DNA from: an uncultured Planctomycetales bacterium
GTDB taxonomy: Bacteria; Omnitrophota; Gorgyraeia; Zapsychrales; JANLHA01
Assembly: GCA_964595465.1 (NCBI GenBank)
Contig: CAZQQI010000011.1
Coordinates: 8,301 to 72,300, forward strand
Length of the DNA: 64,000 bases
Direction of reading: 5' to 3'
Shown here: piece after piece, positions 1 through 64,000 of the stretch
Numbering within the stretch: position 1 is the stretch's first letter
How the letters are laid out: each line of letters starts with the position of its first letter
The notes under the pieces: model-generated
The model's input: only the letters and a program-made list of their open reading frames with translations
Databases searched by the model: none
Told to the model about the DNA's origin: nothing
Program-made: the position numbers and the translations under genes

Positions 1-1494
1 TATCGATCCGCGGGAACAGCGCCTCATGCGTCCCCAGCTCTGTTCCCGGAGTCAAACCGGGATAGGCGATCTTGCTCTCCCTCGCTCCCAAAACCTTAAG
101 CACCTGATCCGTCTTCTCGGGCATGACCGGGCTCAGCGCCACCGCCGCCGCCCGCAGGGCTTCCGTCGCTGTATATAGAACCCTGCCGGCCGCCGGCAGA
201 TCGGTCTTGGCCAGCTTCCAGGGGGCCTGGACTTCCATATATTTATTGGTCTGCCGCACCAGCTGAAGGGTCTCTTCGATCGCGTCATGGATACGCATAT
301 CATCGACCAGCCGGGCGATCTTTTCCTCCAGCGTGTTAATGGCGGTGATGGTCCCTTCTTCATCCGCAGTCGGCTCGCCCGGTTCAGGGATCCTGCCGTC
401 AAAATATTTCCCCAGCAGGCCGCTGACACGGTTCAGCAGATTACCGAAATCATTGGCCAGGTCGCTGTTATAGCGTTTAATAAAAGACTCCGGTGTAAAA
501 CTAGCGTCCAGGCCCAGAACCATCTCGCGCATCAGGTAATAACGGACCGCGTCCACCCCGAATTCATCGATCAGCTCCAGCGGGTTGACCACGTTGCCCA
601 GGGACTTACTCATCTTGGCCTCACCGGTCAGCCACCAGCCGTGGGCAAAGATCATCTGCGGCAGTTCCACGCCCAGCGACATCAGCATGGTCGGCCAGTA
701 CACCGCGTGCGTGGTCAGAATATCCTTGCCGATCAGATGCGCAGAGACCGGCCACCATTCGGCAAAACGCTGTTCATCCGATCCCCAGCCGGGGGCTGAA
801 ATATAATTCATCAGCGCGTCAAACCAGACATACGTCACATAATCCTTGTCAAACGGAAGCTCGATCCCCCAATTCAGGCGTGACTTAGGACGGGAAATAC
901 ACAGATCGCCCAGCGGCTGACGGAGAAACCCCAGGATCTCATTCCGGCGGGATTCAGGCTGAATAAATTTCGGGTTCTGCTCAATATGGTCGATCAGCCT
1001 CTGCTGATAATGGCTCATACGGAAAAAATAATTCTTCTCCTTAAGCTGCTTCACATCGCGGAATTCGCCGGACTGCTTCTCGGTCTCGGTAATGAAGCGC
1101 TCTTCAGCGACGGAGTACCAGCCCTCATATTCATCAGCATAGACATCGCCGTTATCGTAGACCTTCTGCAGGGCATGCTGGACGATGCGGGTATGACGCG
1201 ATTCAGTAGTCCGGATAAAATCATCATTGCTGATCTCCAGTTTGCGCCATAATTCCTGAAACCAGGAAACCATTTCGTCACAGTGCTGCTGCGGCTCCAC
1301 ACCGCGTTTTTCAGCGGCCTGCTGGACCTTCTGCCCGTGCTCATCGACGCCGGTCAGAAAAAATACCTGCTGATGTTCGACTTTGTGATACCGGGACAGA
1401 ACATCCGCCAGGATCGTGGTGTAGGCATGCCCGATATGCGGGCGGTCATTGACGTAATAGATCGGTGTGGTGACATAATAATGATTGGGGTCCA
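1..1494 (-). CDS. metG: methionyl-tRNA synthetase (N-terminal about 498 codons; gene runs off the window start)
   Basis: My own reverse-strand translation from the ATG at 1494 gives MDPNHYYVTTPIYYVNDRPHIGHAYTTILADVLSRYH... (HIGH motif) and ...WLTGEAKMSKSLGNVVNP... (KMSKS). The frame stays open to position 1. It is absent from the ORF track because there is no stop inside the window. Plus-strand ORFs 287..799, 585..806, 986..1252 and 1283..1513 are its shadows. Confidence 0.9.
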
Positions 1495-1520
1495 TATCCG
1501 TTCCTTCGTGTAGCAAAAAC

Positions 1521-2390
1521 TTACTGTTTCGGTTCCGCTTCCTGCGGACCGCTTTCCGTCTTCTCTTCCCGGTGCGGCTGATCATCCTGCGCGCCCTTTT
1601 CCTCCAGAGGTCCGTAATCCATCTTGATCAGCTTTCCTTCGACATCGATCAGGGCGAAGCGTTTGAGGATGTTGACGTCGCGCACGCGCCCCCGCCCTTC
1701 CGGCGTGTTGACCTTGTCCCCGGCCCGCGGCAGGTCCCGGGAGAGTTCCCGGTAGGCCTTAAACTCATAAGCCATACAGCACTTGATCCGGCCGCAGACT
1801 CCGGAGATCCGGGACGGGTTCAGAGGCAGGGCCTGTTCCTTAGCCATTTTGATCGACAGCGGAAAGAATTTCTTGATATAGGACGAACAGCATAACTGAC
1901 ATCCGCAGACACCGTACCCGCCGACCATCTTGGCCTTGTCGCGGACAGGGATCTGCTTCAGCTCAATGCGCACACGGAAGACCTTGGCCAGATCTTTGAC
2001 CAGGGCGCGGAAATCCACCCGCTGGTCCGCGGTGAAATAAAAAATGATCTTACTGCAGTCGAACGTGTATTCCGATTTGAAGATCCTCATATCCAGCTTG
2101 CGTTCATTGACCTTGCGCGCACAGATCGAAATGGCGTCGCGGGCTTTCTGCATGTTATTGCGGATCTGATTCTGATCTCCTTCGGTTACCACCCTCAGGA
2201 CCTTGCCTGTGCAGCGCGCTGTCTCGGGGACATGTTCTTCATGTTCCGGCTCGGAAACAACCCGGCCGAACTCCGTGCCCCGCTCCGCCTCCAGGATCAC
2301 ACAATCGTTCCGCTGACATGCCACATCATTCAATTCAAAATACGCCACAGGACGGAAATGCCCGACCTGGACCTGTACAAGTTTTGTCAT
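1521..2390 (-). CDS. ricT: PSP1 C-terminal domain protein (RicT/YaaT family)
   Basis: 289-aa ORF with a PSP1-like conserved region and cysteine-rich segment (GYGVCGCQLCCSSYIKKF...CGRIKCCMAYE). It sits immediately downstream of holB, as yaaT does in Bacillus. Confidence 0.7.
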   Translation of the reverse strand: MTKLVQVQVGHFRPVAYFELNDVACQRNDCVILEAERGTEFGRVVSEPEHEEHVPETARCTGKVLRVVTEGDQNQIRNNMQKARDAISICARKVNERKLDMRIFKSEYTFDCSKIIFYFTADQRVDFRALVKDLAKVFRVRIELKQIPVRDKAKMVGGYGVCGCQLCCSSYIKKFFPLSIKMAKEQALPLNPSRISGVCGRIKCCMAYEFKAYRELSRDLPRAGDKVNTPEGRGRVRDVNILKRFALIDVEGKLIKMDYGPLEEKGAQDDQPHREEKTESGPQEAEPKQ

Positions 2391-3355
2391 AGCTTCTCCT
2401 TCAACATCATTAGGGGCAGCTTCACGTTAAGATTTTCACGAACGTTTTTACGGGTCCGCACAATATCGTCTATGATCTCGCGGATCTGGATCAACGAATA
2501 TTTGGCCGCAGCCTGCTTCAGTTCCCTCTGCTTTTCCGCGTGGGCAGTCCGGGCCGCAGGAAGACCGGCCTTAGCCAGCAGAACATCACGAAACCATAAT
2601 AACAGCATATCCAGGGCCTCCCGGGTCGCGTCCCTATCCGCCAGAAGCTCTTTCAGATCCTTGTCCTTCATCGCCCGGCCGAAAAAAGCCTTTAAATACT
2701 GATCCCTCTTCTGCTGACCCCGATCCTCAGCCATAAGGACAGCCTGGCCGTAACTGCCTTCACAGTAATCCGCCAGAAAAGCCGCATCCGGGGGGTCCAG
2801 CTGATGCTCCGTTATCATACGGTTCACCAGATCCTTACGGGAAAGGGCGAAGAACGGGATGCCGTGACAGCGGGACCGTATCGTGGACAAAAGCCTCTGC
2901 GGAGATGATGTCAGCAGGATCATCAGGCTCTGCCCCGACGGCTCCTCCAGAGTCTTAAGCAGGGCATTGGCTGCCTCCACGGTCATCATATCCGCGTGAC
3001 GGATCAGGACCACTTTATACCGGCCTTCATAAGGGCGGAGATGGCCCCGGCTGATCAATTCCCGCACCCGCTCGATCCTGATCTTTTCATCGGTGCCTTC
3101 GTCGACCAAAACAACATCAGGATGATTGCCGGAGGCGATCTTCTGACATGACGGGCATTCCCCGCAGGCATGGTCCGTGCCGGAAGAATTCACGTCACAG
3201 TTCAGGGCGCGGGCCACATTCACCGCGGTCGTCCACTTTCCCGAACCGGAAGGGCCGTGAAAAAGATAGGCATGCGCCAGGCGCTGATGCCCCGCCATGG
3301 CGGTGAAGCGCTTCAGCACACGGCTGTCAGCAGATGTCTGCGCGGTTCCGGTCAT
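2387..3355 (-). CDS. holB: DNA polymerase III subunit delta-prime
   Basis: Walker A GPSGSGK, zinc-module CGECPSCQKIASGNHPDV, AAA+ clamp-loader architecture. 4-nt overlap with ricT and with tmk. Confidence 0.85.
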   Translation of the reverse strand: MTGTAQTSADSRVLKRFTAMAGHQRLAHAYLFHGPSGSGKWTTAVNVARALNCDVNSSGTDHACGECPSCQKIASGNHPDVVLVDEGTDEKIRIERVRELISRGHLRPYEGRYKVVLIRHADMMTVEAANALLKTLEEPSGQSLMILLTSSPQRLLSTIRSRCHGIPFFALSRKDLVNRMITEHQLDPPDAAFLADYCEGSYGQAVLMAEDRGQQKRDQYLKAFFGRAMKDKDLKELLADRDATREALDMLLLWFRDVLLAKAGLPAARTAHAEKQRELKQAAAKYSLIQIREIIDDIVRTRKNVRENLNVKLPLMMLKEKL

Positions 3356-3975
3356 GATCGTTTCTCCAGACAGCCGTCAAGAGCGCGGCGGACGTCCGCA
3401 AAGATCTCCCCGCGGGAACGGTCCGCTGAAATGACCCGGATACGTTCCGGCTCCTGTCGGGACAATTCCAAATATCCTTCTCTGACCTTCTGGTGATAAT
3501 CAAGAGAACGCTGTTCAATACGGTCCTTGTTGTCTCCAGCCCGCCGCAGACCTTCTGCGGCATCAATATCAAAGACCAGCGTGATATCCGGCCGGATTGA
3601 ACGGGTCGCGAAACGACCGATGTCGCGGATCGCCGAAAGCGCGACCCCGATCCCGTACCCCTGATAAACCAGAGTCGAATCCAGAAAGCGGTCGCATAAA
3701 ACCAGCCGTCCCTGTTCCAGCGCCGGGACCAGAACTTCAGCGACCAGCTGGGCGCGGGCCGCCATGTACAAAAGCACCTCGCATTCCCGGCACATTTCAG
3801 TATTGTCGACATCCAGCAAAAGGTCACGCACCCTCTCGCTGATCTTGACCCCGCCGGGTTCACGCAAAAGCAGGACATCATGGCCCTGCTGCTTCAGGTA
3901 TTCTTGGGCGAAAGCGATCTGTGTGCTTTTGCCCGATCCTTCCGCCCCTTCAAATGTGATAAAACGTCCGCTCAT
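3352..3975 (-). CDS. tmk: thymidylate kinase
   Basis: N-terminus FITFEGAEGSGKSTQ... then LLLREPGG; 207 aa; start overlaps the cysS stop. Confidence 0.9.
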   Translation of the reverse strand: MSGRFITFEGAEGSGKSTQIAFAQEYLKQQGHDVLLLREPGGVKISERVRDLLLDVDNTEMCRECEVLLYMAARAQLVAEVLVPALEQGRLVLCDRFLDSTLVYQGYGIGVALSAIRDIGRFATRSIRPDITLVFDIDAAEGLRRAGDNKDRIEQRSLDYHQKVREGYLELSRQEPERIRVISADRSRGEIFADVRRALDGCLEKRS

Positions 3976-5384
3976 GCCGGCTCCAATTCCTGCCCTTGCG
4001 GGGTGTCTTTGACCTTGATCCCTTTTTCGGCAAGATGGTCGCGGATCTCGTCCGACCGCTGATAATTCTTCTCGGCGCGGGCCGCCTGCCTTTCCCGGAT
4101 CAACTCCGACACAGCAGGATCTTTAACCGCCTCCTGAAATTCTTCGTCCAGATCAGAAAAATCCGCGGACAGTCCAAAGACACGCTCAAGCAGGTCTCCC
4201 GCCGCTGCCGCGCCCTGAGTGATCAGGACCTCCCCGCCCTTGCGCCCTTGCGCCTTATTGACATCATTCAGCAGTTCAAAGAACACGGCCCAGGCCCGCG
4301 GGGTATTAAAATCATCGTCCATGGCGGCTGTAAACGCATTACGGAACGCCGTAACACGTTGCTCTTCCGGAGCATCAGGATCCGCGGAGAGCTTTTCCGC
4401 CAAAACACTCAGCCGCCAGATCTTCTTGCGGGCCTGACGGACCTCGGCCATCCTGTCGTCGGAAAAATCCAGTGTACTGCGGTAATGCGTCATTAAAAAA
4501 AGCATTTTGATATCGTCAACGGAATATTTGCGGACAGCATCCTCGATCGTAATAAAATTCCCCAGCGACTTGGACATCTTCTGTTTATTGATCGTCAGCA
4601 GACCATGATGGATCCAGTATTTGGCGAACGGCTTTCCGGTCAGGGCCTCGGCCTGAGCGATCTCGTTCTCGTGATGCGGAAACTGCAGGTCTAATCCGCC
4701 GCCGTGAATATCCAGGGTATCGCATCCCAGATGCTTCAGGCTCATGCAGGAACATTCAATATGCCACCCCGGACGTCCCGCGCCCCAGGGACTGTCCCAG
4801 GCGGGCTCTCCCTCTTTCGAGGCCTTCCAGAGAGCAAAATCCAGGGGGTCACGCTTTTTTGCGCCCTTTTCAATCCGCACGCTGTCCAGCATATGCTCAA
4901 TACTCTGTCCGGAAAGCCTGCCGTAGCCGTCAAACCGGCGGACCGCAAAATAGACATCGCCATCGACGGCATAAGCGGCGTCTTTCTCGATCAGTCCCTC
5001 GATCACCCGGATCATTTCAGCAATATTTTCCGTGGCGCGCGGCTCATAATCCGGCTCCCCGATACCCAAAGACTGCAGGTCCTGCCGGTAGTCGGCAATA
5101 TTATCCGCCACGATCTTTTGCCAATCCACGCCCTGCTCAAGGGCCCGGTTGATGATCTTGTCATCCACGTCGGTGATATTCCTGGCAAAAGTCACCCGGT
5201 AGCCGCGGTACTCCAGATACCGCCGGATTACATCAAAGACATACAGACTGCGCGCGTGGCCGATATGACATTTATCGTAAACCGTAACACCGCAGGTATA
5301 CATGTTGATATTCTTCCCGCCGGGGTCGATCGGCGCGAAGGGCTCTTTTTGACCGCTGAGTGTATTGTAAAGCTGTATCCCCAC
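3972..5384 (-). CDS. cysS: cysteinyl-tRNA synthetase
   Basis: MYTCGVTVYDKCHIGHARS (HIGH) and KMSKSLGN motifs; 470 aa. Confidence 0.95.
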   Translation of the reverse strand: MGIQLYNTLSGQKEPFAPIDPGGKNINMYTCGVTVYDKCHIGHARSLYVFDVIRRYLEYRGYRVTFARNITDVDDKIINRALEQGVDWQKIVADNIADYRQDLQSLGIGEPDYEPRATENIAEMIRVIEGLIEKDAAYAVDGDVYFAVRRFDGYGRLSGQSIEHMLDSVRIEKGAKKRDPLDFALWKASKEGEPAWDSPWGAGRPGWHIECSCMSLKHLGCDTLDIHGGGLDLQFPHHENEIAQAEALTGKPFAKYWIHHGLLTINKQKMSKSLGNFITIEDAVRKYSVDDIKMLFLMTHYRSTLDFSDDRMAEVRQARKKIWRLSVLAEKLSADPDAPEEQRVTAFRNAFTAAMDDDFNTPRAWAVFFELLNDVNKAQGRKGGEVLITQGAAAAGDLLERVFGLSADFSDLDEEFQEAVKDPAVSELIRERQAARAEKNYQRSDEIRDHLAEKGIKVKDTPQGQELEPA

Positions 5385-6097
5385 TATTCCTCCTCGTTAC
5401 CCATATCATCCCGGGCGACATCGCATCCGGCCCGGCGTTCCAGTTCCACCACCCTGCGGTGCAGGGCGCGCAGGTTGGCAGAGACCGGATCCAGGACATG
5501 CCCGTGGTCCATCAGGATATCGATCTTCTGCCCCTCCTGCCGGGTCACCCGTCCAGGCACCCCGACCACTGTCGTGTTGGATGGAACATCCTTGATCACC
5601 ACCGCGTTGGCTCCGATATAAGAATTGGAACCGATCACAATATTGCCCAGCACCTTGGCTCCGGCTCCGACCACAATATTATCTTTTAAGGTGGGATGCC
5701 GTTTGCCGGTTTCTTTTCCGGTCCCGCCCAGGGTGACCCCCTGAAACAGGGCGACATTCTCTCCGATGACCGCTGTCTCTCCGATCACTACCCCCATGCC
5801 GTGATCGATGAACAGCCGCCGTCCGATCTGCGCTCCGGGATGGATCTCGACCCCTGTGCAGAAACGGGCCAGCTGAGAGATCAGCCTGGGAAAAAACGGG
5901 ATCTGCCGTTTAAACAAAAAATGCGCGACCCGGTACCAGATCAGAGCGTGCAGTCCCGGATAGAGCAGAAGAATTTCTAACGTGCTCTGCGCGGCCGGAT
6001 CACGGTCCTTGGTCGCCTGGATCTCTTCAGCAAAGATCAGCCGCACATAAAGAAAAACCGCGGCGACAATACCCAGTAATATAAAAAATATCATCAT
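5384..6097 (-). CDS. cysE: serine O-acetyltransferase (the N-terminal 25 hydrophobic residues may reflect an over-extended start)
   Basis: Left-handed beta-helix hexapeptide repeats [38 protein letters not shown]; cysE-cysS adjacency as in Bacillus. Confidence 0.8.
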
Positions 6098-6113
6098 ACT
6101 GTGCCTCCCTCAA

Positions 6114-6614
6114 TCATGTCATCTGCTGCAGGGTCACTGTGGCGTAACAGGCGATCCCTTCCCCCCGGCCGATATGCCCCATACCTTCATTGGTCTTCGC
6201 TTTAATATTGACAAAGCACGGCTCCACCCTCAGGATCCCGGCAATGCGTTCAGCCATCCGTGTTTTAAAGACCTTGATCTTGGGCTCCTGCAGGATGACC
6301 ACCGCGTCCACGTTCCCGACACGGTATCCGTCTCCCGCAGCCAATTCATAAACCTGCTTCAATAAGACCGAGCTATCAGCATCCTGGTAACGCGGATCCG
6401 TATCCGGAAAGTGCTCGCCGATATCTCCCTTGCCCAGCGCGCCCAGCATAGCGTCGGAGATCGCGTGCAGAACCGCATCAGCGTCGGAATGTCCGTCCAG
6501 GCCGAATTCATGCGGAACTTCGATGCCCCCCAGCACCAGACGGCGGCCTTTCACAAAGCGATGAGAATCATAGCCGATCCCGACGCGTAGATCAGACATA
6601 GCCGTCCTCCTCAC
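6114..6614 (-). CDS. ispF: 2-C-methyl-D-erythritol 2,4-cyclodiphosphate synthase
   Basis: GIGYDSHRF...GHSDADAVLHAISDAMLGA...GDIGEHFPDTDPRY signature. Confidence 0.9.
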   Translation of the reverse strand: MRRTAMSDLRVGIGYDSHRFVKGRRLVLGGIEVPHEFGLDGHSDADAVLHAISDAMLGALGKGDIGEHFPDTDPRYQDADSSVLLKQVYELAAGDGYRVGNVDAVVILQEPKIKVFKTRMAERIAGILRVEPCFVNIKAKTNEGMGHIGRGEGIACYATVTLQQMT

Positions 6615-7293
6615 GTAAAAATAATTCCGCCAGACTCAGATCTTCCGGCGTCGTGATCTTAATATTGCGGTACGAGCCCGGTACAATGGTCACCGGCACA
6701 CCGGTATCTTCGACCAGTTTGGCATCATCACTTGCTGAACCTTCTGCCCCGGCATAGGCCTTCAGCAGAATATCCCGCCGAAAGATCTGCGGGGTCTGCG
6801 CCTCCCAAAGAACATCCCGCGGAAGGGTCTCATGGACAGTCAGACCATTCTTCCCGACGCGCTTGATCGTGGGTTTAAGCGGAACACCGGGTATCGCGGC
6901 CCCGCTCTTCCGGGCTTCAGCAAACACCCGTCGAAAATCGTCAGCAGACAAAAAAGGACGCGCCGCGTCATGAACCGCGATCCATCCTGCATCTTCATCA
7001 ACAGCCTGCAGGCCCCGGCGGACAGAATCTGTCCGTTCGGCGCCGCCTTCGACCAAACGGATTTCCGGACCCTCTTGAAACACAGACAATATCTGTTCGG
7101 CCTGATCCCGGTCACCCGGCGGAATAAGCACCACCAAAACACTGATCTCACCAAGACCCGCCAGCATCTTCACGGTCCGCAAGATCATAGGCTCTCCGGC
7201 AACAGGCAAAAAGGCCTTGGGCGCTTTCATCCCCATACGCTCACCCCGTCCCGCGGCGGGCACGATCACCTGAAGCTTTGAAGATGGGTTCAT
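6592..7293 (-). CDS. ispD: 2-C-methyl-D-erythritol 4-phosphate cytidylyltransferase
   Basis: VIVPAAGRGERMG...KAFLPVAG nucleotidyltransferase motif; ispD-ispF pair. Confidence 0.9.
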   Translation of the reverse strand: MNPSSKLQVIVPAAGRGERMGMKAPKAFLPVAGEPMILRTVKMLAGLGEISVLVVLIPPGDRDQAEQILSVFQEGPEIRLVEGGAERTDSVRRGLQAVDEDAGWIAVHDAARPFLSADDFRRVFAEARKSGAAIPGVPLKPTIKRVGKNGLTVHETLPRDVLWEAQTPQIFRRDILLKAYAGAEGSASDDAKLVEDTGVPVTIVPGSYRNIKITTPEDLSLAELFLREEDGYV

Positions 7294-8285
7294 CCCTGAT
7301 CCTTATGTTCTGAAAGTTTGGCAAAGATCATTTTCCCGCTGCCGGTCTGCAGCAAGGACACCACGACAATACCGGCCTTACTGCCGATACGGTCACGGGC
7401 CTGATTCACAATGACCATTGTGCCGTCTTCAGTATACCCGACAGCCTGCCCCGGTTCTTTGCCGTCCCGCACCAGGTCCACCTGCAGTTCATCGCCGATG
7501 GAATAAACCGGACGGGCCGCGTCAACCAAAGCGTTGATATTCAAAACCTGTATCCCCTGAATAGAGGCCACCTGCTCCAGACCGTAATCCAGAGTGCAGA
7601 TTCTGGCATCCATGACCTTGGCCAGCCGGACCAGTTTGCTGTCCACATCTTCGGCATGATAAACATTATCCTCATGCACGCGGACATCAATGAGCGGATC
7701 TTCCTGCATCATACGGACCATATCCAGCCCCCTGCGGCCGCGCCGCCGTTTATGCGGCTGAGAGACGTCGGATAGTTTCTGCAGTTCCTGCAGGACAAAA
7801 CTGGGCACCACCAGACGGTCATCAAAAAAATGGGTCTTGTAAATTTCTTTGACCCTGCCGTCGATCAGTGCGCTGGTATCAAGCAGGATGATCCGTTCGC
7901 CGATATCCTGGCGTTTGAACCGGACATAAGGAATAATCAGATTGAACTCGTCTTTCCCCCTCAAAGCCATGACCGCGCCGAGATACGAAAAGACCAGTGT
8001 CAGGACCACCCGCACCAGGGCATGCACATGTTCATCCAGAGGCAGCAGACTCATGACATCCGCGACGAGCTTGGCCATGAACACACCAAGAAGTAATCCG
8101 AAAACCATGCTGGATAACCCGCGGACCGAGACATGTTTCATACGGGCCTCGATCAGGATCAAAAATAAGCCGGAAATAAACCCCCACAAAGCGCCGATAA
8201 ACGGCTGCAGGTAAAGCGAACCGATAAAACTGCCGACGATCGCTGTAATGATCAAAAAGAACAGGCGGATAAAAAGCAGGGTCAT
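7290..8285 (-). CDS. yacL: membrane-anchored PIN/TRAM domain protein (YacL-like)
   Basis: Three N-terminal TM helices, a PIN domain (IILLDTSALIDGR...) and a C-terminal TRAM-like barrel. Same position (between radA/disA and ispD) as yacL in Bacillus. Confidence 0.7.
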   Translation of the reverse strand: MTLLFIRLFFLIITAIVGSFIGSLYLQPFIGALWGFISGLFLILIEARMKHVSVRGLSSMVFGLLLGVFMAKLVADVMSLLPLDEHVHALVRVVLTLVFSYLGAVMALRGKDEFNLIIPYVRFKRQDIGERIILLDTSALIDGRVKEIYKTHFFDDRLVVPSFVLQELQKLSDVSQPHKRRRGRRGLDMVRMMQEDPLIDVRVHEDNVYHAEDVDSKLVRLAKVMDARICTLDYGLEQVASIQGIQVLNINALVDAARPVYSIGDELQVDLVRDGKEPGQAVGYTEDGTMVIVNQARDRIGSKAGIVVVSLLQTGSGKMIFAKLSEHKDQG

Positions 8286-8307
8286 GCGTCTGGCTCCTCG
8301 TTATCTG

Positions 8308-9684
8308 TTATTGGATAGCCTCGATCGCCTCACGGACATGAGCGACCGGCACCAGTTCCAGGCCGGAGATCGGCCGGGTCTTCTCCGTTAAATTATTGCG
8401 CGGCAGAATACACCGTTTAAAACCAAGTTTGACAGCCTCATTCAGACGGGCCGCCAGATACGTCACACTGCGGACCTCGGCGGACAGGCCGACCTCTCCG
8501 AAAACAACCATATCCCCCGGAACCGCCTGGTCGAGCAGTCCGGACGCCACAGCCAGGATCACCCCCAGATCAGCCGCCGGATCAGCAACCTTCATGCCCC
8601 CGACAACATTCAAAAAAACATCTTTATCACCGATGTTCATATCCAGACGTTTCTCCAGAACGGCTATCAGCAGGGCCAGACGGTTCGCGTCAAAACCCTG
8701 CGTCTTCTGACGGGCCACACCATAGGTGGACCGGCTGACCAGCCCCTGGATCTCGACCAGAAACGGCCGGCTGCCTTCGATCACCGGCAGGACCACAGAG
8801 CCGGCGGCATCCTCAGGACGCTCAGCCAAAAACATCTCCGAGGGGTTGGCGACCTCAAGCAGGCCCCGGGCCGTCATTTCAAAAACACCGATCTCATTGG
8901 TCGAACCGAACCGGTTTTTTATACCGCGAATGATACGGTACGTCGTGTAGCGTTCCCCTTCAAAATAGAGGACTGTATCAACGATATGCTCCAGAACGCG
9001 CGGACCGGCGATCGCCCCTTCTTTGGTCACATGGCCGATAAAGATCAATGCGACACCCTCATGTTTGGCCATCTGGGTTAAAAAAGACGCGCATTCCCGC
9101 ACCTGACTGACACTGCCCGGGCTGGACGCGATATCCGGATGATGCAGAACCTGAATGGAATCGATCACCACCACATCCGGCTTGATCCGGCGGATATGGT
9201 CTTCGACCAGCGCCGCGTTGGTCTCGCTGACAATGAGCAAAGATTCATGCGTGCCGGCATCCAGACGGTCAGCGCGCATCTTGGTCTGCTGGACCGATTC
9301 CTCGCCGCTGACATACAGAACAGTGCGTCCCTGATCGCTCAAACGGGCCACAGCCTGCAAGGTCAGGGTCGATTTTCCGATACCCGGGTCTCCGCCGATC
9401 AACGTCACAGAACCCGGAACGACCCCGCCGCCCAGAACCCGGTCCAGTTCAGCAATGCCGGTCGTGATCCGCGGCGCGGCTTCGCTGACCACATCACTCA
9501 ACCGCAACGGCTGGGATTTCGTCCCCGCATCCCGGCCGCGTGCCGAGACAGCCTGCGCTGCCGGCGCCGTACGTTCTTCAACATACGAATTCCAGCTTTC
9601 ACAGTTCTGACAGCGGCCCACCCAGCGCGGTGACTGGGACCCGCATTCCTGACAGACATAAATGGTTTTGGTCTTAGCACTCAT
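8308..9684 (-). CDS. radA: DNA repair protein RadA/Sms
   Basis: N-terminal C4 zinc finger (CQECGSQSPRWVGRCQNCESW), Walker A GGDPGIGKST, KNRFG motif, Lon-like C-terminal domain. Confidence 0.95.
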   Translation of the reverse strand: MSAKTKTIYVCQECGSQSPRWVGRCQNCESWNSYVEERTAPAAQAVSARGRDAGTKSQPLRLSDVVSEAAPRITTGIAELDRVLGGGVVPGSVTLIGGDPGIGKSTLTLQAVARLSDQGRTVLYVSGEESVQQTKMRADRLDAGTHESLLIVSETNAALVEDHIRRIKPDVVVIDSIQVLHHPDIASSPGSVSQVRECASFLTQMAKHEGVALIFIGHVTKEGAIAGPRVLEHIVDTVLYFEGERYTTYRIIRGIKNRFGSTNEIGVFEMTARGLLEVANPSEMFLAERPEDAAGSVVLPVIEGSRPFLVEIQGLVSRSTYGVARQKTQGFDANRLALLIAVLEKRLDMNIGDKDVFLNVVGGMKVADPAADLGVILAVASGLLDQAVPGDMVVFGEVGLSAEVRSVTYLAARLNEAVKLGFKRCILPRNNLTEKTRPISGLELVPVAHVREAIEAIQ

Positions 9685-9693
9685 GAACAGGTC

Positions 9694-10644
9694 CTAAAAT
9701 TCAAACTTGCGTTCCACGCCGATCATGTCTGTGTCATCACCGGAAGGATTTTTCCGCCGCAGATATTTCAATTCTGCCGTTCCTCCGCGCTCTCCAAAAC
9801 GGACTTTTTTAAAAGTCCATTCACTGCTGTCGCTGTCTTCGGAGATCAGCGGCTCTTTATTCAAAGCAGCAAGCTGGGATCCGATCTTTTCCCATTCGGA
9901 AAAGTCCAGCACGCCGGAAAGACGAAAAACAAACCCGTCGCTCTGCGCGATCACAGATTCCGCGAAACGCAAAACCGGCCAAACACCGACGGCTTTAATA
10001 TCCATAAAGCTGTATTCCAAATTCCCGAGCCGTCCGCCCGTGGAACGGGCGAAACCGTCAACCTGAATATGATCCGGACTGCCCTGCAGACGGCATTCTC
10101 CGCTCACAGCACCTTCGGCCATAACCAAACGCTTCTGTTCGATCAGGTCGGCAACATCGATCAAAGCAAGATCATCCCAACGAAGATGAAGATCCAGACT
10201 ATACGGCCTGGTCAACGCAATTGACCCCTGCGCGGAAAACGGCGGCAGGGTCAAACGCTCGATCTCCAGACGTCCAGCTGTTAGCCGCATCGTGGCGCGC
10301 AGATCATCAACCGGTTTGCGGTTGAGCAAAGAATACCGCCCCGTTAAAACAGCCTGCAGCCCGGAACGGTTTTCCAAAAACGAAATATCGGCATTCAGCC
10401 GGGTCGAAAATTCCGCTATCCCGGTACGCCATTGATCAATATCGATCACGGCTTCAACTTTACCGGACTCAGCCCGACGAACCTCGTATTCAAACGGGCC
10501 CTGTTCATCGAAAGACCAGACACCTTCTGCCGTGCTGGTATCTGCGTTGTATCGTCCCGCAACATGAAACACATACGCTTCAGACGCAAACACCGGCGCC
10601 GCTGCAGCCCATACCGCAATCATGACCACTATCCGGAGGATCAT
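9694..10644 (-). CDS. hypothetical secreted protein (signal peptide; C-terminal aromatic residue)
   Basis: The N-terminus MILRIVVMIAVWAAAAPVFASEA is a signal peptide and the C-terminus is ...VERKFEF. I recognise no domain. It is inserted between clpC and radA. Confidence 0.5.
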   Translation of the reverse strand: MILRIVVMIAVWAAAAPVFASEAYVFHVAGRYNADTSTAEGVWSFDEQGPFEYEVRRAESGKVEAVIDIDQWRTGIAEFSTRLNADISFLENRSGLQAVLTGRYSLLNRKPVDDLRATMRLTAGRLEIERLTLPPFSAQGSIALTRPYSLDLHLRWDDLALIDVADLIEQKRLVMAEGAVSGECRLQGSPDHIQVDGFARSTGGRLGNLEYSFMDIKAVGVWPVLRFAESVIAQSDGFVFRLSGVLDFSEWEKIGSQLAALNKEPLISEDSDSSEWTFKKVRFGERGGTAELKYLRRKNPSGDDTDMIGVERKFEF

Positions 10645-10707
10645 AGTGCCCTCTTAAAGGAGATGATCCGCCGGATCAATTTTCAGCGGACCATTTCCTG
10701 TTCGCGT

Positions 10708-13128
10708 TTATTTGAACGTCAAGCCGTCACCTGAACGCACAACTTCGATCTTCGAACCCGGAGGATGTTTTCCGGCGATGATCTCCTCGGCCAGAAGATC
10801 CTCGACGTGGCGCTGAATGGTCCTCTTCAGAGGACGCGCCCCGTAAACCGGATCAAACCCTTTATCGATCAGAAAATCCAGAGCCTCGGACGTCAGCTCG
10901 ACATCGATCTCTTTTTCCTTGAGCCGTTTGATCACACCGCGCACCTCGATCTTAACGATCTTTTCCAGGTCTTCCCGGGTCAATGACTTAAACACAATAA
11001 TGTCATCAATACGGTTCAGGAATTCCGGTTTGAAAACCTTTTTCACCTCTTCCAGCAAACGTCCGCGCATATCGGCGTAAGACGTGTCCTCAGTCTGGGC
11101 CGCGAATCCCAGCGAACCCCGTTTACGCAGCATTTCCGCGCCCACATTCGACGTCATCAAAATGATGGTATTGCGGAAATCGACCTTGCGCCCCAGGCTG
11201 TCGGTCATGCGCCCGTCCTCCAGGGCCTGCAGAAGGATATTAAAGACATCCGGATGCGCTTTCTCGATCTCGTCGAGCAGGACCACGGAATACGGCTTAC
11301 GGCGCACCTTCTCGGTCAGCTGCCCGCCTTCTTCATACCCCACATATCCAGGCGGGGCACCGATCAGACGCGAGACATTATATTTATCCATATATTCCGA
11401 CATGTCGATCTGGATCAAGGCGTCTTCATCGCCGAACATGAATTCTGCCAGAACACGCGCCAGCAGGGTTTTCCCCACACCGGTCGGTCCCAGAAAAATA
11501 AAAGAACCGATCGGCCGGCGCGGATCTTTGATCCCCGCGCGGGACCGGCGGACCGCCCGGGCGATAGCGCTGATCGGCTCTTCCTGTCCGATCACCACCT
11601 CTTTCATCTTTTCTTCCATAGCAAGCAGACGTTCACTTTCTTTCTGCTCCAGACGGACCAGAGGAATCTTCGTCCATTGTGATACCACCTTGGCAATATC
11701 TTCTTCCCCGATGGTCACAGAAACTTCATCACGTTCCTTGGTCCAGGCGTCACGGACTTTATCCAATTCCTCGCGGGTTTCACGCTCCTCATCCCGCATC
11801 TTGGCCGCAGCCTCAAAATCCTGGCTTTTGATATGGGCTTCCTTTTCCTGCTTGAGAACTTCGATACGGTCCTCGAGGTCCTTGATTTCCGGCGGGATAC
11901 GCATCACGTTGATCCTTGCCCGGGACCCGGCCTCATCCAGAATATCAACAGCCTTATCCGGCAGGGCCCTCCCGGAAATATAACGCTCCGAAAGGCGGAC
12001 CGCTGCGCGGATCGCTTCGTCGGAAAATTTGACCCGATGGTGGGCCTCATATTTATCACGCAGCCCTTCCAGGATCTGCACGGCTTCCTCTTCCGACGGA
12101 GGCTCGACCATAATGGTCTGAAAGCGCCGTTCCAGTGCTGCGTCTTTTTCGATATTCTTGCGGTATTCGTCAAGCGTGGTGGCGCCGACACATTGAATCT
12201 CTCCCCGGGCTAACGCCGGTTTAAGAATATTAGCGGCGTCGATGGCTCCTTCCGCGGCCCCGGCACCGACCAGGGTATGGATCTCATCCACGAAGAGGAT
12301 GAGGTTGCCTGATCGTTTGATCTCCTCCATGATGGCCTTGATCCGTTCTTCGAACTGACCGCGGTATTTTGTCCCGGCGATCATCAGCGCCAGGTCCAGG
12401 ACCACAATATTTTTGTCCCGCAGAATTTCCGGGACATCACCATGGATGATCTGCTGAGCGAGACCTTCAACAATAGCCGTTTTTCCGACACCGGCCTCCC
12501 CGAGAAGAACAGGATTGTTCTTGGTGCGGCGGCTGAGGATCTGCACAATACGTTCGATCTCTTCTTCGCGGCCGATCACCGGGTCCAGTTTGTTCTCTTT
12601 CGCTAATTTGTTGAGGTTACGCCCGTAGGCGTCGATCGCCGGGGTCTTCCCGCTGCTTTTTTCCTGCTCCTGCATATTAAAACCGGCCACACCGGATCCC
12701 AAAATCTCCATGATCTCCATGCGCAGACGGTCCAGATCCACTCCCAGGTTCAGCAGGACCCGGTAGGCCATGCCTTCGCCCTCGCGGACCAGGCCGAGCA
12801 AAAGATGTTCTGTGCCGATATAATTATGTCCGAGAGCGCGGGCCTCCTCGGCAGATAATTCCAGCGCCTTCTTTGAGCGCGGAGTAAACGGGATATCTCC
12901 CAGGACCTGGGTCTGCGGACCCGGCTGGACCAATTTTTCGATCTCGATACGGATCGTTTCCAGATCAACACCCATTTTCTGTAAAACCGCGGCGGCGACC
13001 CCTTCTCCCTCTTTCACCAGTCCCAAAAGAAGGTGTTCCGTCCCGATATAATCATGATTGAAGTGCTTAGCCTCTTCTTTGGCCAGCACGATCACCTTGC
13101 GTGCACGTTCCGTGAATCTATTAAACAT
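10708..13128 (-). CDS. clpC: ATP-dependent Clp protease ATP-binding subunit ClpC
   Basis: Duplicated Clp-N repeats ([18 protein letters not shown] / [18 protein letters not shown]), two AAA+ modules ([16 protein letters not shown]), and a UVR motif in the linker. Confidence 0.95.
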
Positions 13129-14182
13129 TATTTTTCCCTCCTAATTTTAAGCGGATAAGATTAGCACGTTTAATATCGCGGGCGGACGCCGAAAGACGTC
13201 CTCCGGCGATCTTCTGCAGATGCGCCGGCTGAATTGCGATAAAAAGCTCATTTAAAACCTTCTGACCAACATTCTTCACGATACCCAGGTCCACACCCAG
13301 ACGGACCATGGACAGCAATTCCAGTGTCTCCTGACTGGATATGATCCGGGCATTGTGCAATACCCCCAGAGAACGGAAGATCTTATCCTCCAGCATGGGT
13401 TTATTCTGAACGACCAGGGCCTGACGGGCCTGCTCCTCTTGTTCAATGACCTGTATGATCAGACCATTGATATTCTGTAAAATATCATCCTCGCTATGTC
13501 CCATGGAAACCTGATTCGAGATCTGGTAAAAATTCCCGAAGGCATCGGTGCCTTCCCCGTAAAATCCCCGGGCAGCAAAATTCAGTTTCGCAATCGCATT
13601 CAGGACCTTATTGATCTGCTTGGTCATGGCCAGCGCCGGCAGGTGCAGCATAACCGATCCCCGCATGGCTGTTCCGGTATTGGTCGGACAGGCTGTCAGA
13701 TATCCCCAGCGGGGAGAAAAGGCAAAAGCCAGTTTCTCCGCCAGACGGTCATCAATCGCATTAATAACGCCCCAGGCCTCAAAGAGGTTCAGGCCTGAAT
13801 TGAGAACCTGCACCCGCAAATGATCTTCTTCATTGATCATAACCGAGAGGATCTCTTCCTGCGACACGATCAAAGATTTAGATTCCCCCTCGGCCGCGTG
13901 TTCATGGCTCATGAGATGACGCTCGACCAAAAATTCTTTATCCACATTATCCATTTCGGTCATAGGGAATACCGTGGCATTCTTAAAGTAATCGACCTCT
14001 TTAACGGCCTCTTCAACAGACACCATGACCGCCTGCAGCTGCTTTTTGGTCGCCCGGTTGGTAAACGGCATTTTGGCCAGATTACGGGCCAGGCGGACAC
14101 GCGTCGAAAGCACAATATCGGAATGCGGGCCCGACCCCTTCAGCCATTCCCCGCTCTGAGTGATCAGATCGTCAAGATTCAT
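13121..14182 (-). CDS. mcsB: protein-arginine kinase McsB
   Basis: ATP:guanido phosphotransferase catalytic domain. I take the start at MNLDDLITQ..., which is preceded by GGGAGA. The track's longer ORF to 14251 would overlap mcsA by 80 nt. Confidence 0.85.
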
Positions 14183-14690
14183 GATTTTTCTCCCGCTGTT
14201 CCAGGTCTTTGAGCTTGTCCCGCAGGATTGCCGCCTGCTCATAATCTTCACGGACCACCGCCTGTTTCAGCTGTTTGCGCAGGTCTTTCAGATCATCGCC
14301 ATTCTGCTTGACGGACTGCACGTAGCGGCGGGGCCGCTTACCGGCATGACGGTTAGATCCGTGGATCTTTTTCAGCAAAGTGGTCAGCTGATCCCGAAAC
14401 GACTCATAGCATTCACTGCAACCCAGACGCCCGTATTTGCGGAAATCTTCATAGGACATCGAACAATGTTCACAGGCGGCCGTTTTTTGAGGCTCCTCTT
14501 TTTCTTTCGCCGGAGACTGATTGAAATCCGACAGCCCGGCGAGAAGATCGGCCAGACCGAACTGCTGTTCCATCTGCAGACTTTTCTCCTTAGCACACCC
14601 CTCACAAATATGCAGTTCGGTCACCTTCCCATCGATCAATTCTGTCAGATGGACCGTTGCTTTTTTCTGCTTACACACTTCGCATTTCAT
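14172..14690 (-). CDS. mcsA: McsA (zinc-finger/UVR activator of McsB)
   Basis: Paired CxxC zinc-finger motifs (CEVCKQKKA...CEGC; CEHC...CSEC) and a UVR-like segment (EQAAILRDKLKDLEQ). The order mcsA-mcsB-clpC matches Bacillus. Confidence 0.85.
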   Translation of the reverse strand: MKCEVCKQKKATVHLTELIDGKVTELHICEGCAKEKSLQMEQQFGLADLLAGLSDFNQSPAKEKEEPQKTAACEHCSMSYEDFRKYGRLGCSECYESFRDQLTTLLKKIHGSNRHAGKRPRRYVQSVKQNGDDLKDLRKQLKQAVVREDYEQAAILRDKLKDLEQREKNHES

Positions 14691-14708
14691 ATCTTTCTCC
14701 CCAAGTTG

Positions 14709-14795
14709 AAGTCACAAGGTCACACGTCGCCAGTCACAAGAAAAACGTAAAACGGGAAAAGTGAAACGTAAAACCCAACAAACTCTCAACCCAAC
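14709..14795 (+). repeat. family-2 intergenic repeat, copy 1 (GTCACA direct repeats, AAACG heptads, CAACAAACCC module)
   Basis: The stretch gtcacaag..aaaacgtaaaacgggaaaagtgaaacgtaaaacccaacaaactctcaacccaa is near-identical to the reverse complement of 46061..46170. It is related to the expanded array at 36036..36312. Confidence 0.8.
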
Positions 14796-14836
14796 ACACT
14801 CATATCCGCTCCACGTCTCCCGTTCACCGTTGAACG

Positions 14837-15700
14837 TCAATACCGCACCCCGTCGGTCGAGGTTATGCCGTGAAAGGCCTCCAGCAGACTCATCGTCACC
14901 GGCCCCGGAGTTCCGCCCCCGATGCTGCGGCCGTCCACGGTCACCACCGGGATCAGTTCGGCCGCTGTCCCGGTCAGAAAACATTCATCCGCGTTATAGA
15001 TCTCGTGACGGGTGATCCAGGTCTCCTCCACCGTTCTGCCGTCATCGCGGGCCAGCGCCATAACCGCGTCGCGGGTAATGCCCCGCAGGCGCCCGGAAAT
15101 GGGAGTATAAACAATACCGTTTTTCACAGTAAAAATATTATCGCCGGTACACTCGGCCACATAACCGCTGGCATCCAGCATGATCGCTTCATTAAAACCG
15201 GCATTTCCAGCCTCGATCTTGGCCATAATATTATTAAGATAATTCAGGGATTTCAGCTGGGGATTTAAGGCTTCCGGAATATTGCGCATGGTCGGCGCGG
15301 TCATGATCGCCATGCCTTTTTCGTACAGTTCTTTCGGATACAGCGTGATCGTGTCGGCGATGATAATGACCGCGGGCTTGCCGAAACATTTTTTCGGATC
15401 GAGGCCCAGATCACCTTCTCCGCGGGTCACGATCAGGCGGATATAACCGTCGTCGATGCCGTTCTCTTTTAATGTCGCCACAACCGCTTCGGCCATCTCC
15501 TCTTTGCTCATGGGAATGTCGATCATCAGCGTGTGCGCGGTTTCATATAAACGGTCGATGTGCTGATTCAGCCGGAAGACACAACGTTTGTAGGAACGGA
15601 TCCCTTCAAACCCTCCGTCACCGTATAAAAATCCGTGGTCAAAGATTGAAATTTTGGCGTCAGCCTTGTCCACAAATTCGCCGTTCATATAAATTTTCAT
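14837..15700 (-). CDS. ilvE: branched-chain amino acid aminotransferase (PLP fold type IV)
   Basis: MKIYMNGEFVDKADAKISIFDHGFLYGDGGFEGIR... is the class IV aminotransferase signature; 287 aa. Confidence 0.8.
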   Translation of the reverse strand: MKIYMNGEFVDKADAKISIFDHGFLYGDGGFEGIRSYKRCVFRLNQHIDRLYETAHTLMIDIPMSKEEMAEAVVATLKENGIDDGYIRLIVTRGEGDLGLDPKKCFGKPAVIIIADTITLYPKELYEKGMAIMTAPTMRNIPEALNPQLKSLNYLNNIMAKIEAGNAGFNEAIMLDASGYVAECTGDNIFTVKNGIVYTPISGRLRGITRDAVMALARDDGRTVEETWITRHEIYNADECFLTGTAAELIPVVTVDGRSIGGGTPGPVTMSLLEAFHGITSTDGVRY

Positions 15701-15707
15701 ATACCCC

Positions 15708-16412
15708 TCACTTTGTTTGATTAGCAGACGATATGTTCTTTATATTGCCGTCGACCAGGTGCACGGTACGCTCAGCGTACGGAGCCAGCCGGTCATCATG
15801 GGTCACGATCATCAAAGTCTGTCCGTTATCCCTGTTCAGGTCAAGCAGCAGCCTGATCACATCCTGTCCGCTGGCCGTATCCAGATTCCCGGTCGGCTCA
15901 TCGCAAAACAGGATATCCGGCTCATTCATGATCGCGCGGGCTACGGCCACTCTCTGCTGTTCACCGCCGCTCAGCTCGTTGGGCTTATGTGTGATCCGGT
16001 GCGCGAGCCCGACGCGCTCCAGCAGATCACGCGCGCGGGAACGGACTTTATCCATATCCCTGTTGATGGGATTCATCATGGCCGGCAGCATAACATTCTC
16101 CAGCGCGCTGAACTCGGGCAGAAGATGGTAAAACTGAAACACAAATCCGAAGTTCTCATTACGCATACGCGAACGCGTTCTGTCGTTCAAGCGGTAAACA
16201 TCCTTTCCGCCGTATTCCACAATGCCGCGGGTGGGCCGGTCCAGGCCTCCCAGAACATGCAGGAGAGTCGATTTTCCAGCTCCGGACGGTCCGATGACCA
16301 CCAGCACCTCTCCTTGGTTGACCTCCAGGTCCAGCCCTTTAAGAACATGAACTTCGTTATCCGGGTTCACCGGATGACGGTAAATTTTATGAATATCCCG
16401 AACCTGAAGCAT
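15708..16412 (-). CDS. lolD: ABC transporter ATP-binding protein, LolD-like
   Basis: Walker A GPSGAGKST, ABC signature LSGGEQQRVAVARA, Walker B ILFCDEPTGNLD; paired with an FtsX-type permease. Confidence 0.75.
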   Translation of the reverse strand: MLQVRDIHKIYRHPVNPDNEVHVLKGLDLEVNQGEVLVVIGPSGAGKSTLLHVLGGLDRPTRGIVEYGGKDVYRLNDRTRSRMRNENFGFVFQFYHLLPEFSALENVMLPAMMNPINRDMDKVRSRARDLLERVGLAHRITHKPNELSGGEQQRVAVARAIMNEPDILFCDEPTGNLDTASGQDVIRLLLDLNRDNGQTLMIVTHDDRLAPYAERTVHLVDGNIKNISSANQTK

Positions 16413-16426
16413 GCTGTCCTTTCGCG

Positions 16427-17632
16427 TTATTCGTATCGCAGGGCGTCAACGGTATTTAAATGAGACGCTTTGTAGGCCGGATAGATCGTAGCCAAAAACG
16501 TGATCACCATGGCCGCCGCGACGATGATCAGCATGTCCGACAGCTGAAGCTCAACCGGAACATACTCAATGGAATAAATTTCTGCGGGCACACGGACATA
16601 ATTTGCCAGAATATAACTGATCCCGACCCCGGCGGCCGCTCCCAGAGTTGTTCCGGCGGTACCGATCAGAATACCCTGCTGAGTAAAAATGCGCCGGATC
16701 ATCCCGCGGGTGGCTCCGACCGACCTCAGGATACCGATATCATGTATCTTGGACGTGACGGTCACGATCAAGGTGCTGATAATATTGAACGACGCCACCA
16801 TGACCATGAAAGCCAGAATAATAAACAGGCCCCATTTTTCCAAGAACAACGCCTCGAACAGGTTGCGGTTCATATCGATCCAGGTCTTAATGAGATAAGC
16901 ATAACCCAATTCTTCATACAGACGTTCCTGAACCTTTTCGGCCTGGTACGGGTCTTTCAGCTTCACTCCCAGCCCACTGACCGTATCGCCCGTTAGATCG
17001 AAGATCTGCTGGGCCTTAGCCAGAGGAACCAAAAGCAGATTCATATCCAGGTCCACCATCCCGCTTTTAAAGATCCCCACAATGGTCAGCCGGTAACGCC
17101 AGCCGCGGCCTTCAATGCCGGAACCGGGAGAGATCACAGTGATCTCATCCCCTATCCCAAAACCGAAATACCGGGCCAGTTCACTGCCGATCATGACCGT
17201 GTCCCCTTTCAGGTCTGCCAAACGGCCTTTCTGAAGGTACTGCTCGATCTTGGTCACGCTGGCCTCTGTGCCGGGATTCACCCCGCGGATCATCTGCCCC
17301 AGGGCCTTGCCGGAACGGCTTTCCAAAAATACATTTCCCTGTACATAGGGCGAGGCCCCCTGAACCCCGTCCACAGTAAGCAGCCGGTCACGCAGCCGGT
17401 CATAATCTGCGACACCGGTCTCTTTCTCGACGACCACATGCGGCGTTGTGCCGATAATCTTTTCCCGCAGGTTGTTGCCGAACCCGGTCATCACCCCGGT
17501 TACCACGATCAAGGCCATAACCCCGATCGCCACTCCGCCGATAGAAATGATGTTCAGGAACGAAAGAAACCGTCCCCGCTGAGCTGTCAAATAACGGTAA
17601 CTGATAAATCGTTCAATGTTCATAATCTTCAT
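16427..17632 (-). CDS. lolC: lipoprotein-releasing system permease, LolC/E-like (FtsX family)
   Basis: 401 aa; N-terminal TM, large periplasmic MacB-like domain, three C-terminal TMs of FtsX type. Adjacent to the LolD-like ATPase. Confidence 0.75.
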   Translation of the reverse strand: MKIMNIERFISYRYLTAQRGRFLSFLNIISIGGVAIGVMALIVVTGVMTGFGNNLREKIIGTTPHVVVEKETGVADYDRLRDRLLTVDGVQGASPYVQGNVFLESRSGKALGQMIRGVNPGTEASVTKIEQYLQKGRLADLKGDTVMIGSELARYFGFGIGDEITVISPGSGIEGRGWRYRLTIVGIFKSGMVDLDMNLLLVPLAKAQQIFDLTGDTVSGLGVKLKDPYQAEKVQERLYEELGYAYLIKTWIDMNRNLFEALFLEKWGLFIILAFMVMVASFNIISTLIVTVTSKIHDIGILRSVGATRGMIRRIFTQQGILIGTAGTTLGAAAGVGISYILANYVRVPAEIYSIEYVPVELQLSDMLIIVAAAMVITFLATIYPAYKASHLNTVDALRYE

Positions 17633-17649
17633 CAGCAGGCCGGTACGGG

Positions 17650-19140
17650 TTATGCTCCAACATCTTCCTCAGCACCGTCCGTCTGCACTTTCTCCTCATC
17701 CACCGGTTTAAGTAAGGGGAACAGAATGACATCACGGATCGTCGCGCTGTCGGTCAGAAGCATGACCAGACGGTCAATGCCGATCCCCAGCCCGCCGGCC
17801 GGCGGCATGCCGTATTCCAGAGCTTTAATATAGTCCTGATCAAAGGTGCGCGAACCGGTCTCAACATCATCCTGCAGGTCTTCCAGAAAGCGTTCCTGCT
17901 GTTCACGGGGATCGTTCAGCTCGGTGTAGGCATTGCCGATCTCCATCCCGGCAACAAAACATTCAAAGCGTTCGGAGATCGCCGGCTGGTCTTTTTTGAC
18001 CTTGGCCAGAGGACAGAGAAACGTGAAATAATCCGTAAAAAAGACCGGGTTCATGGTCTTATCTTCTTCCAGAACATCCTCGACGATCTTCATGACCGCC
18101 GACCGGGTCAGAACATCGACCTTGATCCGGCCGCCCTTGACCGCCTTGACCTTTTCCAGCATCATCTCGGCGCTGTCCTCAGGGTCGATATCGAAAAGTT
18201 TTTTCACCGTTCCTGCGAAACTGCGGCGCTCCCAGGGCGGAGTAAAATCGATCTCCTGTCCCTGGTAAGGGACTTTATAACTGCCGTAGAGGTTCTGGGC
18301 CAGCTGGCTGACCATGCCCTCCATAAGGTCCATCATGTCCTCGTAATCCCCGTAAGCCTGATAGGTCTCCAGCATGGTGAATTCAGGATTGTGGCGCGTG
18401 GAGACGCCTTCGTTACGAAAATTGCGGTTGATCTCATAGACGCGTTCCAGGCCGCCGACCAGCAGGCGCTTGAGATACAGTTCCGGAGCGATCCGCAAAA
18501 AAACATCCATCTCATAGGTATTGTGCCGGCTTTTAAACGGCCGCCCTCTGGCCCCTCCGGCCATGGGCTGAAGCATGGGCGTCTCCACCTCCAGAAAACT
18601 GCGCTCATCGAGATACTTGCGGATGTCGCTGATAATCCGGCTGCGTTTAATAAAGATATCCCGTACATCGGTATTCGCGATCAGATCGACGTACCGCTGA
18701 CGGTAACGGGTCTCAACATCTTTCAGGCCATGCCATTTTTCCGGCAGACACATCAATGACTTGGAAAGCAATCGGAGCTCTTTAACCCGGATGCTCTGCT
18801 CCCCCATCTTGGTCACAAACAGCTCTCCGCTGACCCCGATAATGTCTCCGATATCCAGGTGCGCCGCGATATCAAAAAGCTCTTCACCGATATTATCTTT
18901 ACGTATGAACAGCTGGATCTTGTCCGAAACATCCCGCAGATCCATAAAGATCACCTTCCCGTGTTTACGGCGAGCCATGATCCGCCCCGCGGCAGTCACA
19001 TCACGCCCCTCGGAAAACTCCGCCAGGATCTGCTTGGTAGGCATTATCCCTTCAAACCGGCGGCCGTAGGGCTCGACCCCCTTTTCAGCCAGCATATCGA
19101 GCTTTTCCTGTCTAACCTGTTTAATTTCATCAATTTCCAT
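17650..19140 (-). CDS. lysS: lysyl-tRNA synthetase (class II)
   Basis: N-terminal OB anticodon-binding domain; class II motifs including GGARGRPFKSRHNT and GMPPAGGLGIGIDRLVMLLT. Confidence 0.95.
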   Translation of the reverse strand: MEIDEIKQVRQEKLDMLAEKGVEPYGRRFEGIMPTKQILAEFSEGRDVTAAGRIMARRKHGKVIFMDLRDVSDKIQLFIRKDNIGEELFDIAAHLDIGDIIGVSGELFVTKMGEQSIRVKELRLLSKSLMCLPEKWHGLKDVETRYRQRYVDLIANTDVRDIFIKRSRIISDIRKYLDERSFLEVETPMLQPMAGGARGRPFKSRHNTYEMDVFLRIAPELYLKRLLVGGLERVYEINRNFRNEGVSTRHNPEFTMLETYQAYGDYEDMMDLMEGMVSQLAQNLYGSYKVPYQGQEIDFTPPWERRSFAGTVKKLFDIDPEDSAEMMLEKVKAVKGGRIKVDVLTRSAVMKIVEDVLEEDKTMNPVFFTDYFTFLCPLAKVKKDQPAISERFECFVAGMEIGNAYTELNDPREQQERFLEDLQDDVETGSRTFDQDYIKALEYGMPPAGGLGIGIDRLVMLLTDSATIRDVILFPLLKPVDEEKVQTDGAEEDVGA

Positions 19141-19285
19141 ACATTTTTCCCATCTAAGTAGACTAATACTAATTATAATATGAAATAAGTCTCATGATTA
19201 TATAGAAAATCACGGGGGGTGTCAATGAAAAGCACAGCGGGATATCCGGGGAAGGCTGGATCGGCACACAGAAAAGAAAGATCAG

Positions 19286-19331
19286 ACAAAAAGGGCCGAA
19301 ACCTCTGAAAATAAAGCAGTTTCGACCCTTT
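19286..19331 (-). terminator. intrinsic terminator after the 19340..19693 gene
   Basis: The minus strand reads AAAGGGTCGAAAC..loop..GTTTCGGCCCTTTTTG: a GC stem followed by a T-run, immediately downstream of the stop at 19340. Confidence 0.6.
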
Positions 19332-19339
19332 TAAGCGTT

Positions 19340-19693
19340 TTACGATTTCTTTTTGGAGCGCTTGCTCGAAGTCTTTTTGGGCGAACTCTTAATGCGCTTC
19401 TTAAGACGGCGTTCCTCTTTTTTCAACTCATTGAGATCCTTGACCAGCTTTTCCAATTTCGGGGTTTTTTGAGCCGGATATTTAGCCCGGACGTATTCTT
19501 TCCCGATCTGATAATACAAGCGCTCCAATTTTAAATTGATCGTGGTCGAATCCAGCTGCAGCTTCCCCTTTTTGGAAAACTTAACCAGCTGCTCTTCGCC
19601 TTTTTTGGCCAAGTCCACCGCTTCCTTGCTCATGGTCATCAACTGCTTGCGGATCTTGGGCCACTCTTTCTGGAAATAGGAATCGTCTGCCAT
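19340..19693 (-). CDS. hypothetical lysine-rich coiled-coil protein
   Basis: 117 aa from the second ATG, which is preceded by AAAGGA at 5-6 nt. The C-terminus is KKRIKSSPKKTSSKRSKKKS. No recognisable domain. Confidence 0.5.
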   Translation of the reverse strand: MADDSYFQKEWPKIRKQLMTMSKEAVDLAKKGEEQLVKFSKKGKLQLDSTTINLKLERLYYQIGKEYVRAKYPAQKTPKLEKLVKDLNELKKEERRLKKRIKSSPKKTSSKRSKKKS

Positions 19694-19777
19694 ATGCATC
19701 CTTTCTTTTTAATGGCTCTCTAAAATTTTGAGCGGATAGATCAAAAAATAAGGCGATGCTTTCGCGCGCAGTTCCGC

Positions 19778-19907
19778 AGCCGAATGGCTATGAAGATGGT
19801 GAGGGACTCGTTCGCTCAAACAACCTCCCCGAACATTTTTATAGTGAATTGTTCGGCTCGGAACTCGCTCTGCGAGCCCCTCACCATCTTCTATAACGCC
19901 ATTCGGA
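19778..19907 (-). repeat. family-1 structured intergenic element, copy A (inverted relative to copies B-D)
   Basis: The outer stem pairs gaatgg with ccattc and gaagatggtgaggg with ccctcaccatcttc. The core is the reverse complement of the core in copies B-D. Track ORF 19709..19933 is its spurious translation. Confidence 0.8.
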
Positions 19908-20126
19908 CTAAGACTGTTTGAACAAGAAAGCACAACCTCGCCCTTCTTACCCGCTCATCTTTCCAAAGACCCTTTTTCATAACGGTCATCGCATATAATA
20001 GGTATTATAACAAAAACGCCGCTCTCAGTTCAATAATAAATGCGCCCTCTTCCCATAAAGAAAAAAATAACGTATACTATAAACAGTACATCAAAAAAGC
20101 TGCAATCCCTGTAGGACCTTATAGCC

Positions 20127-20465
20127 ATGAAATATATCCTTTTAATTTTTATAGCCATCGCCGCCATGATCGGGGCCAGCTCGCTCTATATGGACCTGAT
20201 CGGTCACGTCATGGGAGGTTCAGAGAAGACGATGAGTTCTCACAATAATCCGGAACACCGCATGCAGCTGCAGGAGCAGAAACGCCAACAGGAAGATATC
20301 CGCCGGCAAATGGACCGACTGAGGGAGGACCAGCGGCGGATGATGCGATCCCAGCGCGCGGAACAGGACCGGATCATGGGAAATCAGCGGCAGCAGCAGG
20401 AACGCCTGATGGAAGACAACCGTCGAAAAATGGAAGATCTGCGCCGTCAGACACAGCGATATTAG
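20127..20465 (+). CDS. hypothetical small membrane-anchored Gln/Arg-rich coiled-coil protein
   Basis: N-terminal TM (ILLIFIAIAAMIGASSLY) then R/Q/E-rich heptad-like repeats. It is the only plausible plus-strand gene in this region. The SD is weak. Confidence 0.4.
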   Translation: MKYILLIFIAIAAMIGASSLYMDLIGHVMGGSEKTMSSHNNPEHRMQLQEQKRQQEDIRRQMDRLREDQRRMMRSQRAEQDRIMGNQRQQQERLMEDNRRKMEDLRRQTQRY

Positions 20466-20488
20466 TCCCCCGCATCTTGCCCCGGCGA

Positions 20489-21202
20489 TCAAACCTTATA
20501 GACTTTATCGCCGGCCTTGACCGGTTTCTTAACCTTCAGCCCGACAAGGCTCCCCTTCCGCGCGACACGCACGTCCCGGCTCTCAACCTGCATAGAGACG
20601 ACGGTCTGCCGAAAGTCTGTCTGTTTGCCGACAACACGGATCATCTCATTGATCAGCAGGCTCTTACCCGTAACCTTCAGAACACAGACCTTGATCTTGC
20701 TGAAATAATGCGTGACCTCGCCGACTAGCACACCCGGAGAAGCAGATGCAGTTGATTTTTTACGAACCGCCTTTTTCCGCGCGGGGCGGACAGGCTTTTT
20801 CTTTGCAGATGTTTTTCCGCTAACCTTAGGCCTTTTAACAGGTCTTTTTTTGACTGTCGTTTTCTGAGGAGTGTTCTGTTTCTTCTTAGCAGAAGATCTT
20901 TTGACAGACTTTACAGCTGCCTTTTTGCGGGTGGGGGCCTGTTTTTTGACTGTCTTCTTTTTTGCGGCTTTTTTCTTCATGGCCGGTGAAGCAGATCTTG
21001 AGGAGCTTCGCCGACGAGACGTATTCGCGACGGCCTTTTTTGTTTTCTTGGCAGCTGCACGCGGAACTGTCGTGCGCGTCCTTCCCGATCTGCGAGCCGG
21101 GCGTTTCCGGGATACAGCTGTTTTTCGTGAACGTTTTTTACGGGACGACGAACCGCGGATCAAGGAATGCAGAGATTTGAAAAGGCCGTCCAGAAAGGGC
21201 AT
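20489..21202 (-). CDS. histone H1-like lysine/alanine-rich protein with a C-terminal small beta-barrel domain
   Basis: About 150 aa of KKAAKK/KRPVK-type low-complexity sequence (Hc1/AlgP-like), then a folded-looking roughly 85-aa C-terminus (VGEVTHYFSKIKVCVLKVTGK...GDKVYKV). Last gene of the four-gene parA-like operon. Confidence 0.6.
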   Translation of the reverse strand: MPFLDGLFKSLHSLIRGSSSRKKRSRKTAVSRKRPARRSGRTRTTVPRAAAKKTKKAVANTSRRRSSSRSASPAMKKKAAKKKTVKKQAPTRKKAAVKSVKRSSAKKKQNTPQKTTVKKRPVKRPKVSGKTSAKKKPVRPARKKAVRKKSTASASPGVLVGEVTHYFSKIKVCVLKVTGKSLLINEMIRVVGKQTDFRQTVVSMQVESRDVRVARKGSLVGLKVKKPVKAGDKVYKV

Positions 21203-21209
21203 ACCGGAA

Positions 21210-21533
21210 TCAGGATAGGGATATTTTGTCGGCGATATCCGCCGCGATAGGCAAATCCACGTACTGCCCCATCAGGGCTTTAATGATGCCGATAAAGGCC
21301 AGAACAAAAAGAAAGAACACCAGCACTTTCACCAAAACCCAGGGAAGAATAATGCTCAGGATGAACATAGCCACCTGGCCGATAAACAGAACCAATCCCT
21401 GTTTGGCGTGAGCCAGAACGAAAGGATCATCTTTTTTGAAAAGCAGAGGAAAGATACACAAAATAGACAGATATCCCAAAAGAGCAAAGATCTTGGATTC
21501 TGCGTTGCGTGGGACAGGAGCCGATTTAGTCAT
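21210..21533 (-). CDS. DUF4870-like small membrane protein
   Basis: 107 aa with two or three TM helices and an FVLAHAKQGLVLFI motif; 8-nt overlap with the upstream ParA-like gene. Confidence 0.6.
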   Translation of the reverse strand: MTKSAPVPRNAESKIFALLGYLSILCIFPLLFKKDDPFVLAHAKQGLVLFIGQVAMFILSIILPWVLVKVLVFFLFVLAFIGIIKALMGQYVDLPIAADIADKISLS

Positions 21534-22641
21534 TTGCCTGAACCTCTATGAGAGAGTTGATATCGCCGAAAGAGTTGCGTTCCTGGTCAGGGTTTGACGG
21601 ATCTTCCCGCCAGCGTCCGTCGACAATAAACTGATAGCGGTAATTTCCCGGACGCAGAGGGACCTCGACATGCCAGCGTCCGTCGCCGTTGCGGTTCATG
21701 CGGAACTGTTCATCCAAAGACCAGTCATTAAAACTTCCGGTCACATAAACCGACTGCGCGTCCGGCGCGTCCAGTTCAAAACGGATACGGCTGAGAAAAT
21801 CTTCAGCCTCCTGCTTGATCGTGTCTTTCATCCGTTCCGAAAGTTCGGTTTCGGATTGTTCGGACCGTTCTTCTTTTGCCTTGGCCTCGTGCCGGGCGAT
21901 CACTTCTTTGGCCAGTGAAAAATAATCTTTGGAGCCCCGGCAGTATTTGTCATAGGTCACGACCGTCTTGCCCATAACCGCGGACTCTTTAAGCTTGACA
22001 TTGACATGGATGATCGTATCGAACAACGAACCGGCAAACATCTCCCGCATCCTGGCCAGCATAGCGAAGGAGTGCCGCAGACGCGAATCAAACATAGTCA
22101 CCAGAATTTTATATTCAACAGGATGATTGAGCCGGTCCCGGATCAGGCGGACAATGTCCATCAAATGCTCAACCCCCTGCAGAGAAAACCGGCTGGTCTC
22201 GACAGGAATATAGACCTCGTCACTGGCACGCAAGGCGTTAATGGTCAAAAACCCCAGGCTCGGCGGGCAGTCGATCAGGACATAATCATACTCATCTTTT
22301 ATCGTATCCAGGACCTCGGTCAGCTTGATCTCACGGCCGATCTCATCAGCCAATTCCTGCTCCAGGGTTCCGACCAAAAGATTAGACGGTACCAGATCAA
22401 AATTGGTTTCCACGCGTTTAATGATCTGACTAATGGTAAGTTTGCGCGGAGCGATCTTGGAGATGACATTATACATGCTCTCCTGACATTCAAAGTTGAG
22501 TCCCAGCGAGGCATGTGCCTGAGGATCCAGATCGATCAGCAGCGTGCGCTTGCCGTCACGGCTGAGTGAAGCCGCCAGGTTGATGGCGGTCGTGGTTTTT
22601 CCGCAGCCGCCCTTTTGATTCCCGATCGATATAATCTTCAT
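21526..22641 (-). CDS. orphan ParA/MinD-family ATPase fused to a C-terminal AMPK-beta/CBM48 glycogen-binding domain
   Basis: Deviant Walker A IGNQKGGCGKTTTAINLA; Soj/ParA-like core of about 250 aa; an acidic linker. The C-terminus VYVTGSFNDWSLDEQFRMNRNGDGRWHVEVPLRPGNYRYQFIVDGRWREDP matches the CBM48/AMPK-beta GBD pattern. No parB nearby. Confidence 0.85.
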   Translation of the reverse strand: MKIISIGNQKGGCGKTTTAINLAASLSRDGKRTLLIDLDPQAHASLGLNFECQESMYNVISKIAPRKLTISQIIKRVETNFDLVPSNLLVGTLEQELADEIGREIKLTEVLDTIKDEYDYVLIDCPPSLGFLTINALRASDEVYIPVETSRFSLQGVEHLMDIVRLIRDRLNHPVEYKILVTMFDSRLRHSFAMLARMREMFAGSLFDTIIHVNVKLKESAVMGKTVVTYDKYCRGSKDYFSLAKEVIARHEAKAKEERSEQSETELSERMKDTIKQEAEDFLSRIRFELDAPDAQSVYVTGSFNDWSLDEQFRMNRNGDGRWHVEVPLRPGNYRYQFIVDGRWREDPSNPDQERNSFGDINSLIEVQAND

Positions 22642-22682
22642 AAACTATCCCCTTTTAGATTTGAATACCACCAAATTCTAAC

Positions 22683-23273
22683 TTAACCGGATAACGCGTT
22701 GGAGAAACAGACATCGTCAATGAGCAGCTCTCCCCGGTCCTTTTCCGCGTTCCATGATTCCAGGATAAATTTGATCTCCCTGATCTGAGACCAGTCTGTC
22801 AGACCTTCAAATTCTGCGAAAGGGATCTGCTGCTTTCCCCATCGCTCGCTGATCCCGGAAACCATGACCGAAGCCGTTTCCCTGCGGGCATTGCGGACCT
22901 CGATGCGGACGATCCCGGGATTGCCGTATTCCCCGCCCCGGGCTCGAAATTCCAATTGCCCATACCGGCCTCCGTCGATATCTCCGACGGGAAGTACAAA
23001 TGTTTTGACCTGAGGATACGGATGGCCGATGTTATAGCGCACCCGGATCGGTCCGTGGTTCAGCGAATAGATCACGCGCTCGCGCAGCGTGTCGCTCCGC
23101 CGCGTCAAAAAAGCGGTAAAGCCGTAAAAGGCGCTCGCGAAAATCACAACCGTTATGACAATGTTGATAACCAGCCAGGCACTGAACTGTTTTTTATCTT
23201 TTGCTGTTCCGGATTGATTTTTCTTGCCCAGATAAACGCGCGCCAGGTGGTCGTAAATTTCATCCCTGGTCAT
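22683..23273 (-). CDS. single-pass membrane protein with a CBM-like (galactose-binding-like) beta-sandwich domain
   Basis: Basic N-terminal tail, one TM (WLVINIVITVVIFASAFYGF), then a roughly 150-aa domain ending ...GELLIDDVCFSN. This terminal motif is typical of CBM4/9/CIA30-like modules. First gene of the operon. Confidence 0.55.
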   Translation of the reverse strand: MTRDEIYDHLARVYLGKKNQSGTAKDKKQFSAWLVINIVITVVIFASAFYGFTAFLTRRSDTLRERVIYSLNHGPIRVRYNIGHPYPQVKTFVLPVGDIDGGRYGQLEFRARGGEYGNPGIVRIEVRNARRETASVMVSGISERWGKQQIPFAEFEGLTDWSQIREIKFILESWNAEKDRGELLIDDVCFSNALSG

Positions 23274-23545
23274 ACTGCAAATCCAATCATATCAAAGGGT
23301 TCGGACTCTCCCGCACCCGTAAGCTCTTAAGTGATACTTTATCATAACAAAGAATATATCAATTTTAAAATATTTTTCATGTTTTTTCTATTTGCATATT
23401 TATTGCATTCCTCGTCGAGAAATATGTTTCTATACACATCCAGTCATGGAAAATTTGTTTTGGGGAAAGAATAAAAGGCTCTATGAACGTTTGCGCGGGT
23501 AAAACACAGAATAATGTGATGTTTCGTATTTAAATAATTTCTGCT

Positions 23546-23672
23546 CGAATGGCGATAAAAAAGATCGGGAGGGACACGCAGAGCGAGTTCCGAACCGAAC
23601 GGTTCATTATAAAAACGTTCGGGAGGTTGTTTGAGCGAACGCGTCCCTCCCGATCTTCCTGAGCCATTCAGC
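23546..23672 (+). repeat. family-1 structured intergenic element, copy B
   Basis: cgaatggcgataaaaaagatcgggagggacacg + conserved core gcagagcgagttccgaaccgaacggttcattataaaaacgttcgggaggttgtttgagcgaacg + cgtccctcccgatcttcctgagccattc. A 14-bp inner stem and a 6-bp outer stem. Confidence 0.8.
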
Positions 23673-23783
23673 TGCAAAATTGTACACGAAAGCATTACCG
23701 TATCCGCCATACCCATTTATTTTTTAAAGAAGCAATAAAAAGAAAACGCGCTTTTATAAAAAGCACGCCGTCTGAAAAACACC

Positions 23784-23820
23784 GTAAAAAAAGCCGGCAG
23801 GGATCGCTCCCTGCCGGCGT
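23784..23820 (-). terminator. intrinsic terminator of the porin gene
   Basis: The minus strand reads GCCGGCAGGGAGCGATCCCTGCCGGC followed by TTTTTTTAC, 15 nt after the stop at 23836. Confidence 0.8.
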
Positions 23821-23835
23821 ATTCATCAAGCGGTC

Positions 23836-25182
23836 TTAGAAGGCCACCTTGGCGTTCAGCAACAGCTGTGATGCTGTTTCTTCATCCTCTCCATCAAAAC
23901 GGTCATCCGGGAAGAACCAGCCGGCGCGGGCGCCGAACTGCACATCCTCGGTATAGTCATAGGTCATAACCAGACCGACTTCCTGACCGAGATTTGTCTC
24001 TTCGGCTTCCCCTGATAGTTCCGGACTAGCCGTTCCAGCTGGCTGTACAAGTCCAATAGCACTGACTTCCTTATCCAACCACAGATAGTCATAATACGCC
24101 TTGGCCGTTACATCCTGCATCGGGACCACTGTCAAATGGGCACCGATCGTATGAGAATTCGTAGCGTTGAACAGCGCATTCTGTATCTTTCCACCGTTCT
24201 GATTTTCATACATCGGATCCCATGCGCGGTAATCACCTTCACCGCCGGAAGCCGCATCGTCTCCGCTGTACATGGTGTATTCCAGACCTAATACAGGCTG
24301 ATACTTCTTGGTCTCTTCAAACGGCAGCATGTAATTGGACAGGATCTGCAAAGCGTAGGCTTCGCGGTCATACTGCGCGGAGCCTGATTCATAATCCCCG
24401 AACTGCATGGCAGCCTCTGCGCTCAGGTTCCAGCCGTCAAGCACATTCATGCTGGCGCGCACACCCGGCATATAGATTTTATTTTTTAAAGCACTTTTAT
24501 TCTCTTCAACCCAAAAATACCCTTCAACTACAGTGTTACGTTCATCATCGAATTGATAATTCGCGTTGACACCATAAAGGTTATTATCGTCAACGACATC
24601 GGTCCCGGTGATCGTCCCCTGGTCTATCGCTGAATACAGCAGATCGATAGTCAACGGGTCATAGTCAAAGGTCAGACGGATCGCGTCCTGCGCGGTCTGC
24701 TTGGTCAGGTCCTCTGCAACATTATACAGACCCGATGCCGTAGAAACCGAGTTGTTCGGGCCGGCAGAGTCGATCACAAAAGAATTCCCAAAAGCGAATT
24801 CCTGACGACCCAAAGTCACAGTGAGCGGAGAATACAGCATCTCCTTCATTGTCACATACGCAAGGTTTAAATCTACCTCTGTAGTACCGGATGAATACGT
24901 TGTTCCTTCGGGGTCAGTCGCAGAATCATCCCCCCACACTCTCTCATTGATGAGGCCAATGGTGGCCATGACCTTGTCGGTCAGGTCCGCGTCGACCCGC
25001 AGACGGGTCTGCATAAGGAACGCGCTCTGATCATTCAGCCCGGTAGAAGCGCCGAGATTAAAGTCAGTGCGGTTGACATACGTGCTTTCAATATCACCGC
25101 TGACCTTGACGTTCTGCACAGACGCGACGGCCGGCGCAGCGATCAGGGCAACAGCGATCAATGCTAATAATACTTTTCTCAT
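23836..25182 (-). CDS. putative outer-membrane beta-barrel porin
   Basis: Start at MRKVLLALIAVALIAAPAVASVQN (signal peptide), preceded by GGGAGGAG. The sequence shows amphipathic beta-strand character and a C-terminal ...LLLNAKVAF (terminal Phe), typical of OMPs. Confidence 0.6.
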   Translation of the reverse strand: MRKVLLALIAVALIAAPAVASVQNVKVSGDIESTYVNRTDFNLGASTGLNDQSAFLMQTRLRVDADLTDKVMATIGLINERVWGDDSATDPEGTTYSSGTTEVDLNLAYVTMKEMLYSPLTVTLGRQEFAFGNSFVIDSAGPNNSVSTASGLYNVAEDLTKQTAQDAIRLTFDYDPLTIDLLYSAIDQGTITGTDVVDDNNLYGVNANYQFDDERNTVVEGYFWVEENKSALKNKIYMPGVRASMNVLDGWNLSAEAAMQFGDYESGSAQYDREAYALQILSNYMLPFEETKKYQPVLGLEYTMYSGDDAASGGEGDYRAWDPMYENQNGGKIQNALFNATNSHTIGAHLTVVPMQDVTAKAYYDYLWLDKEVSAIGLVQPAGTASPELSGEAEETNLGQEVGLVMTYDYTEDVQFGARAGWFFPDDRFDGEDEETASQLLLNAKVAF

Positions 25183-25440
25183 AGGGTCTCCTCCCAAAAA
25201 GTTAGTACAAATTTGAATCTATATGAACTAGTGTCTATAAGGCCTAGTCATAACCGCGTTAGACCAGCTGCCGATGATCCTGACTGCAAGAATTCCATCA
25301 CCCCCTTTCGTGTCTGTTTAAGATCATCACTGGGTTGAGGACGAATACTTGTAAACAGCAGTATTCTCACACACTTAGGAAGACCTGTCAAAAAAAAACT
25401 GAATTATTTTTCACCGAACGTTCACAATCAAAAAACGGGA

Positions 25441-25545
25441 AAAGGAGAATAGCGAATAGAAAATGGCATATTAGCAGGATAGGCATTCCGCATGATCGCC
25501 CGCGCCCTGTCCCCGCCTCCCATTCTCTATTTTCTATTCTCCGCA
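25441..25545 (-). terminator. long-stem hairpin plus T-run downstream of tRNA-Arg
   Basis: Imperfect 23-nt inverted repeat (25444..25467 ggagaatagcgaatagaaaatgg and 25520..25542 ccattctctattttctattctcc) around a 52-nt C-rich loop. On the minus strand it is followed by TTTTCCCGTTTTTTG. Confidence 0.45.
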
Positions 25546-25594
25546 CGCTTTCCTCTTTCTTCCTAATAAGGGCCATGCCTTCTGGGGAAATTTA

Positions 25595-25668
25595 TGCGCC
25601 TGGGGGGATTCGAACCTCCGACGCCGGCCTTAGGAGGGCCGCGCTCTATCCATCTGAGCTACAGGCGC
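25595..25668 (-). tRNA. tRNA-Arg (anticodon CCT)
   Basis: The minus strand reads GCGCCTGTAGCTCAGATGGATAGAGCGCGGCCCTCCTAAGGCCGGCGTCGGAGGTTCGAATCCCCCCAGGCGCA: a 7-bp acceptor stem, a D arm, anticodon stem CGGCC/GGCCG with loop CTCCTAA, and a T arm. CCA is not encoded. Confidence 0.9.
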
Positions 25669-25721
25669 AAAAATTATACTCTTGAATGACCTCCGTATTA
25701 AATCATCCTCTCCGCCGTCTG

Positions 25722-27533
25722 TCAATCAGCGCTGTTATTATCTTGCACACACAATGACGCGTCCAGCGTTTGGCCGTATTCTTCTCTATAGAACTCGCGC
25801 AGGTCTTCATACGCGCGGCAATACATCAACGGCGCATCCCCCCGCCGGATAACCGCTGTTACGCTGTCCAGGACCTTATCACTCAACGCCTTATGCTGCT
25901 CCGGCGCCCGGCAGAGCGCGGTATGAAAATACCATAAAGCCCTCTGGTCACGGCCGGTGCTCAATTCCACCAGACCCAGCCAGTAATACGCCCAGTAAAA
26001 ATTCGGCTTTTCGACAAACACCTGTCTTAGATGCGCGCGAGCCTTCTCCAATTCTCCGGACACCGCGTATATTCTGCCCAGGTTAAAGTGCGGATCCCAG
26101 GCATCCGGTGATATCTGCAGAGCCTGCTGATAATAAAAGACCGCTTTCTCTACCGCATCCGATTGTCTGCGCTCCATCCAACCAGCCGCTTCGCCTCCTC
26201 TGGCCTGACGCATAAAAAACCGCGCTTCACCAAACCCGGCATCTTCCAGATAAGCCTCCGCCAGTTTGGCATATACCAAACGGATCCTCTTTTCATTATG
26301 GTCTATATTCGCGGCCTGATACTGCCAATAACGTAAATTTGTTTTCCAGAGCAGGACCTGTTCCCGTGTCCGCAGGCCCATGAGAATGAGCCCGGCCAGG
26401 ACCGCCGCGGCCAGGACCGCCCGGTAAGAGGCTCTCTTCTTTTCCTGGAAACGACGCGCGATCACCCCTCCTAAATAGATCGTGAGTCCCAATCCGGGAA
26501 GATACATAAAACGGTCGGCCACGATATTCAGATCTCTCGCCGTATCCATCCGCAGTAAAAAAAAGATCGTCAGCACATAGAACAGGACCGCGAAGACATA
26601 AAGCCGTTTACGGCGGAATATCCAGAGACTGCCGGCCAACAACAGCGAGGCCGCTATCGGAATAGAATAATGCGGATTCAGCAGACTCACCGGTTTGGGC
26701 AGGGCATAAATGGCCTGCAAAGCACCCGGAAAGAAAAATTTTCGGATATAAAACCAGAAACACCAGACCCAGATCAAAAACGAATCCGGGAAGACCATGT
26801 TCAGAGGCCGCGCATTCATGGCAAAGCTTATCCAGGCGACCGGCCAGACCGCGCAGGCGGTCAGAATTTTTTCCAGCCAAAGCTCCAGACACGAGCGGCG
26901 GCAGAAAAACCAGTCCAGGAGCAGCAGAACCAGCGGAAGGCTCAAGGCCATAGGCTTGGCCAGCACACTCAGAAAACCTAACAGCGCCACCCCCAGGACC
27001 CAAAAAAGACGCCTGCCGGCCCCCGGGTTCCGTCCTCCCGCAACCAACTTGAGATAATGGACATAACCGATCAGGGCCAGCATATAAAAGACCATGAACA
27101 AGACATCCTTGCGTTCGGTCACCCAGACGACAGACTCAACGCGCAGAGGATGCACACCAAAAACCAGCGCCGATAACGCGGCGCCCCATAACGGCAGAGA
27201 CAACTGACGGGCAAAAATAAAGACGCCGATAACCGCCATCATATGAAGCAAAAGATTATTGAAATGGTAAACAAACGGATCAAGACCGAAAAAATGCCGC
27301 TCCAGAGCGAACGAGAACCCTGTCAACGGAATATAGATATTATTGACCTGATTGGTAAAAATACGCTCTATACCGGAAAAGCTTAAATCCCGCAGAAATG
27401 GATTGGCTAAAAGATGCGGGGCATCATCCAGGTTATGAAAACCGTAAAAAAGCGCCGGGCCGAACACGCCGGCCACGGCACAGAACAAGATCACAATAAT
27501 AACGGAATGTTTTATGAAAGAATCGCGTTTCAC
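25722..27533 (-). CDS. polytopic membrane protein with C-terminal TPR repeats (PMT/DUF1736-like glycosyltransferase family)
   Basis: About 11 TM helices over the N-terminal 400 aa, then three or four TPR units (YYQQALQISPDAWDPHFNLGRIYAVSGELEKARAHL...). Confidence 0.65.
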   Translation of the reverse strand: MKRDSFIKHSVIIVILFCAVAGVFGPALFYGFHNLDDAPHLLANPFLRDLSFSGIERIFTNQVNNIYIPLTGFSFALERHFFGLDPFVYHFNNLLLHMMAVIGVFIFARQLSLPLWGAALSALVFGVHPLRVESVVWVTERKDVLFMVFYMLALIGYVHYLKLVAGGRNPGAGRRLFWVLGVALLGFLSVLAKPMALSLPLVLLLLDWFFCRRSCLELWLEKILTACAVWPVAWISFAMNARPLNMVFPDSFLIWVWCFWFYIRKFFFPGALQAIYALPKPVSLLNPHYSIPIAASLLLAGSLWIFRRKRLYVFAVLFYVLTIFFLLRMDTARDLNIVADRFMYLPGLGLTIYLGGVIARRFQEKKRASYRAVLAAAVLAGLILMGLRTREQVLLWKTNLRYWQYQAANIDHNEKRIRLVYAKLAEAYLEDAGFGEARFFMRQARGGEAAGWMERRQSDAVEKAVFYYQQALQISPDAWDPHFNLGRIYAVSGELEKARAHLRQVFVEKPNFYWAYYWLGLVELSTGRDQRALWYFHTALCRAPEQHKALSDKVLDSVTAVIRRGDAPLMYCRAYEDLREFYREEYGQTLDASLCVQDNNSAD

Positions 27534-27550
27534 AGGCGGGCCTGGAGAAT

Positions 27551-28075
27551 TTAATCATATTGGAGCAATGACATGACCGGGACATTGCGCAGCTTCTTAC
27601 GCCCTTTTAAAAAAGACAGTTCAACCAGAAATAACGCTCCGGTCAGCTTTGCCTGAAAACTGCGGACCAGCCGGACAACGGCCTGCGCTGTTCCTCCGGT
27701 CGCCAAAAGATCATCCACGATCAGGACACGGCCTCCTTTTGTCAGGGCGTCTTTATGCATCTCAAGGGTATCCGTTCCGTACTCAAGATCATACATGACC
27801 CGCTTCGTCACATGCGGTAATTTTCCCGTCTTGCGGACAGGAATAAATCCGGCCCCGATCCTGACAGCCAGGGCCGCCCCGAAAATAAAGCCCCGGGATT
27901 CAATACCGACGACATAATCCACCGGCTGATCTTTAACCTGCCGGGCCATCTGCGAAACCGCTCTGCGCAAAGCTCCGGCGTCTTTCAGCAAAGGAGTAAT
28001 ATCTTTAAAGATAATACCTTTTTTGGGGAAATCAGGGATGTCGCGGATATATTGGTCTAACGCTTTCCCGGCCAT
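27551..28075 (-). CDS. apt: adenine phosphoribosyltransferase
   Basis: IRDIPDFPKKGIIFKDITPLL...VVGIESRGFIFGAALA...VLIVDDLLATGGTA PRTase motifs; 174 aa. Confidence 0.9.
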   Translation of the reverse strand: MAGKALDQYIRDIPDFPKKGIIFKDITPLLKDAGALRRAVSQMARQVKDQPVDYVVGIESRGFIFGAALAVRIGAGFIPVRKTGKLPHVTKRVMYDLEYGTDTLEMHKDALTKGGRVLIVDDLLATGGTAQAVVRLVRSFQAKLTGALFLVELSFLKGRKKLRNVPVMSLLQYD

Positions 28076-28090
28076 GCTTTCTCCTGCTCA

Positions 28091-28909
28091 TTACGCCTCG
28101 TCAGAGGCCTCTTCACTCTTGAGATACTTTTTGATCTTCACAATGGCCGCCGCTTCCAGCTGACGCACCCTCTCACGGGAGACCTTGATCTTTTTCGCGA
28201 TCTTGGCCAGGGTCTGGGGATTACCGTCCGTGATGCCGTAACGCATGTCCAGAATATCCCGTTCCCGTTCGGGAAGAATTTCCAGCAATTCCTGAGCGCG
28301 TTCTTTATTCAGAAATGACTCCAGCTGCTCATCCGGGCCGGCCAAATTTTCGTCGGCGATCATGTCATGGATCTGGCCGTCTCCGTCTTCTCCGATCGGC
28401 GCGTCCAGGCTGGACATCTTGGAGATCGAGCGCTGACATTCGCGCACCTTATCGACAGGGATCTGCAGCTTCTTGGCGACTTCCGAAATCCGCGGTTTCC
28501 GTTTCAGCCGGTGCGTCAAATTCTCTACAGCCTTTTTATACTTCATGATCTCCTCGTTCATATAGACCGGGACGCGGATCATCTTGCCCTGGTCAATGAT
28601 GGAGCGGGAGATCGACTGCTTGATCCACCAGGCCGAATAAGTCGAAAAACGAAATCCCCGTTCGGGATCAAACTTCTCTATACTGCGCATCAGACCGATG
28701 TTGCCCTCTTCAATAAGATCGCTGAGAGGGACACCAAGGTTAATGTAGCGTTTGGCAATGCTGATGACTAAACGCAGATTGGAACGGATCATCTGCTGGC
28801 GGGCCTCTTCATCTCCCTTCTGAACACGGCGGGCAAGCTCCACCTCCTGCTCGGCGGTGAGAAGAGGGATATCGCGGACATCTTTAAAATAGGCTTTTAT
28901 CGGATCCAT
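28091..28909 (-). CDS. compact sigma-70 family factor (regions 1.2-4; no region 1.1)
   Basis: DPIKAYFKDVRDIPLLTAEQEVELARRVQKGDEEA (region 1.2/2.1), RLVISIAKRY...GLMRSIEKFDPERGFRFSTYSAWWIKQSI (region 2), and a C-terminal HTH TLAKIAKKIKVSRERVRQLEAAAI (region 4.2). 272 aa. Confidence 0.85.
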   Translation of the reverse strand: MDPIKAYFKDVRDIPLLTAEQEVELARRVQKGDEEARQQMIRSNLRLVISIAKRYINLGVPLSDLIEEGNIGLMRSIEKFDPERGFRFSTYSAWWIKQSISRSIIDQGKMIRVPVYMNEEIMKYKKAVENLTHRLKRKPRISEVAKKLQIPVDKVRECQRSISKMSSLDAPIGEDGDGQIHDMIADENLAGPDEQLESFLNKERAQELLEILPERERDILDMRYGITDGNPQTLAKIAKKIKVSRERVRQLEAAAIVKIKKYLKSEEASDEA

Positions 28910-29040
28910 AGAAATCGTCTGTTGCGGCCGGATAAAATAATAAATCTAATATATAGAATTTCCGGCCGCACTGCAAGCCTTAATAAATGATATGTGCGGC
29001 GGCGCCCTTTAAAGAAAGGACACCGCCGCCATGATCATGA

Positions 29041-31791
29041 TTATTTTTTGGCGCGTTTTTTACGAGCCGTTTTCTTCACTTGCTTAATACCACGCTTCTC
29101 GATAACCGCTTGAGCGGCTGCCAAGCGGGCGACCGGCACACGGTAGGGAGAACAGCTGACGTAATTCAGCCCGGCCTTGACAAAGAACTTGACTGATGCC
29201 GGATCTCCGCCGTGTTCACCGCAGACGCCGCATTTCAGATCCTTACGGGTCTTGCGGCCGCGTTCCACACCGGTTGTGACCAATTCTCCCACACCGGTCT
29301 GATCGATCGAGGAAAACGGATCTTCACGGAAGATCTCCTTATCGATGTAGTCCGGCAGGAAGTTCCCCACGTCGTCGCGGCTGTAACCCAATGTCATCTG
29401 GGTCAGATCATTGGTGCCGAATGAAAAGAACTCCGCTTTTTCGGCAACGCTGTCCGCGACCAATGTCGCGCGAGGGATCTCCATCATCGTCCCGACAAGG
29501 TATGTGATGCGGGACTTTTTCTTTTTAATGACTCCGTCGGCTGTTTCACGGACCACCTGTTCCAGAATATCATACTCTTCCTTCGTCCCGATCAGCGGGA
29601 TCATGATCTCCGGGATCACTTTGATCCGTTTTTTCGCCATATTGCAGGCCGCCTCAATGATCGCCGCGACCTGCATTCTGCAGATCTCGGGATATGTGAT
29701 CGACAGACGGCATCCGCGGTGACCCAGCATCGGGTTCATCTCATGCAGAGCGTCGACCTTAGATTTGACCTTAGCGGTCGTCGTGCCCAGGCGTTTGGCC
29801 ATTTCCTGCTGACCTTGTTTGTCATGAGGAAGAAACTCATGCAAAGGCGGATCGAGCAGACGGATCGTGACCGGCAGACCTTTCATGGCCTTGAAGATGC
29901 CTTCAAAGTCTTTACGCTGATACGGCAAGAGTTTGGCCAGCGCCTTCTCCCGGCCTTCCTGGTCTTCAGCCAGGATCATCTCACGGATCGCCCAAATACG
30001 GTCCCCTTCAAAGAACATATGCTCTGTCCGGCAAAGGCCGATCCCCTGAGCACCGAGTGAACGGGCATTTTCCGCGTCCTTAGGAGAGTCGGCGTTGGTG
30101 CGTACTTTGATCTCCCGCACACCGTCAGCCCACTTCATCAGCGAGGCGAACATCTTGTAGATCGGATGCCGTTTAGCCTTCGGATTGTTGTTGACGATCC
30201 CGTCGATAACCGGCGAATCCGATGTTTTGACAGCACCGTCGATGACTTCACCCGAGGTCCCGTCGATCGAGATCGCGTGGCCCTCTTTCAGGGTCTTACC
30301 GTCGACCTTGACCTGTTTCTTCTTATAATCGATCTCCAGAGCACTGCAGCCGGCCACGCAGCATTTTCCCCAGCCGCGGGCGACAACCGCCGCATGGGAA
30401 GTCATCCCGCCGGTGGAGGTCAGAATGGCCTGGGCCGCCCACATCCCGGAAACGTCTTCCGGTGATGTCTCTTTACGCACCAGGATCACCTTCTTGCCGG
30501 ACTTGGCCCATTTTTCAGCAGCCTCCGCCGTAAAGACGATCTGTCCATTGGCCGCGCCCGGACCGGCAGGAAGGCCTTTGGCCAGCACCTTACCGTCCTT
30601 AACAGCGCGCTCTTTATCATCCAGATCAAAGATCGGGAACAGCATTTGATTAAGATGATCGCCTTCAATACGCATCAGAGCCTCTTCTTCTGAGATCAGG
30701 CCCTCTTTCACCATATCTACGGCGATCTTAATGGCTGCCAGCCCGGTCCGTTTTCCAGTACGGGTCTGCAGCATATACAGCTTGCCTTCCTGGATCGTGA
30801 ACTCCACATCCTGCATGTCACGGTAATGATTTTCCAGCTTCAAACGGATGGTATTCAGTTCCTTGTAGATCTTGGGCATGTCACGCTTGAGGTCAGAAAT
30901 GGGTTCCGGAGTACGGATCCCGGCCACAACGTCTTCGCCCTGAGCATTGACCAAATATTCTCCGAAGAATTTATTTTCTCCAGTCGCCGGGTTGCGGGTA
31001 AAGGCCACCCCGGTTCCGGAGTTCTCACCCATGTTCCCGAACGCCATGGCCTGAACATTAACCGCTGTTCCCTTAAGACCGAACAGCTTGTTGATGGCGC
31101 GGTAACGGATCGCCCGCGGGATGTTCCAGGACCCGATAACAGCGTCGATAGCATACCCCAGCTGTTCACGGGCATTGGTCGGAAATCCTTTTCCGACATG
31201 ATTCTTGTAGACCTTCTTATATTCCGCGACAACCTCTTTGAGTTCTTCGGTGGTCAGCTCGGTATCGAGTTTGCGCTTGTACTTCTTTTTGACCTTTGCC
31301 AGCGCGTCTTCATAATACTCGTGTTCAACACCCATAACCACGTCGCCGAACATGTTGATAAAACGGCGGTAGGAATCCCAGGCCATGCGCTCGTTGCCGG
31401 TCTTTTTGGAAAGGCCTTCAACCGCGTCATCGTTGATCCCCAGGTTCAGGACCGTGTCCATCATCCCGGGCATCGAAACGGCCGCGCCGGATCGGACTGA
31501 AACCAGCAAAGGATTATTTTTATCTCCCAGCTTCATGCCCATTTTTTTCTCGAGCTTCTTGATGTGCTCGTCGATCTCTTTGTCCAGCGTTGCCGGCTTT
31601 TTCTTGCCGTGCTTATAAAAATAATCGCAGACATCTGTCGAGATCGTAAATCCCGGAGGAACCGGAACGCCGATATTGGACATCTCCGCGAGGTTGGCGC
31701 CTTTTCCGCCCAAAAGTTCTTTCATGGATGCTTTCCCGTCGGCTTTTCCTCCGCCGAACGCGTAAACATACTTTGTTTTCTTCTTAGCCAT
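29041..31791 (-). CDS. ppdK: pyruvate, phosphate dikinase
   Basis: 916 aa; N-terminal ATP-grasp, central phospho-histidine domain (GGMTSHAAVVARGWGKCCV), and a C-terminal PEP-utilising TIM barrel. Confidence 0.95.
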   Translation of the reverse strand: MAKKKTKYVYAFGGGKADGKASMKELLGGKGANLAEMSNIGVPVPPGFTISTDVCDYFYKHGKKKPATLDKEIDEHIKKLEKKMGMKLGDKNNPLLVSVRSGAAVSMPGMMDTVLNLGINDDAVEGLSKKTGNERMAWDSYRRFINMFGDVVMGVEHEYYEDALAKVKKKYKRKLDTELTTEELKEVVAEYKKVYKNHVGKGFPTNAREQLGYAIDAVIGSWNIPRAIRYRAINKLFGLKGTAVNVQAMAFGNMGENSGTGVAFTRNPATGENKFFGEYLVNAQGEDVVAGIRTPEPISDLKRDMPKIYKELNTIRLKLENHYRDMQDVEFTIQEGKLYMLQTRTGKRTGLAAIKIAVDMVKEGLISEEEALMRIEGDHLNQMLFPIFDLDDKERAVKDGKVLAKGLPAGPGAANGQIVFTAEAAEKWAKSGKKVILVRKETSPEDVSGMWAAQAILTSTGGMTSHAAVVARGWGKCCVAGCSALEIDYKKKQVKVDGKTLKEGHAISIDGTSGEVIDGAVKTSDSPVIDGIVNNNPKAKRHPIYKMFASLMKWADGVREIKVRTNADSPKDAENARSLGAQGIGLCRTEHMFFEGDRIWAIREMILAEDQEGREKALAKLLPYQRKDFEGIFKAMKGLPVTIRLLDPPLHEFLPHDKQGQQEMAKRLGTTTAKVKSKVDALHEMNPMLGHRGCRLSITYPEICRMQVAAIIEAACNMAKKRIKVIPEIMIPLIGTKEEYDILEQVVRETADGVIKKKKSRITYLVGTMMEIPRATLVADSVAEKAEFFSFGTNDLTQMTLGYSRDDVGNFLPDYIDKEIFREDPFSSIDQTGVGELVTTGVERGRKTRKDLKCGVCGEHGGDPASVKFFVKAGLNYVSCSPYRVPVARLAAAQAVIEKRGIKQVKKTARKKRAKK

Positions 31792-31819
31792 CTCTCCCTT
31801 GCCTTTCTTTAAACAACGG

Positions 31820-33127
31820 TTAACAAAAAAGTTTCTCGGTTAAATAGCGTTTTAACCCTTCCACCGGCACGCGTTCCTGCTGCATGGTGTCCCGGTCACG
31901 CACAGTAACCTGCTGGTCCTCCAGCGAATCCGGGTCCACCGTCACACAGAACATGGTGCCGATCTCATCCTGCCTGCGGTACAACTTCCCGATCGAGGCG
32001 GTGTCATCATAGACGCAGGCTGTCTCCTGCATAAGGTCCTTTTGGATCCTGCGGGCCAGATCCACAATATCCGGTTTTTTCTTTAATAACGGCAGGACAG
32101 CGGCCTTGATCGGCGCCAGCCGTTTATGAAAGCGCAGAACCACACGCTTGTTTCCCTTGACCTCTTCCTCATCATAAGCATCGACCAGAAAAGCCAATGT
32201 CGCGCGGTCAACGCCCCCGGACGGTTCGATCACATACGGATAAAATTCTTCTCCAGTGACATTGTCTTTATACATCAGCGTCCTCCCGGAACATTCCGCG
32301 TGCTGTTTCAGATCAAAGTCCGTGCGGTTGGCGATGCCCTCCAGCTCGGACCAGCCGAAAGGAAATTCATATTCAATATCCGTACACCCCACGGAATAAT
32401 GGGCCAGCTCATCGTTACCGTGCGGACGAAGACGCAGACGTCCCTCCGTCATCCCGTGATCAAGATACCACTGCCTGCGGCGATCGATCCAGCGCTGATA
32501 CCATTCTTCCGCCTCGTCCGGCCGGCTGAAAAATTCCAGCTCCATCTGTTCAAATTCTCTCGTGCGGAAGGTAAAATTCACCGGGGTGATCTCATTGCGG
32601 AAGGCCTTGCCGATCTGGGCGATTCCGAACGGCAGTTTTTTGCGGGCGGTATCCTTGACATTCAAAAAATTTACAAAGATGCCCTGGGCGGTTTCCGGTC
32701 GCAGAAACACCTCACTGCTGGAATCCTCCATCGCCCCTAAAAAGGTCCTCAGCATCAAATTGAACGCACGCGGTTCTGTAAAGGATTTGGCCCCGCAGGC
32801 CGGACACGCTTTGCCCACGTGGTCGGCGCGGAACCGCCGCTTGCATTCCCGGCAGTCGATCAGCTGATCAGTGAAATTTTCCGCATGTCCGGAGGCACGC
32901 CAGGTGCTGGGATGCATCAGGATACTGGCATCCAGCCCGACGACCTCGTCATGACTGTGCACAACAGAACGCCACCAGGCCTGCTTGACATTGCGTTTCA
33001 GCTCGACGCCCAGAGGTCCGTAATCCCAGGCCCCCGACAACCCGCCGTAGATCTCGGATGACGGAAAAATGAAGCCCCGCCGTTTACATAACGAGACGAT
33101 TGTATCCATGGATACTGATGATGGCAT
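31820..33127 (-). CDS. glyQS: glycyl-tRNA synthetase (alpha2 type)
   Basis: MPSSVSMDTIVSLCKRRGFIFPSSEIYGGLSGAWDYGPLG... aligns with the Thermus-type GlyRS N-terminus. Class II core. The start is ambiguous among TTG 33133, ATG 33127 and ATG 33109, with no clear SD. Confidence 0.9.
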   Translation of the reverse strand: MPSSVSMDTIVSLCKRRGFIFPSSEIYGGLSGAWDYGPLGVELKRNVKQAWWRSVVHSHDEVVGLDASILMHPSTWRASGHAENFTDQLIDCRECKRRFRADHVGKACPACGAKSFTEPRAFNLMLRTFLGAMEDSSSEVFLRPETAQGIFVNFLNVKDTARKKLPFGIAQIGKAFRNEITPVNFTFRTREFEQMELEFFSRPDEAEEWYQRWIDRRRQWYLDHGMTEGRLRLRPHGNDELAHYSVGCTDIEYEFPFGWSELEGIANRTDFDLKQHAECSGRTLMYKDNVTGEEFYPYVIEPSGGVDRATLAFLVDAYDEEEVKGNKRVVLRFHKRLAPIKAAVLPLLKKKPDIVDLARRIQKDLMQETACVYDDTASIGKLYRRQDEIGTMFCVTVDPDSLEDQQVTVRDRDTMQQERVPVEGLKRYLTEKLFC

Positions 33128-33254
33128 AGTCAAAAATATTCAGTGATGAATTAGGTTCTTGAAGTAATTGAGTGCCTATTTTAACGGAAAGCATTTTAAA
33201 ACGCAAGCGATTTATAACCTGCTGAGGAATATAAATTTACAATTCACGTACATA

Positions 33255-34607
33255 TCACACACTGCGGGATTCAGAACACACCCGGGCCAACAAAATTACA
33301 GCCGAAACCGGGATCAGAGGATAGCCGTGCAGCATCAACCGCGGAAGAACAACATCAACAGGAAAAAGATATTTGAAACTGGATGTGAATATCAAACCGC
33401 CAAATAAAGACGCATGGAACACCCCAATCCCGATCAGAAGCATATTTGCCGGGAAAGACAGCTTTCGCCATCCGGCAAGAAGAGCCAACAGCAGCATCCA
33501 CCAGGCTAGACCCCATAAATGAATTTCACCCATAACATTAACAGCATGCGGGACAAGTTTGTGAAGACGTATAAAAAGGTCAGCCGGCCAAAAAAAACGG
33601 GTATCCGTACGGACCTCGATCCCGCGAAAAAAAATGTATCCCTGCCACCCGAAAAAAAAGAACAGCGGAACAGAGTACACGGCGGATTGTGCTAAAAAGG
33701 ACTGACGGGTTCTGCGCCGTTTGAAAAAATACGCGATCAGCAATAACGGAATCATCAAAAGCGCATACCGCCCGCCCTCCAGCTTGGTCCAAACAGCGCC
33801 TGTCAGAAGCAGCGCGCTCAAAAGAGCATATTTTTTCCCTTTGCCTGATAAGGACAAGACCGCCAAAAGCACCGCCCCGGAAAAATAATACATTAAGGGC
33901 AGATCCATATAGTTTCCGGCAGCATGGTCACGTAGACCCGGCGCACTGAATAAAAACAGCACGCCGAACAAAGCAAAAAACCGGGATACAAAAAATCTTA
34001 AAAATCCAAAAACAATAAATCCAAAAGAAATAAAATAGGCCGGCATGACAGCCTTAAGCAAATATTCGTGCCAAACGCCGATCTGCATCGCCAGCCAGGA
34101 TTGTAACAACGGAATTAATAAAGGATAATCCGCATGCGGCATGTTTGAAAGATAAGATAGCGTCCGCTCATGGAACAGCACCTTGCCGTTAAACGCGATA
34201 TAGGAAACAGCATCCCATCCCATGATCGGCTGCGTTATCGTCATAACGACGACATGGACGACATAAAACATGATTACAATAAGAATTGCGATTTCAGCGG
34301 GCCGAAATCGTCCGACACGCGGAAAAACACGCATTGCCTGCGTTGCGTTACCTCTACGAAGAAAGAAAAACCAGCTTGCCAAGCAAACTAATGCTAAAAA
34401 TACCGTGACCCCGAAAGCATACAGCCGGCCGGTCATAATATCGCAAAAAAACATGGCAAAGGCGACAGCCCCAGCGCCCAGTCCAAAAGCGCTTCCGCAA
34501 TACAACGGCCATGACAGCGCCCGTTCCGGATCAAGCAGACGGCAGATCACCCATCCGACTGCGCAGATAAAAAACAACCATATCACTGTTGCCAACAGAG
34601 AAATCAC
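33255..34607 (-). CDS. polytopic integral membrane protein (possible GT-C-type glycosyltransferase)
   Basis: More than 10 predicted TM helices. I start it at a GTG preceded by GAGGAGGG that overlaps the upstream stop as GTGA (translational coupling). The track's ATG 34661 would overlap by 58 nt. Confidence 0.5.
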   Translation of the reverse strand: MISLLATVIWLFFICAVGWVICRLLDPERALSWPLYCGSAFGLGAGAVAFAMFFCDIMTGRLYAFGVTVFLALVCLASWFFFLRRGNATQAMRVFPRVGRFRPAEIAILIVIMFYVVHVVVMTITQPIMGWDAVSYIAFNGKVLFHERTLSYLSNMPHADYPLLIPLLQSWLAMQIGVWHEYLLKAVMPAYFISFGFIVFGFLRFFVSRFFALFGVLFLFSAPGLRDHAAGNYMDLPLMYYFSGAVLLAVLSLSGKGKKYALLSALLLTGAVWTKLEGGRYALLMIPLLLIAYFFKRRRTRQSFLAQSAVYSVPLFFFFGWQGYIFFRGIEVRTDTRFFWPADLFIRLHKLVPHAVNVMGEIHLWGLAWWMLLLALLAGWRKLSFPANMLLIGIGVFHASLFGGLIFTSSFKYLFPVDVVLPRLMLHGYPLIPVSAVILLARVCSESRSV

Positions 34608-35182
34608 CGGCCCGCCCTCCTCTTCCCAACGGCCGTGCGGGGAGAAAAAGAAATGAACCATTCATACTCATTCTTCCCAGAATGTGCCTTCCTCGACATG
34701 AAAAACACATCGTATTCTGGATGCCCTCCCCTTACACCTCTCAGGTCCAAAGGATAAAAAGTATACGCCAAACTTCGCTGTATATACATGCCCGGATCAC
34801 GGGATAAGTCCAGATCCGTGACCAGTTGCGCCGCAGCCCGCGGCCAGCCGATAACCTTGCGGACATACGTGCTGTATTGATCAATGGCATAAACATTGGG
34901 ATCCAGATATTTGATATAATCCGCTTCGCCGGCATGCGAAATCCGAAACCATAATTGTTCGGCCATTGGTCCCAATTGTAAAACAGAAAAAAGAACAACG
35001 CTGAATCCTGCAAAATAAGCCAGAGAAACGCGAATGGACCTATCCGGGCCGATCCATCGAATTAGAAGAATAATACCAGCCGCAATAATTATGCAGAATA
35101 ACCTCATCATTCCAAAAGAAAGAATCCATGCTTTGGGAGAAGATAAGTGGCTGTGGAAGGAGCTGTTTAAAAACCCATTCAT
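34604..35182 (-). CDS. hypothetical membrane-anchored protein
   Basis: 192 aa with one TM near the N-terminus. Its ATG overlaps the panB stop (ATGA) and its stop overlaps the downstream GTG start, so it is translationally coupled in the panB operon. Confidence 0.45.
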   Translation of the reverse strand: MNGFLNSSFHSHLSSPKAWILSFGMMRLFCIIIAAGIILLIRWIGPDRSIRVSLAYFAGFSVVLFSVLQLGPMAEQLWFRISHAGEADYIKYLDPNVYAIDQYSTYVRKVIGWPRAAAQLVTDLDLSRDPGMYIQRSLAYTFYPLDLRGVRGGHPEYDVFFMSRKAHSGKNEYEWFISFSPRTAVGKRRAGR

Positions 35183-36030
35183 CCTGAACGCTTTTCTTTG
35201 GCTTTATATGCTGAGCGAATCTCGTGAGCAACCGCATCCGGTATATGATAACTGTGGACATCAGTAGGGAAAGATCCGCTGGAAACCTCTTCATGAAATT
35301 CCTTGACGGCCAAGCGGACCAGATCAGCGCCGTCCAAATAAGCCTTAACGAATTTGGGCCGACGACCCTGCGACAAGCCCAGCACATCGTGCAGGACCAG
35401 GACCTGCCCGTCGCATTGCGCGCCGGCGCCGATACCGATGGTCGCGACGGTCAACCGTTCGGTGATCATAGCGGCTACACGGTCCGGCACACATTCCAGA
35501 ACCACGGCACAGCATCCGGCCTGCTCTAAAGCTTCCGCCTGCTGTATGATCGCGCAGGCGGTTTCTGTCTCCCGTCCCTGAACACGAAATTCGGTCGCGG
35601 TCTGCGGGGTCAGCCCCACATGCCCTATGACCGCGATCCCGGCCGCGGTCAGTTGTTCCACAACGGCAAGGCAGCCGTCAAACCATTCCACTTTTACTCC
35701 CTGAGCTCCGGATTTGATCAGCCCCCGGGCATCTTTCACCGGACGGCTGTCCGTCTGCTGATAAGAAGAAAAGGGCATGTCCGCAATAACCGGAGTATTT
35801 TTCGCCCCGCGGCATACCGCGGCCGTATGATAGACCATTTCCCGGATCATGACATCCCGGGTACTCTCCAGGCCCAGAACCACATTCGCCAATGAATCGC
35901 CGACCAGAATAATATCCACACCAGCCTCGTCTGCCAGACGGGCAAAAGGATAATCATAGGCCGTGATCATACTGATCTTGGGCGGAGCCGGCCGCTTGGT
36001 AAGAATATCTTTAAGAAGCTTTTCGTTCAT
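35179..36030 (-). CDS. panB: 3-methyl-2-oxobutanoate hydroxymethyltransferase (ketopantoate hydroxymethyltransferase)
   Basis: MNEKLLKDILTKRPAPPKISMITAYDYPFARLADEAGVDIILVGDSL aligns with the PanB N-terminus (ITAYDY about 21 aa from the start). The track ORF extends in frame upstream to 36216 through the repeat array. Confidence 0.9.
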   Translation of the reverse strand: MNEKLLKDILTKRPAPPKISMITAYDYPFARLADEAGVDIILVGDSLANVVLGLESTRDVMIREMVYHTAAVCRGAKNTPVIADMPFSSYQQTDSRPVKDARGLIKSGAQGVKVEWFDGCLAVVEQLTAAGIAVIGHVGLTPQTATEFRVQGRETETACAIIQQAEALEQAGCCAVVLECVPDRVAAMITERLTVATIGIGAGAQCDGQVLVLHDVLGLSQGRRPKFVKAYLDGADLVRLAVKEFHEEVSSGSFPTDVHSYHIPDAVAHEIRSAYKAKEKRSG

Positions 36031-36035
36031 GGCAG

Positions 36036-36312
36036 TGTTATTGGGTTTGTTGGGTTTGTTGGGTTTGTTGGGTTTGTTGGGTTTGTTGGGTTTATTGGGT
36101 TGTGAGTTGTGAGTTTTGGGTTTTGGGTTTTGGGTTTTGGGTTGTGGGTTTTGGGTTTTGAGTTTTGGGTTTTGGGTTTTGGGTTTTGAGTTTTGGGTTT
36201 TGGGTTTGCGTTTCACGTTTCCCGTTTCACGTTTCCCGTTTTACGTTTTACGTTTCCCGTTTCCCGTTTCCCGTTTCACGTTTCCCGTTTCCCGTTTCCC
36301 GTTTTACGTTCA
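36036..36312 (-). repeat. family-2 repeat, expanded copy 3: compound minisatellite
   Basis: On the plus strand: roughly 6 x GGGTTTGTTG (36043..36100), roughly 13 x GGGTTTT/GAGTTTT heptads (36118..36207), roughly 15 x CGTTTNN heptads (36208..36312), then gtgacc. Same module order as copies 1 and 2. Confidence 0.85.
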
Positions 36313-36340
36313 CCGCCACCATGTGACCGGCGGCCTTCTT

Positions 36341-37732
36341 TCATCCTTCACGGCCTTTAGGAAGGCCGCTGGTATCAGTGCCGGCGAGAAACGCCATAAT
36401 GCGTTCCGCCGCCCATTTTCCGCAGACCATGGCATCCAGAACATGCTGCTGGGGATCGGCACAATCCCCTGCGGCGAAAACCCGCGGCACCGAAGTCTGA
36501 CCGGTGTCTTCATCCAGCCGGATCGTGCCGTCTTCGTTCATCTTAAGCCCCTGCACGGCGCGCTGGATGGTTTTCGACACCTCATGCCCCTTGGCCACAA
36601 TAACTGTATCCGCCTCCAGCACTGTCTCGGAATCCGGCGCCGGAACCAGGACCCATTGGCCGTTGGCCTCGGGATCCGCATAATCCATACGGATAACCCG
36701 CACACCAGATACTTCTCCGGAAGAAGAAACACAGATCTCTTTCGCCCTGGACAACGTTTCAAAAAGAACCCCTTCCTGCCGGGCATACTCAATATCATTG
36801 CGATGGGCATCCAGAGAATCCTCAGCGCCTTCACATACCAGACGGACATCTTTACCCAGCCGGCGGCAGATCCGGGCGCAATCCAGAGCCAGAGCTTGAT
36901 CTCCTAAAACAGAGATCTTCTCCCCCAGGCGGCGGGCAAATGAATGATGAAAATTCTGTTCTTCACAGTTCAGGTTCATCAAAAGTTCGTTGGCGTAGAT
37001 CACACCGCGCGCATCAGAGCCCGGGATAGACTGCAGTGACGGGCGGGAACGGCCGACAGCCAATAAAAGTGCGGCATACCCTTCTTCAAAAATATCATCC
37101 GGCGTAATGGTCCGGCCAAAATGACAATCTGTTTGCAGATCCACACCAAGGTCCCGGATCTGCGAAATCTCTGCATCCAAAGCCGGCCGTGATATGCGGA
37201 ACTCCGGCAGGCCGTAACGCAGGACACCGCCGGGCTGAGGCAGCGATTCAAAGATCGTGACACAGTAATGCTGTTTGGCAAGCAGGGCCGCCGCGCTTAA
37301 TCCCGCCGGTCCGGAACCGATAACCGCGATCCTTTCCCGGGAGCAGGTCAAATTATCACGGCCGAAAAATTTCGGACGGCCGTTATCCGCCACAAAACGT
37401 TCCAGCGCGCGGACATCGAGCGGAACCTTTTTTCCTCCGATAACGAAATCTGCTTCACACGGGGCCCGACACACACGTCCGCAGATGCCGGGCAGATCGC
37501 TGGCTTCGCGGATCTTCTTGTAGGCTTCAGGGATATCTCCTTCACGCAGAAGACGCACAAATTCCAGGATATTGATCCCCAAAGGACATTTAGGCTGAAA
37601 GGTGGGCACATGGCTCTGCGGAAACTTGCGAGCTTCGTCCACAGCAGTGCGTTTAGAAAAACCCAATTCCACTTCTTGAAAATTCCGCAGGCGTTTTGCC
37701 GGAGATTGTGCGGGAACCGGTGTCGGCTTCAT
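36341..37732 (-). CDS. nfnB: NADH-dependent reduced ferredoxin:NADP+ oxidoreductase large subunit (GltD-like)
   Basis: 463 aa. N-terminal 4Fe-4S cysteine cluster region, FAD/NAD(P) Rossmann motifs (VIGSGPAGLSAAALLA, VLGDQALALDCA...), and a C-terminal GltD-like domain. Paired with a PyrK-like subunit. Confidence 0.8.
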   Translation of the reverse strand: MKPTPVPAQSPAKRLRNFQEVELGFSKRTAVDEARKFPQSHVPTFQPKCPLGINILEFVRLLREGDIPEAYKKIREASDLPGICGRVCRAPCEADFVIGGKKVPLDVRALERFVADNGRPKFFGRDNLTCSRERIAVIGSGPAGLSAAALLAKQHYCVTIFESLPQPGGVLRYGLPEFRISRPALDAEISQIRDLGVDLQTDCHFGRTITPDDIFEEGYAALLLAVGRSRPSLQSIPGSDARGVIYANELLMNLNCEEQNFHHSFARRLGEKISVLGDQALALDCARICRRLGKDVRLVCEGAEDSLDAHRNDIEYARQEGVLFETLSRAKEICVSSSGEVSGVRVIRMDYADPEANGQWVLVPAPDSETVLEADTVIVAKGHEVSKTIQRAVQGLKMNEDGTIRLDEDTGQTSVPRVFAAGDCADPQQHVLDAMVCGKWAAERIMAFLAGTDTSGLPKGREG

Positions 37733-37736
37733 GATG

Positions 37737-38588
37737 TCATCCCTTAATCATTTTCTGCCAGATATGCTTAAGGCCGCCGGAGGCCTCCTGATGTTCATCC
37801 CTGGAACATACGGCCTGCATACGGTGATTCAGTTCAGAAAAATCCACTTGATGGGCGTCAAATTCCGGACCGTCTTCACAGGCCAAAACCAATTGCTTGG
37901 CGACCTTCATACGGCAGGAACCGCAAATCCCCCTTCCGCAGGACATCAGGGTATGAACCTGCAGAAGATTACGGATCTTTTTCTGCCGGGTCATTTCAGC
38001 GATCTCACGCAGCATTTCCGTCTGACCGCAGGTATACACCAACTGGACATTGTCTTGGCCGCAAAGTTCTTTAACAGCGTCGGTCACCGTTCCCCGCCGG
38101 TGAGCCGAGCCGTCTTCAGTCGTCAAAACAACCTTATGACAGGCAATGCGCATCTGGGGATCCAGGATCAATTCATTTTTCGTGCGGGCGCCCAGCACGC
38201 CGATCACTTTATTGCCGGCACGGCTATATGCCCGGCACATCGGCAGGATCTGTGCTGCAGAAATATCCGTCGCCGCGCAGACCACGACGCCGACCTGCCG
38301 GGGTTCTTCCACTGTCCCGAAAGGACCGCTCACAGAAAAGACCTCATCCCTAATCGGCAGGCTTCCTAAACAGCTTGTCGCCGCACCGGTTTCCTTGATG
38401 ATCACCGAAATCAAACCCCGGCGCGTATCCGCCTCCATAACAGACAGCGGGATCCACTTTTTCCCTTCCTCCGGCGCGATCATAACAAACTGACCCGGCC
38501 TGACCATGTCGGCGATCACTTCAGCTCGGATCTCCAGCCGCTTGATCCCTTCCCCTAAAATTTGTTTATTGACGATCGTATATGGCAT
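37737..38588 (-). CDS. nfnA: NfnA / PyrK-like FAD- and 2Fe-2S-containing electron-transfer subunit
   Basis: 283 aa; ferredoxin-NADP-reductase-like barrel plus a C-terminal CGRGICGSC [2Fe-2S] motif. 4-nt gap to nfnB. Confidence 0.8.
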   Translation of the reverse strand: MPYTIVNKQILGEGIKRLEIRAEVIADMVRPGQFVMIAPEEGKKWIPLSVMEADTRRGLISVIIKETGAATSCLGSLPIRDEVFSVSGPFGTVEEPRQVGVVVCAATDISAAQILPMCRAYSRAGNKVIGVLGARTKNELILDPQMRIACHKVVLTTEDGSAHRRGTVTDAVKELCGQDNVQLVYTCGQTEMLREIAEMTRQKKIRNLLQVHTLMSCGRGICGSCRMKVAKQLVLACEDGPEFDAHQVDFSELNHRMQAVCSRDEHQEASGGLKHIWQKMIKG

Positions 38589-38679
38589 ATTATTGACTTT
38601 CCCATTACAAACTGTTTGAAATATCCTGCTTGAAACTTATTGTACTCAAAGATCACCCCTCTGTCCATACACGGAGGAT

Positions 38680-39027
38680 CTAGGGCCTTCCTGTAAAAAA
38701 ATCACGGTCTTCCCAGATAAACCCGAAAAAACGGGACTGCAGCTGCCGTAAACGGGCCACATCTTTGACCAACTCCCGTATATTTTGGCGTTCTGTCTCG
38801 ATCCTGACTTCGTAACGCAGTGCCGGAGATGGGATCACCCGAAACACAGCCCAGGACCATCCTTTCTGCACCCTTTGAATTTTCTCCAGGGGAACAAAGG
38901 TCTGCGTGAGATCTTCGCCGTCACAACGCAGAAACAATTTATGTTCGTTCAGCAGAATCTGTCCGCGAACCGTTACAGGGCCGCGCGTATATTTCCCTTC
39001 TCCATAAGTAAACGTCATGACGTTCAT
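38680..39027 (-). CDS. hypothetical protein (possible bacterial PH/GRAM-like fold)
   Basis: 116 aa from the internal Met MNVMTFTYGEG... The track's longer ORF to 39117 would overlap the upstream gene. Confidence 0.35.
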   Translation of the reverse strand: MNVMTFTYGEGKYTRGPVTVRGQILLNEHKLFLRCDGEDLTQTFVPLEKIQRVQKGWSWAVFRVIPSPALRYEVRIETERQNIRELVKDVARLRQLQSRFFGFIWEDRDFFTGRP

Positions 39028-39047
39028 ATCATCATTCCCGTCACAGG

Positions 39048-41378
39048 TTATTGTATAGACCAAAAATAAGAATATCTCAAACTGTTCTCCTGATGCCTGC
39101 GTTTTCCCGTCAGCCAAAGAATATGGCTGAAAGCGTTCAGCCCCGGCTTCATCAGCTCCTCGACAATAACCTCGCGCTGGTCATCGGGAATAAAACGTTT
39201 CTGCTGAAGCTCTTCGCTAACCTGAACAAGCTCCTGCCGCTTTTCGCGCGCCGCAGCGATCTTATCCCGGACATCGCCGACAGCGGAGCGTCTTTTAGAC
39301 AAGACATTTTTTAGATCATTAAGCGTTTCCCTCTCTCGGACAAGATCAGCCCTCCGATCCTCAAGAACTTCAAGCTCATTGCGCATATCTTCCAAACGCG
39401 CTGACTTGGTTTCAATATCCCGTTCCAAAAAAGCCAGCTGACGCTGACCGGCCGCACTCAAACGCTGTTCTTCAGACGCCTCAACCGCCTTCAGTTCAGC
39501 CAGCTCCGCACGCGCCTCAGCCAAACGTTCTTCCGCCGCCTTGATGATCTGCTGTTTCTTTTCATATTCTGCGGACAAACGATCCCAGGCCCCTTCATCA
39601 AATGCCTCTTCAGCCGAAACCACGTTTTCTTTTAATTTGCTCAATTCTTCTTCAAGCTGTTTTTGCTGCTCCTGATACCCGGCAATGTTTTCTTCCACAT
39701 CAGCCAGGCGCTTGCGGCTTCCTTCTTTCATAGCCCGGACCTTGGCCGCCTCCTGTGCGGTCCAGGCGTCCCACCATTCAGCAACACCGATCATCTCTTT
39801 CATCATGGCGCGCACATCAAGATAAACAATGCCGTTAGACGGTTTATCGGCCCCGACAGCAGGATTCTGAAAAACATCATTTCTCTGTATCCCGGCCTGC
39901 TCTCCCTTCAGAACATCAATGCTTAACTTCAAGTCTTCCCGGCGCACACTTAACAGAAAATAATCATTCAAAAAAGCATAAGCCGGAGCCACATCCGTCA
40001 GCAAAGGAACTCTGGTATGACGAAGAGTGATCCCCCGATAATGTTCCTGTTCAAAACGCAGGAAGGGAATGTTATCCATACGCTGATTTAAAAACGCAGA
40101 GGCTTTTTCTACATCGTTCACTTTAATAAAAAAACTCAAATAAGGAAACGGATACACATTTTCTGTCTCGAGTCCTGTAATAAATCCCCCCACCTCTGTC
40201 CCCAGCAACGGCAGGACATCGCGCGTCATACTGAAACCCATTTGCTGTTCCAAACCGGCCATGACCTGATCGGCAGAAAGATTCAGACCCGCCTGCTCTC
40301 CCGCGGCCTGCGCCTGCTGTCTGGCCTTTTCCCAATAAAGCTGAGCATTAAAGGTGTTCTCCCAGCGGTATGCCAGAACACCCTCAGGAACAAAAGCATT
40401 CGCGCCGCTTTTTTCCGGCTCCATCGCCAAAATCCGCCTCGCGACTGCCGGCATCTTCTGCCGATCATAGATCAGGACCGCGTCAGCGCGAGACTGGTCC
40501 TGACCCCATTGCCCGGAAAAAGCCAGCATACGAAAAGGCTGTTTTTTGTCAAATGTCTTCGCTGCCTGCTGGATCGCCGCCGGCGAAGCCTTTTGGGCTG
40601 CCATCGTCCGCAGAATGAAATTGCGCCACGCCTGCGAACTCCTGGCAAGATCCACAAACCCCCGCGCATCAGAGCCGGAAATAAAATACCCTTGAGCATC
40701 GGTAAAATTTTTTCCCTGCGATACAGCCGATTGCCCCGTCTCTGCCAGGACATCGATCGCGCGGCGCGCGGCCTGGTCACCATATCCAAACACAACATAC
40801 TGACCGATCCGCACATATCCTAATTTAAATGTCTTCCCGGCATCGGACAATAGATGGATCGTGTACTGTCGATACCGGAACGTCTCTTCATTGATATCCT
40901 GAGACATCTTGGCAAAAGCGCTGACCGCCAGATCCATAAAAGGCATATCAGAACTCAGCTTGGTCACGCCGACTACATTATTCAGGATTTCATCCACCGG
41001 CTGGGTCTGCATGCGCTGAAGATCGACGTCATAAACCGCAAGAGCGGCGCGATCGCGGAACAGCTGTTTGAGGACCATAATGATCTGCTGCGGATCGATA
41101 CCGGATAAACGCTCCTTGATCATAAGGATCGTGGCCTGTGAAATGTCCATCTTATTCAGAGCCTGCCAGAGATCAATACCGCCCAGGGCCTGAGCAAACT
41201 GTGTCTCCTGCAAATTCCCGAGATGTTCCGCCAGATGATCGAATTCCGCGTACACCAAAGGTTCAGCCGGAAGAAGATCCCGCAATTCCACATCCTGACC
41301 ACCGCGGGGCCAGAATACTGTTACCCCGATCATTACCAATACTAAAAAAATAATAACGGCCGCGATGATCTTCTTCAT
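39048..41378 (-). CDS. large membrane-anchored protein: DUF3352-like N-terminal region plus roughly 250-aa C-terminal coiled coil
   Basis: N-terminal signal anchor MKKIIAAVIIFLVLVMIGVTVFW. Residues roughly 520-740 are heptad-rich (ELSKLKENV...AELAELKAVEASEEQRL...LEVLEDRRADLVRERETLNDLKN). Confidence 0.55.
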   Translation of the reverse strand: MKKIIAAVIIFLVLVMIGVTVFWPRGGQDVELRDLLPAEPLVYAEFDHLAEHLGNLQETQFAQALGGIDLWQALNKMDISQATILMIKERLSGIDPQQIIMVLKQLFRDRAALAVYDVDLQRMQTQPVDEILNNVVGVTKLSSDMPFMDLAVSAFAKMSQDINEETFRYRQYTIHLLSDAGKTFKLGYVRIGQYVVFGYGDQAARRAIDVLAETGQSAVSQGKNFTDAQGYFISGSDARGFVDLARSSQAWRNFILRTMAAQKASPAAIQQAAKTFDKKQPFRMLAFSGQWGQDQSRADAVLIYDRQKMPAVARRILAMEPEKSGANAFVPEGVLAYRWENTFNAQLYWEKARQQAQAAGEQAGLNLSADQVMAGLEQQMGFSMTRDVLPLLGTEVGGFITGLETENVYPFPYLSFFIKVNDVEKASAFLNQRMDNIPFLRFEQEHYRGITLRHTRVPLLTDVAPAYAFLNDYFLLSVRREDLKLSIDVLKGEQAGIQRNDVFQNPAVGADKPSNGIVYLDVRAMMKEMIGVAEWWDAWTAQEAAKVRAMKEGSRKRLADVEENIAGYQEQQKQLEEELSKLKENVVSAEEAFDEGAWDRLSAEYEKKQQIIKAAEERLAEARAELAELKAVEASEEQRLSAAGQRQLAFLERDIETKSARLEDMRNELEVLEDRRADLVRERETLNDLKNVLSKRRSAVGDVRDKIAAAREKRQELVQVSEELQQKRFIPDDQREVIVEELMKPGLNAFSHILWLTGKRRHQENSLRYSYFWSIQ

Positions 41379-41400
41379 AGTCGGGTCCTTTTTTATCGTA

Positions 41401-42189
41401 TTATGAAAACATATTCATGCCGGCCAATCCCGGAAAAAGCCGGAGCAAATTCGTGTTAACCGCCCTGACAACATCTTCTTCCGGCAGCCCTTTTAAACAA
41501 GAAAGATGACGCAGAGTCTTGGCAACATCCCGGGGCTCGGCCTTTAACCCTCCGTCATACTGACGGTAAAAAACCGGGGTGTCGGTCTCCAGCAGAATGC
41601 GCTCCAGCGGCGCCGCCTGTAAAGCCCGGCGGACTTCTTCACTGTAAGCTACGCTCAGTGAAGCAGAAATATAATATCCTGCCTCCAATATCTCTTCCAG
41701 CACCTTGAGCGGCCCGGAGTACCAATGAAAGACGGCCTTTTGAACGCCGACCTCCCGCGCTGTTTCCACGGCTTCCTGCCATGTTCCGCGGGTATGGATC
41801 AACGCCGGAAGATCATGTTCCCGAGCCAGAACGAGCAGTTCACGGTAAACCCGGCGCTGCTCTGCTTTTTTTTCGGCATCTTTCCGTACCCATTTATACC
41901 AGAAATCGAGACCGATCTCACCGACCGCGTCAGCCTCATGAATATGGGAACAGATATACTGCAGCTCTTGATCGACCGAAAGATCACCCAATTGGCCCGG
42001 ATGAAGCCCCAGACCCAATAGTATCCTGGGATCAGCGCACTGCTCTTTCAGCGTCAGATTTTTCCGGTTGGATTCCTTGTCTTCCCCGACGGCAACGATC
42101 GCGCGCACGCCCGCCTCCCGCGCGCGCCGCAGAGCGCCCTCAATATCACCAACACTGTCTAAATGGGCATGGCTGTCTATAAGGTCCAT
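41401..42189 (-). CDS. tatD: TatD-family metal-dependent hydrolase
   Basis: MDLIDSHAHLD...VAVG...LHTRG...ETDTP motifs of the TatD/amidohydrolase TIM barrel; 262 aa. Confidence 0.85.
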   Translation of the reverse strand: MDLIDSHAHLDSVGDIEGALRRAREAGVRAIVAVGEDKESNRKNLTLKEQCADPRILLGLGLHPGQLGDLSVDQELQYICSHIHEADAVGEIGLDFWYKWVRKDAEKKAEQRRVYRELLVLAREHDLPALIHTRGTWQEAVETAREVGVQKAVFHWYSGPLKVLEEILEAGYYISASLSVAYSEEVRRALQAAPLERILLETDTPVFYRQYDGGLKAEPRDVAKTLRHLSCLKGLPEEDVVRAVNTNLLRLFPGLAGMNMFS

Positions 42190-42245
42190 AATCTCGATCC
42201 TGCGGACAGGGGTGCACGCCGTTTGTCCGGGCTGCCCTTCACGTT

Positions 42246-42689
42246 TCAGCGTTCGCTCTCTAAAATAAATGTCACCGGGCCGTTGTTGACAAGATCGACA
42301 TCCATCATGGCGCCGAACTCACCGGTCTCGACCTGAAACCCTTCCTGCCGGAGCTGTTCGGCAAATAGGGCATATAACCGTTCTCCTTCCTCGGGAGGCG
42401 CGGCCTGATCAAATGACGGCCGCCGGCCTTTACGGCAATTTCCGTAAAGCGTGAATTGTGAGATCACCAGAAATCCGGCACCGACGTCTTTCGCCGCGAC
42501 ATTCATTTTGCCGTTTTCATCGGCAAACATCCTCAACTGAGAGATCTTACGCACTAAATAAACCGCGTCGTCCGGGCTGTCATCCCGCGCGACGCCCAGA
42601 AGAATCACCGCCCCTCTGCCGATCTTTCCGGAGACACGCTTTCCAACGGTGACCTGCGCCTCAGTTACCCTTTGAACGACCGCCCGCAT
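42246..42689 (-). CDS. dtd: D-aminoacyl-tRNA deacylase
   Basis: MRAVVQRVTEAQVTV...AVILLGV...ISQFTLYG...GRRPSF is the Dtd signature; 147 aa. Confidence 0.9.
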   Translation of the reverse strand: MRAVVQRVTEAQVTVGKRVSGKIGRGAVILLGVARDDSPDDAVYLVRKISQLRMFADENGKMNVAAKDVGAGFLVISQFTLYGNCRKGRRPSFDQAAPPEEGERLYALFAEQLRQEGFQVETGEFGAMMDVDLVNNGPVTFILESER

Positions 42690-42695
42690 AACCTG

Positions 42696-43649
42696 CTAGT
42701 CCTTTTCCTGGATTTTTCCCGGCTTCTCCCGCAGACCATAGGACTGCTCCATGGTCTTGATCAAACCGTATAAGGCCGCGTTTACCGGAACGTCGATCTT
42801 CAGCTGACGGGCTTCATGCACCACAGCACCGTTAATGTCGTCGATCTCCGTGCGTTGCTGGTCCAAAACATCCTGCAGCATGGATGAACGGTTGTGAAAA
42901 CTCTCCCGGCACACATCCTGAGTCAGACGGACCATATCTTTTTCAGGAAGGGCGATCCGTTTCTTCCGCGCCACAGCGGCCGCTTCTTCGACAGCAGAAC
43001 GCATAAGATCAGCCGTGCCGTCAAACTCAAGCAGACGGCCGTTAGTCAAACGGGTCACCGCTGAAAGGGCATTGATCCCGGCGTTCACGACCAATTTTCC
43101 CCATAAAAGGCCCACAATGTCACGGGAAAAACGGGTCTCTATTCCCGCGGCTTCAAACACATCACAAATATCCTGATGCGCGCTGATATCCCGCGCGTCG
43201 AACATGCCGATCACCGTTTCCCCCTGACCATTATGAACGATCCGCCCGTCATCACGCAAGGTAACCGCGTGATGAGTGATCCCGGCCAGGGTTCTCTCCT
43301 TACCCACGACATTGGCGATCATTTCATAATTCCGTATCCCGTTCTGCAGACTCAAAACACGCGTATGATCCGATATTGCGGACTGAACGTGGCCCAGCGC
43401 CTCCAGGGTATGATAAGACTTGGTGCAGATAATAACCAGATCAGCCGTGCCGACATCTTCAGTATTGGCCGTGACAGGGAGTTCGGCCTGCCACTGTTCA
43501 TCCCCGTCCCGGCAATGAATTCCCTTTTGCGAGAGGATCCGTTCAACACGCTCCGGACGGTAATCCAGCAGCCAGACTTCCGTATGCTTTGACAGGCGTC
43601 CTGCAAAAAAACACCCCAGTGCGCCGGGGCCGATCACGACAACACGCAT
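42696..43649 (-). CDS. panE: 2-dehydropantoate 2-reductase
   Basis: MRVVVIGPGALGCFFAGRLS Rossmann N-terminus, preceded by AAAAGGAG. ApbA/PanE fold; 318 aa. Confidence 0.75.
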   Translation of the reverse strand: MRVVVIGPGALGCFFAGRLSKHTEVWLLDYRPERVERILSQKGIHCRDGDEQWQAELPVTANTEDVGTADLVIICTKSYHTLEALGHVQSAISDHTRVLSLQNGIRNYEMIANVVGKERTLAGITHHAVTLRDDGRIVHNGQGETVIGMFDARDISAHQDICDVFEAAGIETRFSRDIVGLLWGKLVVNAGINALSAVTRLTNGRLLEFDGTADLMRSAVEEAAAVARKKRIALPEKDMVRLTQDVCRESFHNRSSMLQDVLDQQRTEIDDINGAVVHEARQLKIDVPVNAALYGLIKTMEQSYGLREKPGKIQEKD

Positions 43650-43833
43650 AAACCGCTCCTTTTTCCTATTAATAAGTCTATTGATTATATAGAGCACCCG
43701 CTCTCAGGTCAACAGGACAGGTGAAGATATCGTGACGTGTAGAAAAATAAGACATATTGCTATTTCTGAACTTGGCAAAGCACAAGTGAGCAGTCCTGTT
43801 CTCCTCTTTACGTTTTATGTTATAATCCCTCCC

Positions 43834-46056
43834 ATGTTATTATCCGATGTCCTCAAAACCTATTCTTTTCCGAAGGCGATCAGGGACGCAGTTTTAAAAA
43901 GCGGGATACGGGATCTCTTCCCTCCGCAGGCCGAAGCTGTCCGGCGGGGCGTGCTGGACCGCAAAAACATGCTGATCTCTGTCCCGACGGCGTCCGGAAA
44001 AACCCTGATCGCTGAACTCTGCTTTTTATCCTCACTTCAACGAACCAATAAACAATGCCTCTACCTGGTTCCGTTAAAGGCGCTGGCGGCGGAAAAAGAC
44101 CAGGATTTCCGCACGAAATACGGACCGCACGGAGTCCGCGTCTCACGGATCACCGGCGATGAATCCCGCCCGCGTCATCCTCTCAACTCCACCGATATCC
44201 TCATCTCTACAGCTGAAAAGATCGATGCACTGCTGCGTTCCGGCTCCCATTGGTCCGCCGGCCGTCTGGATCTGCTGATCGTTGACGAGATCCATTTCCT
44301 TAATGACGGCAGCCGCGGTCCGACCCTGGAGGTGCTCATCGCCCGTCTGAGAGCCCTCAATCCGGACATGCAGGTGGTGGCCCTGAGCGCCACGGTCCAT
44401 AACGCCGCTGAAATGGCTCAGTGGCTTGACGCAGAACTGCTGGCCAGTACCTGGCGGCCGATCCCGCTGAAGGAGGGCGTCTCCTGGCAGGACCAGATCC
44501 GTTTCGCGGGTCACGGCACACGCGTGATCACCGAAACAGCGTCAGAGGACCTCAACCGCCTGGTCCTGGACACCCTGCGCGGCAAAGGACAGGTCCTCAC
44601 CTTTGTCAATTCCCGGCGCTCCACACAGGCGGCAGCCAGGAAGATGGTCCGGGACGTTGCTGACGTTTTGACCTTTGCAGAACGCGAAACTCTCAGAACA
44701 CTGGCGCAGAAAGCCCATGGACCGGAATCATCGGCAACCCGGATCTGCCGGGCACTCAGTGATTGTCTGCGGGCAGGCGTCGCGTTCCACCATGCCGGCC
44801 TAAAGCCGGTTCAGCGCGACCTGATTGAAGACGCGTTTAAAAAAAACCTGATCAAAGTGATCTGCGCGACCCCCACGCTGGCCGCCGGAGTCAACCTCCC
44901 GGCCCGCCGTGTGATCATGCGTGACATCAAACGATTCGAATCCGGGCTGGGATCCGCCTACATCCCGGTTTCAGAATATAAACAATGCGCCGGACGTGCC
45001 GGACGCCCGCAATATGACACCTACGGAGAAGCCCTGATCCTGGCTAAATCTTCCGCGGACCGTAACCGCTTATTCCGACGCTACATTGAAGGGGATCCCG
45101 AACCGATCATCTCCAAACTCGGCACAGAATCGGCCCTGCGCATCCACCTTCTGGCAGCGCTTTCGTCCGGATTTATCCATGATGTCGACTCAGCGATCCA
45201 TTTTCTGCGAGGAACCTTCTTTGCTTTTCAAAACCCTCAGCTCAATATTTTAGAGCTGATCAGCGGCATATTTGACTTTCTGCGCGCGGAAGGATTTGTA
45301 GAGAAATCCGGATTCAGGTTCGAGGCAACGCACTTCGGACAGCTCACCAGCCGGCTTTATCTGGATCCGCTTTCGGCCATGATCCTGCGCGACGGACTGA
45401 ATGAAACCCGAAAAAAAAGGAAACAGTCTGCCGCCGGCATCTTTCAGCTGATTTGCTGTTGCCCGGACAGCGTGCGGCTGCATTCTTCCCAAAAACAGAT
45501 CGAACGCATTGATGATTACGCCGCCCGCCACGCTGACGATTTCTTTCTGGATCAAAATGAACATCCCATTCTACAGGATTATTTTGCCTATTTAAGCATT
45601 ATGAAAACCGTTCTGGTCCTGAACAGCTGGGCTGAGGAACAGCGTGAAGAATCCATCTGCGACCGTTTCGGCATCGGACCGGGTGATATTTACCGGGTCA
45701 CGGACACGGCCCGCTGGCTGCTGCACGCGGCCATTGTCTTCGCCGATCTTTTTAATTGGAAAGACCTTACCCTGCCCCTGGCCCACCTGCAGTCACGGGT
45801 CCATTACGGGATCCGGGCCGAACTTATTTCCCTTGCTCAACTCAAGCATGTCGGACGGGTCCGCGCCCGGGCCTTATTCGACGCGGGATATTCTTCCCCA
45901 TCCTCTCTGAAAGACCTTTCCGTGGAAACCCTTGCCGACCTGCCCGGTTTCGGCAAGAACATTGCCGCTGCCATCCTCAAAGAGATCAGCAAACCTGCCG
46001 CGGACCTGGACGCGGTCAAACGCCTGAGAGACCAGTGGGATAAGAAAAAAAGATGA
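43834..46056 (+). CDS. Hel308/Ski2-like superfamily-2 DNA helicase
   Basis: Q motif FPPQAEAV; motif I TASGKT; DEIH box; HHAGL and QCAGRAGR motifs; winged-helix/ratchet region; C-terminal HhH (LADLPGFGKNIAAAILKEI). I start it at ATG 43834 (MLLSDVLK...), which is 7 nt after a TATAAT, so the mRNA is possibly leaderless. The alternative is GTG 43732. Confidence 0.8.
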   Translation: MLLSDVLKTYSFPKAIRDAVLKSGIRDLFPPQAEAVRRGVLDRKNMLISVPTASGKTLIAELCFLSSLQRTNKQCLYLVPLKALAAEKDQDFRTKYGPHGVRVSRITGDESRPRHPLNSTDILISTAEKIDALLRSGSHWSAGRLDLLIVDEIHFLNDGSRGPTLEVLIARLRALNPDMQVVALSATVHNAAEMAQWLDAELLASTWRPIPLKEGVSWQDQIRFAGHGTRVITETASEDLNRLVLDTLRGKGQVLTFVNSRRSTQAAARKMVRDVADVLTFAERETLRTLAQKAHGPESSATRICRALSDCLRAGVAFHHAGLKPVQRDLIEDAFKKNLIKVICATPTLAAGVNLPARRVIMRDIKRFESGLGSAYIPVSEYKQCAGRAGRPQYDTYGEALILAKSSADRNRLFRRYIEGDPEPIISKLGTESALRIHLLAALSSGFIHDVDSAIHFLRGTFFAFQNPQLNILELISGIFDFLRAEGFVEKSGFRFEATHFGQLTSRLYLDPLSAMILRDGLNETRKKRKQSAAGIFQLICCCPDSVRLHSSQKQIERIDDYAARHADDFFLDQNEHPILQDYFAYLSIMKTVLVLNSWAEEQREESICDRFGIGPGDIYRVTDTARWLLHAAIVFADLFNWKDLTLPLAHLQSRVHYGIRAELISLAQLKHVGRVRARALFDAGYSSPSSLKDLSVETLADLPGFGKNIAAAILKEISKPAADLDAVKRLRDQWDKKKR

Positions 46057-46060
46057 TACA

Positions 46061-46170
46061 GGTTTGTTGGGTTTATTGGGTTGAGAGTTTGTTGGGTTTT
46101 ACATTTCACTTTTCCCGTTTTACGTTTTCCTTGTGACAGGTGACTTTGTGACGTGTAACCTGGTGACCTT
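46061..46170 (-). repeat. family-2 intergenic repeat, copy 2
   Basis: Reverse-complement match to 14709..14795 with extra GGGTTTGTTG/GGGTTTATTG units and four or five TGTGAC/GGTGAC repeats. It lies between the convergent helicase and recO. Confidence 0.8.
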
Positions 46171-46175
46171 GTCTC

Positions 46176-46910
46176 TCACACATACTTCGCCGAGCGGATC
46201 CTTCTCCCCAGATGAAAGACCAGGAAATTATTCAGAATATACTTCAGTTCCCGCCGGGTGATGCGGGTCAGTTTCAATTTCTGGCAGACCTGCCAGCCGG
46301 CCCGCTCCACATGCAGAATCGTCGCCACAGTTCCCGGGGAAATGGCATGGGTCTCGCCACGTCCCGGCCCGCAATGCCCGCAGATCAGACCTCCATCCGC
46401 ATGACTGAACACCGCCCGGTTGTGAACCTTTTTGTGACAAAGCACGCAGGCATCCAAATGCGGCTGAAAACCGGAGTACAGCAGGGCCTTGATCTGAAAC
46501 AGGTGGACCAGCCGGGTGATCTCTTCAGTCTGTTCCAGACTTCTCAGAAAATCCTCCATCAGACGATAAATTTTAGAATTAGGCATCTCGCTGGGAGTCA
46601 TGAGATAAACCAATTCCAGCATATAACTGGCGGCCAGGGAACGTTTGAGATCCTGACGGACCGGAAGAAAAAATTCCCTCATATCACACTGGCTGATCAG
46701 ATGCAGATCAGAGTTGCGGTATTGATAATAGACAATATCATTAACCGAAAAACGCTCGAGGCTGGAGCCGAATTTGCGCGGATCTTTACGTATCCCTTTA
46801 AGCACCCCGCTGACCCGGCCCTGGTCGGAAGTGAAAAAAGTCGCGATCCTACTGGTCTCGCGGTAATCAAAAGATTTGAGGACAATGCCCCGGGTCTGAA
46901 TAATAGCCAT
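46176..46910 (-). CDS. recO: DNA repair protein RecO
   Basis: N-terminal OB fold (IIQTRGIVLKSFDYRETSRIATFFT) and a C-terminal zinc motif CVLCHKK...CGHC; 244 aa. Confidence 0.85.
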   Translation of the reverse strand: MAIIQTRGIVLKSFDYRETSRIATFFTSDQGRVSGVLKGIRKDPRKFGSSLERFSVNDIVYYQYRNSDLHLISQCDMREFFLPVRQDLKRSLAASYMLELVYLMTPSEMPNSKIYRLMEDFLRSLEQTEEITRLVHLFQIKALLYSGFQPHLDACVLCHKKVHNRAVFSHADGGLICGHCGPGRGETHAISPGTVATILHVERAGWQVCQKLKLTRITRRELKYILNNFLVFHLGRRIRSAKYV

Positions 46911-47044
46911 AATATAATGTACAGCGAAAGGTAAATAAGAAATAGGAAATAATACGACAACCAGTAATCTTTTTCGGCTCTATGAAGTTTTGATTAAACA
47001 AATCAAAGGATACCATAATTCTTCCATACATAAACAATTCTCGC

Positions 47045-47174
47045 CTGAATGGCGATAAAAAAGATCGGGATGTGGTCGCAGAGCGAGTTCCGAACCGAAC
47101 AATTCATTATAAAAACGTTCGGGAGGTTGTTTGAGCGAACGATCACATCCCGATCTTCATGAGCCATTCAGCTG
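47045..47174 (+). repeat. family-1 structured intergenic element, copy C
   Basis: ctgaatggcgataaaaaagatcgggatgtggtcg + core + atcacatcccgatcttcatgagccattcag. Compared with copy B, the inner stem carries compensatory changes. Confidence 0.8.
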
Positions 47175-47245
47175 TGGAACTGCACGCAAAAACATCACAT
47201 CATCTTCCTCGCCCCTTACCTTTCCAAAGAACCGCTTTTTATCCA

Positions 47246-47689
47246 TTATTTTCCTTGCCCCGGCATTCCCAAATATTCCATAACCTCACTCTCTTTGGCT
47301 CGCATGGTCTTAATATCCGCCGGGGCATGATCATCATATCCCAGCAGATGCAATATACCGTGAACCATATACAGGGTCAGTTCATACTCCGCTGAGGTGC
47401 GGTATTCTCGGGCATTACGCCGGGCTGTAACCGCTGAAACATAGATCTCCCCTTCGATCCCATCCTTTGAGTACGGATCGCCCAGATCAAAACTGATCAC
47501 ATCAGTAGGATGATCATGACCCAGAAAACGGCGGTTGATCGCCTGGATCTTGCGGTCCGTCACAATAACAACCGACAAGTCCGCCTGCCGGACATCAAAA
47601 AACGTCAGGGTTTTAACCACGCATCTGCGGTATTGCTCCGTAGAAAGCGCCAATCCTGTCTGTTGGTTATAAATATGAACGGACGTCAT
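47246..47689 (-). CDS. ybeY: rRNA maturation endoribonuclease YbeY
   Basis: HGILHLLGYDH zinc-binding motif; 147 aa; phoH-pgpH-ybeY order as in Bacillus. Confidence 0.9.
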   Translation of the reverse strand: MTSVHIYNQQTGLALSTEQYRRCVVKTLTFFDVRQADLSVVIVTDRKIQAINRRFLGHDHPTDVISFDLGDPYSKDGIEGEIYVSAVTARRNAREYRTSAEYELTLYMVHGILHLLGYDDHAPADIKTMRAKESEVMEYLGMPGQGK

Positions 47690-47711
47690 GGAAGCTCAAT
47701 ACGATCGCGCG

Positions 47712-49076
47712 TTAATCGTCTTCATCCGGATTTTTTTCCGGATATTTGACCCGGCTGTGATACATAGCGCTAAGGACACGGGTAAAGGTGGTCGCGATCC
47801 GGTCGATCTCTTTTAGGGTAAGTTGACAGTCATCCAGCTGCCCATCAATAAACTTATTATTGATGATCTTGCGGACGACCTCTTCGATCTTCTGCGGGTT
47901 CGGTTCATCGAGAGAGCGGGTCGCAGCTTCCACTGAATCCGCCAGCAGAACGATCGCAGTCTCTTTTCTCTGCGGCTTAGGCCCGGGATAACGGAAATCA
48001 TCTTCTTTGACCGTTGAAGGATCATCCGCTTCCTCCAGTGCCTTTTGATAAAAAAAGTACGTCATACTGGTCCCGTGATGCTGGGGAATAAAATCCGCGA
48101 TGACTGGATTCAATTTATATTTTTTTGCCATATCCATACCGCGCTTCACATGGTTGATGATCACCAGCTTGCTCATCGACGGCTCGATCGTATCATGTTT
48201 ATTGCCCCCAACAAGCTGATTCTCGGTGAAATATTCCGGCTTTTCCAGTTTGCCGATATCGTGATAATACGCCCCGACCCTGGTTAACAGGGCGTTGGCA
48301 TTGATCGAATCCGCCGCGGACTCGGCCATGTTCCCGACCACCAGGCTGTGATGATATGTCCCCGGAGCCTCAAGGATCATCTTTTTCAAAAGAGGCTGAT
48401 TGAAGTCAGAGAGCTCAAGCAGGCTGAAGTTGGTCAAGACACCGAAAAGGATTTCAAAAACTTTCAGCAGGGCCAGCGTAATGAATGAGGCCAAAAAACC
48501 GTTGACCAGCAACGGACGCAGATATTCGGCCCAGAATCCCGGGCAGACCACCCGGTTGCCGCAGATATTGAAAAGCATGGCGGCAAAGATCTGCATGACC
48601 GCAACATAGAGGCCGGCGTTGATCATAGTCCCCCGGCTGCGGGCATCCTTAACGCTGTAGGCAGCGGTCAGGCTGCCGACCGAAAAAATGAGTGCCATTT
48701 CCAGAGAGCCGTCAACGGCCAAAACCGCCAAAAGGCTCCCCACCAGTGACATAATAAAAACCAGATGAAAATCATTAAATAACAGCATCGTCAGCATCGC
48801 GCTGACCGCGACCGGAGCGAAATACGGGGATATCTGAAGATAATTCATGGCGGTCGCGGTCATGGCCATAGGCAGGGCCAGTAAAAGGCCGAACTGGAGA
48901 TACATTTTGCGGCTGGCCCGGCGGATAAACAGCATATGCATGGCCGTGAACAGCAGGATCAAAGGAATAATATAAGAGATCCCGGCAACGAAGCAGAAAA
49001 CCGCCAGAAGGATCAGGATAACCGCACCGATCAGGAAGTCACGCAGGGTCACGTGTTCTGAGATAATCTCTTTCAT
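47712..49076 (-). CDS. pgpH: 7TM-HD membrane phosphohydrolase (PgpH/YqfF-like)
   Basis: Seven TM helices followed by an HD domain (HHSLVVGNMAES...YYHDIGK...). Confidence 0.8.
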   Translation of the reverse strand: MKEIISEHVTLRDFLIGAVILILLAVFCFVAGISYIIPLILLFTAMHMLFIRRASRKMYLQFGLLLALPMAMTATAMNYLQISPYFAPVAVSAMLTMLLFNDFHLVFIMSLVGSLLAVLAVDGSLEMALIFSVGSLTAAYSVKDARSRGTMINAGLYVAVMQIFAAMLFNICGNRVVCPGFWAEYLRPLLVNGFLASFITLALLKVFEILFGVLTNFSLLELSDFNQPLLKKMILEAPGTYHHSLVVGNMAESAADSINANALLTRVGAYYHDIGKLEKPEYFTENQLVGGNKHDTIEPSMSKLVIINHVKRGMDMAKKYKLNPVIADFIPQHHGTSMTYFFYQKALEEADDPSTVKEDDFRYPGPKPQRKETAIVLLADSVEAATRSLDEPNPQKIEEVVRKIINNKFIDGQLDDCQLTLKEIDRIATTFTRVLSAMYHSRVKYPEKNPDEDD

Positions 49077-50044
49077 CAGGCACCGCTTTCCAGCGAGGCA
49101 TAGGCCTCGATAATCTTTTGGACCAGTTCGTGACGGACAACGTCCTTGCCGGTCAGATGAATGAACTTAATATCGTCAAGATGCCCAAGGATTTTCTGCG
49201 ACCCTGCCAACCCGTTCGATGTCCCAACAGGCAGATCACTCTGGGTCAGATCTCCGGTGATAACGGTCTTGGAATCAAATCCCAGACGGGTCAAGAACAT
49301 TTTCATTTGAAAGGTGGTGGAGTTCTGGGCCTCGTCCAGAATAATGAACGCCTCGTTGAGAGTGCGGCCGCGCATAAAGGCCAGCGGAGCGATCTCGATG
49401 ATGCCCTGCTCAGTATACTGTTCGACTTTTTCCGGATCCATCATTTCATACAGCGCATCGTACATCGGCCGCAGATACGGCGAGACCTTTTCCATCATAT
49501 CCCCCGGCAGAAATCCCAGGCTCTCCCCGGCCTCGATCGCCGGACGCGTTAAAATAATGCGCCGGACCAGACCTTTTTTCAGCGCGTTGACCGCCATGGC
49601 TATGGCCAGGTACGTCTTTCCTGTCCCCGCCGGACCAATACCGAAAACAATATCATACTTGCGGATCGCCTCGACATATTCGATCTGCCCTTTGGTCTTG
49701 GGCGTGATGACACCGCCCCGGATAGGGACCTGAATGCGTTTTCGAGCCAGACGTTTGAAGTCGACCCCGCTGTCCGCCCGGGCGAGCTGAACCGCGTAGA
49801 TCACATCACGCTTTTTGATCTCCCGGCCGTCGGCGACAATGCTTAAAAGATATTCCACCATTTCGCCGACCTGCTGAACAGCATCGTCATTTCCTACGAC
49901 TTTAACTCCTGTATCCGTACGGATCATTTTGACATCCATCTCGGATTCGATCAGTTTCAGGTTCTGGTCATACTTCCCGAACAGGACCTGAGCGTCCTGC
50001 ATCGTATTCAGATAGATATCTTTTTCCATACGTTTTTGACTCAA
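49076..50044 (-). CDS. phoH: PhoH-like ATPase
   Basis: Walker A GPAGTGKTYLAIAMAV; PhoH/YbeZ family; 322 aa. Confidence 0.9.
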   Translation of the reverse strand: MSQKRMEKDIYLNTMQDAQVLFGKYDQNLKLIESEMDVKMIRTDTGVKVVGNDDAVQQVGEMVEYLLSIVADGREIKKRDVIYAVQLARADSGVDFKRLARKRIQVPIRGGVITPKTKGQIEYVEAIRKYDIVFGIGPAGTGKTYLAIAMAVNALKKGLVRRIILTRPAIEAGESLGFLPGDMMEKVSPYLRPMYDALYEMMDPEKVEQYTEQGIIEIAPLAFMRGRTLNEAFIILDEAQNSTTFQMKMFLTRLGFDSKTVITGDLTQSDLPVGTSNGLAGSQKILGHLDDIKFIHLTGKDVVRHELVQKIIEAYASLESGA

Positions 50045-50064
50045 GTCGAACCTTTCCGCAACGG

Positions 50065-50658
50065 TTATTTATATACCGGGATCTTGATGGTCATGCCGGG
50101 GCTGATCCGGTCGGGGTTAGGCAGAACATCTTTGTTCTCCTCATAGATCATGATCCACTTCTGATAAGTGTCATAATACTTCTTGGAGATCTTCTGCAGG
50201 GTGTCGCCCTCCTGCACGGTATATTCTTCATAGGTCAATTCTTTATCCATGTCCGGCAGCGGCTCTTCGACCTTAACCGGTTCAGTCCATTTGGGCTTTG
50301 GTTCCGGCTTGGATTTGGGCGGCACACGGACCGGCTCAACATCCGGAATAGGCTGGAGTTGAAGGTCTTCCACCTCTTCAGGACGGTCGACATTTTTGGT
50401 CACTTCCACCACATAGATCTTCCGGGTCTTTTTGATATCACTGCGGTCCGGCGCCTGGGGCTGACCGGAAATATACCCGAAATTTCCCTTTTCCATAGAC
50501 TGGTCAAGACGGGGCTTTTCCTCGGCATACATCTGGACCTCCAGGCCGCCTTTTTTGACGCCCGCCTGCGGGGTCTGCTGCTGACGAGTTGCTGAACAGC
50601 CGGTCATCATCCCGGTCGATAGAAAAACTGTGATCATCATAAAAATAGTTTTACGCAT
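50065..50658 (-). CDS. LysM-domain lipoprotein
   Basis: Start at MRKTIFMMITVFLSTGMMTGCSA (lipobox). C-terminal LysM YTVQEGDTLQKISKKYY...ISPGMTIKIP. Confidence 0.6.
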   Translation of the reverse strand: MRKTIFMMITVFLSTGMMTGCSATRQQQTPQAGVKKGGLEVQMYAEEKPRLDQSMEKGNFGYISGQPQAPDRSDIKKTRKIYVVEVTKNVDRPEEVEDLQLQPIPDVEPVRVPPKSKPEPKPKWTEPVKVEEPLPDMDKELTYEEYTVQEGDTLQKISKKYYDTYQKWIMIYEENKDVLPNPDRISPGMTIKIPVYK

Positions 50659-52060
50659 GTTCTGCTCCTTTGTTCCATGCCACAACACCCACTTCCGCCA
50701 GCTGATGCTCATCAACCGGAGAAGGGGCATCGGTAATAAGGCAGGTTCCTTTCTGCGTCTTGGGAAACGCAATGGTATCGCGGATCGAATCCAGGCCGGC
50801 TAAGATCGCTACCAGACGGTCGATGCCGAAGGCGATCCCCGCGTGCGGTGGAGCGCCGTATTCAAACGCCCTGAGCAAAAAGCCGAACCGTTCTTGGGCC
50901 TCCTTTTCATCGATCCCTATGATCTCAAAAATCTTGCGCTGAACATCCTGCTGATGAATACGGACCGACCCGCTGGCCAGTTCACTGCCGTTAAGGACCA
51001 GGTCATACGAACATGACCGGACCCGTTGATATTCCCCTTTATCAAAATACTCCCGGTCTTCTTCCCGGAACGATGTAAACGGATGGTGCTCACTGTCCCA
51101 GCGTTTTTCCTCTTCATTATATTTAAATAATGGGAAATCTACAACCCAAAGAAACGCGAATTCATTCGGGTCGGTTTTGTCCTGACGGAGGTCCGGTTTA
51201 TCAGTCTGATACGTTGCCATGGCCTCGGCGTGGGTCATGCGCGGGAATGATCCCGGCAGATCAACACCTTTCAGGTCTTGAAATATCTTACGGAACAACC
51301 GTTCTGTGATATCAAAGACATCCTCCTGATCGACAAACGACATCTCCATATCCAGCTGGGTAAATTCCGGCTGGCGGTCGGCGCGCAGGTCTTCATCACG
51401 GAAGCATTTGACGATCTGATAATATTTATCCATGCCCGCCACCATCAGGATCTGCTTGAATAACTGAGGGGATTGGGGCAGGGCGTAAAACTTGCCCTGA
51501 TGCATGCGTGAAGGGACCAGGAAATCTCGCGCTCCCTCGGGGGTCGATTTGGTCAAGACCGGGGTTTCGATATTCAAAAAATCCTCTTCATCCAGAAAAC
51601 GGTGGCATTGCGCGCACAAGCGGTGTCGCAAAGCCAGGGCCTCGGCCACACGTTCTCGACGCAGATCCAGATAACGGTGAGTGAGACGGTGCTCTTCGCC
51701 GACTTCTCCTGCGTCATCGATTTCAAAGACCGGCGTCTTGCTGACATTCAGGATCTCAAGGGCCGTCGCGCAAACCTCGACTTCACCTGTGGCAATATCA
51801 GGATTGACGTTCTTGCCGGAACGGGCCACGACCTCTCCGGTCACCTTGATCACATACTCCGGACCGAGCTCCTGAGCGGTCTGATGCGCCTCTTGACTGA
51901 CCCCGGGGACAAAAACCACCTGGGTCAGGCCATAACGGTCGCGGATGTCGATAAAGATCAATTTTCCGTGGTCGCGGCGGCGGTGAACCCAGCCGCACAG
52001 CGTCACGGTCTGCTTTTCCATGTCTTTGCGTATTTCTCCGCAGGTATGTGTTCTCAACAT
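50651..52060 (-). CDS. aspS: aspartyl-tRNA synthetase (bacterial-type sequence but lacking the GAD insertion)
   Basis: MLRTHTCGEIRK...LCGWVHRRRDHGKLIFIDIRDRYG OB domain. Class II motifs are present. Only about 10 aa lie between ...YQTDKPDLR and FAFLWVVDFPLF, where bacterial AspRS carries the GAD domain of about 130 aa. The start is preceded by AGGAGAAG. Confidence 0.9.
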   Translation of the reverse strand: MLRTHTCGEIRKDMEKQTVTLCGWVHRRRDHGKLIFIDIRDRYGLTQVVFVPGVSQEAHQTAQELGPEYVIKVTGEVVARSGKNVNPDIATGEVEVCATALEILNVSKTPVFEIDDAGEVGEEHRLTHRYLDLRRERVAEALALRHRLCAQCHRFLDEEDFLNIETPVLTKSTPEGARDFLVPSRMHQGKFYALPQSPQLFKQILMVAGMDKYYQIVKCFRDEDLRADRQPEFTQLDMEMSFVDQEDVFDITERLFRKIFQDLKGVDLPGSFPRMTHAEAMATYQTDKPDLRQDKTDPNEFAFLWVVDFPLFKYNEEEKRWDSEHHPFTSFREEDREYFDKGEYQRVRSCSYDLVLNGSELASGSVRIHQQDVQRKIFEIIGIDEKEAQERFGFLLRAFEYGAPPHAGIAFGIDRLVAILAGLDSIRDTIAFPKTQKGTCLITDAPSPVDEHQLAEVGVVAWNKGAEHA

Positions 52061-52144
52061 CGTCTTTCTTCTCCTATCTCCATAAACAGCCGGCAATACC
52101 GGGCCCATAATAAAATTTTATACCAAAAACAGTACTAACCATGA

Positions 52145-53443
52145 TCACTTCTGCGGATTCAACTCAGCAATCAAAGCATCCATATTTTCAAGGGATATAT
52201 CCTGCTGTTCCCCGGAGGTCATATTTTTCAACGTCACTGTGCCGCAGGCCAACTCCTCTTCTCCCAGAATTAAAACATAACGCGCCCCGGCCTTATCCGC
52301 CTGACGCATCTGACTCTTCATGGATCCGCCGACAAAAGACATATCAGTCATTACATTCCCGAAGCGCAATCTCTGCAAAAGCTGAACAGCTTTCGGAGCT
52401 GCAGCGTCTCCCAAAACAATAAAAAAGGCATCTAAAACACACGGAATCGATCTCTTCTCCTCACAGGCCAGCAGGATCCGTTCCATCCCCAAAGCAAAAC
52501 CAGTCGCGTCAGCCTGCGGACCGCCCAATTGCCGGACCAAAGTATTATATCGCCCCCCGGCTCCCACTGCATCCTGCGCGCCAAGTGACGGGCACGACAC
52601 CTCAAAGACCGTATGCGTATAATAATCCAGGCCCCGGACCAAATACGGATCTTCCTGAAACATTACGCCCAATAAATTCAGGGCGGATTTGACCTGCTCA
52701 TAATATTCCCGGCTTTCCGGCACGAGATGATCATATCCCACATTCAATCCGTGAATCAGCTCGCGGCAGGATGCCTTTTTACAATCCAGAACACGAAAAA
52801 CATTACGTTCACACCGGTCACGGCAGTCCGGGCATAACCGATCCAGCTGAGGGGAGAGTTGCTTCAATAATGTCTTAGCCAACGCATCCTTATCTTGCGG
52901 TGTTCCCAGCGTATTGATCTTGAGTTCAAAATCCTTAAGGCCGAAGGACTTAAGCAATTCCACACAAAGAGCAATAGTCTCGGCATCCAGATAGGGATTC
53001 GCTGTATCCGGACCAATGGCCTCTACCCCGATCTGATGAAATTGCCGCAGGCGGCCTTTTTGAGGACGCTCCCCGCGAAACATCGGCCCGATATAATACA
53101 TTTTGGACAAACGTTCTGTCCTGTCCAGCCTGTGCTGAATATAAGAACGGACAATCGCGGCCGTGCCCTCCGGACGGAGAGACAATTTAGAAGAGGCCAT
53201 ATCCCGGGCATCAGAGGATTCCCCCTGAGATGCCAGGTTCAGCATCTGTTTCTGCACGATATCTGAAGTGCTCCCCACAGACCGGGCGAAGAGCTCTGTT
53301 TCTTCAAAAAACGGAGTGCGGATCTCCCGGTAGCCGTAACGGGCCAGCTGAGTCCGTGCTGTGCGCTCCAGCTCCTGCCAGGCAGCCGTCTCTGCCGGTA
53401 AAATATCAGCTGTTCCTCTGGGATTGGTCAATCCTTTAGCCAT
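52145..53443 (-). CDS. hisS: histidyl-tRNA synthetase
   Basis: Class IIa motifs (YYIGPMFRGERPQKGRLRQFHQIGVE, GGRYN) and a C-terminal anticodon-binding domain; 432 aa. Confidence 0.95.
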   Translation of the reverse strand: MAKGLTNPRGTADILPAETAAWQELERTARTQLARYGYREIRTPFFEETELFARSVGSTSDIVQKQMLNLASQGESSDARDMASSKLSLRPEGTAAIVRSYIQHRLDRTERLSKMYYIGPMFRGERPQKGRLRQFHQIGVEAIGPDTANPYLDAETIALCVELLKSFGLKDFELKINTLGTPQDKDALAKTLLKQLSPQLDRLCPDCRDRCERNVFRVLDCKKASCRELIHGLNVGYDHLVPESREYYEQVKSALNLLGVMFQEDPYLVRGLDYYTHTVFEVSCPSLGAQDAVGAGGRYNTLVRQLGGPQADATGFALGMERILLACEEKRSIPCVLDAFFIVLGDAAAPKAVQLLQRLRFGNVMTDMSFVGGSMKSQMRQADKAGARYVLILGEEELACGTVTLKNMTSGEQQDISLENMDALIAELNPQK

Positions 53444-53457
53444 AATTCCCCTGTCCT

Positions 53458-53492
53458 TCTAATCGGAAAGGCGGAGGAAGCCCCCCCGCCTG
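53458..53492 (-). terminator. putative intrinsic terminator after hup
   Basis: The minus strand reads AGGCGGGGG-GGCTT-CCTCCGCCT (a 9-bp stem with one G-U pair) followed by TTCCGATT. The T-tract is weak. Confidence 0.4.
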
Positions 53493-53552
53493 ATATGCTT
53501 TACGCATCAAAGCCGTTGTCCCGGAATCCCTTGGGAAGAAATTCGGCAGCAG

Positions 53553-53825
53553 CTATTTTATCTTTTGTTTCATTTCAAGACCCGGCTTAAACACCACAAC
53601 CTTACGGGGAGGCACGGGCACGCCTTCACCGGTCCGCGGATTGCGTCCGAAACGGGCTTTGCGCTCCTTGATCTTGAACACACCGAAATTCCGCAATTCG
53701 ACCTTTTCGTTACGCACCAAACTCTCGACGACGACATCAAGTGTTGCCTGAACAATAGTCTTGACATCGACCTGCTTGATCCCGGTCATATCGGTAATCT
53801 TCAGCACGATATCTTTCTTGGTCAT
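53553..53825 (-). CDS. hup: HU/IHF-family DNA-binding protein
   Basis: MTKKDIVLKITDMTGIKQVDVKTIVQATLD...FGVFKIKERKARFGRNPRTGEGVPVPPRKVVVFKPG. The start is preceded by GGGAGGTG. 91 aa. Confidence 0.85.
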   Translation of the reverse strand: MTKKDIVLKITDMTGIKQVDVKTIVQATLDVVVESLVRNEKVELRNFGVFKIKERKARFGRNPRTGEGVPVPPRKVVVFKPGLEMKQKIK

Positions 53826-53917
53826 GAGATTCACCTCCCTTTGTCGTAAACATCGTATCAACAAGGGTTTAGGGTGTCAAGCGATTTTTGAAGGCGAATT
53901 TTTTCGACCTAACGGAT

Positions 53918-54163
53918 TCACAAAGTGCGGGATGGCTGCTTTTTATGCCATTTGCCGTCATCGCCCTTTTTATACTGACTTTTAACGGCGTTCCAGGCGA
54001 CCTTGCGGGCGGTCGCTTCTCGGCCGGAACTGTCTTTACGCTTATCAGATGAAGAGTATTCATCATAAGCGCTGTTGAATGCTTTCCTGAAAATCTCCTG
54101 CGCATGCTGAGGAAGAATATCCTGTAAATTTGCCGGCAGGTCTTTACGGGAAGAATACGGCAT
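53918..54163 (-). CDS. chaB: ChaB-family protein
   Basis: MPYSSRKDLPANLQDILPQHAQEIFRKAFNSAYDEY... matches the ChaB N-terminus. The start is preceded by AGGAGG. The track's longer ORF adds an implausible Cys-rich hydrophobic leader. Confidence 0.7.
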   Translation of the reverse strand: MPYSSRKDLPANLQDILPQHAQEIFRKAFNSAYDEYSSSDKRKDSSGREATARKVAWNAVKSQYKKGDDGKWHKKQPSRTL

Positions 54164-54285
54164 GATTACCTCCTGAAATTGAGATCCCGGGACTAACGGG
54201 AAAAAAAATATGACAGACATACAAGCACACAAATTATGTCACTCTTGATCCTATACAATATGTTCTTCGATCCAACAGCCCTCAC

Positions 54286-54418
54286 ACGAATGGCGCTAAA
54301 AAAGATTGGGATGTGTTCGCAGAGCGAGTTGCGAACCGAACGATTAACGATTCACTATAAAAACGTTCGGGAGGCTGTTTGAGCGAACGAGCACATCCTA
54401 ATCTTCATGAGCCATTCG
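54286..54418 (+). repeat. family-1 structured intergenic element, copy D
   Basis: acgaatggcgctaaaaaagattgggatgtgttcg + core + agcacatcctaatcttcatgagccattcgg. The inner stem pairs gatTggg with cctAatc, where copies B and C pair gatCggg with cccGatc. Confidence 0.8.
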
Positions 54419-54623
54419 GCGGGGGAACTCGCTCGAAAACACATGACACAGTCTCCTTTTAATGACATAATTCCTGAGCATTAACCCCAGCCAACTTTTG
54501 TGAAGAAAAAAGGATGATGACTATTTAATTAATTGTAAACTTTTGATAATAAACAATTTATGAGATACGACACCATTTTTTTTCTTAACACCAGGCCCAT
54601 CTGCGGGACCGGGGACTGTTGTA

Positions 54624-54794
54624 TCATTGCTGCATCTGTTCGACTTCACGCTCAACATCCTGCGCGGCATCCCGCGTTCCTTCCGATACGGTCTCCCCGG
54701 CCTGTTCCATATCATTCTGCGCTTCTTCACAGCCGGTCAAAACGATCCCTGCAAATAAAATCATTATCATAATAATTCCTTTACGGTAAGACAT
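54624..54794 (-). CDS. small lipoprotein (56 aa)
   Basis: MSYRKGIIMIMILFAGIVLTGC lipobox signal, preceded by AAGAGGAGG. Acidic mature part. Confidence 0.5.
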   Translation of the reverse strand: MSYRKGIIMIMILFAGIVLTGCEEAQNDMEQAGETVSEGTRDAAQDVEREVEQMQQ

Positions 54795-54826
54795 ATTCCC
54801 TCCTCTTTTCATTGTTTATCAGACAT

Positions 54827-54988
54827 TCAAACTCTTTTCTTTCCAGAAATAAGAGCTACGACAAATAAAATCAAAAAGATAACAAATAAAACCTTGGCAA
54901 TCGACGCTGCCGTTCCGGCGACCCCGCCAAATCCAAAAACAGCAGCGATAATCGCGATCACCAAAAATGTTATGGCCCAAGATAACAT
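54827..54988 (-). CDS. UPF0391/DUF1328 small membrane protein (53 aa; missed by the ORF track)
   Basis: My own reverse translation gives [53 protein letters not shown]. It is preceded by GGGAGCGG. This is the typical YtjA-like family sequence. Confidence 0.7.
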
Positions 54989-55164
54989 AGCCGCTCCCTT
55001 CTTTTACGTTGAATGATCTATAAAATCGTCCTTCCCGAAGAGGACGCTACTCTTAAACACATGATAGCGGGAACGGATAAAGCCGCATAGACAGGGAATC
55101 CCCTTTTAATGGAGCGGATTCTACTATCCCCTGTTTAAGAAATAAAAAAACAAAAAGGCAGGAT

Positions 55165-58100
55165 TCAGATGGTCACCGCGAAATTTTCTTCGCCGACCAT
55201 TTCTTTGATATTGTTAAGAAGCATCTCACTGGGGGCGACATGCAGTTCCCGTCCGACCAGGATCTGCACGCTTTTGTACCGGCGGGTATCCAGCTGCAGA
55301 TAGACCGGGACCTCTCCGGGGAATTGGGAAAGCTTGTGTTTAAAACGGTTCAGGCCGCTTTGATCCACTCCTGCCAGGTTAACCCGGACCGCGCGGATCG
55401 CATCATAAACATCTGCTATCAGACGCACATCATCACAGATGATGTTGACCCGGTTCTCACGGGCGGCGGCCTTGCCCATCAGCAGGACGACCTGGCCCGG
55501 CTGAAGTTTATCCGCGACCGTATTATAGGTGGAAGGAAAGACCACGGCCTCGGCCTGCCCGTAGGCATCCTCAACCGTTAAAATGGCCATGCGCTCACCG
55601 GTCCGGCGGGTCGCGGTCAGTTTACAGCCGGTGATGATCACCACGGTCTTAACCGGGTTTCCGTCGGATAACCGCGCCAGACTACGCGTCGAACAGTTGG
55701 CGAACTTCCGCACTTCAAAAGAATACTGTTCCAAAGGATGCCCGGAAATATAAAATCCTAAAACCTCTTTTTCAAAAGCCAGCTTCTGGCTTTGACTCCA
55801 TTCCGGAATATCGGGAAACTGGTCGTCTTTTTTCTCAAAACCTTTGCCTTTCCCCTGATCCTCCATAGTGAAAAAAGACAACTGACCGGCCGCCTTCTCC
55901 TTCTGAATCTGGCCTCCGGCCTCTAAGGCTTTACCGCTGACAGCCATTAACTGCGAACGCGGAATACCGAAACTGTCCATAGCCCCGCACTTGATCAGAC
56001 TCTCGATCACTTTGCGGTTGACCAGCCTCAGGTCCACCCTCTCACAAAGGTCAAAGAGAGAGCCATACGGGCCATTTTCTTCACGGTTGAGCACGATCGA
56101 TTCAATAGCCGTCTGTCCTACATTCTTGACCGCCAAGAGACCGAAGCGGATCTGCTGATCATCAACCACGCTGAATTCCAGCATGCTCGCGTTCACGTCC
56201 GGCGGGAGGACGTCAATGCCCAGATGTTCACATTCCTTGACATATTCCACGACCTTGTCGGTGTTATCCCGTTCACAGGTCAGTAGAGCGGCCATAAATT
56301 CAACCGTATAATTCGCCTTCAGGTAAGCTGTCTGATAGGAAACCAACGCATAGGCCGCGGAATGGCTTTTATTAAAGCCGTAGCCGGAAAAATAATCGAT
56401 TAAATCGAACAGACGGTTGGCTTCCGGTTCGTTGATATGATTGATCTCCTGACAGCCCTTAACAAAATCCTTGCGCATTTTGAGCATGACATCGATCTTC
56501 TTTTTGCTCATGGCCCGACGAAGATTATCGGCCTGAGCCATGCTGAACCCGGCCAGAACACTGGCGGTCTGCATAACCTGTTCCTGATAGACGATCATCC
56601 CGAAGGTCTCTTTCAGAACACTTTCCAGCTTGTCATGCGGATATTCGACCGGCGACTCCCCTTTTTTCCGGCGCACATAGTCATCCAGCATCCCGCTGCC
56701 CATGGGGCCGGGACGGTATAACGCCAGGATAGAGATCAGGTCTTCAAACCGCGAAGGCTGGCTCTTGCGCAAAAGGTCGCGCATCCCTCCGCTTTCCAGC
56801 TGGAAGATGCCCGCGGATTTGGCTTCACTCAGCATGCCGAAGGTTTTCGGATCATCCAGGGGGATATGCTCCAGATCTACATCCATATCCCGCGTCTGTT
56901 TGATCCAGTCTACCGCCTTGGACAACACAGTCAATGTCCGCAGACCGAGAAAGTCCATTTTCAGCAGACCCATCTGGGCGATGCCGTCCATGGTAAACCC
57001 GGTCGTGACCTGATCATCAGAGGTCTTGTAAAGAGGAACATACTCGGTCAAAGGACGGTCAGCGATCACCACGCCGGCAGCGTGAATCGAAGCATGGCGG
57101 TTGAGGCCTTCCAGAACTTTAGCGGTCTCGATAACCTCTTTGGCCATGCGGTCATCGCGGCATAATTGAGCCAGCTGGGGCTCTTTTTCCAGCGCCTTGT
57201 CAATGGTCATGCCCAAATCTGGAGGAATCAGTTTGGCAATGCGGTCGACATCACCATAAGCCAGGCCGAGCACTCGTCCCACGTCCCTCACGGCCGCGCG
57301 GGCCTTCATCTTTCCAAATGTGATAATCTGAGCGACATTTTGCTTACCGTATTTTTCCGTGACATAGTCAATGACCTCGGGACGTCGGTCAAAGCAGAAA
57401 TCAATATCAATATCCGGCATCCCTGCGCGGTTGGGGTTCAAAAACCGCTCGAACAGCAGATTATAACGCAACGGATCAAGATTCGTGATCCCGAGAAGAT
57501 AAGAAACAATACTGCCGGCGGCAGAACCCCGGCCTGGGCCGACCGGAATATTCTTGGAACGGGCATAGCGCACAAAATCCCAGACGATCAGAAAGTAGGC
57601 GACAAACCCCATCTCTTTAATGATCTTAAATTCATGCTGCAAACGGCTGTGGACCCGCTCATCGGCATTAGGATATTTTTCCGGCAGGGCCTGTTCGCAT
57701 AATTCACGCAGATACTCCTCCTGGGATTTTCCTTCGGGCGGATCAAAATGGGGCAGATGATACTTACTGAAATCGAATTCCAGTTCACACTGTTCCGCGA
57801 TCCTGACCGTATTGGCGACAGCCTCCGGAGCCCAGGCGAACAACTCTTCCATCTGCCGGGGAGATTTGAAATAAAACTGGTCCGAACTCATACGCATGCG
57901 GTTGGGATCATTGAGTGTCGTCTGGGTCTGAATACAGAGCATGGCCTCATGCGCCCGCGCCTGGTCTTCTTCCAAATAATGCACGTCATTGGTCGCCACC
58001 AGAGGAATATCCAGCTCACGGGAGATCTTAAGCAGCCCTTCATTAACCGTCTTCTGCTCAGGGATGCCGTGATCCATGATCTCAAGATAAAAATTCCCCG

Positions 58101-58602
58101 GACCCATGATCTGTTTGAACGCATCCGCCTCCTTCAAGGCGGCGGTATAATCATCCTGCCCCAGCTGAAACGAGACCTCGCCCTTCAGGCAAGCCGAAAG
58201 AGCGATCAGGCCTTCAGAATGCTGTGCCAGAAGTTCTTTATCGATACGGGGCTTGTAATAAAATCCTTCCAGAAAACCGGCTGAGGAAAGCTTGACCAAA
58301 TTAAGATAACCGGTCATATTCTTGGCCAGCAGGACCAGATGGGAATTGCCGCCGGCACGGCCGCTGCGTTCAAAACGGCTGGTCTTGGCCACATAGGTCT
58401 CAAGTCCGATGATCGGCTTGACCCCGGCAGCCTTCATGGTCTGATAAAAATTGACCGTGCCGAAAATGTTGCCGTGATCGGTCATGGCGACCGCCGGCAT
58501 ACCCATTTCGGCTGCTTTCTGAGCAAGGTCCGTTATGCGGCAGGCACCGTCGAGAAGACTGTATTCAGTGTGGACGTGAAGATGGACGAATTGAGGATTC
58601 AT
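55165..58602 (-). CDS. dnaE: DNA polymerase III alpha subunit
   Basis: MNPQFVHLHVHTEYSLLDGA PHP domain, polymerase core, and a C-terminal OB fold; 1145 aa from ATG 58602. Confidence 0.95.
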   Translation of the reverse strand: MNPQFVHLHVHTEYSLLDGACRITDLAQKAAEMGMPAVAMTDHGNIFGTVNFYQTMKAAGVKPIIGLETYVAKTSRFERSGRAGGNSHLVLLAKNMTGYLNLVKLSSAGFLEGFYYKPRIDKELLAQHSEGLIALSACLKGEVSFQLGQDDYTAALKEADAFKQIMGPGNFYLEIMDHGIPEQKTVNEGLLKISRELDIPLVATNDVHYLEEDQARAHEAMLCIQTQTTLNDPNRMRMSSDQFYFKSPRQMEELFAWAPEAVANTVRIAEQCELEFDFSKYHLPHFDPPEGKSQEEYLRELCEQALPEKYPNADERVHSRLQHEFKIIKEMGFVAYFLIVWDFVRYARSKNIPVGPGRGSAAGSIVSYLLGITNLDPLRYNLLFERFLNPNRAGMPDIDIDFCFDRRPEVIDYVTEKYGKQNVAQIITFGKMKARAAVRDVGRVLGLAYGDVDRIAKLIPPDLGMTIDKALEKEPQLAQLCRDDRMAKEVIETAKVLEGLNRHASIHAAGVVIADRPLTEYVPLYKTSDDQVTTGFTMDGIAQMGLLKMDFLGLRTLTVLSKAVDWIKQTRDMDVDLEHIPLDDPKTFGMLSEAKSAGIFQLESGGMRDLLRKSQPSRFEDLISILALYRPGPMGSGMLDDYVRRKKGESPVEYPHDKLESVLKETFGMIVYQEQVMQTASVLAGFSMAQADNLRRAMSKKKIDVMLKMRKDFVKGCQEINHINEPEANRLFDLIDYFSGYGFNKSHSAAYALVSYQTAYLKANYTVEFMAALLTCERDNTDKVVEYVKECEHLGIDVLPPDVNASMLEFSVVDDQQIRFGLLAVKNVGQTAIESIVLNREENGPYGSLFDLCERVDLRLVNRKVIESLIKCGAMDSFGIPRSQLMAVSGKALEAGGQIQKEKAAGQLSFFTMEDQGKGKGFEKKDDQFPDIPEWSQSQKLAFEKEVLGFYISGHPLEQYSFEVRKFANCSTRSLARLSDGNPVKTVVIITGCKLTATRRTGERMAILTVEDAYGQAEAVVFPSTYNTVADKLQPGQVVLLMGKAAARENRVNIICDDVRLIADVYDAIRAVRVNLAGVDQSGLNRFKHKLSQFPGEVPVYLQLDTRRYKSVQILVGRELHVAPSEMLLNNIKEMVGEENFAVTI

Positions 58603-58769
58603 AGTGTGGCGCGCAAAACAGAAACGGAAAAACAGGAAACTTAGCAAGCCGCCCGGATGAGATAGCATTTATGCTGAAACCCAGCACAGCAAACTCAATC
58701 CATGTTCAACCTAAAACATCCGGCTGATCGTTCCCCGCTTCACGCATCACGTTTCACGAAATAACGTTA

Positions 58770-60710
58770 TTATTCCCATTCAATCGTTGACGGCGGCTTG
58801 GAACTGATATCATAGACCACGCGGTTCACGCCGTCGACCTCATTGATGATCCGGTTGGAAATCCTGCCCAAAAGGCTCGGGGGAAGCTCCACCCAGTCAG
58901 CGGTCATACCGTCCTGGCTGGACACACAGCGCACCGCGATCACATTATCATATGTACGCTGATCTCCCATCACACCGACGGTCTTGATCGGAAGAAGCAC
59001 CGCGAAGGCCTGCCAGACCTGCTCATAAAATCCGGCTTTTTTTATCTCGTCCATAACGCGGTCATCCGCCTCACGCAGGATCTCCAGGCGTTCGGGGGTC
59101 ACCTCTCCCAGGATACGCACGGCCAAGCCGGGTCCGGGAAACGGCTGACGTTTAAGAATATGATCCGGCAGTCCGAGATGCTTGCCGATCTCACGAACCT
59201 CGTCTTTGAACAGTTCCCGCAGAGGTTCGATCAGTTCCAAATGCATTTTCTTGGGCAGCCCGCCTACATTATGGTGGCTCTTAATGGTAGCGGACGGTCC
59301 GCCGATAGGAGAGATCGATTCGATCACATCCGGATAAAGGGTGCCCTGGGCCAGATACGAGACATTTTTGTATTTCTTAGAGGCCTCCTGAAAGACCTGG
59401 ATGAATTCATCGCCGATGATCTTGCGTTTCTCTTCCGGGTCCACCACACCTTCCAGACGTTTCAAAAACCGTTTGGCGGCATGGACCACAGTCAGGTTGA
59501 TCTTAAAATGCCCTTTAAAGGTCTTTTCCACAGACTTGACTTCGTTCTTACGCATGAGCCCGTTATCAACGAAAATACAGCCCAGCTTCCTCCCGACAGC
59601 TTTATGGATCAGCATCGCGGCGACTGAGGAATCCACACCCCCACTCAGCCCGAGAATCACTTTCTTGCTGCCCACGCGCTCTTTGATATTCTTCATAGCG
59701 GCGTTGGCGAACTTCTCCATGGTCCAGCGCGGAAAACAGCTGCAGATCTGATAGACAAAGTTGGTCAGGATATCCGTTCCCCGCTGGGTATGAACGACTT
59801 CCGGATGAAACTGCACCCCGTAAATTTTCTTGCGGGGATGACCGATGGCCGCGACAGGAGCGTTCAATGTATGGGCCAGGACCTGAAACCCCTTCGGCAG
59901 ATCTTTAGTCGCGTCAGAATGGCTCATCCAGCAGGTCAGATTGGTGGGCAGATTAGCAAACAGATCCCGGTTGCGGTCCACAAAAAGCTCGGACCGGCCG
60001 TATTCCCGCTCCTTACTTCTCTCGATCTTACCGCCGTGCATCTTGACGATGGCCTGCATGCCGTAGCATATTCCTAAAATCGGCATATTCAGTTTAAAAA
60101 TCCCCTCGTCAGGAAGCGGAGCGTTCTGATCATAAACGCTGATCGGACCTCCGGAAAGGATGAGCCCTTTTGGATTCTGGCTTTTGATCTCTTCCGGGGT
60201 GATGTTGTACGGAACAATACGGCAAAAGACTTTGTTCTCGCGGATCCGGCGGGCGATCAGCTGGGTGTACTGCGACCCGAAATCCAGGATCAAAATAATA
60301 TCTTTATGCCGCGGCTTGGTCACCTTGACCGAAAACTTGGCACGGCCGCGCGGCAGACGCAGGGTCTGGGCCTTTTTTCTGGCCGCAGCGGTACGCCGGG
60401 ACGCGTTGCGCCTGCGGCTGGTCAGCGGCCCGGATGTCAAAACTTTATCTGCGGTCTTTTTCGCTAACGGTTTTTTCTGTTCAGCCTTCTTCGCAGACGC
60501 CTTGGCAGCTTTTTTCGCAGGGGCCTTTTTAACCGGTGATTTCTTAGCAGATTTCCCGGAAGATGCCTTCTTCGCGGTGGACTTTTTCACCGGTTTTTTC
60601 TTTCCGGCTGAAGCCTGGGATGTCTTCTTTTTCGCAGGGCGTGGTTTTTTAGCCGTCTTTTTCATGACCTTTTTTGCTGATTTTTTAGCTGCTTTGTTCG
60701 TTTTTGGCAT
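58770..60710 (-). CDS. guaA: GMP synthase (glutamine-hydrolysing) with an in-frame N-terminal roughly 135-aa histone-H1-like Lys/Ala-rich extension
   Basis: The GATase domain ([22 protein letters not shown]...GICYGMQ) and the ATP-PPase domain (SGGVDSSV) begin around residue 137. Upstream, in the same frame and with no stop, lies [29 protein letters not shown]...[13 protein letters not shown]. The ATG at 60710 has AAAGGTGAG upstream. Confidence 0.85.
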
Positions 60711-60788
60711 TTGTTCCACTCACCTTTTTCTATAGCTTAAAAAATAACACGCCCCACATGTGGGAAGAGGCCCGGCCTCTCTGTAAGG

Positions 60789-61949
60789 CTATTTGCCCAT
60801 GCCGACACGCTGGCCGACTTGAAAAACCTTTCCTTCCGTCTGGATCGATGGAGCAATGATCATCTCGACATCATGCATTTGACGGATCGATTCGGCTCCC
60901 AATGCTCCCATGGATGCCCGCAGCGCCCCGACCAGGTTCTGTGATCCGTCATCCACGGTCGCCGGCCCGGTCAGGATCTGTTCCAGCGTCCCGGTCGTCC
61001 CTACACGGATCCGTGTCCCGCGCGGAAGATTGGCATGCGATGTCGCCATGCCCCAATGATATCCTTTGCCCGGCGCTTCACTGGCGCGTGCGAAAGCAGA
61101 ACCAACCATACAGGCATCAGCGCCCGCGGCGATGGCTTTACAGACATCTCCTCCGATGCGCATACCGCCGTCGGTAATAATGGGGATATACTTCCCGGTA
61201 CGCTTAAAGAAATGGTCCCGGGCCGCGGACGCGTCAACTGTGGACGTGATCTGCGGAACACCTATGCCCAGCACACCCCGTGTTGTACAAGCGGCTCCCG
61301 GACCCACACCGATCAGAACCGCGCTGGCGCCCAGCTCCATCAGCTCCAGGGTCATTTTATAGGTCACGACATTACCGATAGCGACCGGGATCTTAAGAGA
61401 CGAACACAACTCACCGTAATCGCAGACTTTATATTCAGTGGAAATATGTTTGGCAGACGAAACCTGGGACTGGACAATAAACGAATCCGCCCCGGCCTCC
61501 TGGGCGATCTCCCCGAAACGCTGGGCGTTCTGCGGCACACAGCCCACAACAGCCGGCACCCCGGCCGCCTTGATCTGTTCGACGCGCTCAGCGATCAGCT
61601 TTTCCTGAACCGGGGGAAGATAGAGTTTCTGCAGAAGCTTTGTGGCTTTTTCCGGAGTGGCTTCGGCGATCTCGCTCAAAATCGCGGCCGGATCATCGTA
61701 ACGTGTCTGCACTCCGTCAAGATTAAGGACCGCAATGCCGCCGATCTTGCCCATGGCAATAGCGAATGTGACGTCCACGACACCGTCCATGGACGCGGCC
61801 AGGATAGGGATCTGCAGTTTCATGCCGGAAAAATCCCAGCTGGTATCGACCTCGTTCGGATTGACCGTCTGCATACCGGGAACCAGTGCGATCTCATCAA
61901 ACCCATAACACCGGCGTGCACGCCGTCCGATCCCAATCCATTCGGCCAT
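60789..61949 (-). CDS. IMP dehydrogenase-family protein lacking CBS domains (GuaB3-like)
   Basis: 386-aa TIM-barrel IMPDH/GMPR family (IPILAASMDGVVD..., GIGVGPGAACTTR, ITDGGMRIGGDVCKAIAAGAD) with no CBS pair. It sits immediately upstream of guaA. Confidence 0.75.
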   Translation of the reverse strand: MAEWIGIGRRARRCYGFDEIALVPGMQTVNPNEVDTSWDFSGMKLQIPILAASMDGVVDVTFAIAMGKIGGIAVLNLDGVQTRYDDPAAILSEIAEATPEKATKLLQKLYLPPVQEKLIAERVEQIKAAGVPAVVGCVPQNAQRFGEIAQEAGADSFIVQSQVSSAKHISTEYKVCDYGELCSSLKIPVAIGNVVTYKMTLELMELGASAVLIGVGPGAACTTRGVLGIGVPQITSTVDASAARDHFFKRTGKYIPIITDGGMRIGGDVCKAIAAGADACMVGSAFARASEAPGKGYHWGMATSHANLPRGTRIRVGTTGTLEQILTGPATVDDGSQNLVGALRASMGALGAESIRQMHDVEMIIAPSIQTEGKVFQVGQRVGMGK

Positions 61950-62123
61950 ATTACCTACCTCCTGTAAAAATCCGTAAATAATTGAAAAATAATAAGATTT
62001 GTCCCTAAATAACGAAAAGCCATAATTTTTAACACTATTAAACTAATAATATATAGAAAAGCCTCGCCACTGTCAATCTTCTTTTTGAAATCGACAGTTT
62101 ATGAGAGGATTTTTCATTTTTTC

Positions 62124-62162
62124 AAAGAAAAAGCGGCAGGATTTTTTCAATCCTGCCGCTTT
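62124..62162 (-). terminator. groEL intrinsic terminator (potentially bidirectional)
   Basis: GCGGCAGGA-TTTTTTCAA-TCCTGCCGC hairpin. On the minus strand it is followed by TTTTTCTTTG, about 35 nt after the groEL stop. On the plus strand it is followed by TTTTCC. Confidence 0.8.
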
Positions 62163-62196
62163 TCCAGGGCTTTTTCAGCTATGAAAACTGCCGAGC

Positions 62197-63858
<1,662 letters not shown>

Positions 63859-63914
63859 TTAAATCACTCGGTTTTTCCCGAATTGGTTCCACTTATTAAA
63901 ATATCCCGTTTCAC

Positions 63915-64000
63915 TTACTTAGTGACCACGGCCAGAACATCGTCTTCGCGCATGATCAAAAGGTCTTCCCCCTCTTTGGATGAAATTTCCGTCCCGCTGT
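63915..64000 (-). CDS. groS: co-chaperonin GroES (C-terminal fragment; gene continues beyond the window end)
   Basis: Reverse translation of 63917..64000 gives ...SGTEISSKEGEDLLIMREDDVLAVVTK*. This is the typical GroES C-terminus, 68 nt upstream of groEL. Confidence 0.8.
   Translation of the reverse strand, partial: SGTEISSKEGEDLLIMREDDVLAVVTK

Follow-up and report, generated by a model that had tools for sequence, protein, structure and literature searches.

ParA-type ATPases fused to a CBM48 module, and a four-gene cassette of Candidatus Omnitrophota with a possible role in glycogen positioning

We have analyzed a stretch of 64,000 nucleotides (the window), whose host is a member of Candidatus Omnitrophota. 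It contains a four-gene unit coding for a ParA/Soj-type ATPase with a CBM48 module at its C-terminus. This ParA-CBM48 fusion is not a one-off, it represents a large undescribed family which extends across phyla: Of the 150 best clusters at 50% identity, 127 have the same architecture, and they come from Omnitrophota, Myxococcota, Planctomycetota and Glassbacteria. The initial annotation had presented the fusion as one without a known description. No paper describing a ParA-CBM48 system was found in the literature, but the fusion is not rare. We propose, giving it slightly less than an even chance, that the cassette would be a nucleotide-switched tether which organizes cytoplasmic alpha-glucan (glycogen) particles.

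The four-gene unit and its surroundings

The features of the locus are listed in Table 1. All four open reading frames are on the minus strand: G1, the fusion gene (21526-22641), G3 and G4 (20489-21202). The gaps between them, read from the sequence, are 41 nt, -8 nt (an overlap, ATGACTAA) and 7 nt, which bears out the co-oriented arrangement originally described. The gene preceding G1 codes for a porin. There is a strong terminator downstream of the porin gene and there are promoter-like sites upstream of G1, which fits a four-gene transcription unit; judged from these signals, the porin is transcribed separately from the cassette.

Table 1. Features of the cassette and of the adjoining porin gene, in window coordinates.
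Feature	Position	Strand	Evidence or remark
Porin, Alginate_exp-like, 453 aa	23836..25197	-	Pfam PF13372 E 1e-19, full profile
Intrinsic-terminator-like hairpin, 11 pairs, 9 GC, T-run	23793..23818	-	Ends porin unit
Cluster of sigma-70-like promoter matches	23341..23390	-	Upstream of G1
G1, bitopic inner-membrane protein, 196 aa	22683..23273	-	Proposed ATPase partner/anchor
G1 residues 1-18, candidate ParA-docking / ATPase-stimulating peptide	23220..23273	-	Alignment and AF2 helix
G1 transmembrane segment, residues 28-57	23103..23192	-	Lys-rich N-flank
G1 periplasmic beta-jelly-roll, CBM fold, residues 68-191	22701..23072	-	
ParA/Soj-type ATPase domain of fusion, residues 1-250, KGGCGKT deviant Walker A	21892..22641	-	Pfam AAA_31 E 8e-55
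Acidic helical linker of fusion, length-variable, residues 251-283	21793..21891	-	Alignment, AF2
CBM48 / AMPK-beta-type module of fusion, residues 284-371 and stop codon	21526..21792	-	PF16561, PF02922
G3, small polytopic membrane protein, 107 aa, DUF4870-like	21210..21533	-	PF09685 E 3e-4, below cutoff
G4 N-terminal region, residues 1-155, amphipathic helix, then Lys/Arg/Ala/Ser-rich disordered tail	20738..21202	-	Composition
G4 EF-Tu-domain-2 / U32-C-like beta-barrel, residues 156-237 and stop codon	20489..20737	-	Homologues with PF03144/PF16325

The four-gene arrangement is conserved in related genomes. G1 is immediately upstream of the fusion gene in all 15 related genomes and in 17 metagenome loci, the DUF4870 gene (G3) is downstream of it in 14 of the 15 and takes the +1 position in 10 metagenome loci, and G4 follows DUF4870 in 7 of the 15 and in 13 metagenome loci. 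The porin gene is upstream of G1 in the 11 Omnitrophota loci with sufficient sequence (11/11). The spacer between porin and G1 has 562 bp and contains no Rfam element. In a sister clade (50-54% identity) the same place holds a GH57 gene, in 11 of 13 loci, and the order recurs as porin, GH57, G1, fusion, DUF4870 and G4, with the porin upstream of GH57. The GH57 proteins of this clade, alpha-glucan enzymes of the cytoplasm, match Pfam with E of about 1e-60 and have no signal peptide.

The ATPase had been described as an orphan, with no parB and away from an origin-type locus, and this is what we find. The ParB profile has no matches in the 64-kb window or in 15 Omnitrophota loci, and ParB is likewise missing from 80 metagenome loci and from 11 further contexts annotated with Pfam, covering ±10 kb around each homologue. 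As a control, we looked at 13 ordinary Soj loci, and 11 have parB directly downstream. The GC skew is uniformly negative throughout the window, without a switch of the origin type. We have therefore rejected a ParABS partition locus, with parA beside parB and near the origin, as an identity for this unit. In the window and its relatives, the fusion gene sits among housekeeping genes.

The fusion protein and its family

The fusion protein has 371 amino acids. Both AAA_31 (residues 1-174, E 8e-55) and CbiA are above the Pfam gathering cutoffs, and the Walker A motif is NQKGGCGKTT. The best solved relatives of the ATPase domain are 8ray, a ParA-ATP structure (E 1e-50), HpSoj and TtSoj. The AF2 model of the fusion (pLDDT 79.5) has the same 8ray as its top Foldseek match (E 3e-21, TM to target 0.81); Soj 2bek and HpSoj 6iub are other top matches, and McdA is among the structural matches. 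Profile and structures confirm the Soj/ParA-like ATPase with a deviant Walker A of the initial annotation. Two other identities were rejected. For MinD, TIGR01968 gives 55.7 bits where the cutoff is 212.9, a CBM48 forms the C-terminus and there are no min genes near; for BcsQ, TIGR03371 gives 76 bits against 157.85 and no glycosyltransferase is found in the unit.

Residues K10, K15, D37, D39 and D124 are conserved in the 127 fusion clusters (127/127). R187, equivalent to R189 of Soj, is invariant in the window family, and Arg is kept at this position in 112 of the 127 clusters; K216 is K or R in 99 of them. Two further basic positions are specific to fusions. On this conservation the ATPase looks functional and DNA-binding, and since it appears catalytically complete and of the Soj type it should dimerize on ATP. 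The linker is variable in the family, with a median of 43 aa across the 127 clusters (range 8-371). In the AF2 model, helices of this region span residues 236-264 and 269-280.

The C-terminal module matches AMPK1_CBM (PF16561, residues 294-370, E 7e-17, 61.8 bits against a cutoff of 26.8) and CBM_48 (PF02922, E 5e-8, 33.7 bits against 22.4). It aligns to the glycogen-binding domain of rat AMPK-beta1 (1z0m/1z0n, E 5e-10) and is modelled by AF2 as a beta-sandwich with a pLDDT of about 90, so the AMPK-beta/CBM48 assignment was upheld. Among 121 family members, no variation is seen at W307, W344, F358, G359 and N362. The equivalents of W100, W133, G147 and N150 of rat beta1 are kept in the window clade, and by alignment the two-tryptophan sugar platform of the window protein is intact. 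Three AMPK sugar contacts are substituted in this clade: K126 by an invariant Gln (Q337), L146 by F358 and T148 by D360. Across the 127 distant clusters, W100 is found in 127 and W133 in 123, and the K126 position is K or R in 123. In AMPK, mutation of K126 markedly lowers glycogen binding, and mutations of contact residues reduce it (PMC2642990). The profiles and alignments indicate that both domains of the fusion are real and under strong constraint.

A characteristic feature of the fusions is the presence of KGGCGKT (93% of them) and DPQxH (98%), both with a frequency of 0% in the 12 canonical Soj/ParA proteins compared. A search with nothing but these two patterns gave at least 579 relatives; among the best 80, it was mostly the CBM48 end that produced the match. 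Going by these signatures, the fusions are a distinct ParA subfamily; a rough NJ tree does not set them apart from Soj as one clade. The window fusion is 60-80% identical to its best 120 homologues.

Neighbouring proteins and comparison with known systems

G1 has no Pfam match, and its family comprises 409 proteins, all of them from Omnitrophota-type sources. The Lys-rich N-flank of the transmembrane segment indicates an N-in/C-out topology. The outer domain has a CBM11/CIA30-type beta-jelly-roll fold, in agreement with the CBM-like non-cytoplasmic domain first annotated. The N-terminus, MTRDEIYDHLA(Q/R)VYLGKK, is nearly invariant over its 18 residues (M1, D4, I6, Y7, H9, L10, A11, V13, Y14, G16 and K17 are invariant in the alignment), and the AF2 model has a helix at 3-18. 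The corresponding sequence of the sister clade is M[DE]KK[ED]IYEHLAKIYL. The partners found in other lineages are cytoplasmic and have related peptides at their extreme N-termini, including a ParB-like version, LGRGL. This conservation favours the initial suggestion of a ParA peptide: The cytoplasmic tail of 18 residues is likely a ParA-docking peptide.

G3 has hydrophobic segments at 13-34 and 43-94, as expected of the small membrane protein annotated, but its DUF4870 assignment is weak (PF09685, E 3e-4, 21.2 bits, cutoff 25). G4 has 237 amino acids and matches no Pfam or NCBIfam family. Residues 1-155 contain 38% K+R and 1% D+E (pI 12), the amphipathic N-terminus is common to 7 homologues, and the C-terminal 85 aa or so form a barrel of the EF-Tu domain 2 / Peptidase_U32_C type (PF03144/PF16325). 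A G4 homologue is also found in locus L035 (E 1e-24). The Lys-rich tail and C-terminal barrel of the histone-H1-like protein previously described are therefore present, but the protein is only an accessory, found in about half of the genomes. DNA binding by G4 is putative, composition being its sole basis. The tail resembles those of PhaM and PhaF, which tether PHB granules: It is Lys-rich and histone-H1-like, it could bind DNA, and the cassette is a putative storage-granule one. On the other hand, G4 has no phasin homology and ends in an EF-Tu-D2-type barrel. We have rejected it as a phasin or PhaM/PhaF homologue, there is no family match and the likeness is in composition only.

The fusion shares its fold with chromosomal Soj/ParA (type Ib, ParABS; 8ray, T. 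thermophilus Soj 2bek, H. pylori Soj 6iub), with about 40-50% identity in the ATPase, as well as the signature lysine, the deviant Walker A, the Walker A'/B aspartates and the Arg equivalent to R189 of B. subtilis Soj. Unlike Soj, it has no parB/parS nearby, its Walker A is KGGCGKT, DPQxH replaces DPQGN, a linker and a CBM48 follow the ATPase, and its proposed partner sits in the membrane and has a conserved peptide at the N-terminus. An orphan ParA-type ATPase beside a small lineage-specific partner is also found in McdA/McdB, PpfA/TlpT, ParC/ParP and PomZ/PomXY, and the predicted logic is that of McdAB-type systems: The ATPase would sit on a matrix as an ATP dimer, and a peptide of the partner would trigger hydrolysis. 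In contrast to these systems, the ATPase itself carries the module for binding the cargo (or the matrix), and in this lineage the partner is anchored in the membrane; as a cargo, glycogen would be of a new class. As in MinD/MinE, there is a C-terminal surface-binding element whose affinity is expected to depend on the dimer, and a partner predicted to work through a short helix in its N-terminal region. In this case, however, the element is a carbohydrate-binding domain of 85 aa instead of an amphipathic helix, and MinC and MinE are absent. Compared with AMPK beta and the CBM48 of SEX4/LSF1, GlgB and pullulanases, the match is significant and the W100, W133, G147 and N150 equivalents are kept, but the module is on a ParA ATPase, not on a kinase scaffold or a GH13 enzyme, and Gln, Asp and Phe replace K126, T148 and L146.

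HubP of Vibrio is an envelope-anchored landmark which recruits ParA-like ATPases, a single-pass protein with a periplasmic LysM. G1 is also single-pass, with a periplasmic domain of glycan-binding type, and its cytoplasmic part would contact a ParA-family ATPase. The likeness is a background comparison, there is no sequence relationship: The topology of G1 is opposite, its cytoplasmic part is an N-terminal tail of 18-30 residues, and its outer domain is a CBM11-like jelly-roll, not LysM.

Possible functions of the cassette

The best evidence of function is genomic: The GH57 genes adjoining the cassette in the sister clade give independent support to the polysaccharide link suggested by the initial annotation. 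A distant member of the fusion family heads a cluster with GH57, DUF4912 and a GH57 branching enzyme (NCBIfam E 3e-107), and glgC and PGM are found near the fusion in loci L036 and L038, respectively. The 64-kb window contains no glycogen gene, nor is there one within ±10 kb of the fusion in the 15 closest genomes, and 8 of the 11 distant contexts have no glycogen genes nearby. In one study, most Omnitrophota MAGs encode glycogen synthesis (PMC8542988).

In the tether that we propose, the ATP dimer would display two CBM48 modules, so that binding to glycogen would be gated by ATP through avidity, by analogy with the C-terminal helix of MinD, which gates membrane binding. The same dimer would bind the nucleoid. 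G1 would be a one-helix anchor in the inner membrane, held in the envelope by its periplasmic CBM-fold domain, and its N-terminal helix, exposed to the cytoplasm, would dock on the dimer and stimulate hydrolysis, in the same way as ParB, MinE and McdB act through their N-terminal peptides. With binding and release alternating, glycogen particles would be spread out or kept in place with respect to nucleoid and envelope, and both daughters of these very small cells would inherit them. The DUF4870 protein and G4 would be lineage-specific accessories, G4 possibly an adaptor which binds nucleic acids or forms condensates. For the family as a whole, we suggest with somewhat more reserve that ParA-CBM48 proteins may be a widespread, undescribed ParA/MinD positioning class whose cargo or matrix is the glycogen particle, with the ATP dimer as a bivalent carbohydrate clamp reset by the N-terminal peptides of lineage-specific partners.

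A purely cytoplasmic model, with a granule on the nucleoid, leaves two things unaccounted for, the periplasmic domain of the partner and the conserved porin gene next to it. The cargo might instead be an assembly in the membrane which G1 marks and to which DUF4870, perhaps also the porin, would belong, and the CBM48 an AMPK-like sensor of glycogen amount or branching which tunes the ATPase, tying an envelope or division function to energy reserves. The partner of a ParA normally marks the cargo, and here it is integral to the membrane and has its CBM-fold domain in the periplasm; porin, G1 and DUF4870 are neighbours in a conserved way; allosteric sensing of glycogen is documented for the AMPK CBM (PMC2642990); and the change from K to Q at a sugar contact in the window clade suggests an altered affinity. 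We consider this unlikely, as fusions in other phyla are paired with soluble partners and no membrane protein, the porin is transcribed separately, and no function is known for G1 or DUF4870. Export of a polysaccharide by a machine with a BcsQ- or Wzc-like organizer, in which the porin would be the exporter and G1 a subunit binding the glycan in the periplasm, is very improbable: The porin matches an alginate-export family and there are weak HMM matches to BcsQ and tyrosine autokinases, but the scores are far under the curated cutoffs (BcsQ 76 against 158, MinD 56 against 213, autokinase 51 against 108), the unit has no glycosyltransferase or synthase, the porin is again a separate unit, and CBM48 and GH57 indicate a cytoplasmic alpha-glucan.

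Substitutions at the K126, T148 and L146 positions, the use of CBM48-like folds in non-glycan contexts (a T9SS plug protein is among the matches) and the lack of local glycogen genes would all fit a module that binds no glycan in the window clade, an E-set/Ig-like domain for contacts with proteins such as G1, G4 or GH57, in a cassette unrelated to glycogen. This seems quite unlikely: Both platform tryptophans, G147 and N150 are invariant, which points to conservation of the ligand site beyond the needs of the fold, GH57 adjoins the same cassette in the sister clade, and a Gln could still form hydrogen bonds with sugar hydroxyls. A shade less likely still is that Omnitrophota segregate their chromosomes with this fusion, as a Soj/ParA to which a domain has been added, its ParB being elsewhere or replaced by G1 or G4. 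The nearest structures of the ATPase are chromosomal ParA/Soj, the DNA-binding Arg is kept, identity over the best 120 homologues is as high as expected of a core function, the surroundings are housekeeping genes and the rough tree does not split the fusions from Soj. Nevertheless, parB is never adjacent in about 105 loci, which answers the concern that these homologues might invariably lie beside parB; the signature residues are absent from canonical Soj; GH57 genes are linked to the cassette; and the same architecture is found in Myxococcota. Model species of Myxococcota have a canonical ParABS, so the fusion there would be an additional ParA.

If the suggestion for the family as a whole is correct, this would be the first dedicated bacterial machinery for the segregation or positioning of a storage polysaccharide. 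In Omnitrophota, glycogen stores would be physically coupled to the cell envelope through the membrane partner.

The ParA-CBM48 fusion and its family

The fusion protein matches AAA_31 (E 8e-55), CbiA, AMPK1_CBM (residues 294-370, E 7e-17) and CBM_48 over the Pfam gathering thresholds. Its ATPase half is nearest in sequence to the chromosomal ParA/Soj structures 8ray (E 1e-50), HpSoj and TtSoj. The AlphaFold model gives the same ranking by fold, followed by McdA, MinD, BcsQ and FlhG. By motifs and fold, the fusion belongs to the ParA/MinD ATPase family; membership of the MinD, BcsQ and tyrosine-autokinase families was rejected, the scores being far below the curated cutoffs. The C-terminal half had been read as a CBM48/AMPK-beta module, and it does align with the glycogen-binding domain of rat AMPK-beta1 (E 5e-10). 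Cysteines are found at positions 13, 125 and 234. Cys13, in Walker A, belongs to the signature of the family; Cys234 is kept almost without exception in the Omnitrophota family. As pure speculation, Cys13 and Cys234 might make the ATPase redox sensitive.

The best 120 homologues are 61-80% identical over their full length, all have both domains, and every named source is Candidatus Omnitrophota. When 1.8 billion representatives were searched exhaustively, 127 of the 150 top clusters (50% identity) proved to combine an N-terminal ParA with a single C-terminal CBM48. These 127 fusion clusters are only 34-47% identical to the query. Where a source is named, it is Myxococcota, Planctomycetota, Candidatus Glassbacteria or unclassified bacteria; such names are too few to assign most distant fusions to a taxon. 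The catalytic residues are intact in all 127, and 112 keep the arginine that corresponds to R189 of B. subtilis Soj; two further basic positions are specific to the fusions. A characteristic feature of the family is the Walker A cysteine (KGGCGKT, 93%) together with the histidine of DPQxH (98%), both absent from the 12 canonical Soj/ParA proteins compared. These two patterns alone retrieve at least 579 metagenome relatives; among the best 80 of them, most match through to the end of the CBM48 and 65 have a called two-domain gene. A variable linker (median 43 aa) leads to the CBM, which is always the last element of the protein, with a median of 2 residues after it. In a neighbour-joining tree of ATPase domains, canonical Soj forms one clean clade and the fusions are not resolved as a single clade outside it. 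Their status as a subfamily therefore rests on signature residues and architecture, by which they appear to be a large, distinct group of ParA proteins. Their database labels, "AAA family ATPase" or "chromosome partitioning protein", are probably misleading. The representative search also listed four proteins of 1337-1812 aa (P0307, P0318, P0320 and P0410) built of numerous CBM48-like repeats, with as many as 18 matched stretches.

In AMPK-beta1, the residues that contact carbohydrate are W100, K126, W133, L146 and T148, and mutation of any of them markedly lowers glycogen binding (McBride et al. 2009, PMC2642990). Among the 127 fusion clusters, W100 is present in all, W133 in 123 and G147 in 122; position N150 is Asn or Asp in 117 and position K126 is Lys or Arg in 123. 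In the window's family (121 sequences) W100, W133, G147 and N150 are invariant, but an invariant Gln takes the place of K126, with Phe at L146 and Asp at T148. This pattern suggests a ligand site which is under strong selection and, in the window's clade, non-canonical with respect to AMPK.

The cassette and its surroundings

The four ORFs of the initial annotation are all present on the minus strand at the positions it gave, and their junctions are as it claimed: 41 nt, an 8-nt overlap (ATGACTAA) and 7 nt. With a terminator and promoter-like hexamers before G1, and the next good promoter matches only beyond G4 (at 20033, plus a perfect consensus at 19225), the four genes look like a single transcription unit. 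An Rfam scan from 19 to 26 kb finds no RNA element in the porin-G1 spacer, a tRNA gene being the sole match. Positions are collected in the table.

Positions of features in the window and in homologue loci (L numbers)
Feature	Position	Strand	Remarks
ClpC/ClpB-type double-AAA+ protein	10708-13128	-	
McsB-type ATP:guanido phosphotransferase	13121-14251	-	directly upstream of the ClpC/ClpB-type gene
Lys-rich protein	19340-19699	-	119 aa, 24% K, pI 10.1, helical-looking, no Pfam match
Putative ORF	20127-20465	+	between G4 and Lys-rich gene; hydrophobic 1-26, then Gln/Arg/Glu-rich repetitive tail
G4	20489-21202	-	237 aa
G3 (DUF4870-like)	21210-21533	-	
ParA-CBM48 fusion	21526-22641	-	371 aa
G1, proposed ATPase partner	22683-23273	-	196 aa
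Porin-G1 spacer	23274-23835		non-coding, 562 bp; GH57 gene (~515 aa) here in sister clade (L098, others)
Promoter-like hexamers	23390-23341	-	ahead of G1, first cassette gene
Terminator, strong hairpin and T-run	23818-23793	-	closes upstream porin gene
tRNA gene	25595-25668	-	Rfam 61 bits; between TPR/PMT-like gene and porin gene
TPR/PMT-like membrane protein gene	25722-27533		
Conserved ~140-aa protein	L001 12480-12971; L003 12266-12688; L006 11612-12037; L013 12244-12660		
After the fusion: degenerate ParA/CbiA-fold protein, ~200-aa protein	L031 9168-10833; L040 9149-10485; L043 6824-8428		in this order

The gene arrangement is conserved. Among the 15 closest Omnitrophota loci, G1 is directly upstream of the fusion in all 15 and DUF4870 downstream in 14; G4 comes next in 7. 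All 11 loci that have sufficient sequence carry an Alginate_exp-type porin gene upstream. Omnitrophota loci often have, after the cassette, a conserved protein of about 140 aa (…LIRRYL(L/I)WCYKTTKEDLDRIDR…), which was not seen at that position in the window. The Lys-rich protein beyond G4 may be another accessory encoded here; in L001 and L013, homologues at about 50% identity follow the cassette. The wider neighbourhood corresponds to housekeeping genes: sigma-70, a phosphoribosyltransferase, PPDK, aminoacyl-tRNA synthetases, lolCDE, clpC/mcsB, dnaE, guaAB and groEL. The arginine-phosphorylation pairing of McsB and Clp is best known from Firmicutes; here it occurs in Omnitrophota.

No parB had been seen beside the fusion, and wider searches agree. 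A ParB profile, built from the spo0J genes found directly downstream of soj in 11 of 13 ordinary Soj loci, has no match in the window, in the 15 Omnitrophota loci or in 80 further metagenome loci (±10 kb per homologue). No ParBc gene is found in the 11 Pfam-annotated contexts of distant family members. Judged by the loci covered, which have no ParB, the fusion would not be a ParABS member. GC skew is negative throughout the window.

The main new evidence comes from relatives, several of which link the fusion to alpha-glucan enzymes. A distant fusion (P0329, 38% identity) leads a co-directional cluster with, in order, two genes without Pfam match, a GH57 gene, DUF4912 and a GH57 branching enzyme, the latter identified by NCBIfam models (E 3e-107). 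A G1 homologue is directly upstream of the fusion in 17 of 80 metagenome loci. Four of these belong to the window's clade (63-67% identity), with the order porin, G1, fusion, DUF4870 (and G4). The other 13 form a sister clade, 50-54% identical and with the same signature. A porin homologue (29-37% identity) is found there, which suggests that these are relatives of Omnitrophota. In 11 of the 13, a GH57 gene of about 515 codons is found shortly upstream of G1: it is the immediate neighbour in 10, and in L077 one other gene intervenes. The remaining two contigs end just before G1. The GH57 protein (Pfam E ~1e-60) lacks a signal peptide and contains WPSE and DGENAWEY motifs; NCBIfam gives it no specific name. 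The full order, found in L098, is porin, GH57, G1, fusion, DUF4870, G4. Since GH57 lies between porin and G1 in the sister clade, it appears to have been lost from the present spacer in the window's clade; a tblastn search (E 1e-5) of the window and of L001-L015, the loci of the 15 closest genomes, finds no remnants. Weaker hints are a glgC-type gene 3.6 kb from the fusion in L036 and a phosphoglucomutase gene 2 kb away in L038. The protein upstream of the fusion in L036 has a layout like that of G1, but an hhalign probability of 5%, and was left out of the counts. Against such a link, glycogen genes are absent from the window, from ±10 kb in the 15 closest genomes and from 8 of 11 distant contexts. 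One study finds glycogen synthesis encoded by most Omnitrophota MAGs (PMC8542988).

Partner proteins

G1 has no Pfam match and no PDB sequence match. Its model (pLDDT 80.6) starts with a helix at residues 3-18, followed by a single long transmembrane helix and then a beta-jelly-roll. Lysines in the N-terminal flank favor an N-in/C-out topology, which would place the CBM-fold domain in the periplasm. The G1 family has 409 members, with the same source names as the fusion (Omnitrophota). Residues 1-18, MTRDEIYDHLA(Q/R)VYLGKK, are nearly invariant in 47 aligned homologues, against a mean column identity of only 63% for the whole alignment. The sister clade has M[DE]KK[ED]IYEHLAKIYL, and remoter homologues have KEKLAQTYF or SEKLSQIYF. 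In ParB, MinE and McdB, short conserved N-terminal peptides stimulate their ATPases; by analogy, we infer that the G1 peptide may do the same for the fusion.

G3 is a small polytopic membrane protein, as proposed, but its DUF4870 match falls below threshold. The Lys-rich composition and small C-terminal barrel assigned to G4 are both found: Lys and Arg make up 38% of residues 1-155 and acidic residues 1%, and the last ~85 residues belong to the EF-Tu-domain-2/U32-peptidase-C barrel family, mostly stand-alone proteins of about 86 aa. A PDB sequence search with G4 gives no match.

Other phyla have a second, soluble version of the system. In loci without G1, the gene after the fusion codes for a degenerate ParA/CbiA-fold protein without the P-loop lysines (Pfam score over cutoff in L040). 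Its extreme N-terminus is K(R)LGRGLEEVSHLFLSS, IKIDDVGHLFLSG, RKLDQFSHYFFSE or RKNLGDVLHYFIPE; the K(R)LGRGLEEVSHLFLSS version contains LGRGL, a motif typical of ParB N-termini and present in the control ParBs. The product of the third gene, about 200 aa, has weak NucS_C-like (PD-(D/E)xK) matches at two independent loci. A variable body with a conserved short N-terminal peptide appears to be a recurring theme across the fusion partners.

Possible role of the family

Judged from its residues, the fusion is an active-looking Soj-type ATPase, with the DNA-binding arginine kept and the CBM48 tryptophan platform intact. Its neighbour is a conserved membrane partner whose nearly invariant peptide is predicted to be cytoplasmic, and GH57 genes are repeatedly adjacent in relatives. 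We tentatively favor a role in organizing glycogen. The fusion would dimerise on ATP; the dimer would clamp glycogen bivalently through its CBM48 modules and offer a surface for DNA, and the G1 peptide would set off hydrolysis and release at the envelope. Such a cycle would spread or hold glycogen particles relative to nucleoid and membrane, with G4 (basic tail and barrel) and DUF4870 as accessories.

The CBM48 might also be a glycogen sensor, tuning a ParA whose cargo is a G1-marked complex of the envelope; this is conceivable, if somewhat unlikely. We consider it unlikely that, in the window's clade, the CBM48-like module is a protein-interaction domain. The fusion is quite unlikely to be the chromosomal Soj with an added domain, and a BcsQ-like organizer of polysaccharide export is very improbable.

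Closest to the fusion in predicted working are McdA and other orphan cargo-positioning ParAs. Unlike these, the fusion carries a carbohydrate-binding domain on the ATPase itself, and its partner in the window's lineage is predicted to be a HubP-like envelope anchor. In the literature searched, we found no description of a ParA-CBM48 protein or of a ParA-type system acting on glycogen; searches combining Omnitrophota with ParA/ParB gave nothing usable. The family is not unique to the window; it is well conserved, apparently unstudied and easily recognised by KGGCGKT, DPQxH and a C-terminal CBM48.

ParA/MinD ATPases are a general bacterial means of placing chromosomes, plasmids, carboxysomes, chemoreceptor arrays and division sites. 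Two kinds of attachment to matrix or cargo are known, a DNA-binding patch and a membrane helix; if our reading is true, a carbohydrate-binding domain would be a third. The fusion family is conserved across Omnitrophota, a phylum of ultra-small bacteria, and recurs in Myxococcota, Planctomycetota and Glassbacteria; family members are repeatedly encoded next to GH57 genes. To our knowledge, next to nothing is established about how bacteria distribute glycogen particles and pass them on. A ParA with its own glycogen-binding module would, if this most likely role is true, provide a direct molecular handle on their inheritance and make bacterial glycogen organization directly testable.

Follow-up and report, generated by a model that had tools for sequence, protein, structure and literature searches.

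A palindromic, MITE-like repeat in an Omnitrophota contig and the conserved core at its centre

What is the element that occurs four times in this stretch of Omnitrophota DNA, a structured RNA or a mobile repeat? Both readings had been proposed by an earlier sequence-only reading, which described a family of four hairpins of about 130 nt. We analyzed the whole stretch of 64 kb (hereafter the window) and found all four copies, called A to D, at the positions where they had been placed. The copies share a 65-nt core, a long stem with compensatory differences and a conserved asymmetric loop, and their alignment displays a long run of invariant columns over the core. Two degenerate block patterns were also scanned over the window with up to 3 mismatches; CGCAGAGCGAGTTSCGARCCGAAC and GGGAGGYTGTTTGAGCGAACG each gave exactly four matches, even at 3 mismatches, against a chance expectation of 0.00. 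As to the two readings, the MITE is backed by the ends of the element, by flank duplications, by an empty ybeY-recO junction in relatives and by mixed orientation, while the structured RNA, with no Rfam match and no conserved promoter or terminator, is left as a rival only.

The four copies and their palindromic arms

Folding of copy B bore out the architecture claimed for it, namely a GAAUGG/CCAUUC outer helix of 6-7 bp, an asymmetric loop, a 15-bp inner helix and an inner CCGAACG/CGUUCGG hairpin, with folding energies of -64.9 kcal/mol (z = -5.6) on the plus strand and -70.8 kcal/mol (z = -7.5) on the minus strand. The compensatory differences of the inner helix between copies proved real in the multiple alignment. 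A covariance model (R1) was built from 13 copies; known copies score 70-94 bits with this model and a diverged copy at locus L032 scores 21 bits. The parts of the central hairpin, whose coordinates run from GAATGG to CCATTC, are the following.

19782-19904, minus strand: central hairpin of A, the element as first described; 93.6 bits with R1
23547-23669, plus strand: central hairpin of B, comprising the GAATGG outer helix, asymmetric loop, inner P1 stem, core and P2; 87.8 bits with R1
47047-47169, plus strand: central hairpin of C; 89.9 bits with R1
54288-54417, plus strand: central hairpin of D, whose P2 contains a 7-nt duplication; 92.7 bits with R1
23579-23589, plus strand: core block 1 of B, CAGAGCGAGTT, identical in 4/4 window copies
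19862-19872 (minus strand), 47079-47089 and 54320-54330: core block 1 of A, C and D
23628-23639, plus strand: core block 2 of B, TGTTTGAGCGAA
19811-19822 (minus strand), 47128-47139 and 54376-54387: core block 2 of A, C and D
23595-23622, plus strand: P2 hairpin of B, CCGAACG / CGTTCGG, from folding
54424-54434, minus strand: inverted partial block 1 in the right arm of D, GAGCGAGTTCC
19770-19779, plus strand: its equivalent in A, AGTTCCGCAG
47172-47181, minus strand: its equivalent in C, AGTTCCACAG

The inverted partial copies of block 1 occupy homologous positions in A, C and D, some 10-20 nt beyond the foot of the hairpin, and might serve as a further protein-binding site or as an alternative partner for pairing. 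We also considered whether AGUUCCG of the core might form a pseudoknot with CGGAACU in the 3' tail. The two strings are complementary in A, C and D, but the core substitution of D is uncompensated, and the tail is better explained by the inverted partial copy of block 1.

The conserved unit turned out to be larger than the 130 nt first proposed. Pairwise BLAST of the four regions gave 79-84% identity over 134-168 nt, a span that takes in the hairpin and some 28 nt 3' of it. Moreover, alignment of the 5' flank of each copy to the reverse complement of its 3' flank showed that every window copy is an imperfect palindrome of 257-259 bp, bounded in three cases by short duplications.

19714-19972, minus strand: full element A, 259 bp, left end GGGTCTTTGGAAAG, right end TTTTAGAGAGCC; the arms align as reverse complements
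23477-23733, plus strand: full element B, 257 bp, the copy on which the first description centered, ends GGCTCTATGAACG and TTTAAAGAAGC
46976-47233, plus strand: full element C, 258 bp, between ybeY and recO, ends GGCTCTATGAAG and CCAAAGAACC
54224-54480, plus strand: full element D, 257 bp, with diverged ends, both arms carrying AATTATGTCA; length as in A-C
19973-19980 and 19706-19713: flank duplication of A, TTTTTCAT / TTTTTAAT, 7/8 identical, background P(>=7) about 0.001
23469-23476 and 23734-23741: flank duplication of B, GAATAAAA / AATAAAAA, 7/8 with a 1-nt shift, background P about 0.006
46968-46975 and 47234-47241: flank duplication of C, TCTTTTTC / GCTTTTTA, 6/8 identical, background P about 0.005

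In A-C, the arms align outward to terminal inverted repeats, GGYTCTTTGRAA, while the ends of D differ (AATTATGTCA). Inverted repeats of the ISL3 family begin with GGCTCTTCG and come with 8-bp direct repeats (PMC6305408, Table 3), and an ISL3-derived MITE of Microcystis aeruginosa likewise has GGCTCTTCG-type ends and 8-bp direct repeats (PMC11448079). The termini of A-C in the window (GGCTCTATGAA, GGGTCTTTGGAA, GGTTCTTTGGAA and GGCTCTCTAAAA) resemble this published consensus but are not equal to it. A check for target-site duplications, which the sequence-only reading had proposed, found them at A, B and C and not at D, where the 8 bp outside the ends were inspected. The background was taken from 8-mers of the window at equal spacing, giving P(>=6) = 0.005 and P(>=7) = 0.001. 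All three duplications are AT-rich, and in its 1-nt-shifted register that of B reads AATAAAAG / AATAAAAA, 7/8 identical. Copy D, with neither ISL3-like ends nor a duplication, is an observation that runs against a MITE.

The two parts of the palindrome have diverged to different extents. Between copies, the center is 79-84% identical and the arms are far more diverged, at roughly half of positions as read from the arm alignment. Six-frame translations revealed no common open frame, a 1-nt indel in copy A shifting the frame, and no transposase with matching ends was found in the 64-kb window.

Insertion of the copies between and inside genes

Genes of the window are nearly all on the minus strand and its GC skew is uniformly negative. 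Copy A sits between divergent genes, and 15 nt downstream of it, on the strand of the element, starts an ORF of 119 aa. Copy B has on one side the two terminator-like hairpins of the upstream porin-like gene (23745-23818, minus strand) and on the other the promoter-like sites of the downstream gene (23341-23390, minus strand); its target is the T-tail of the second of these terminators. Copy C is located between ybeY and recO, and copy D upstream of chaB. All four lie 54-273 nt upstream of a gene start. The adjacent genes are not related to one another; they code for a DUF4834-like protein, for a 196-aa protein without annotation that precedes ParA-CBM48, for RecO and for ChaB. The genes that the sequence-only reading had named do exist; one of them encodes a ParA-like ATPase with a fused CBM48/AMPK glycogen-binding domain. 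It had also proposed that all copies have the same orientation relative to these genes. The geometry is indeed common to the four, but the named genes are on the strand opposite to the element, so that what is shared amounts to "upstream and pointing away", an arrangement expected by chance in about 1 in 8 cases at n = 4.

Comparison with relatives showed that the window copies are insertions. In three related loci (L029-L031), whose RecO is 66-70% identical to that of the window, ybeY and recO either overlap or leave no more than 17 nt between them, whereas the gap in the window measures 335 nt and holds copy C with its duplication. In the same relatives dnaE leads directly to the HU gene, whereas in the window two small ORFs, copy D and chaB lie in between. 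The covariance model found no copy in 62 kb of syntenic DNA of three relatives. Given the terminal inverted repeats and 8-bp duplications of these insertions, they moved by staggered-cut transposition. We also noticed that contigs break within copies: a second assembly (L028) ends inside copy C, as repeats tend to break assemblies, and contig L009 behaves likewise.

Members of the family outside the window were also found inside a gene. Both copies of an Actinomycetota locus (L002) lie in dnaE2, encoding an error-prone polymerase, on the sense strand, in frame and stop-free; they add about 45-65 residues in two loops of the protein, and the core reads AERVPQ ... EDC(L/P)SER. For the first of these loops, we found an empty allele (P0140, locus L035), a filled allele (P0144, locus L032) carrying the diverged 123-nt member, equivalent to 41 codons and scoring 21 bits, and a remnant allele (P0139, locus L034) that retains the 3' half only. 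The dnaE2 inserts appear to be translated and not removed. They extend the notion of selfish palindromes inside genes, known in Rickettsia, to uncultivated Actinomycetota. In addition, these dnaE2 genes carry other palindromic inserts that are unrelated to this family. The possibility that the element encodes a small protein was discarded, as no frame is conserved and a profile of AERVPQ...EDCLSER matched nothing among 5.8 billion proteins. A link with IS110 was discarded as well: an IS110-family gene is located 6 kb from the dnaE2 copy of L032, and its ends are without the core motif.

The core and its occurrence in other phyla

The central module of about 125 nt is ordered as P1 stem, CA-GAGCGA-GUU, P2 hairpin, UGUUU-GAGCGA-A and P1', and the strands 5'-CA GAGCGA GUU and UGUUU GAGCGA A-3' constitute its invariant core. 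Across the 13 copies, double-sided changes occur at 16/16 pairs of the inner P1, and 92% of P1 cells are paired versus 32-44% when the partner is slid. The covariation score reached 0.886 compared to 0.16-0.20 in the slid controls. The claim that maintained pairing is the mark of a selected secondary structure was correct, but it cannot tell RNA and DNA apart: the same compensatory changes occur, and frequently so, in hairpins of mobile DNA such as REPINs (PMC3116915).

Placed antiparallel, the two GAGCGA hexamers would give G.A, A.G, G-C, C-G, G.A and A.G, so that the core can be modeled as two tandem purine-purine steps flanking two Watson-Crick pairs. Three of the four GA steps are in the favorable Y-GA-R context. 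Three variants fit this antiparallel register. In the core, L001b and L002b have G-C in place of G9.U5', and L032 has G4.A10' in place of A4.G10'; at the base of P2, L003 has C-G in place of G17-C. As tandem G.A pairs are stable in RNA and DNA alike, the model is blind to which of the two molecules matters.

We also compared the core with known structural motifs. Kink-turns have a Watson-Crick C-stem and a 3-nt bulge followed by G.A and A.G. Here, the tandem G.A is possible, but on inspection the C-stem candidates adjoining either bulge (G9/G2' and A12') cannot pair canonically. Integron attC sites carry R''/R' boxes (RYYYAAC ... GTTRRRY) at the stem base and occur in cassette arrays, while in our family the stem starts from GAATGG/CCATTC or from a sequence peculiar to the lineage, it is an internal stretch that is conserved, and cassette spacing is absent. 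A Xer/dif-like hairpin, the sarcin-ricin motif and the UAA/GAN loop were also rejected by inspection, their consensus features being missing.

The core, about 30 nt, recurs between wholly different stems in at least two phyla beyond Omnitrophota, and the family spans at least Omnitrophota, Bacillota and Actinomycetota. A scan of 185,579 species genomes with the two-block pattern returned three matches, which makes the family rare by exact-core search (3/185,579 species representatives): an Eubacteriales MAG (L001), the Actinomycetota MAG (L002) and Parvibacter caecicola DSM 22242 (L003, identical to L012). All three have the same layout. A long outer stem without mismatches is followed by GCAGAGCGAGTTCCGCAG, then by an inner hairpin, also perfect and with a loop of 3-4 nt, and finally by CGAGGA(C)TGTTTGAGCGAAC and a closing stem; P2 in the other lineages is a different perfect stem of 7-15 bp. 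In both L001 and L002 a further copy, changed at one or two core positions, lies within 8 kb. Core block 1 is identical in most copies from other phyla too, the variant of L001b being CCGAGCGAGTT. A metagenome scan added six contigs from a single JGI sample (L006, L009, L020, L021, L023 and L025), in which a shorter version of the core is enclosed by its own outer palindrome, (A)GTTACTGGTCA...TGACCAGTAAC(T), among housekeeping genes; one of them, L020, is flanked by a duplication identical at 7/8 positions. Across the family the copies do not share one orientation to host transcription: it is sense in L002a/b, L032, L020, L023 and L025 and antisense in window copies B, C and D and in L012. Members outside the window are found inside coding sequence and after genes, in both orientations.

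Most of the metagenome and viral pattern matches (L004, L005, L007, L008, L010, L011, L013-L019, L022, L024 and L026) were discarded as chance or coding tandem-repeat matches. A plasmid or phage origin was likewise set aside: blastn of copy C gave one chance match among 72,556 plasmids and none among 50,697 phages, and the pattern scan of viral contigs gave two chance matches. In published full text, the core strings matched only primers. Constraint acts more strongly on the central module than on the termini, and the core of this module is common to phyla in which the carriers differ; the module is old and common to palindromic repeats of other phyla.

Alternative explanations and comparison with known repeats

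We favor the explanation that the copies are mobile DNA of a MITE-like, non-autonomous kind, each about 258 bp long, and consider it probable. The copies are below 500 bp, are without an ORF, have terminal inverted repeats and flank duplications, and are dispersed (four in 64 kb), with presence or absence at orthologous sites; the palindrome, the ISL3-like ends, the 8-bp duplications and the split ybeY-recO pair all fit such an element. Its mobility would presumably depend on a DDE transposase that acts in trans from a gene elsewhere in the genome; judging by the end sequence and the 8-bp duplication, a member of the ISL3 family is the likeliest candidate. When the element folds as a single strand, its two GAGCGA strands would lie opposite each other and form two tandem G.A/A.G pairs around a G-C/C-G step, and this core may act as a rigid, sequence-specific platform within a rod that otherwise varies freely. 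Such a platform would most likely be read by a protein, for propagation of the element or for its handling by the host, and less likely be catalytic itself; in either case it would help the element to persist. Effects on neighboring genes, through an mRNA hairpin, insulation or stray promoters, would be side effects and not the reason for the element.

In a plain MITE undergoing decay, though, the ends should be no worse preserved than the center, and here the center is better kept, which counts against this explanation. Moreover, about 30 nt held exactly across phyla need a constraint that the MITE model does not name, and, as copies of other lineages have different termini, one transposase family does not explain the common core. 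Some 30 nt identical in at least three phyla amid compensatory turnover, and better kept than the ends, imply a reader of the structure, be it a protein or a catalytic fold. It is conceivable, if rather doubtful, that the module of about 125 nt is an undescribed motif with a function of its own (an RNA acting as a ribozyme or binding a protein, or a single-stranded DNA platform for an enzyme), and that it passed horizontally between Omnitrophota, Bacillota and Actinomycetota as a passenger in palindromes of different kinds.

We also weighed whether a module of about 125-160 nt could be a structured ncRNA (an sRNA gene, a ribozyme or a protein-binding RNA) with its own promoter, in the orientation of the sequence-only reading and with the arms as a mere vehicle, which we judge unlikely. 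An invariant core with both stems covarying is a classic signature of functional RNA, the core changes of L001b, L002b and L032 keep pairing, and the center with its 28-nt 3' tail is better kept than the transposon ends; on the other side, P1 and P2 are long and near-perfect, with 3-4 nt loops in other phyla, as in DNA palindromes. On the strand of the first description, the mismatches of the inner 16 bp are G.T in 12 cases and A.C in 2, but over the whole elements the wobble pairs are equal by strand (82/838 versus 84/822), and the better-folding strand in the window is always the G-rich minus strand, whatever the direction of the element. The wobble argument is thus confounded by composition, and the G-U wobbles that had been pointed out in the inner stem identify no strand once the whole element is counted. 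Sigma-70-like sites are suitably oriented upstream of A, C and D, at a density close to that of shuffled sequence, while copy B has no promoter match within 170 nt and no conserved promoter or terminator was found within the unit. These promoter-like sites, present in the element's own orientation upstream of three of the four copies, also count against a MITE. Rfam 15 at the gathering threshold returned only tRNA over the whole window, and E-value scans of copy B and of the loci of other lineages returned only chance miRNA-type matches and one unrelated L10 leader; the Rfam comparison suggested earlier therefore gave no matching family in any lineage, on either strand. Furthermore, the mixed orientation to host transcription and the in-frame, stop-free dnaE2 copies, which appear translated, argue against an RNA gene.

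The element could also be thought of as REPIN-like, a single-stranded DNA hairpin moved by a single-copy domesticated enzyme, either of the HUH/Y1 type or structure-specific, that reads the tandem-GA core, the outer repeats being a decayed palindrome. The conserved part is indeed internal and embedded in the structure, with stems free to vary, as expected for a structure-specific enzyme; tandem G.A is stable in DNA too, and one core goes with outer ends that differ by lineage. However, Y1/HUH transposition leaves no target duplication, whereas A, B, C and L020 are all flanked by 8-bp duplications. A REP motif of the GTAG type is absent, a RAYT-like gene was seen in none of the loci, and REPINs keep their stems (the REPs) and vary the spacer, which is the opposite pattern. 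We find this explanation very unlikely, even considering that compensatory changes are known in REPINs (PMC3116915). Finally, a cis-regulator selected by the host, such as a terminator, an attenuator or an mRNA-stability hairpin upstream of particular genes, would agree with the position of 4/4 window copies 54-273 nt upstream of a gene start and with a hairpin that is very stable on both strands. Nevertheless, the four neighboring genes are unrelated, no U-tract follows the hairpin on either strand, ybeY-recO of relatives is without the element, and elsewhere the family lies inside coding sequence or after genes in both orientations, which leaves such a role highly improbable.

If the repeat is only a MITE, as the preferred explanation has it, it represents a new repeat family in a poorly known candidate phylum, which is not surprising in itself; it is nonetheless useful for annotation, since the repeat interrupts assemblies as well as an operon and may be mistaken for genes. 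The interest would rise if the core has its own function, and the core is a compact, well-defined object of roughly 60-125 nt that is open to direct test.

Among known repeats, ISL3-derived MITEs are, like the window element, small, non-coding, multi-copy and intergenic, with GGCTCT inverted repeats and an 8-bp duplication (PMC11448079). Unlike them, the window element has ends that only resemble GGCTCTTCG, is palindromic over its whole length and is best conserved at the center. REPINs share with it the nature of hairpin-forming mobile DNA, the compensatory changes, a selection acting on the single-stranded fold and a high copy number (PMC3116915), but the conserved GTAG REP stem, the variable spacer, the lack of target duplication and the flanking RAYT gene that characterize REPINs are all missing here. 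The palindromic elements of Rickettsia, of about 100-150 bp, enter protein-coding genes without breaking the frame, and their translation adds loops to the protein (PMC10969869). In-frame insertion of this kind is seen in dnaE2 for L002a, L002b and L032, while the four window copies are intergenic instead; moreover, the Rickettsia elements are known only from that genus and have no sequence similarity to ours. Correia/NEMIS elements of Neisseria are MITEs of 100-155 bp with terminal repeats and a central IHF site, forming RNase III-sensitive hairpins when transcribed; they differ by their TA duplication, by their restriction to one genus and by a central site that is an identified protein-binding site. 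ERIC/IRU sequences are imperfect palindromes of about 127 bp known only from Enterobacteriaceae and Vibrio. As in our family, their central inverted repeat is the most conserved part, and they occur in intergenic and transcribed regions, in either orientation and in several genera; unlike ERIC, to which it has no sequence similarity, the window core crosses phyla between unrelated stems. In conclusion, we regard the repeat as a new MITE/ERIC/RPE-like family with a core common to several phyla.

Probably acquired block between dnaE and the HU gene, and the gene near element B

At 53918-54772, between dnaE and the HU gene, are chaB, element D, which is one of the four palindromic MITE-like repeats of the window, and two small ORFs. 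We compared this interval with the syntenic DNA of three related genomes, in which no copy of the element was found: the HU gene directly follows dnaE in two of them (L029 and L031), and in L030 a Band_7 gene is found upstream of HU, at the position matching the chaB/element D block. The entire block, chaB and the two small ORFs included, looks like a lineage-specific acquisition.

Downstream of element B, the gene at 21526-22641 (-) encodes a ParA/MinD-type ATPase (AAA_31, CbiA) fused at its C terminus to a CBM48 / AMPK1_CBM glycogen-binding module, an unusual combination of domains.

Partial core copies and the family outside the window

Inverted partial copies of core block 1, one of the two GAGCGA-bearing blocks, were found in the right arms of three elements:

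19770-19779, + strand, inverted partial core block 1, right arm of element A, AGTTCCGCAG
47172-47181, - strand, inverted partial core block 1, right arm of element C, AGTTCCACAG
54424-54434, - strand, inverted partial core block 1, right arm of element D, GAGCGAGTTCC

The partial copy of element A agrees with the CCGCAG form of other phyla and not with the central CCGAAC form of the window.

In the Eubacteriales MAG (L001), two family copies of opposite orientation, at 185-250 (-) and 460-526 (+), are separated by 210 nt, and both lie upstream of an hxlR-nitroreductase pair. They have the inner 8 bp of the P1 stem in common, while their outer stems differ. Two contigs of one JGI metagenome, L021 (at 639-760) and L025, appear to represent alleles of a locus in related strains; compared with L025, roughly 75 nt of additional sequence are inserted in the right arm of the L021 element. 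Matches in L008, L013, L014, L015 and L026 were rejected as chance pattern matches, these metagenome contigs consisting of degenerate tandem repeats (GAGTTTGGGCGAGTTTGG...) unrelated to the element family.

Hairpin inserts in dnaE2 and Rfam matches

We also compared the dnaE2 gene of an Actinomycetota locus (L032, 10001-13933) with the homologous proteins P0137-P0144 and P0239. Variable palindromic in-frame inserts occur at three loops of these error-prone polymerase genes in several Actinomycetota MAGs. One insert is a GC-rich hairpin of about 200 nt (-132 kcal/mol) and another is a perfect, AT-richer hairpin, both unrelated to the GAGCGA family.

The sole Rfam match in the window was a tRNA at 25595-25668 (-), with 61 bits, whose anticodon loop, CUCCUAA by eye, suggests a CCU (Arg) anticodon. 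In metagenome contig L020, a ribosomal protein L10 leader was matched at 1610-1746 (-), slightly below the gathering score (43.3 bits vs 44). This match comes immediately after a family copy, which is thus placed upstream of the rplJ leader in sense orientation.

Follow-up and report, generated by a model that had tools for sequence, protein, structure and literature searches.

Within the 64-kb window, our term for the whole stretch of DNA analyzed, an NfnB/GltD-like oxidoreductase gene (nfnB) and panB are encoded co-directionally and are separated by a spacer that holds a tandem repeat array. The features observed at this locus were:

37737 to 38588: NfnA-like gene, preceding the NfnB/GltD-like gene
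36341 to 37732, minus strand: NfnB/GltD-like oxidoreductase gene (Pfam Fer4_20 and Pyr_redox_2)
36031 to 36340, no strand: nfnB-panB spacer of 310 nt, derived, with a 4-nt overlap at the same junction in the closest syntenic relative
36209 to 36313, plus strand: module M2, 15 heptads of the types CGTTTCC, CGTTTCA, CGTTTTA and CGTTCAC (TRF and unit parsing)
36097 to 36208, plus strand: module M1b, 16 GGGTTTT-type heptads, including a G4 motif at 36118-36155
36043 to 36096, plus strand: module M1a, six nonamers when parsed by unit (five GGGTTTGTT, one GGGTTTATT), including a canonical G4 motif at 36043-36099
35179 to 36030, minus strand: panB, 283 aa from the canonical ATG (MNEKLL; Pfam Pantoate_transf, E 1.9e-95)

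The stretch between 36036 and 36312 is a genuine compound tandem array of 277 bp. TRF reported it as three arrays, at 36041-36101 (period 9, 6.8 copies, score 115), 36095-36207 (period 7, 16.1 copies, score 177) and 36209-36304 (period 7, 13.7 copies, score 143), and all remaining repeats across the 64-kb window had scores of 64 or less. When parsed by unit, the 16 GGGTTTT-type heptads comprised nine GGGTTTT, three GAGTTTT, two GGGTTGT, one GAGTTGT and one GGGTTTG, and the 15 CGTTTYM heptads comprised eight CGTTTCC, three CGTTTCA, three CGTTTTA and one CGTTCAC. Motif counts of 12 and 8 were observed where shuffled sequence gave expectations of 0.35 and 0.25, respectively. The M2 module also showed block-wise duplication, e.g. 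28-nt blocks of the pattern CCC-A / CCC-TA. A preliminary description of this DNA had proposed a compound array with a decamer as its first unit; the array and the unit counts were borne out by TRF and parsing, while the first unit proved to be a 9-mer. Because this unit is the nonamer GGGTTTGTT, with one NKP per unit, the 30-nt decamer period given in that description had to be dropped.

An independent, short-read Logan assembly of SRR11308339, the one other assembly found to contain this organism, carried NfnB and the downstream genes in a form identical to the MAG. The Logan contigs end inside the array after covering 73 nt of the spacer next to nfnB and 37 nt next to panB, and over these outer edges the two assemblies were in exact agreement. 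The existence of the array and its edges are independently confirmed by this assembly, and the internal copy numbers come from the MAG assembly alone, because the Logan contigs break within the array at both edges. That stop from either side would be expected if the repeat were real and its copy numbers had been made by the assembler, which would make the 277-bp size and the frame artificial as well, and the perfect runs are longer than typical k-mers (five identical nonamers span 45 nt). However, both assemblies have identical sequence over the 73 nt and 37 nt at the two edges, numerous variant units give the array an internal order, and runs of 13-14 identical units have been assembled in other genomes. 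We consider an artefact of length distinctly unlikely.

On the panB-sense strand an open frame runs upstream from the panB ATG at 36030 through the array as far as a GTG at 36216, and the panB frame closes upstream at 36243. This frame, which reads MKRKPKTQNS...NKPNKPNNTAMNEKLL and is in frame with panB, had been reported in the preliminary description together with the lack of a Shine-Dalgarno (SD) sequence at the ATG, and both were seen here (no GGAG, GAGG or AGGA upstream). Of the 48 genes crudely called in the window, about half have no SD, and its absence before panB is ordinary in this setting. The description had gone on to propose that PanB carries a repeat-encoded, low-complexity N-terminal extension, in which case the protein would begin at GTG 36216 and be 345 aa long. 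The frame is unbroken from 36216 to the ATG, and both the 9-nt period of the nonamer and the 21 nt of three heptads are frame-preserving. However, the frame is long because the panB-sense strand is poor in T (4.7% over the array), and two of the three frames are open across M1 (36036-36207). No SD precedes GTG 36216, the NCBI annotation gives PanB a length of 283 aa, and panB overlaps nfnB in a syntenic relative. All 120 PanB homologs listed were 251-291 aa, and the 11 that were aligned begin within a few residues of MNEKLL, with the first invariant column 8 residues after that Met.

The 62-residue repeat peptide, searched against 5.8 billion proteins, returned only eight hypothetical proteins of 63-93 aa, none of them fused to an enzyme. 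Two of the eight were inspected and proved to be spurious ORFs, each lying over an (AAAACCC)n array of an unrelated bacterium; these arrays had 14 units in a Burkholderia genome and 13 units on a metagenomic contig, ~100 nt upstream of rpiB-glyA. A repeat-encoded extension of PanB is therefore hardly credible. Judging by the homologs and the peptide search, the array is non-coding and part of no conserved protein, and PanB begins at its canonical ATG. The case carries a caution for annotation, as T-poor repeat strands produce long open frames that mimic N-terminal extensions. The reading we prefer is that of a slippage-prone, non-coding leader which may modulate panB; it is plausible and compatible with all of the observations.

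Comparison with relatives bears on the origin of the spacer. In the closest PanB relative among the matches listed, nfnB (3853-5004) overlaps panB (5001-5819) by 4 nt in the sequence 'gcATGAaa', and this locus has in common with the window the gene order Dtd, TatD, DUF3352, small ORF, NfnA, NfnB, PanB, and later GlyRS and PPDK. Two other Omnitrophota MAGs carry panB 4 and 22 nt after mgtE, and intergenic gaps in the window have a median of 23 nt. Given the overlapping genes of the closest relative, the panB gaps of 4-22 nt and this median, the 310-nt spacer is new sequence in a junction once coupled in translation, i.e. a derived insertion where nfnB and panB once overlapped. The nearest PanB relative among the matches listed was 56% identical, and thus the collections hold no close strains. 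A scan of 35800-36600 gave no sigma70-type promoter or intrinsic terminator in the spacer. Rfam at gathering thresholds matched a single tRNA in the 64-kb window and nothing in the spacer, and ARAGORN found the same single tRNA, a tRNA-Arg.

The array at panB (copy A) represents a composite element that occurs three times in the window. Weak TRF arrays at 46061-46128 and 14742-14774 led to the other two:

46057 to 46175, plus strand: copy B, unexpanded composite, filling the gap between a convergent Hel308-like helicase gene and recO
14691 to 14836, minus strand: copy C, unexpanded composite, filling the gap from the stop of a class IV aminotransferase gene (ilvE-like) to the start of an mcsA-like gene

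Copies B and C repeat the three modules of copy A in unchanged order and without expansion: GGGTT-rich sequence comes first, four CGTTTYM heptads follow, and four or five 7-8-mers of the GTGAC type come last. The two are 89% identical over 85 nt, with a 61-nt core that contains two differences and includes the non-repetitive junctions. Pattern searches and blastn found exactly three copies of the composite in the 64-kb window, all of them intergenic. When copy A was collapsed to the first occurrence of each unit type, it was colinear with B and C and had in common with them GGTTTGTTGGGTTTATTGGGTTG.GAGTT and TTTCAC.TTTCCCGTTTTACGTT, followed by a degenerate GTGAC-type tail. Because the collapsed copy aligns in this way, copy A is homologous to B and C, with three of its units expanded in place. 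The composite, as far as the collections scanned go, is a lineage-specific intergenic element of ~100-120 bp, made of three short and degenerate tandem-repeat modules with the order M1 (GGGTTT(G/A)TT / GGGTTTT), M2 (CGTTTYM) and M3 (GTGAC-type 7-8-mers).

The three copies differ in their orientation to neighboring genes. The G-rich strand of copy A is antisense to both co-directional genes and lies 12 nt from the panB ATG. Copy B lies between the convergent stops of the helicase gene and recO, its G-rich strand in sense 5 nt past the helicase stop, and copy C has the G-rich strand in sense, ~35 nt past the ilvE-like stop, with the aminotransferase gene before it and the mcsA-like gene after it. 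Only copy A adjoins a start codon. The idea that other copies might also be in frame with downstream genes found no match at either site, with the frame through copy C stopped 8 codons before mcsA and copy B upstream of no gene. The fixed order of the modules in dispersed copies is unlike the outcome of independent slippage, and hints at mobilisation or a function.

Dispersed copies could also be explained by a non-autonomous mobile element (MITE/REP-like), spread by transposition or by a RAYT-like enzyme, with copy A a fresh insertion that expanded later. In keeping with this, the near-identical copies B and C exactly fill their gaps, and copy A occupies a junction at which a relative has no gap. 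Like REP, BIME and MITE sequences the copies are short, dispersed, strictly intergenic and near-identical where they fill their gaps, but they are built of direct tandem units and have no palindromic unit or core, no terminal inverted repeats and no target-site duplications. Inverted pairs around B occurred at chance level only, and neither B nor C has a significant secondary structure (fold z-scores of +1.12 and -0.05, respectively), so we rejected membership in these families. In the window we noticed no transposase gene, and the conserved cores gave no copies in 185,579 species-representative genomes or in the JGI metagenomes. Spread as a mobile element is, on balance, quite improbable.

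The genome scan, made with the 21-mer of the B/C core, returned one isolated match, in a Thermoguttaceae MAG where the other modules were absent. As ~0.3 matches were expected by chance, we treated this match as uninformative. In the JGI metagenomes, an 18-mer that all three copies have in common matched 66 loci, none of which had GGGTT or GTGAC modules. About half of the 66 fall in CGTTTYM arrays, and their contigs are crowded with unrelated 7-8-nt arrays. The metagenome scan picked SSR-rich genomes, and we therefore do not claim that the CGTTTYM motif is special. Scans of viral contigs gave 3 and 8 matches. Within the collections scanned, the composite did not occur outside this lineage. CGTTTYM arrays as such are present in many SSR-rich environmental contigs.

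Several known classes of repeat resemble copy A. The G-rich heptameric SSRs of Xanthomonas and Nostoc, GGGAATC and GGGGA(C/T)T, occur as 2-26 units in intergenic regions and form G4 structures in vitro, and their function was left unresolved (Rehm et al. 2015, PMC4692102). Copy A is like them in having 7-nt tandem units with G3 tracts, an intergenic site near metabolic genes, and the capacity by sequence to form G4 and i-motif structures. It differs in its units, GGGTTTT together with the GGGTTTGTT nonamer, which make up one module of a recurring three-module composite, and in its setting, an Omnitrophota host with three copies in 64 kb. In that class the G-rich strand is placed either up to 50 bp upstream of an ORF, where it is the non-coding strand, or no more than 50 bp downstream of a stop, where it is the coding strand (PMC4692102). 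All three copies are placed in this way (A at 12 nt, B at 5 nt, C at ~35 nt). The class also sits mainly beside general-metabolism genes (PMC4692102), and a 13-unit AACCCAA array lies upstream of rpiB-glyA; the view that such an array would be unusual for a housekeeping gene is contradicted by both.

Long SSRs (LSSR) of 5-11 nt are a wider class, in which heptamers are dominant or most abundant in many bacterial genomes and Burkholderia is among the richest genera (Mrazek 2007, as summarized in PMC4679880 and PMC4692102). In the accounts given there, the over-representation of heptameric SSRs is attributed to polymerase slippage (PMC4692102, PMC4679880). Copy A has head-to-tail units of 5-11 nt beyond chance expectation, and the site is non-coding in all three copies. 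It thus resembles LSSR and the cyanobacterial STRR heptanucleotides, which are long non-coding heptamer arrays of free-living bacteria ascribed to slippage, and identical GGGTTTT arrays of 13-14 units were found in a Burkholderia genome and on a metagenomic contig. Unlike LSSR, it combines three different units in adjacent arrays, and its homologs are dispersed copies without expansion. The TAACTGA repeats of marine Beggiatoaceae, Cyanobacteria and Bacteroidetes occur mostly as 2-6 copies in one orientation to the gene (MacGregor 2015, PMC4679880). Those arrays end a few nt before SD-less starts, including starts of essential genes, and a role in translation has been proposed and is unproven (PMC4679880). 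Copy A likewise ends a few nt before an SD-less start, but its unit differs, the orientation of the composite varies, and neither of the other copies abuts a start codon. Because its unit sequences (GGGTTTT and GGGTTTGTT) are neither GGGAATC nor GGGGA(C/T)T, nor TAACTGA, we did not assign the array to the GGGNATC family in the strict sense or to the TAACTGA family.

Two further assignments were rejected. Ciliate telomeres are built of T2G4 (Tetrahymena), T4G4 (Oxytricha and Euplotes) or T2G3(G/T) (Paramecium) units, and the G3T4 unit matches none of these, contrary to the initial statement that GGGTTTT is identical to ciliate telomeric repeats. The array shares with eukaryotic telomeric repeats a short tandem unit rich in G and T whose G3 tracts fall on one strand, whereas it is internal on a 72.5-kb bacterial contig, between nfnB and panB and adjoining two non-telomeric modules, and is not at a chromosome end. 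A phase-variable contingency locus was the other candidate. Such loci carry an SSR within the ORF, or among the promoter elements, of surface or virulence genes, whose expression is switched as units are gained or lost; the array is outside the conserved ORF, the spacer has no promoter hexamers, and the neighbor is a pantothenate-biosynthesis gene.

Taken by its units and placement, the array is of the same kind as the known bacterial heptamer SSRs, and its unusual trait is the dispersal of three modules together. Replication slippage and unequal block duplication produce runs of identical units and block patterns of the 28-nt kind seen here, and we infer that the units expanded by these processes. 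Slippage would also be expected to drive variation in array length. The reading we favor, with a probability of about 0.7, is that the block is an intergenic heptamer SSR, expanded by slippage and belonging to a known class, probably largely neutral or selfish, with incidental effects. It would then be a tidy example rather than a discovery: an SSR element inserted and then ballooned in a formerly overlapping housekeeping junction of an uncultured Omnitrophota.

The array has several properties through which incidental effects could arise. Two canonical G3N1-7 runs (36043-36099 and 36118-36155) are on the plus strand, the template for panB, and copy A fits the G4 consensus of four or more G3 tracts separated by loops of 1-7 nt. 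G4Hunter gave a maximum of 1.48 and a mean of 1.04 over M1. The initial characterization as a strong G4 former can be kept as far as the presence of G4 motifs by sequence is concerned, with the predicted strength reduced to moderate. By Watson-Crick folding, the G-rich strand as ssDNA was unstructured (z +2.97). The panB-sense RNA of the spacer was less structured than shuffled controls (z +1.26), with the leader unpaired in the MFE structure, and contains a G-free, C-rich run of 175 nt (36034-36208), which is four times the length of the next longest in the window (copy B). The C-minus-G value of the array RNA, 0.45, is the extreme of the window at 6.6 sd above the mean. One significant structure was predicted on the nfnB side:

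36300 to 36394, minus strand: long imperfect RNA hairpin, dG -45.4 kcal/mol, z -3.11, a value reached by 1 of 200 shuffles

The left arm of this hairpin is formed by the last ~35 nt of the nfnB CDS and the right arm by the spacer tail (36307-36340), with the nfnB stop in the loop. Its 13-nt inverted arms are 92% complementary, it is not followed by a U-tract, and ~270 nt of panB-sense RNA downstream of it are without structure. A significant hairpin that joins the spacer tail to the coding end of nfnB suggests some selection on the spacer.

Within the preferred reading of a slippage-expanded SSR, the insertion would uncouple translation of panB from that of nfnB, and the upstream message could be stabilised or processed through the hairpin at the end of nfnB. 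Unstructured, CA-rich leaders can support SD-independent initiation or ribosome standby, and the structure-free, A/C-rich leader of ~270 nt could serve for SD-independent ribosome landing or standby. The 175-nt G-free stretch is a predicted Rho-loading (rut-like) site. Rut sites take 70-80 nt or more of RNA that is C-rich, poor in G, unpaired and untranslated, features that the stretch shares, and the comparison extends only to how it might work. On the template strand a G4, if formed, could impede RNA polymerase. If coupling is lost and standby, Rho loading or a G4 operates at this junction, repeat number could shift panB expression.

These same properties would be expected of a dedicated cis-regulatory cassette, in which the array is kept because it tunes panB. 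Possible routes are a template-strand G4 acting against RNA polymerase, Rho loading unless panB is translated, a standby leader, and a CsrA-like protein bound to the 14 GGA-containing GGAAACG units. Such a cassette would account for the G4 motifs on the template strand, the most extreme C over G and the longest G-free stretch of RNA in the window, the fully unpaired leader and the hairpin at the nfnB end. The placement of M1 fits the rule for G4-forming heptamer repeats (PMC4692102), heptamer arrays of Beggiatoaceae directly precede SD-less starts (PMC4679880), and two loci (L057 and L068) carry heptad arrays just upstream of near-consensus promoters. Nonetheless, the orientation to neighboring genes is different in each case (antisense-G to both genes in A, between convergent stops in B, sense-G in C), and because of this no single RNA-level mechanism fits all three copies. 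Relatives have no spacer at all, and studies of comparable repeats assigned no function to them. With an inconsistent orientation and relatives that need no spacer, we regard a dedicated regulatory role as unlikely.

A long shot combines several of these elements. The composite might be a lineage-specific cassette that is mobilised or recognised by a protein, with the panB copy as a length-tunable insulator that replaces the nfnB-panB coupling and with the GTGAC module operator-like elsewhere. Repeat number in such an insulator would set panB transcription or translation through a template-strand G4, Rho loading or ribosome standby. If repeat number did vary and set panB output, the array would be a rare functional handle on the long-known, unexplained heptamer excess in the intergenic DNA of bacteria.

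The GTGAC/GGTCACA module of copy C, just upstream of mcsA-mcsB-clpC, was considered as a CtsR-like operator and rejected. CtsR boxes have a heptad-N3-heptad spacing; the module has an 8-nt period, no ctsR gene is adjacent, and the same module is present in copy B. In copy C the module sits at the position expected for the mcsA-mcsB-clpC promoter.

Intergenic short CGTTTYM heptad arrays were common in the diverse environmental contigs (L008-L073) recovered as matches to the 18-mer shared by copies A, B and C of the composite element. They were often partnered with an inverted (GGGAAAC)n array, giving long heptad-built hairpins, or alternatively they often terminated directly 5' of a start codon. 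Because these loci were selected by the 18-mer search, the CGTTTYM motif itself may be nothing special. Examples of the arrays, and repeat-rich features of these and other loci, were as follows.

Repeat features in loci outside the window
L024 3617-3700; L036 2100-2200; L026 219-300; L065 5232-5320 and 5782-5862: examples of CGTTTYM heptad arrays
L057 2890-3160, minus strand: another compound heptad minisatellite
L017 8984-9568: small gene between imperfectly inverted 8-mer arrays
L088 3040-3220; L090 3035-3140: unrelated bacteria carrying perfect arrays, (AAAACCC)13-14
L087 6560-6840: 278-nt intergenic region with short degenerate repeats, downstream of the panB neighbourhood in another Omnitrophota MAG

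The L057 minisatellite runs from (GCAAGAT)3(GCAGGAT)3 through approximately 13 CGTTTYM heptads to a near-consensus promoter (TTGACA-N17-TACAAT), followed by a gene that reads as alaS, and the same contig carries further arrays of (GCTCCTCT)14, (CGATATG)14 and (GGCAAGAA)6. The small gene in L017 has (GGCAAGTG)10 upstream and (GCACACTT/GCATACTT)11 downstream, and judged from sequence its product looks like a four-helix-bundle protein. The perfect AAAACCC arrays were hosted by a metagenomic contig, where the array lies upstream of rpiB-glyA, and by Burkholderia sp. Ac-20365. Each was annotated as a short hypothetical protein; these are spurious ORFs, arising because the strand is T-poor. A short inverted GGGTTTT stretch was also observed directly upstream of the array in L088. 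The repeats of the L087 region, (AGGCTAAGRTCA)2 and (TACGCAN)4.6 followed by a promoter-like TGATAGAAT, are non-homologous to the composite element.

Within the window, copy C has its GTGAC/GGTCACA heptad module (14700-14740) directly upstream of a string of mcsA-like, mcsB (ATP:guanido phosphotransferase) and clpC-like genes (10708-14690), with no ctsR adjacent to the string. These heptads bear a loose resemblance to the CtsR box, which has a different spacing, and copy B bears this module too, in a context unrelated to mcsA-mcsB-clpC. At copy A, the 3'-terminal ~35 nt of the nfnB reading frame and the tail of the inserted spacer form the arms of a long hairpin in the minus-strand RNA (36300-36394; dG -45.4 kcal/mol, z -3.1), with the nfnB stop codon in its loop and no U-tract 3' of it. 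This hairpin may serve to stabilise a 3' end, or else be processed by an RNase III-type enzyme.

Additional features of the window
54233-55164; 800-1520; 50045-50650; 23274-23835: intergenic gaps of unusual size (560-930 nt) by crude gene calls
43732-46056, plus strand: Hel308/Ski2-like helicase gene, encoding both the "archaeal helicase domain 4" and, at the C terminus, an HhH domain

The large gaps contrast with a genome median of 23 nt, and no Rfam family was found in them at gathering thresholds. The helicase, with its "archaeal" domain 4, is encoded here by a bacterium (Omnitrophota), and its gene is among the very few on the plus strand: by crude gene calls, 49 of 54 genes in the window lie on the minus strand. 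GC skew of the plus strand stays negative over the entire window.
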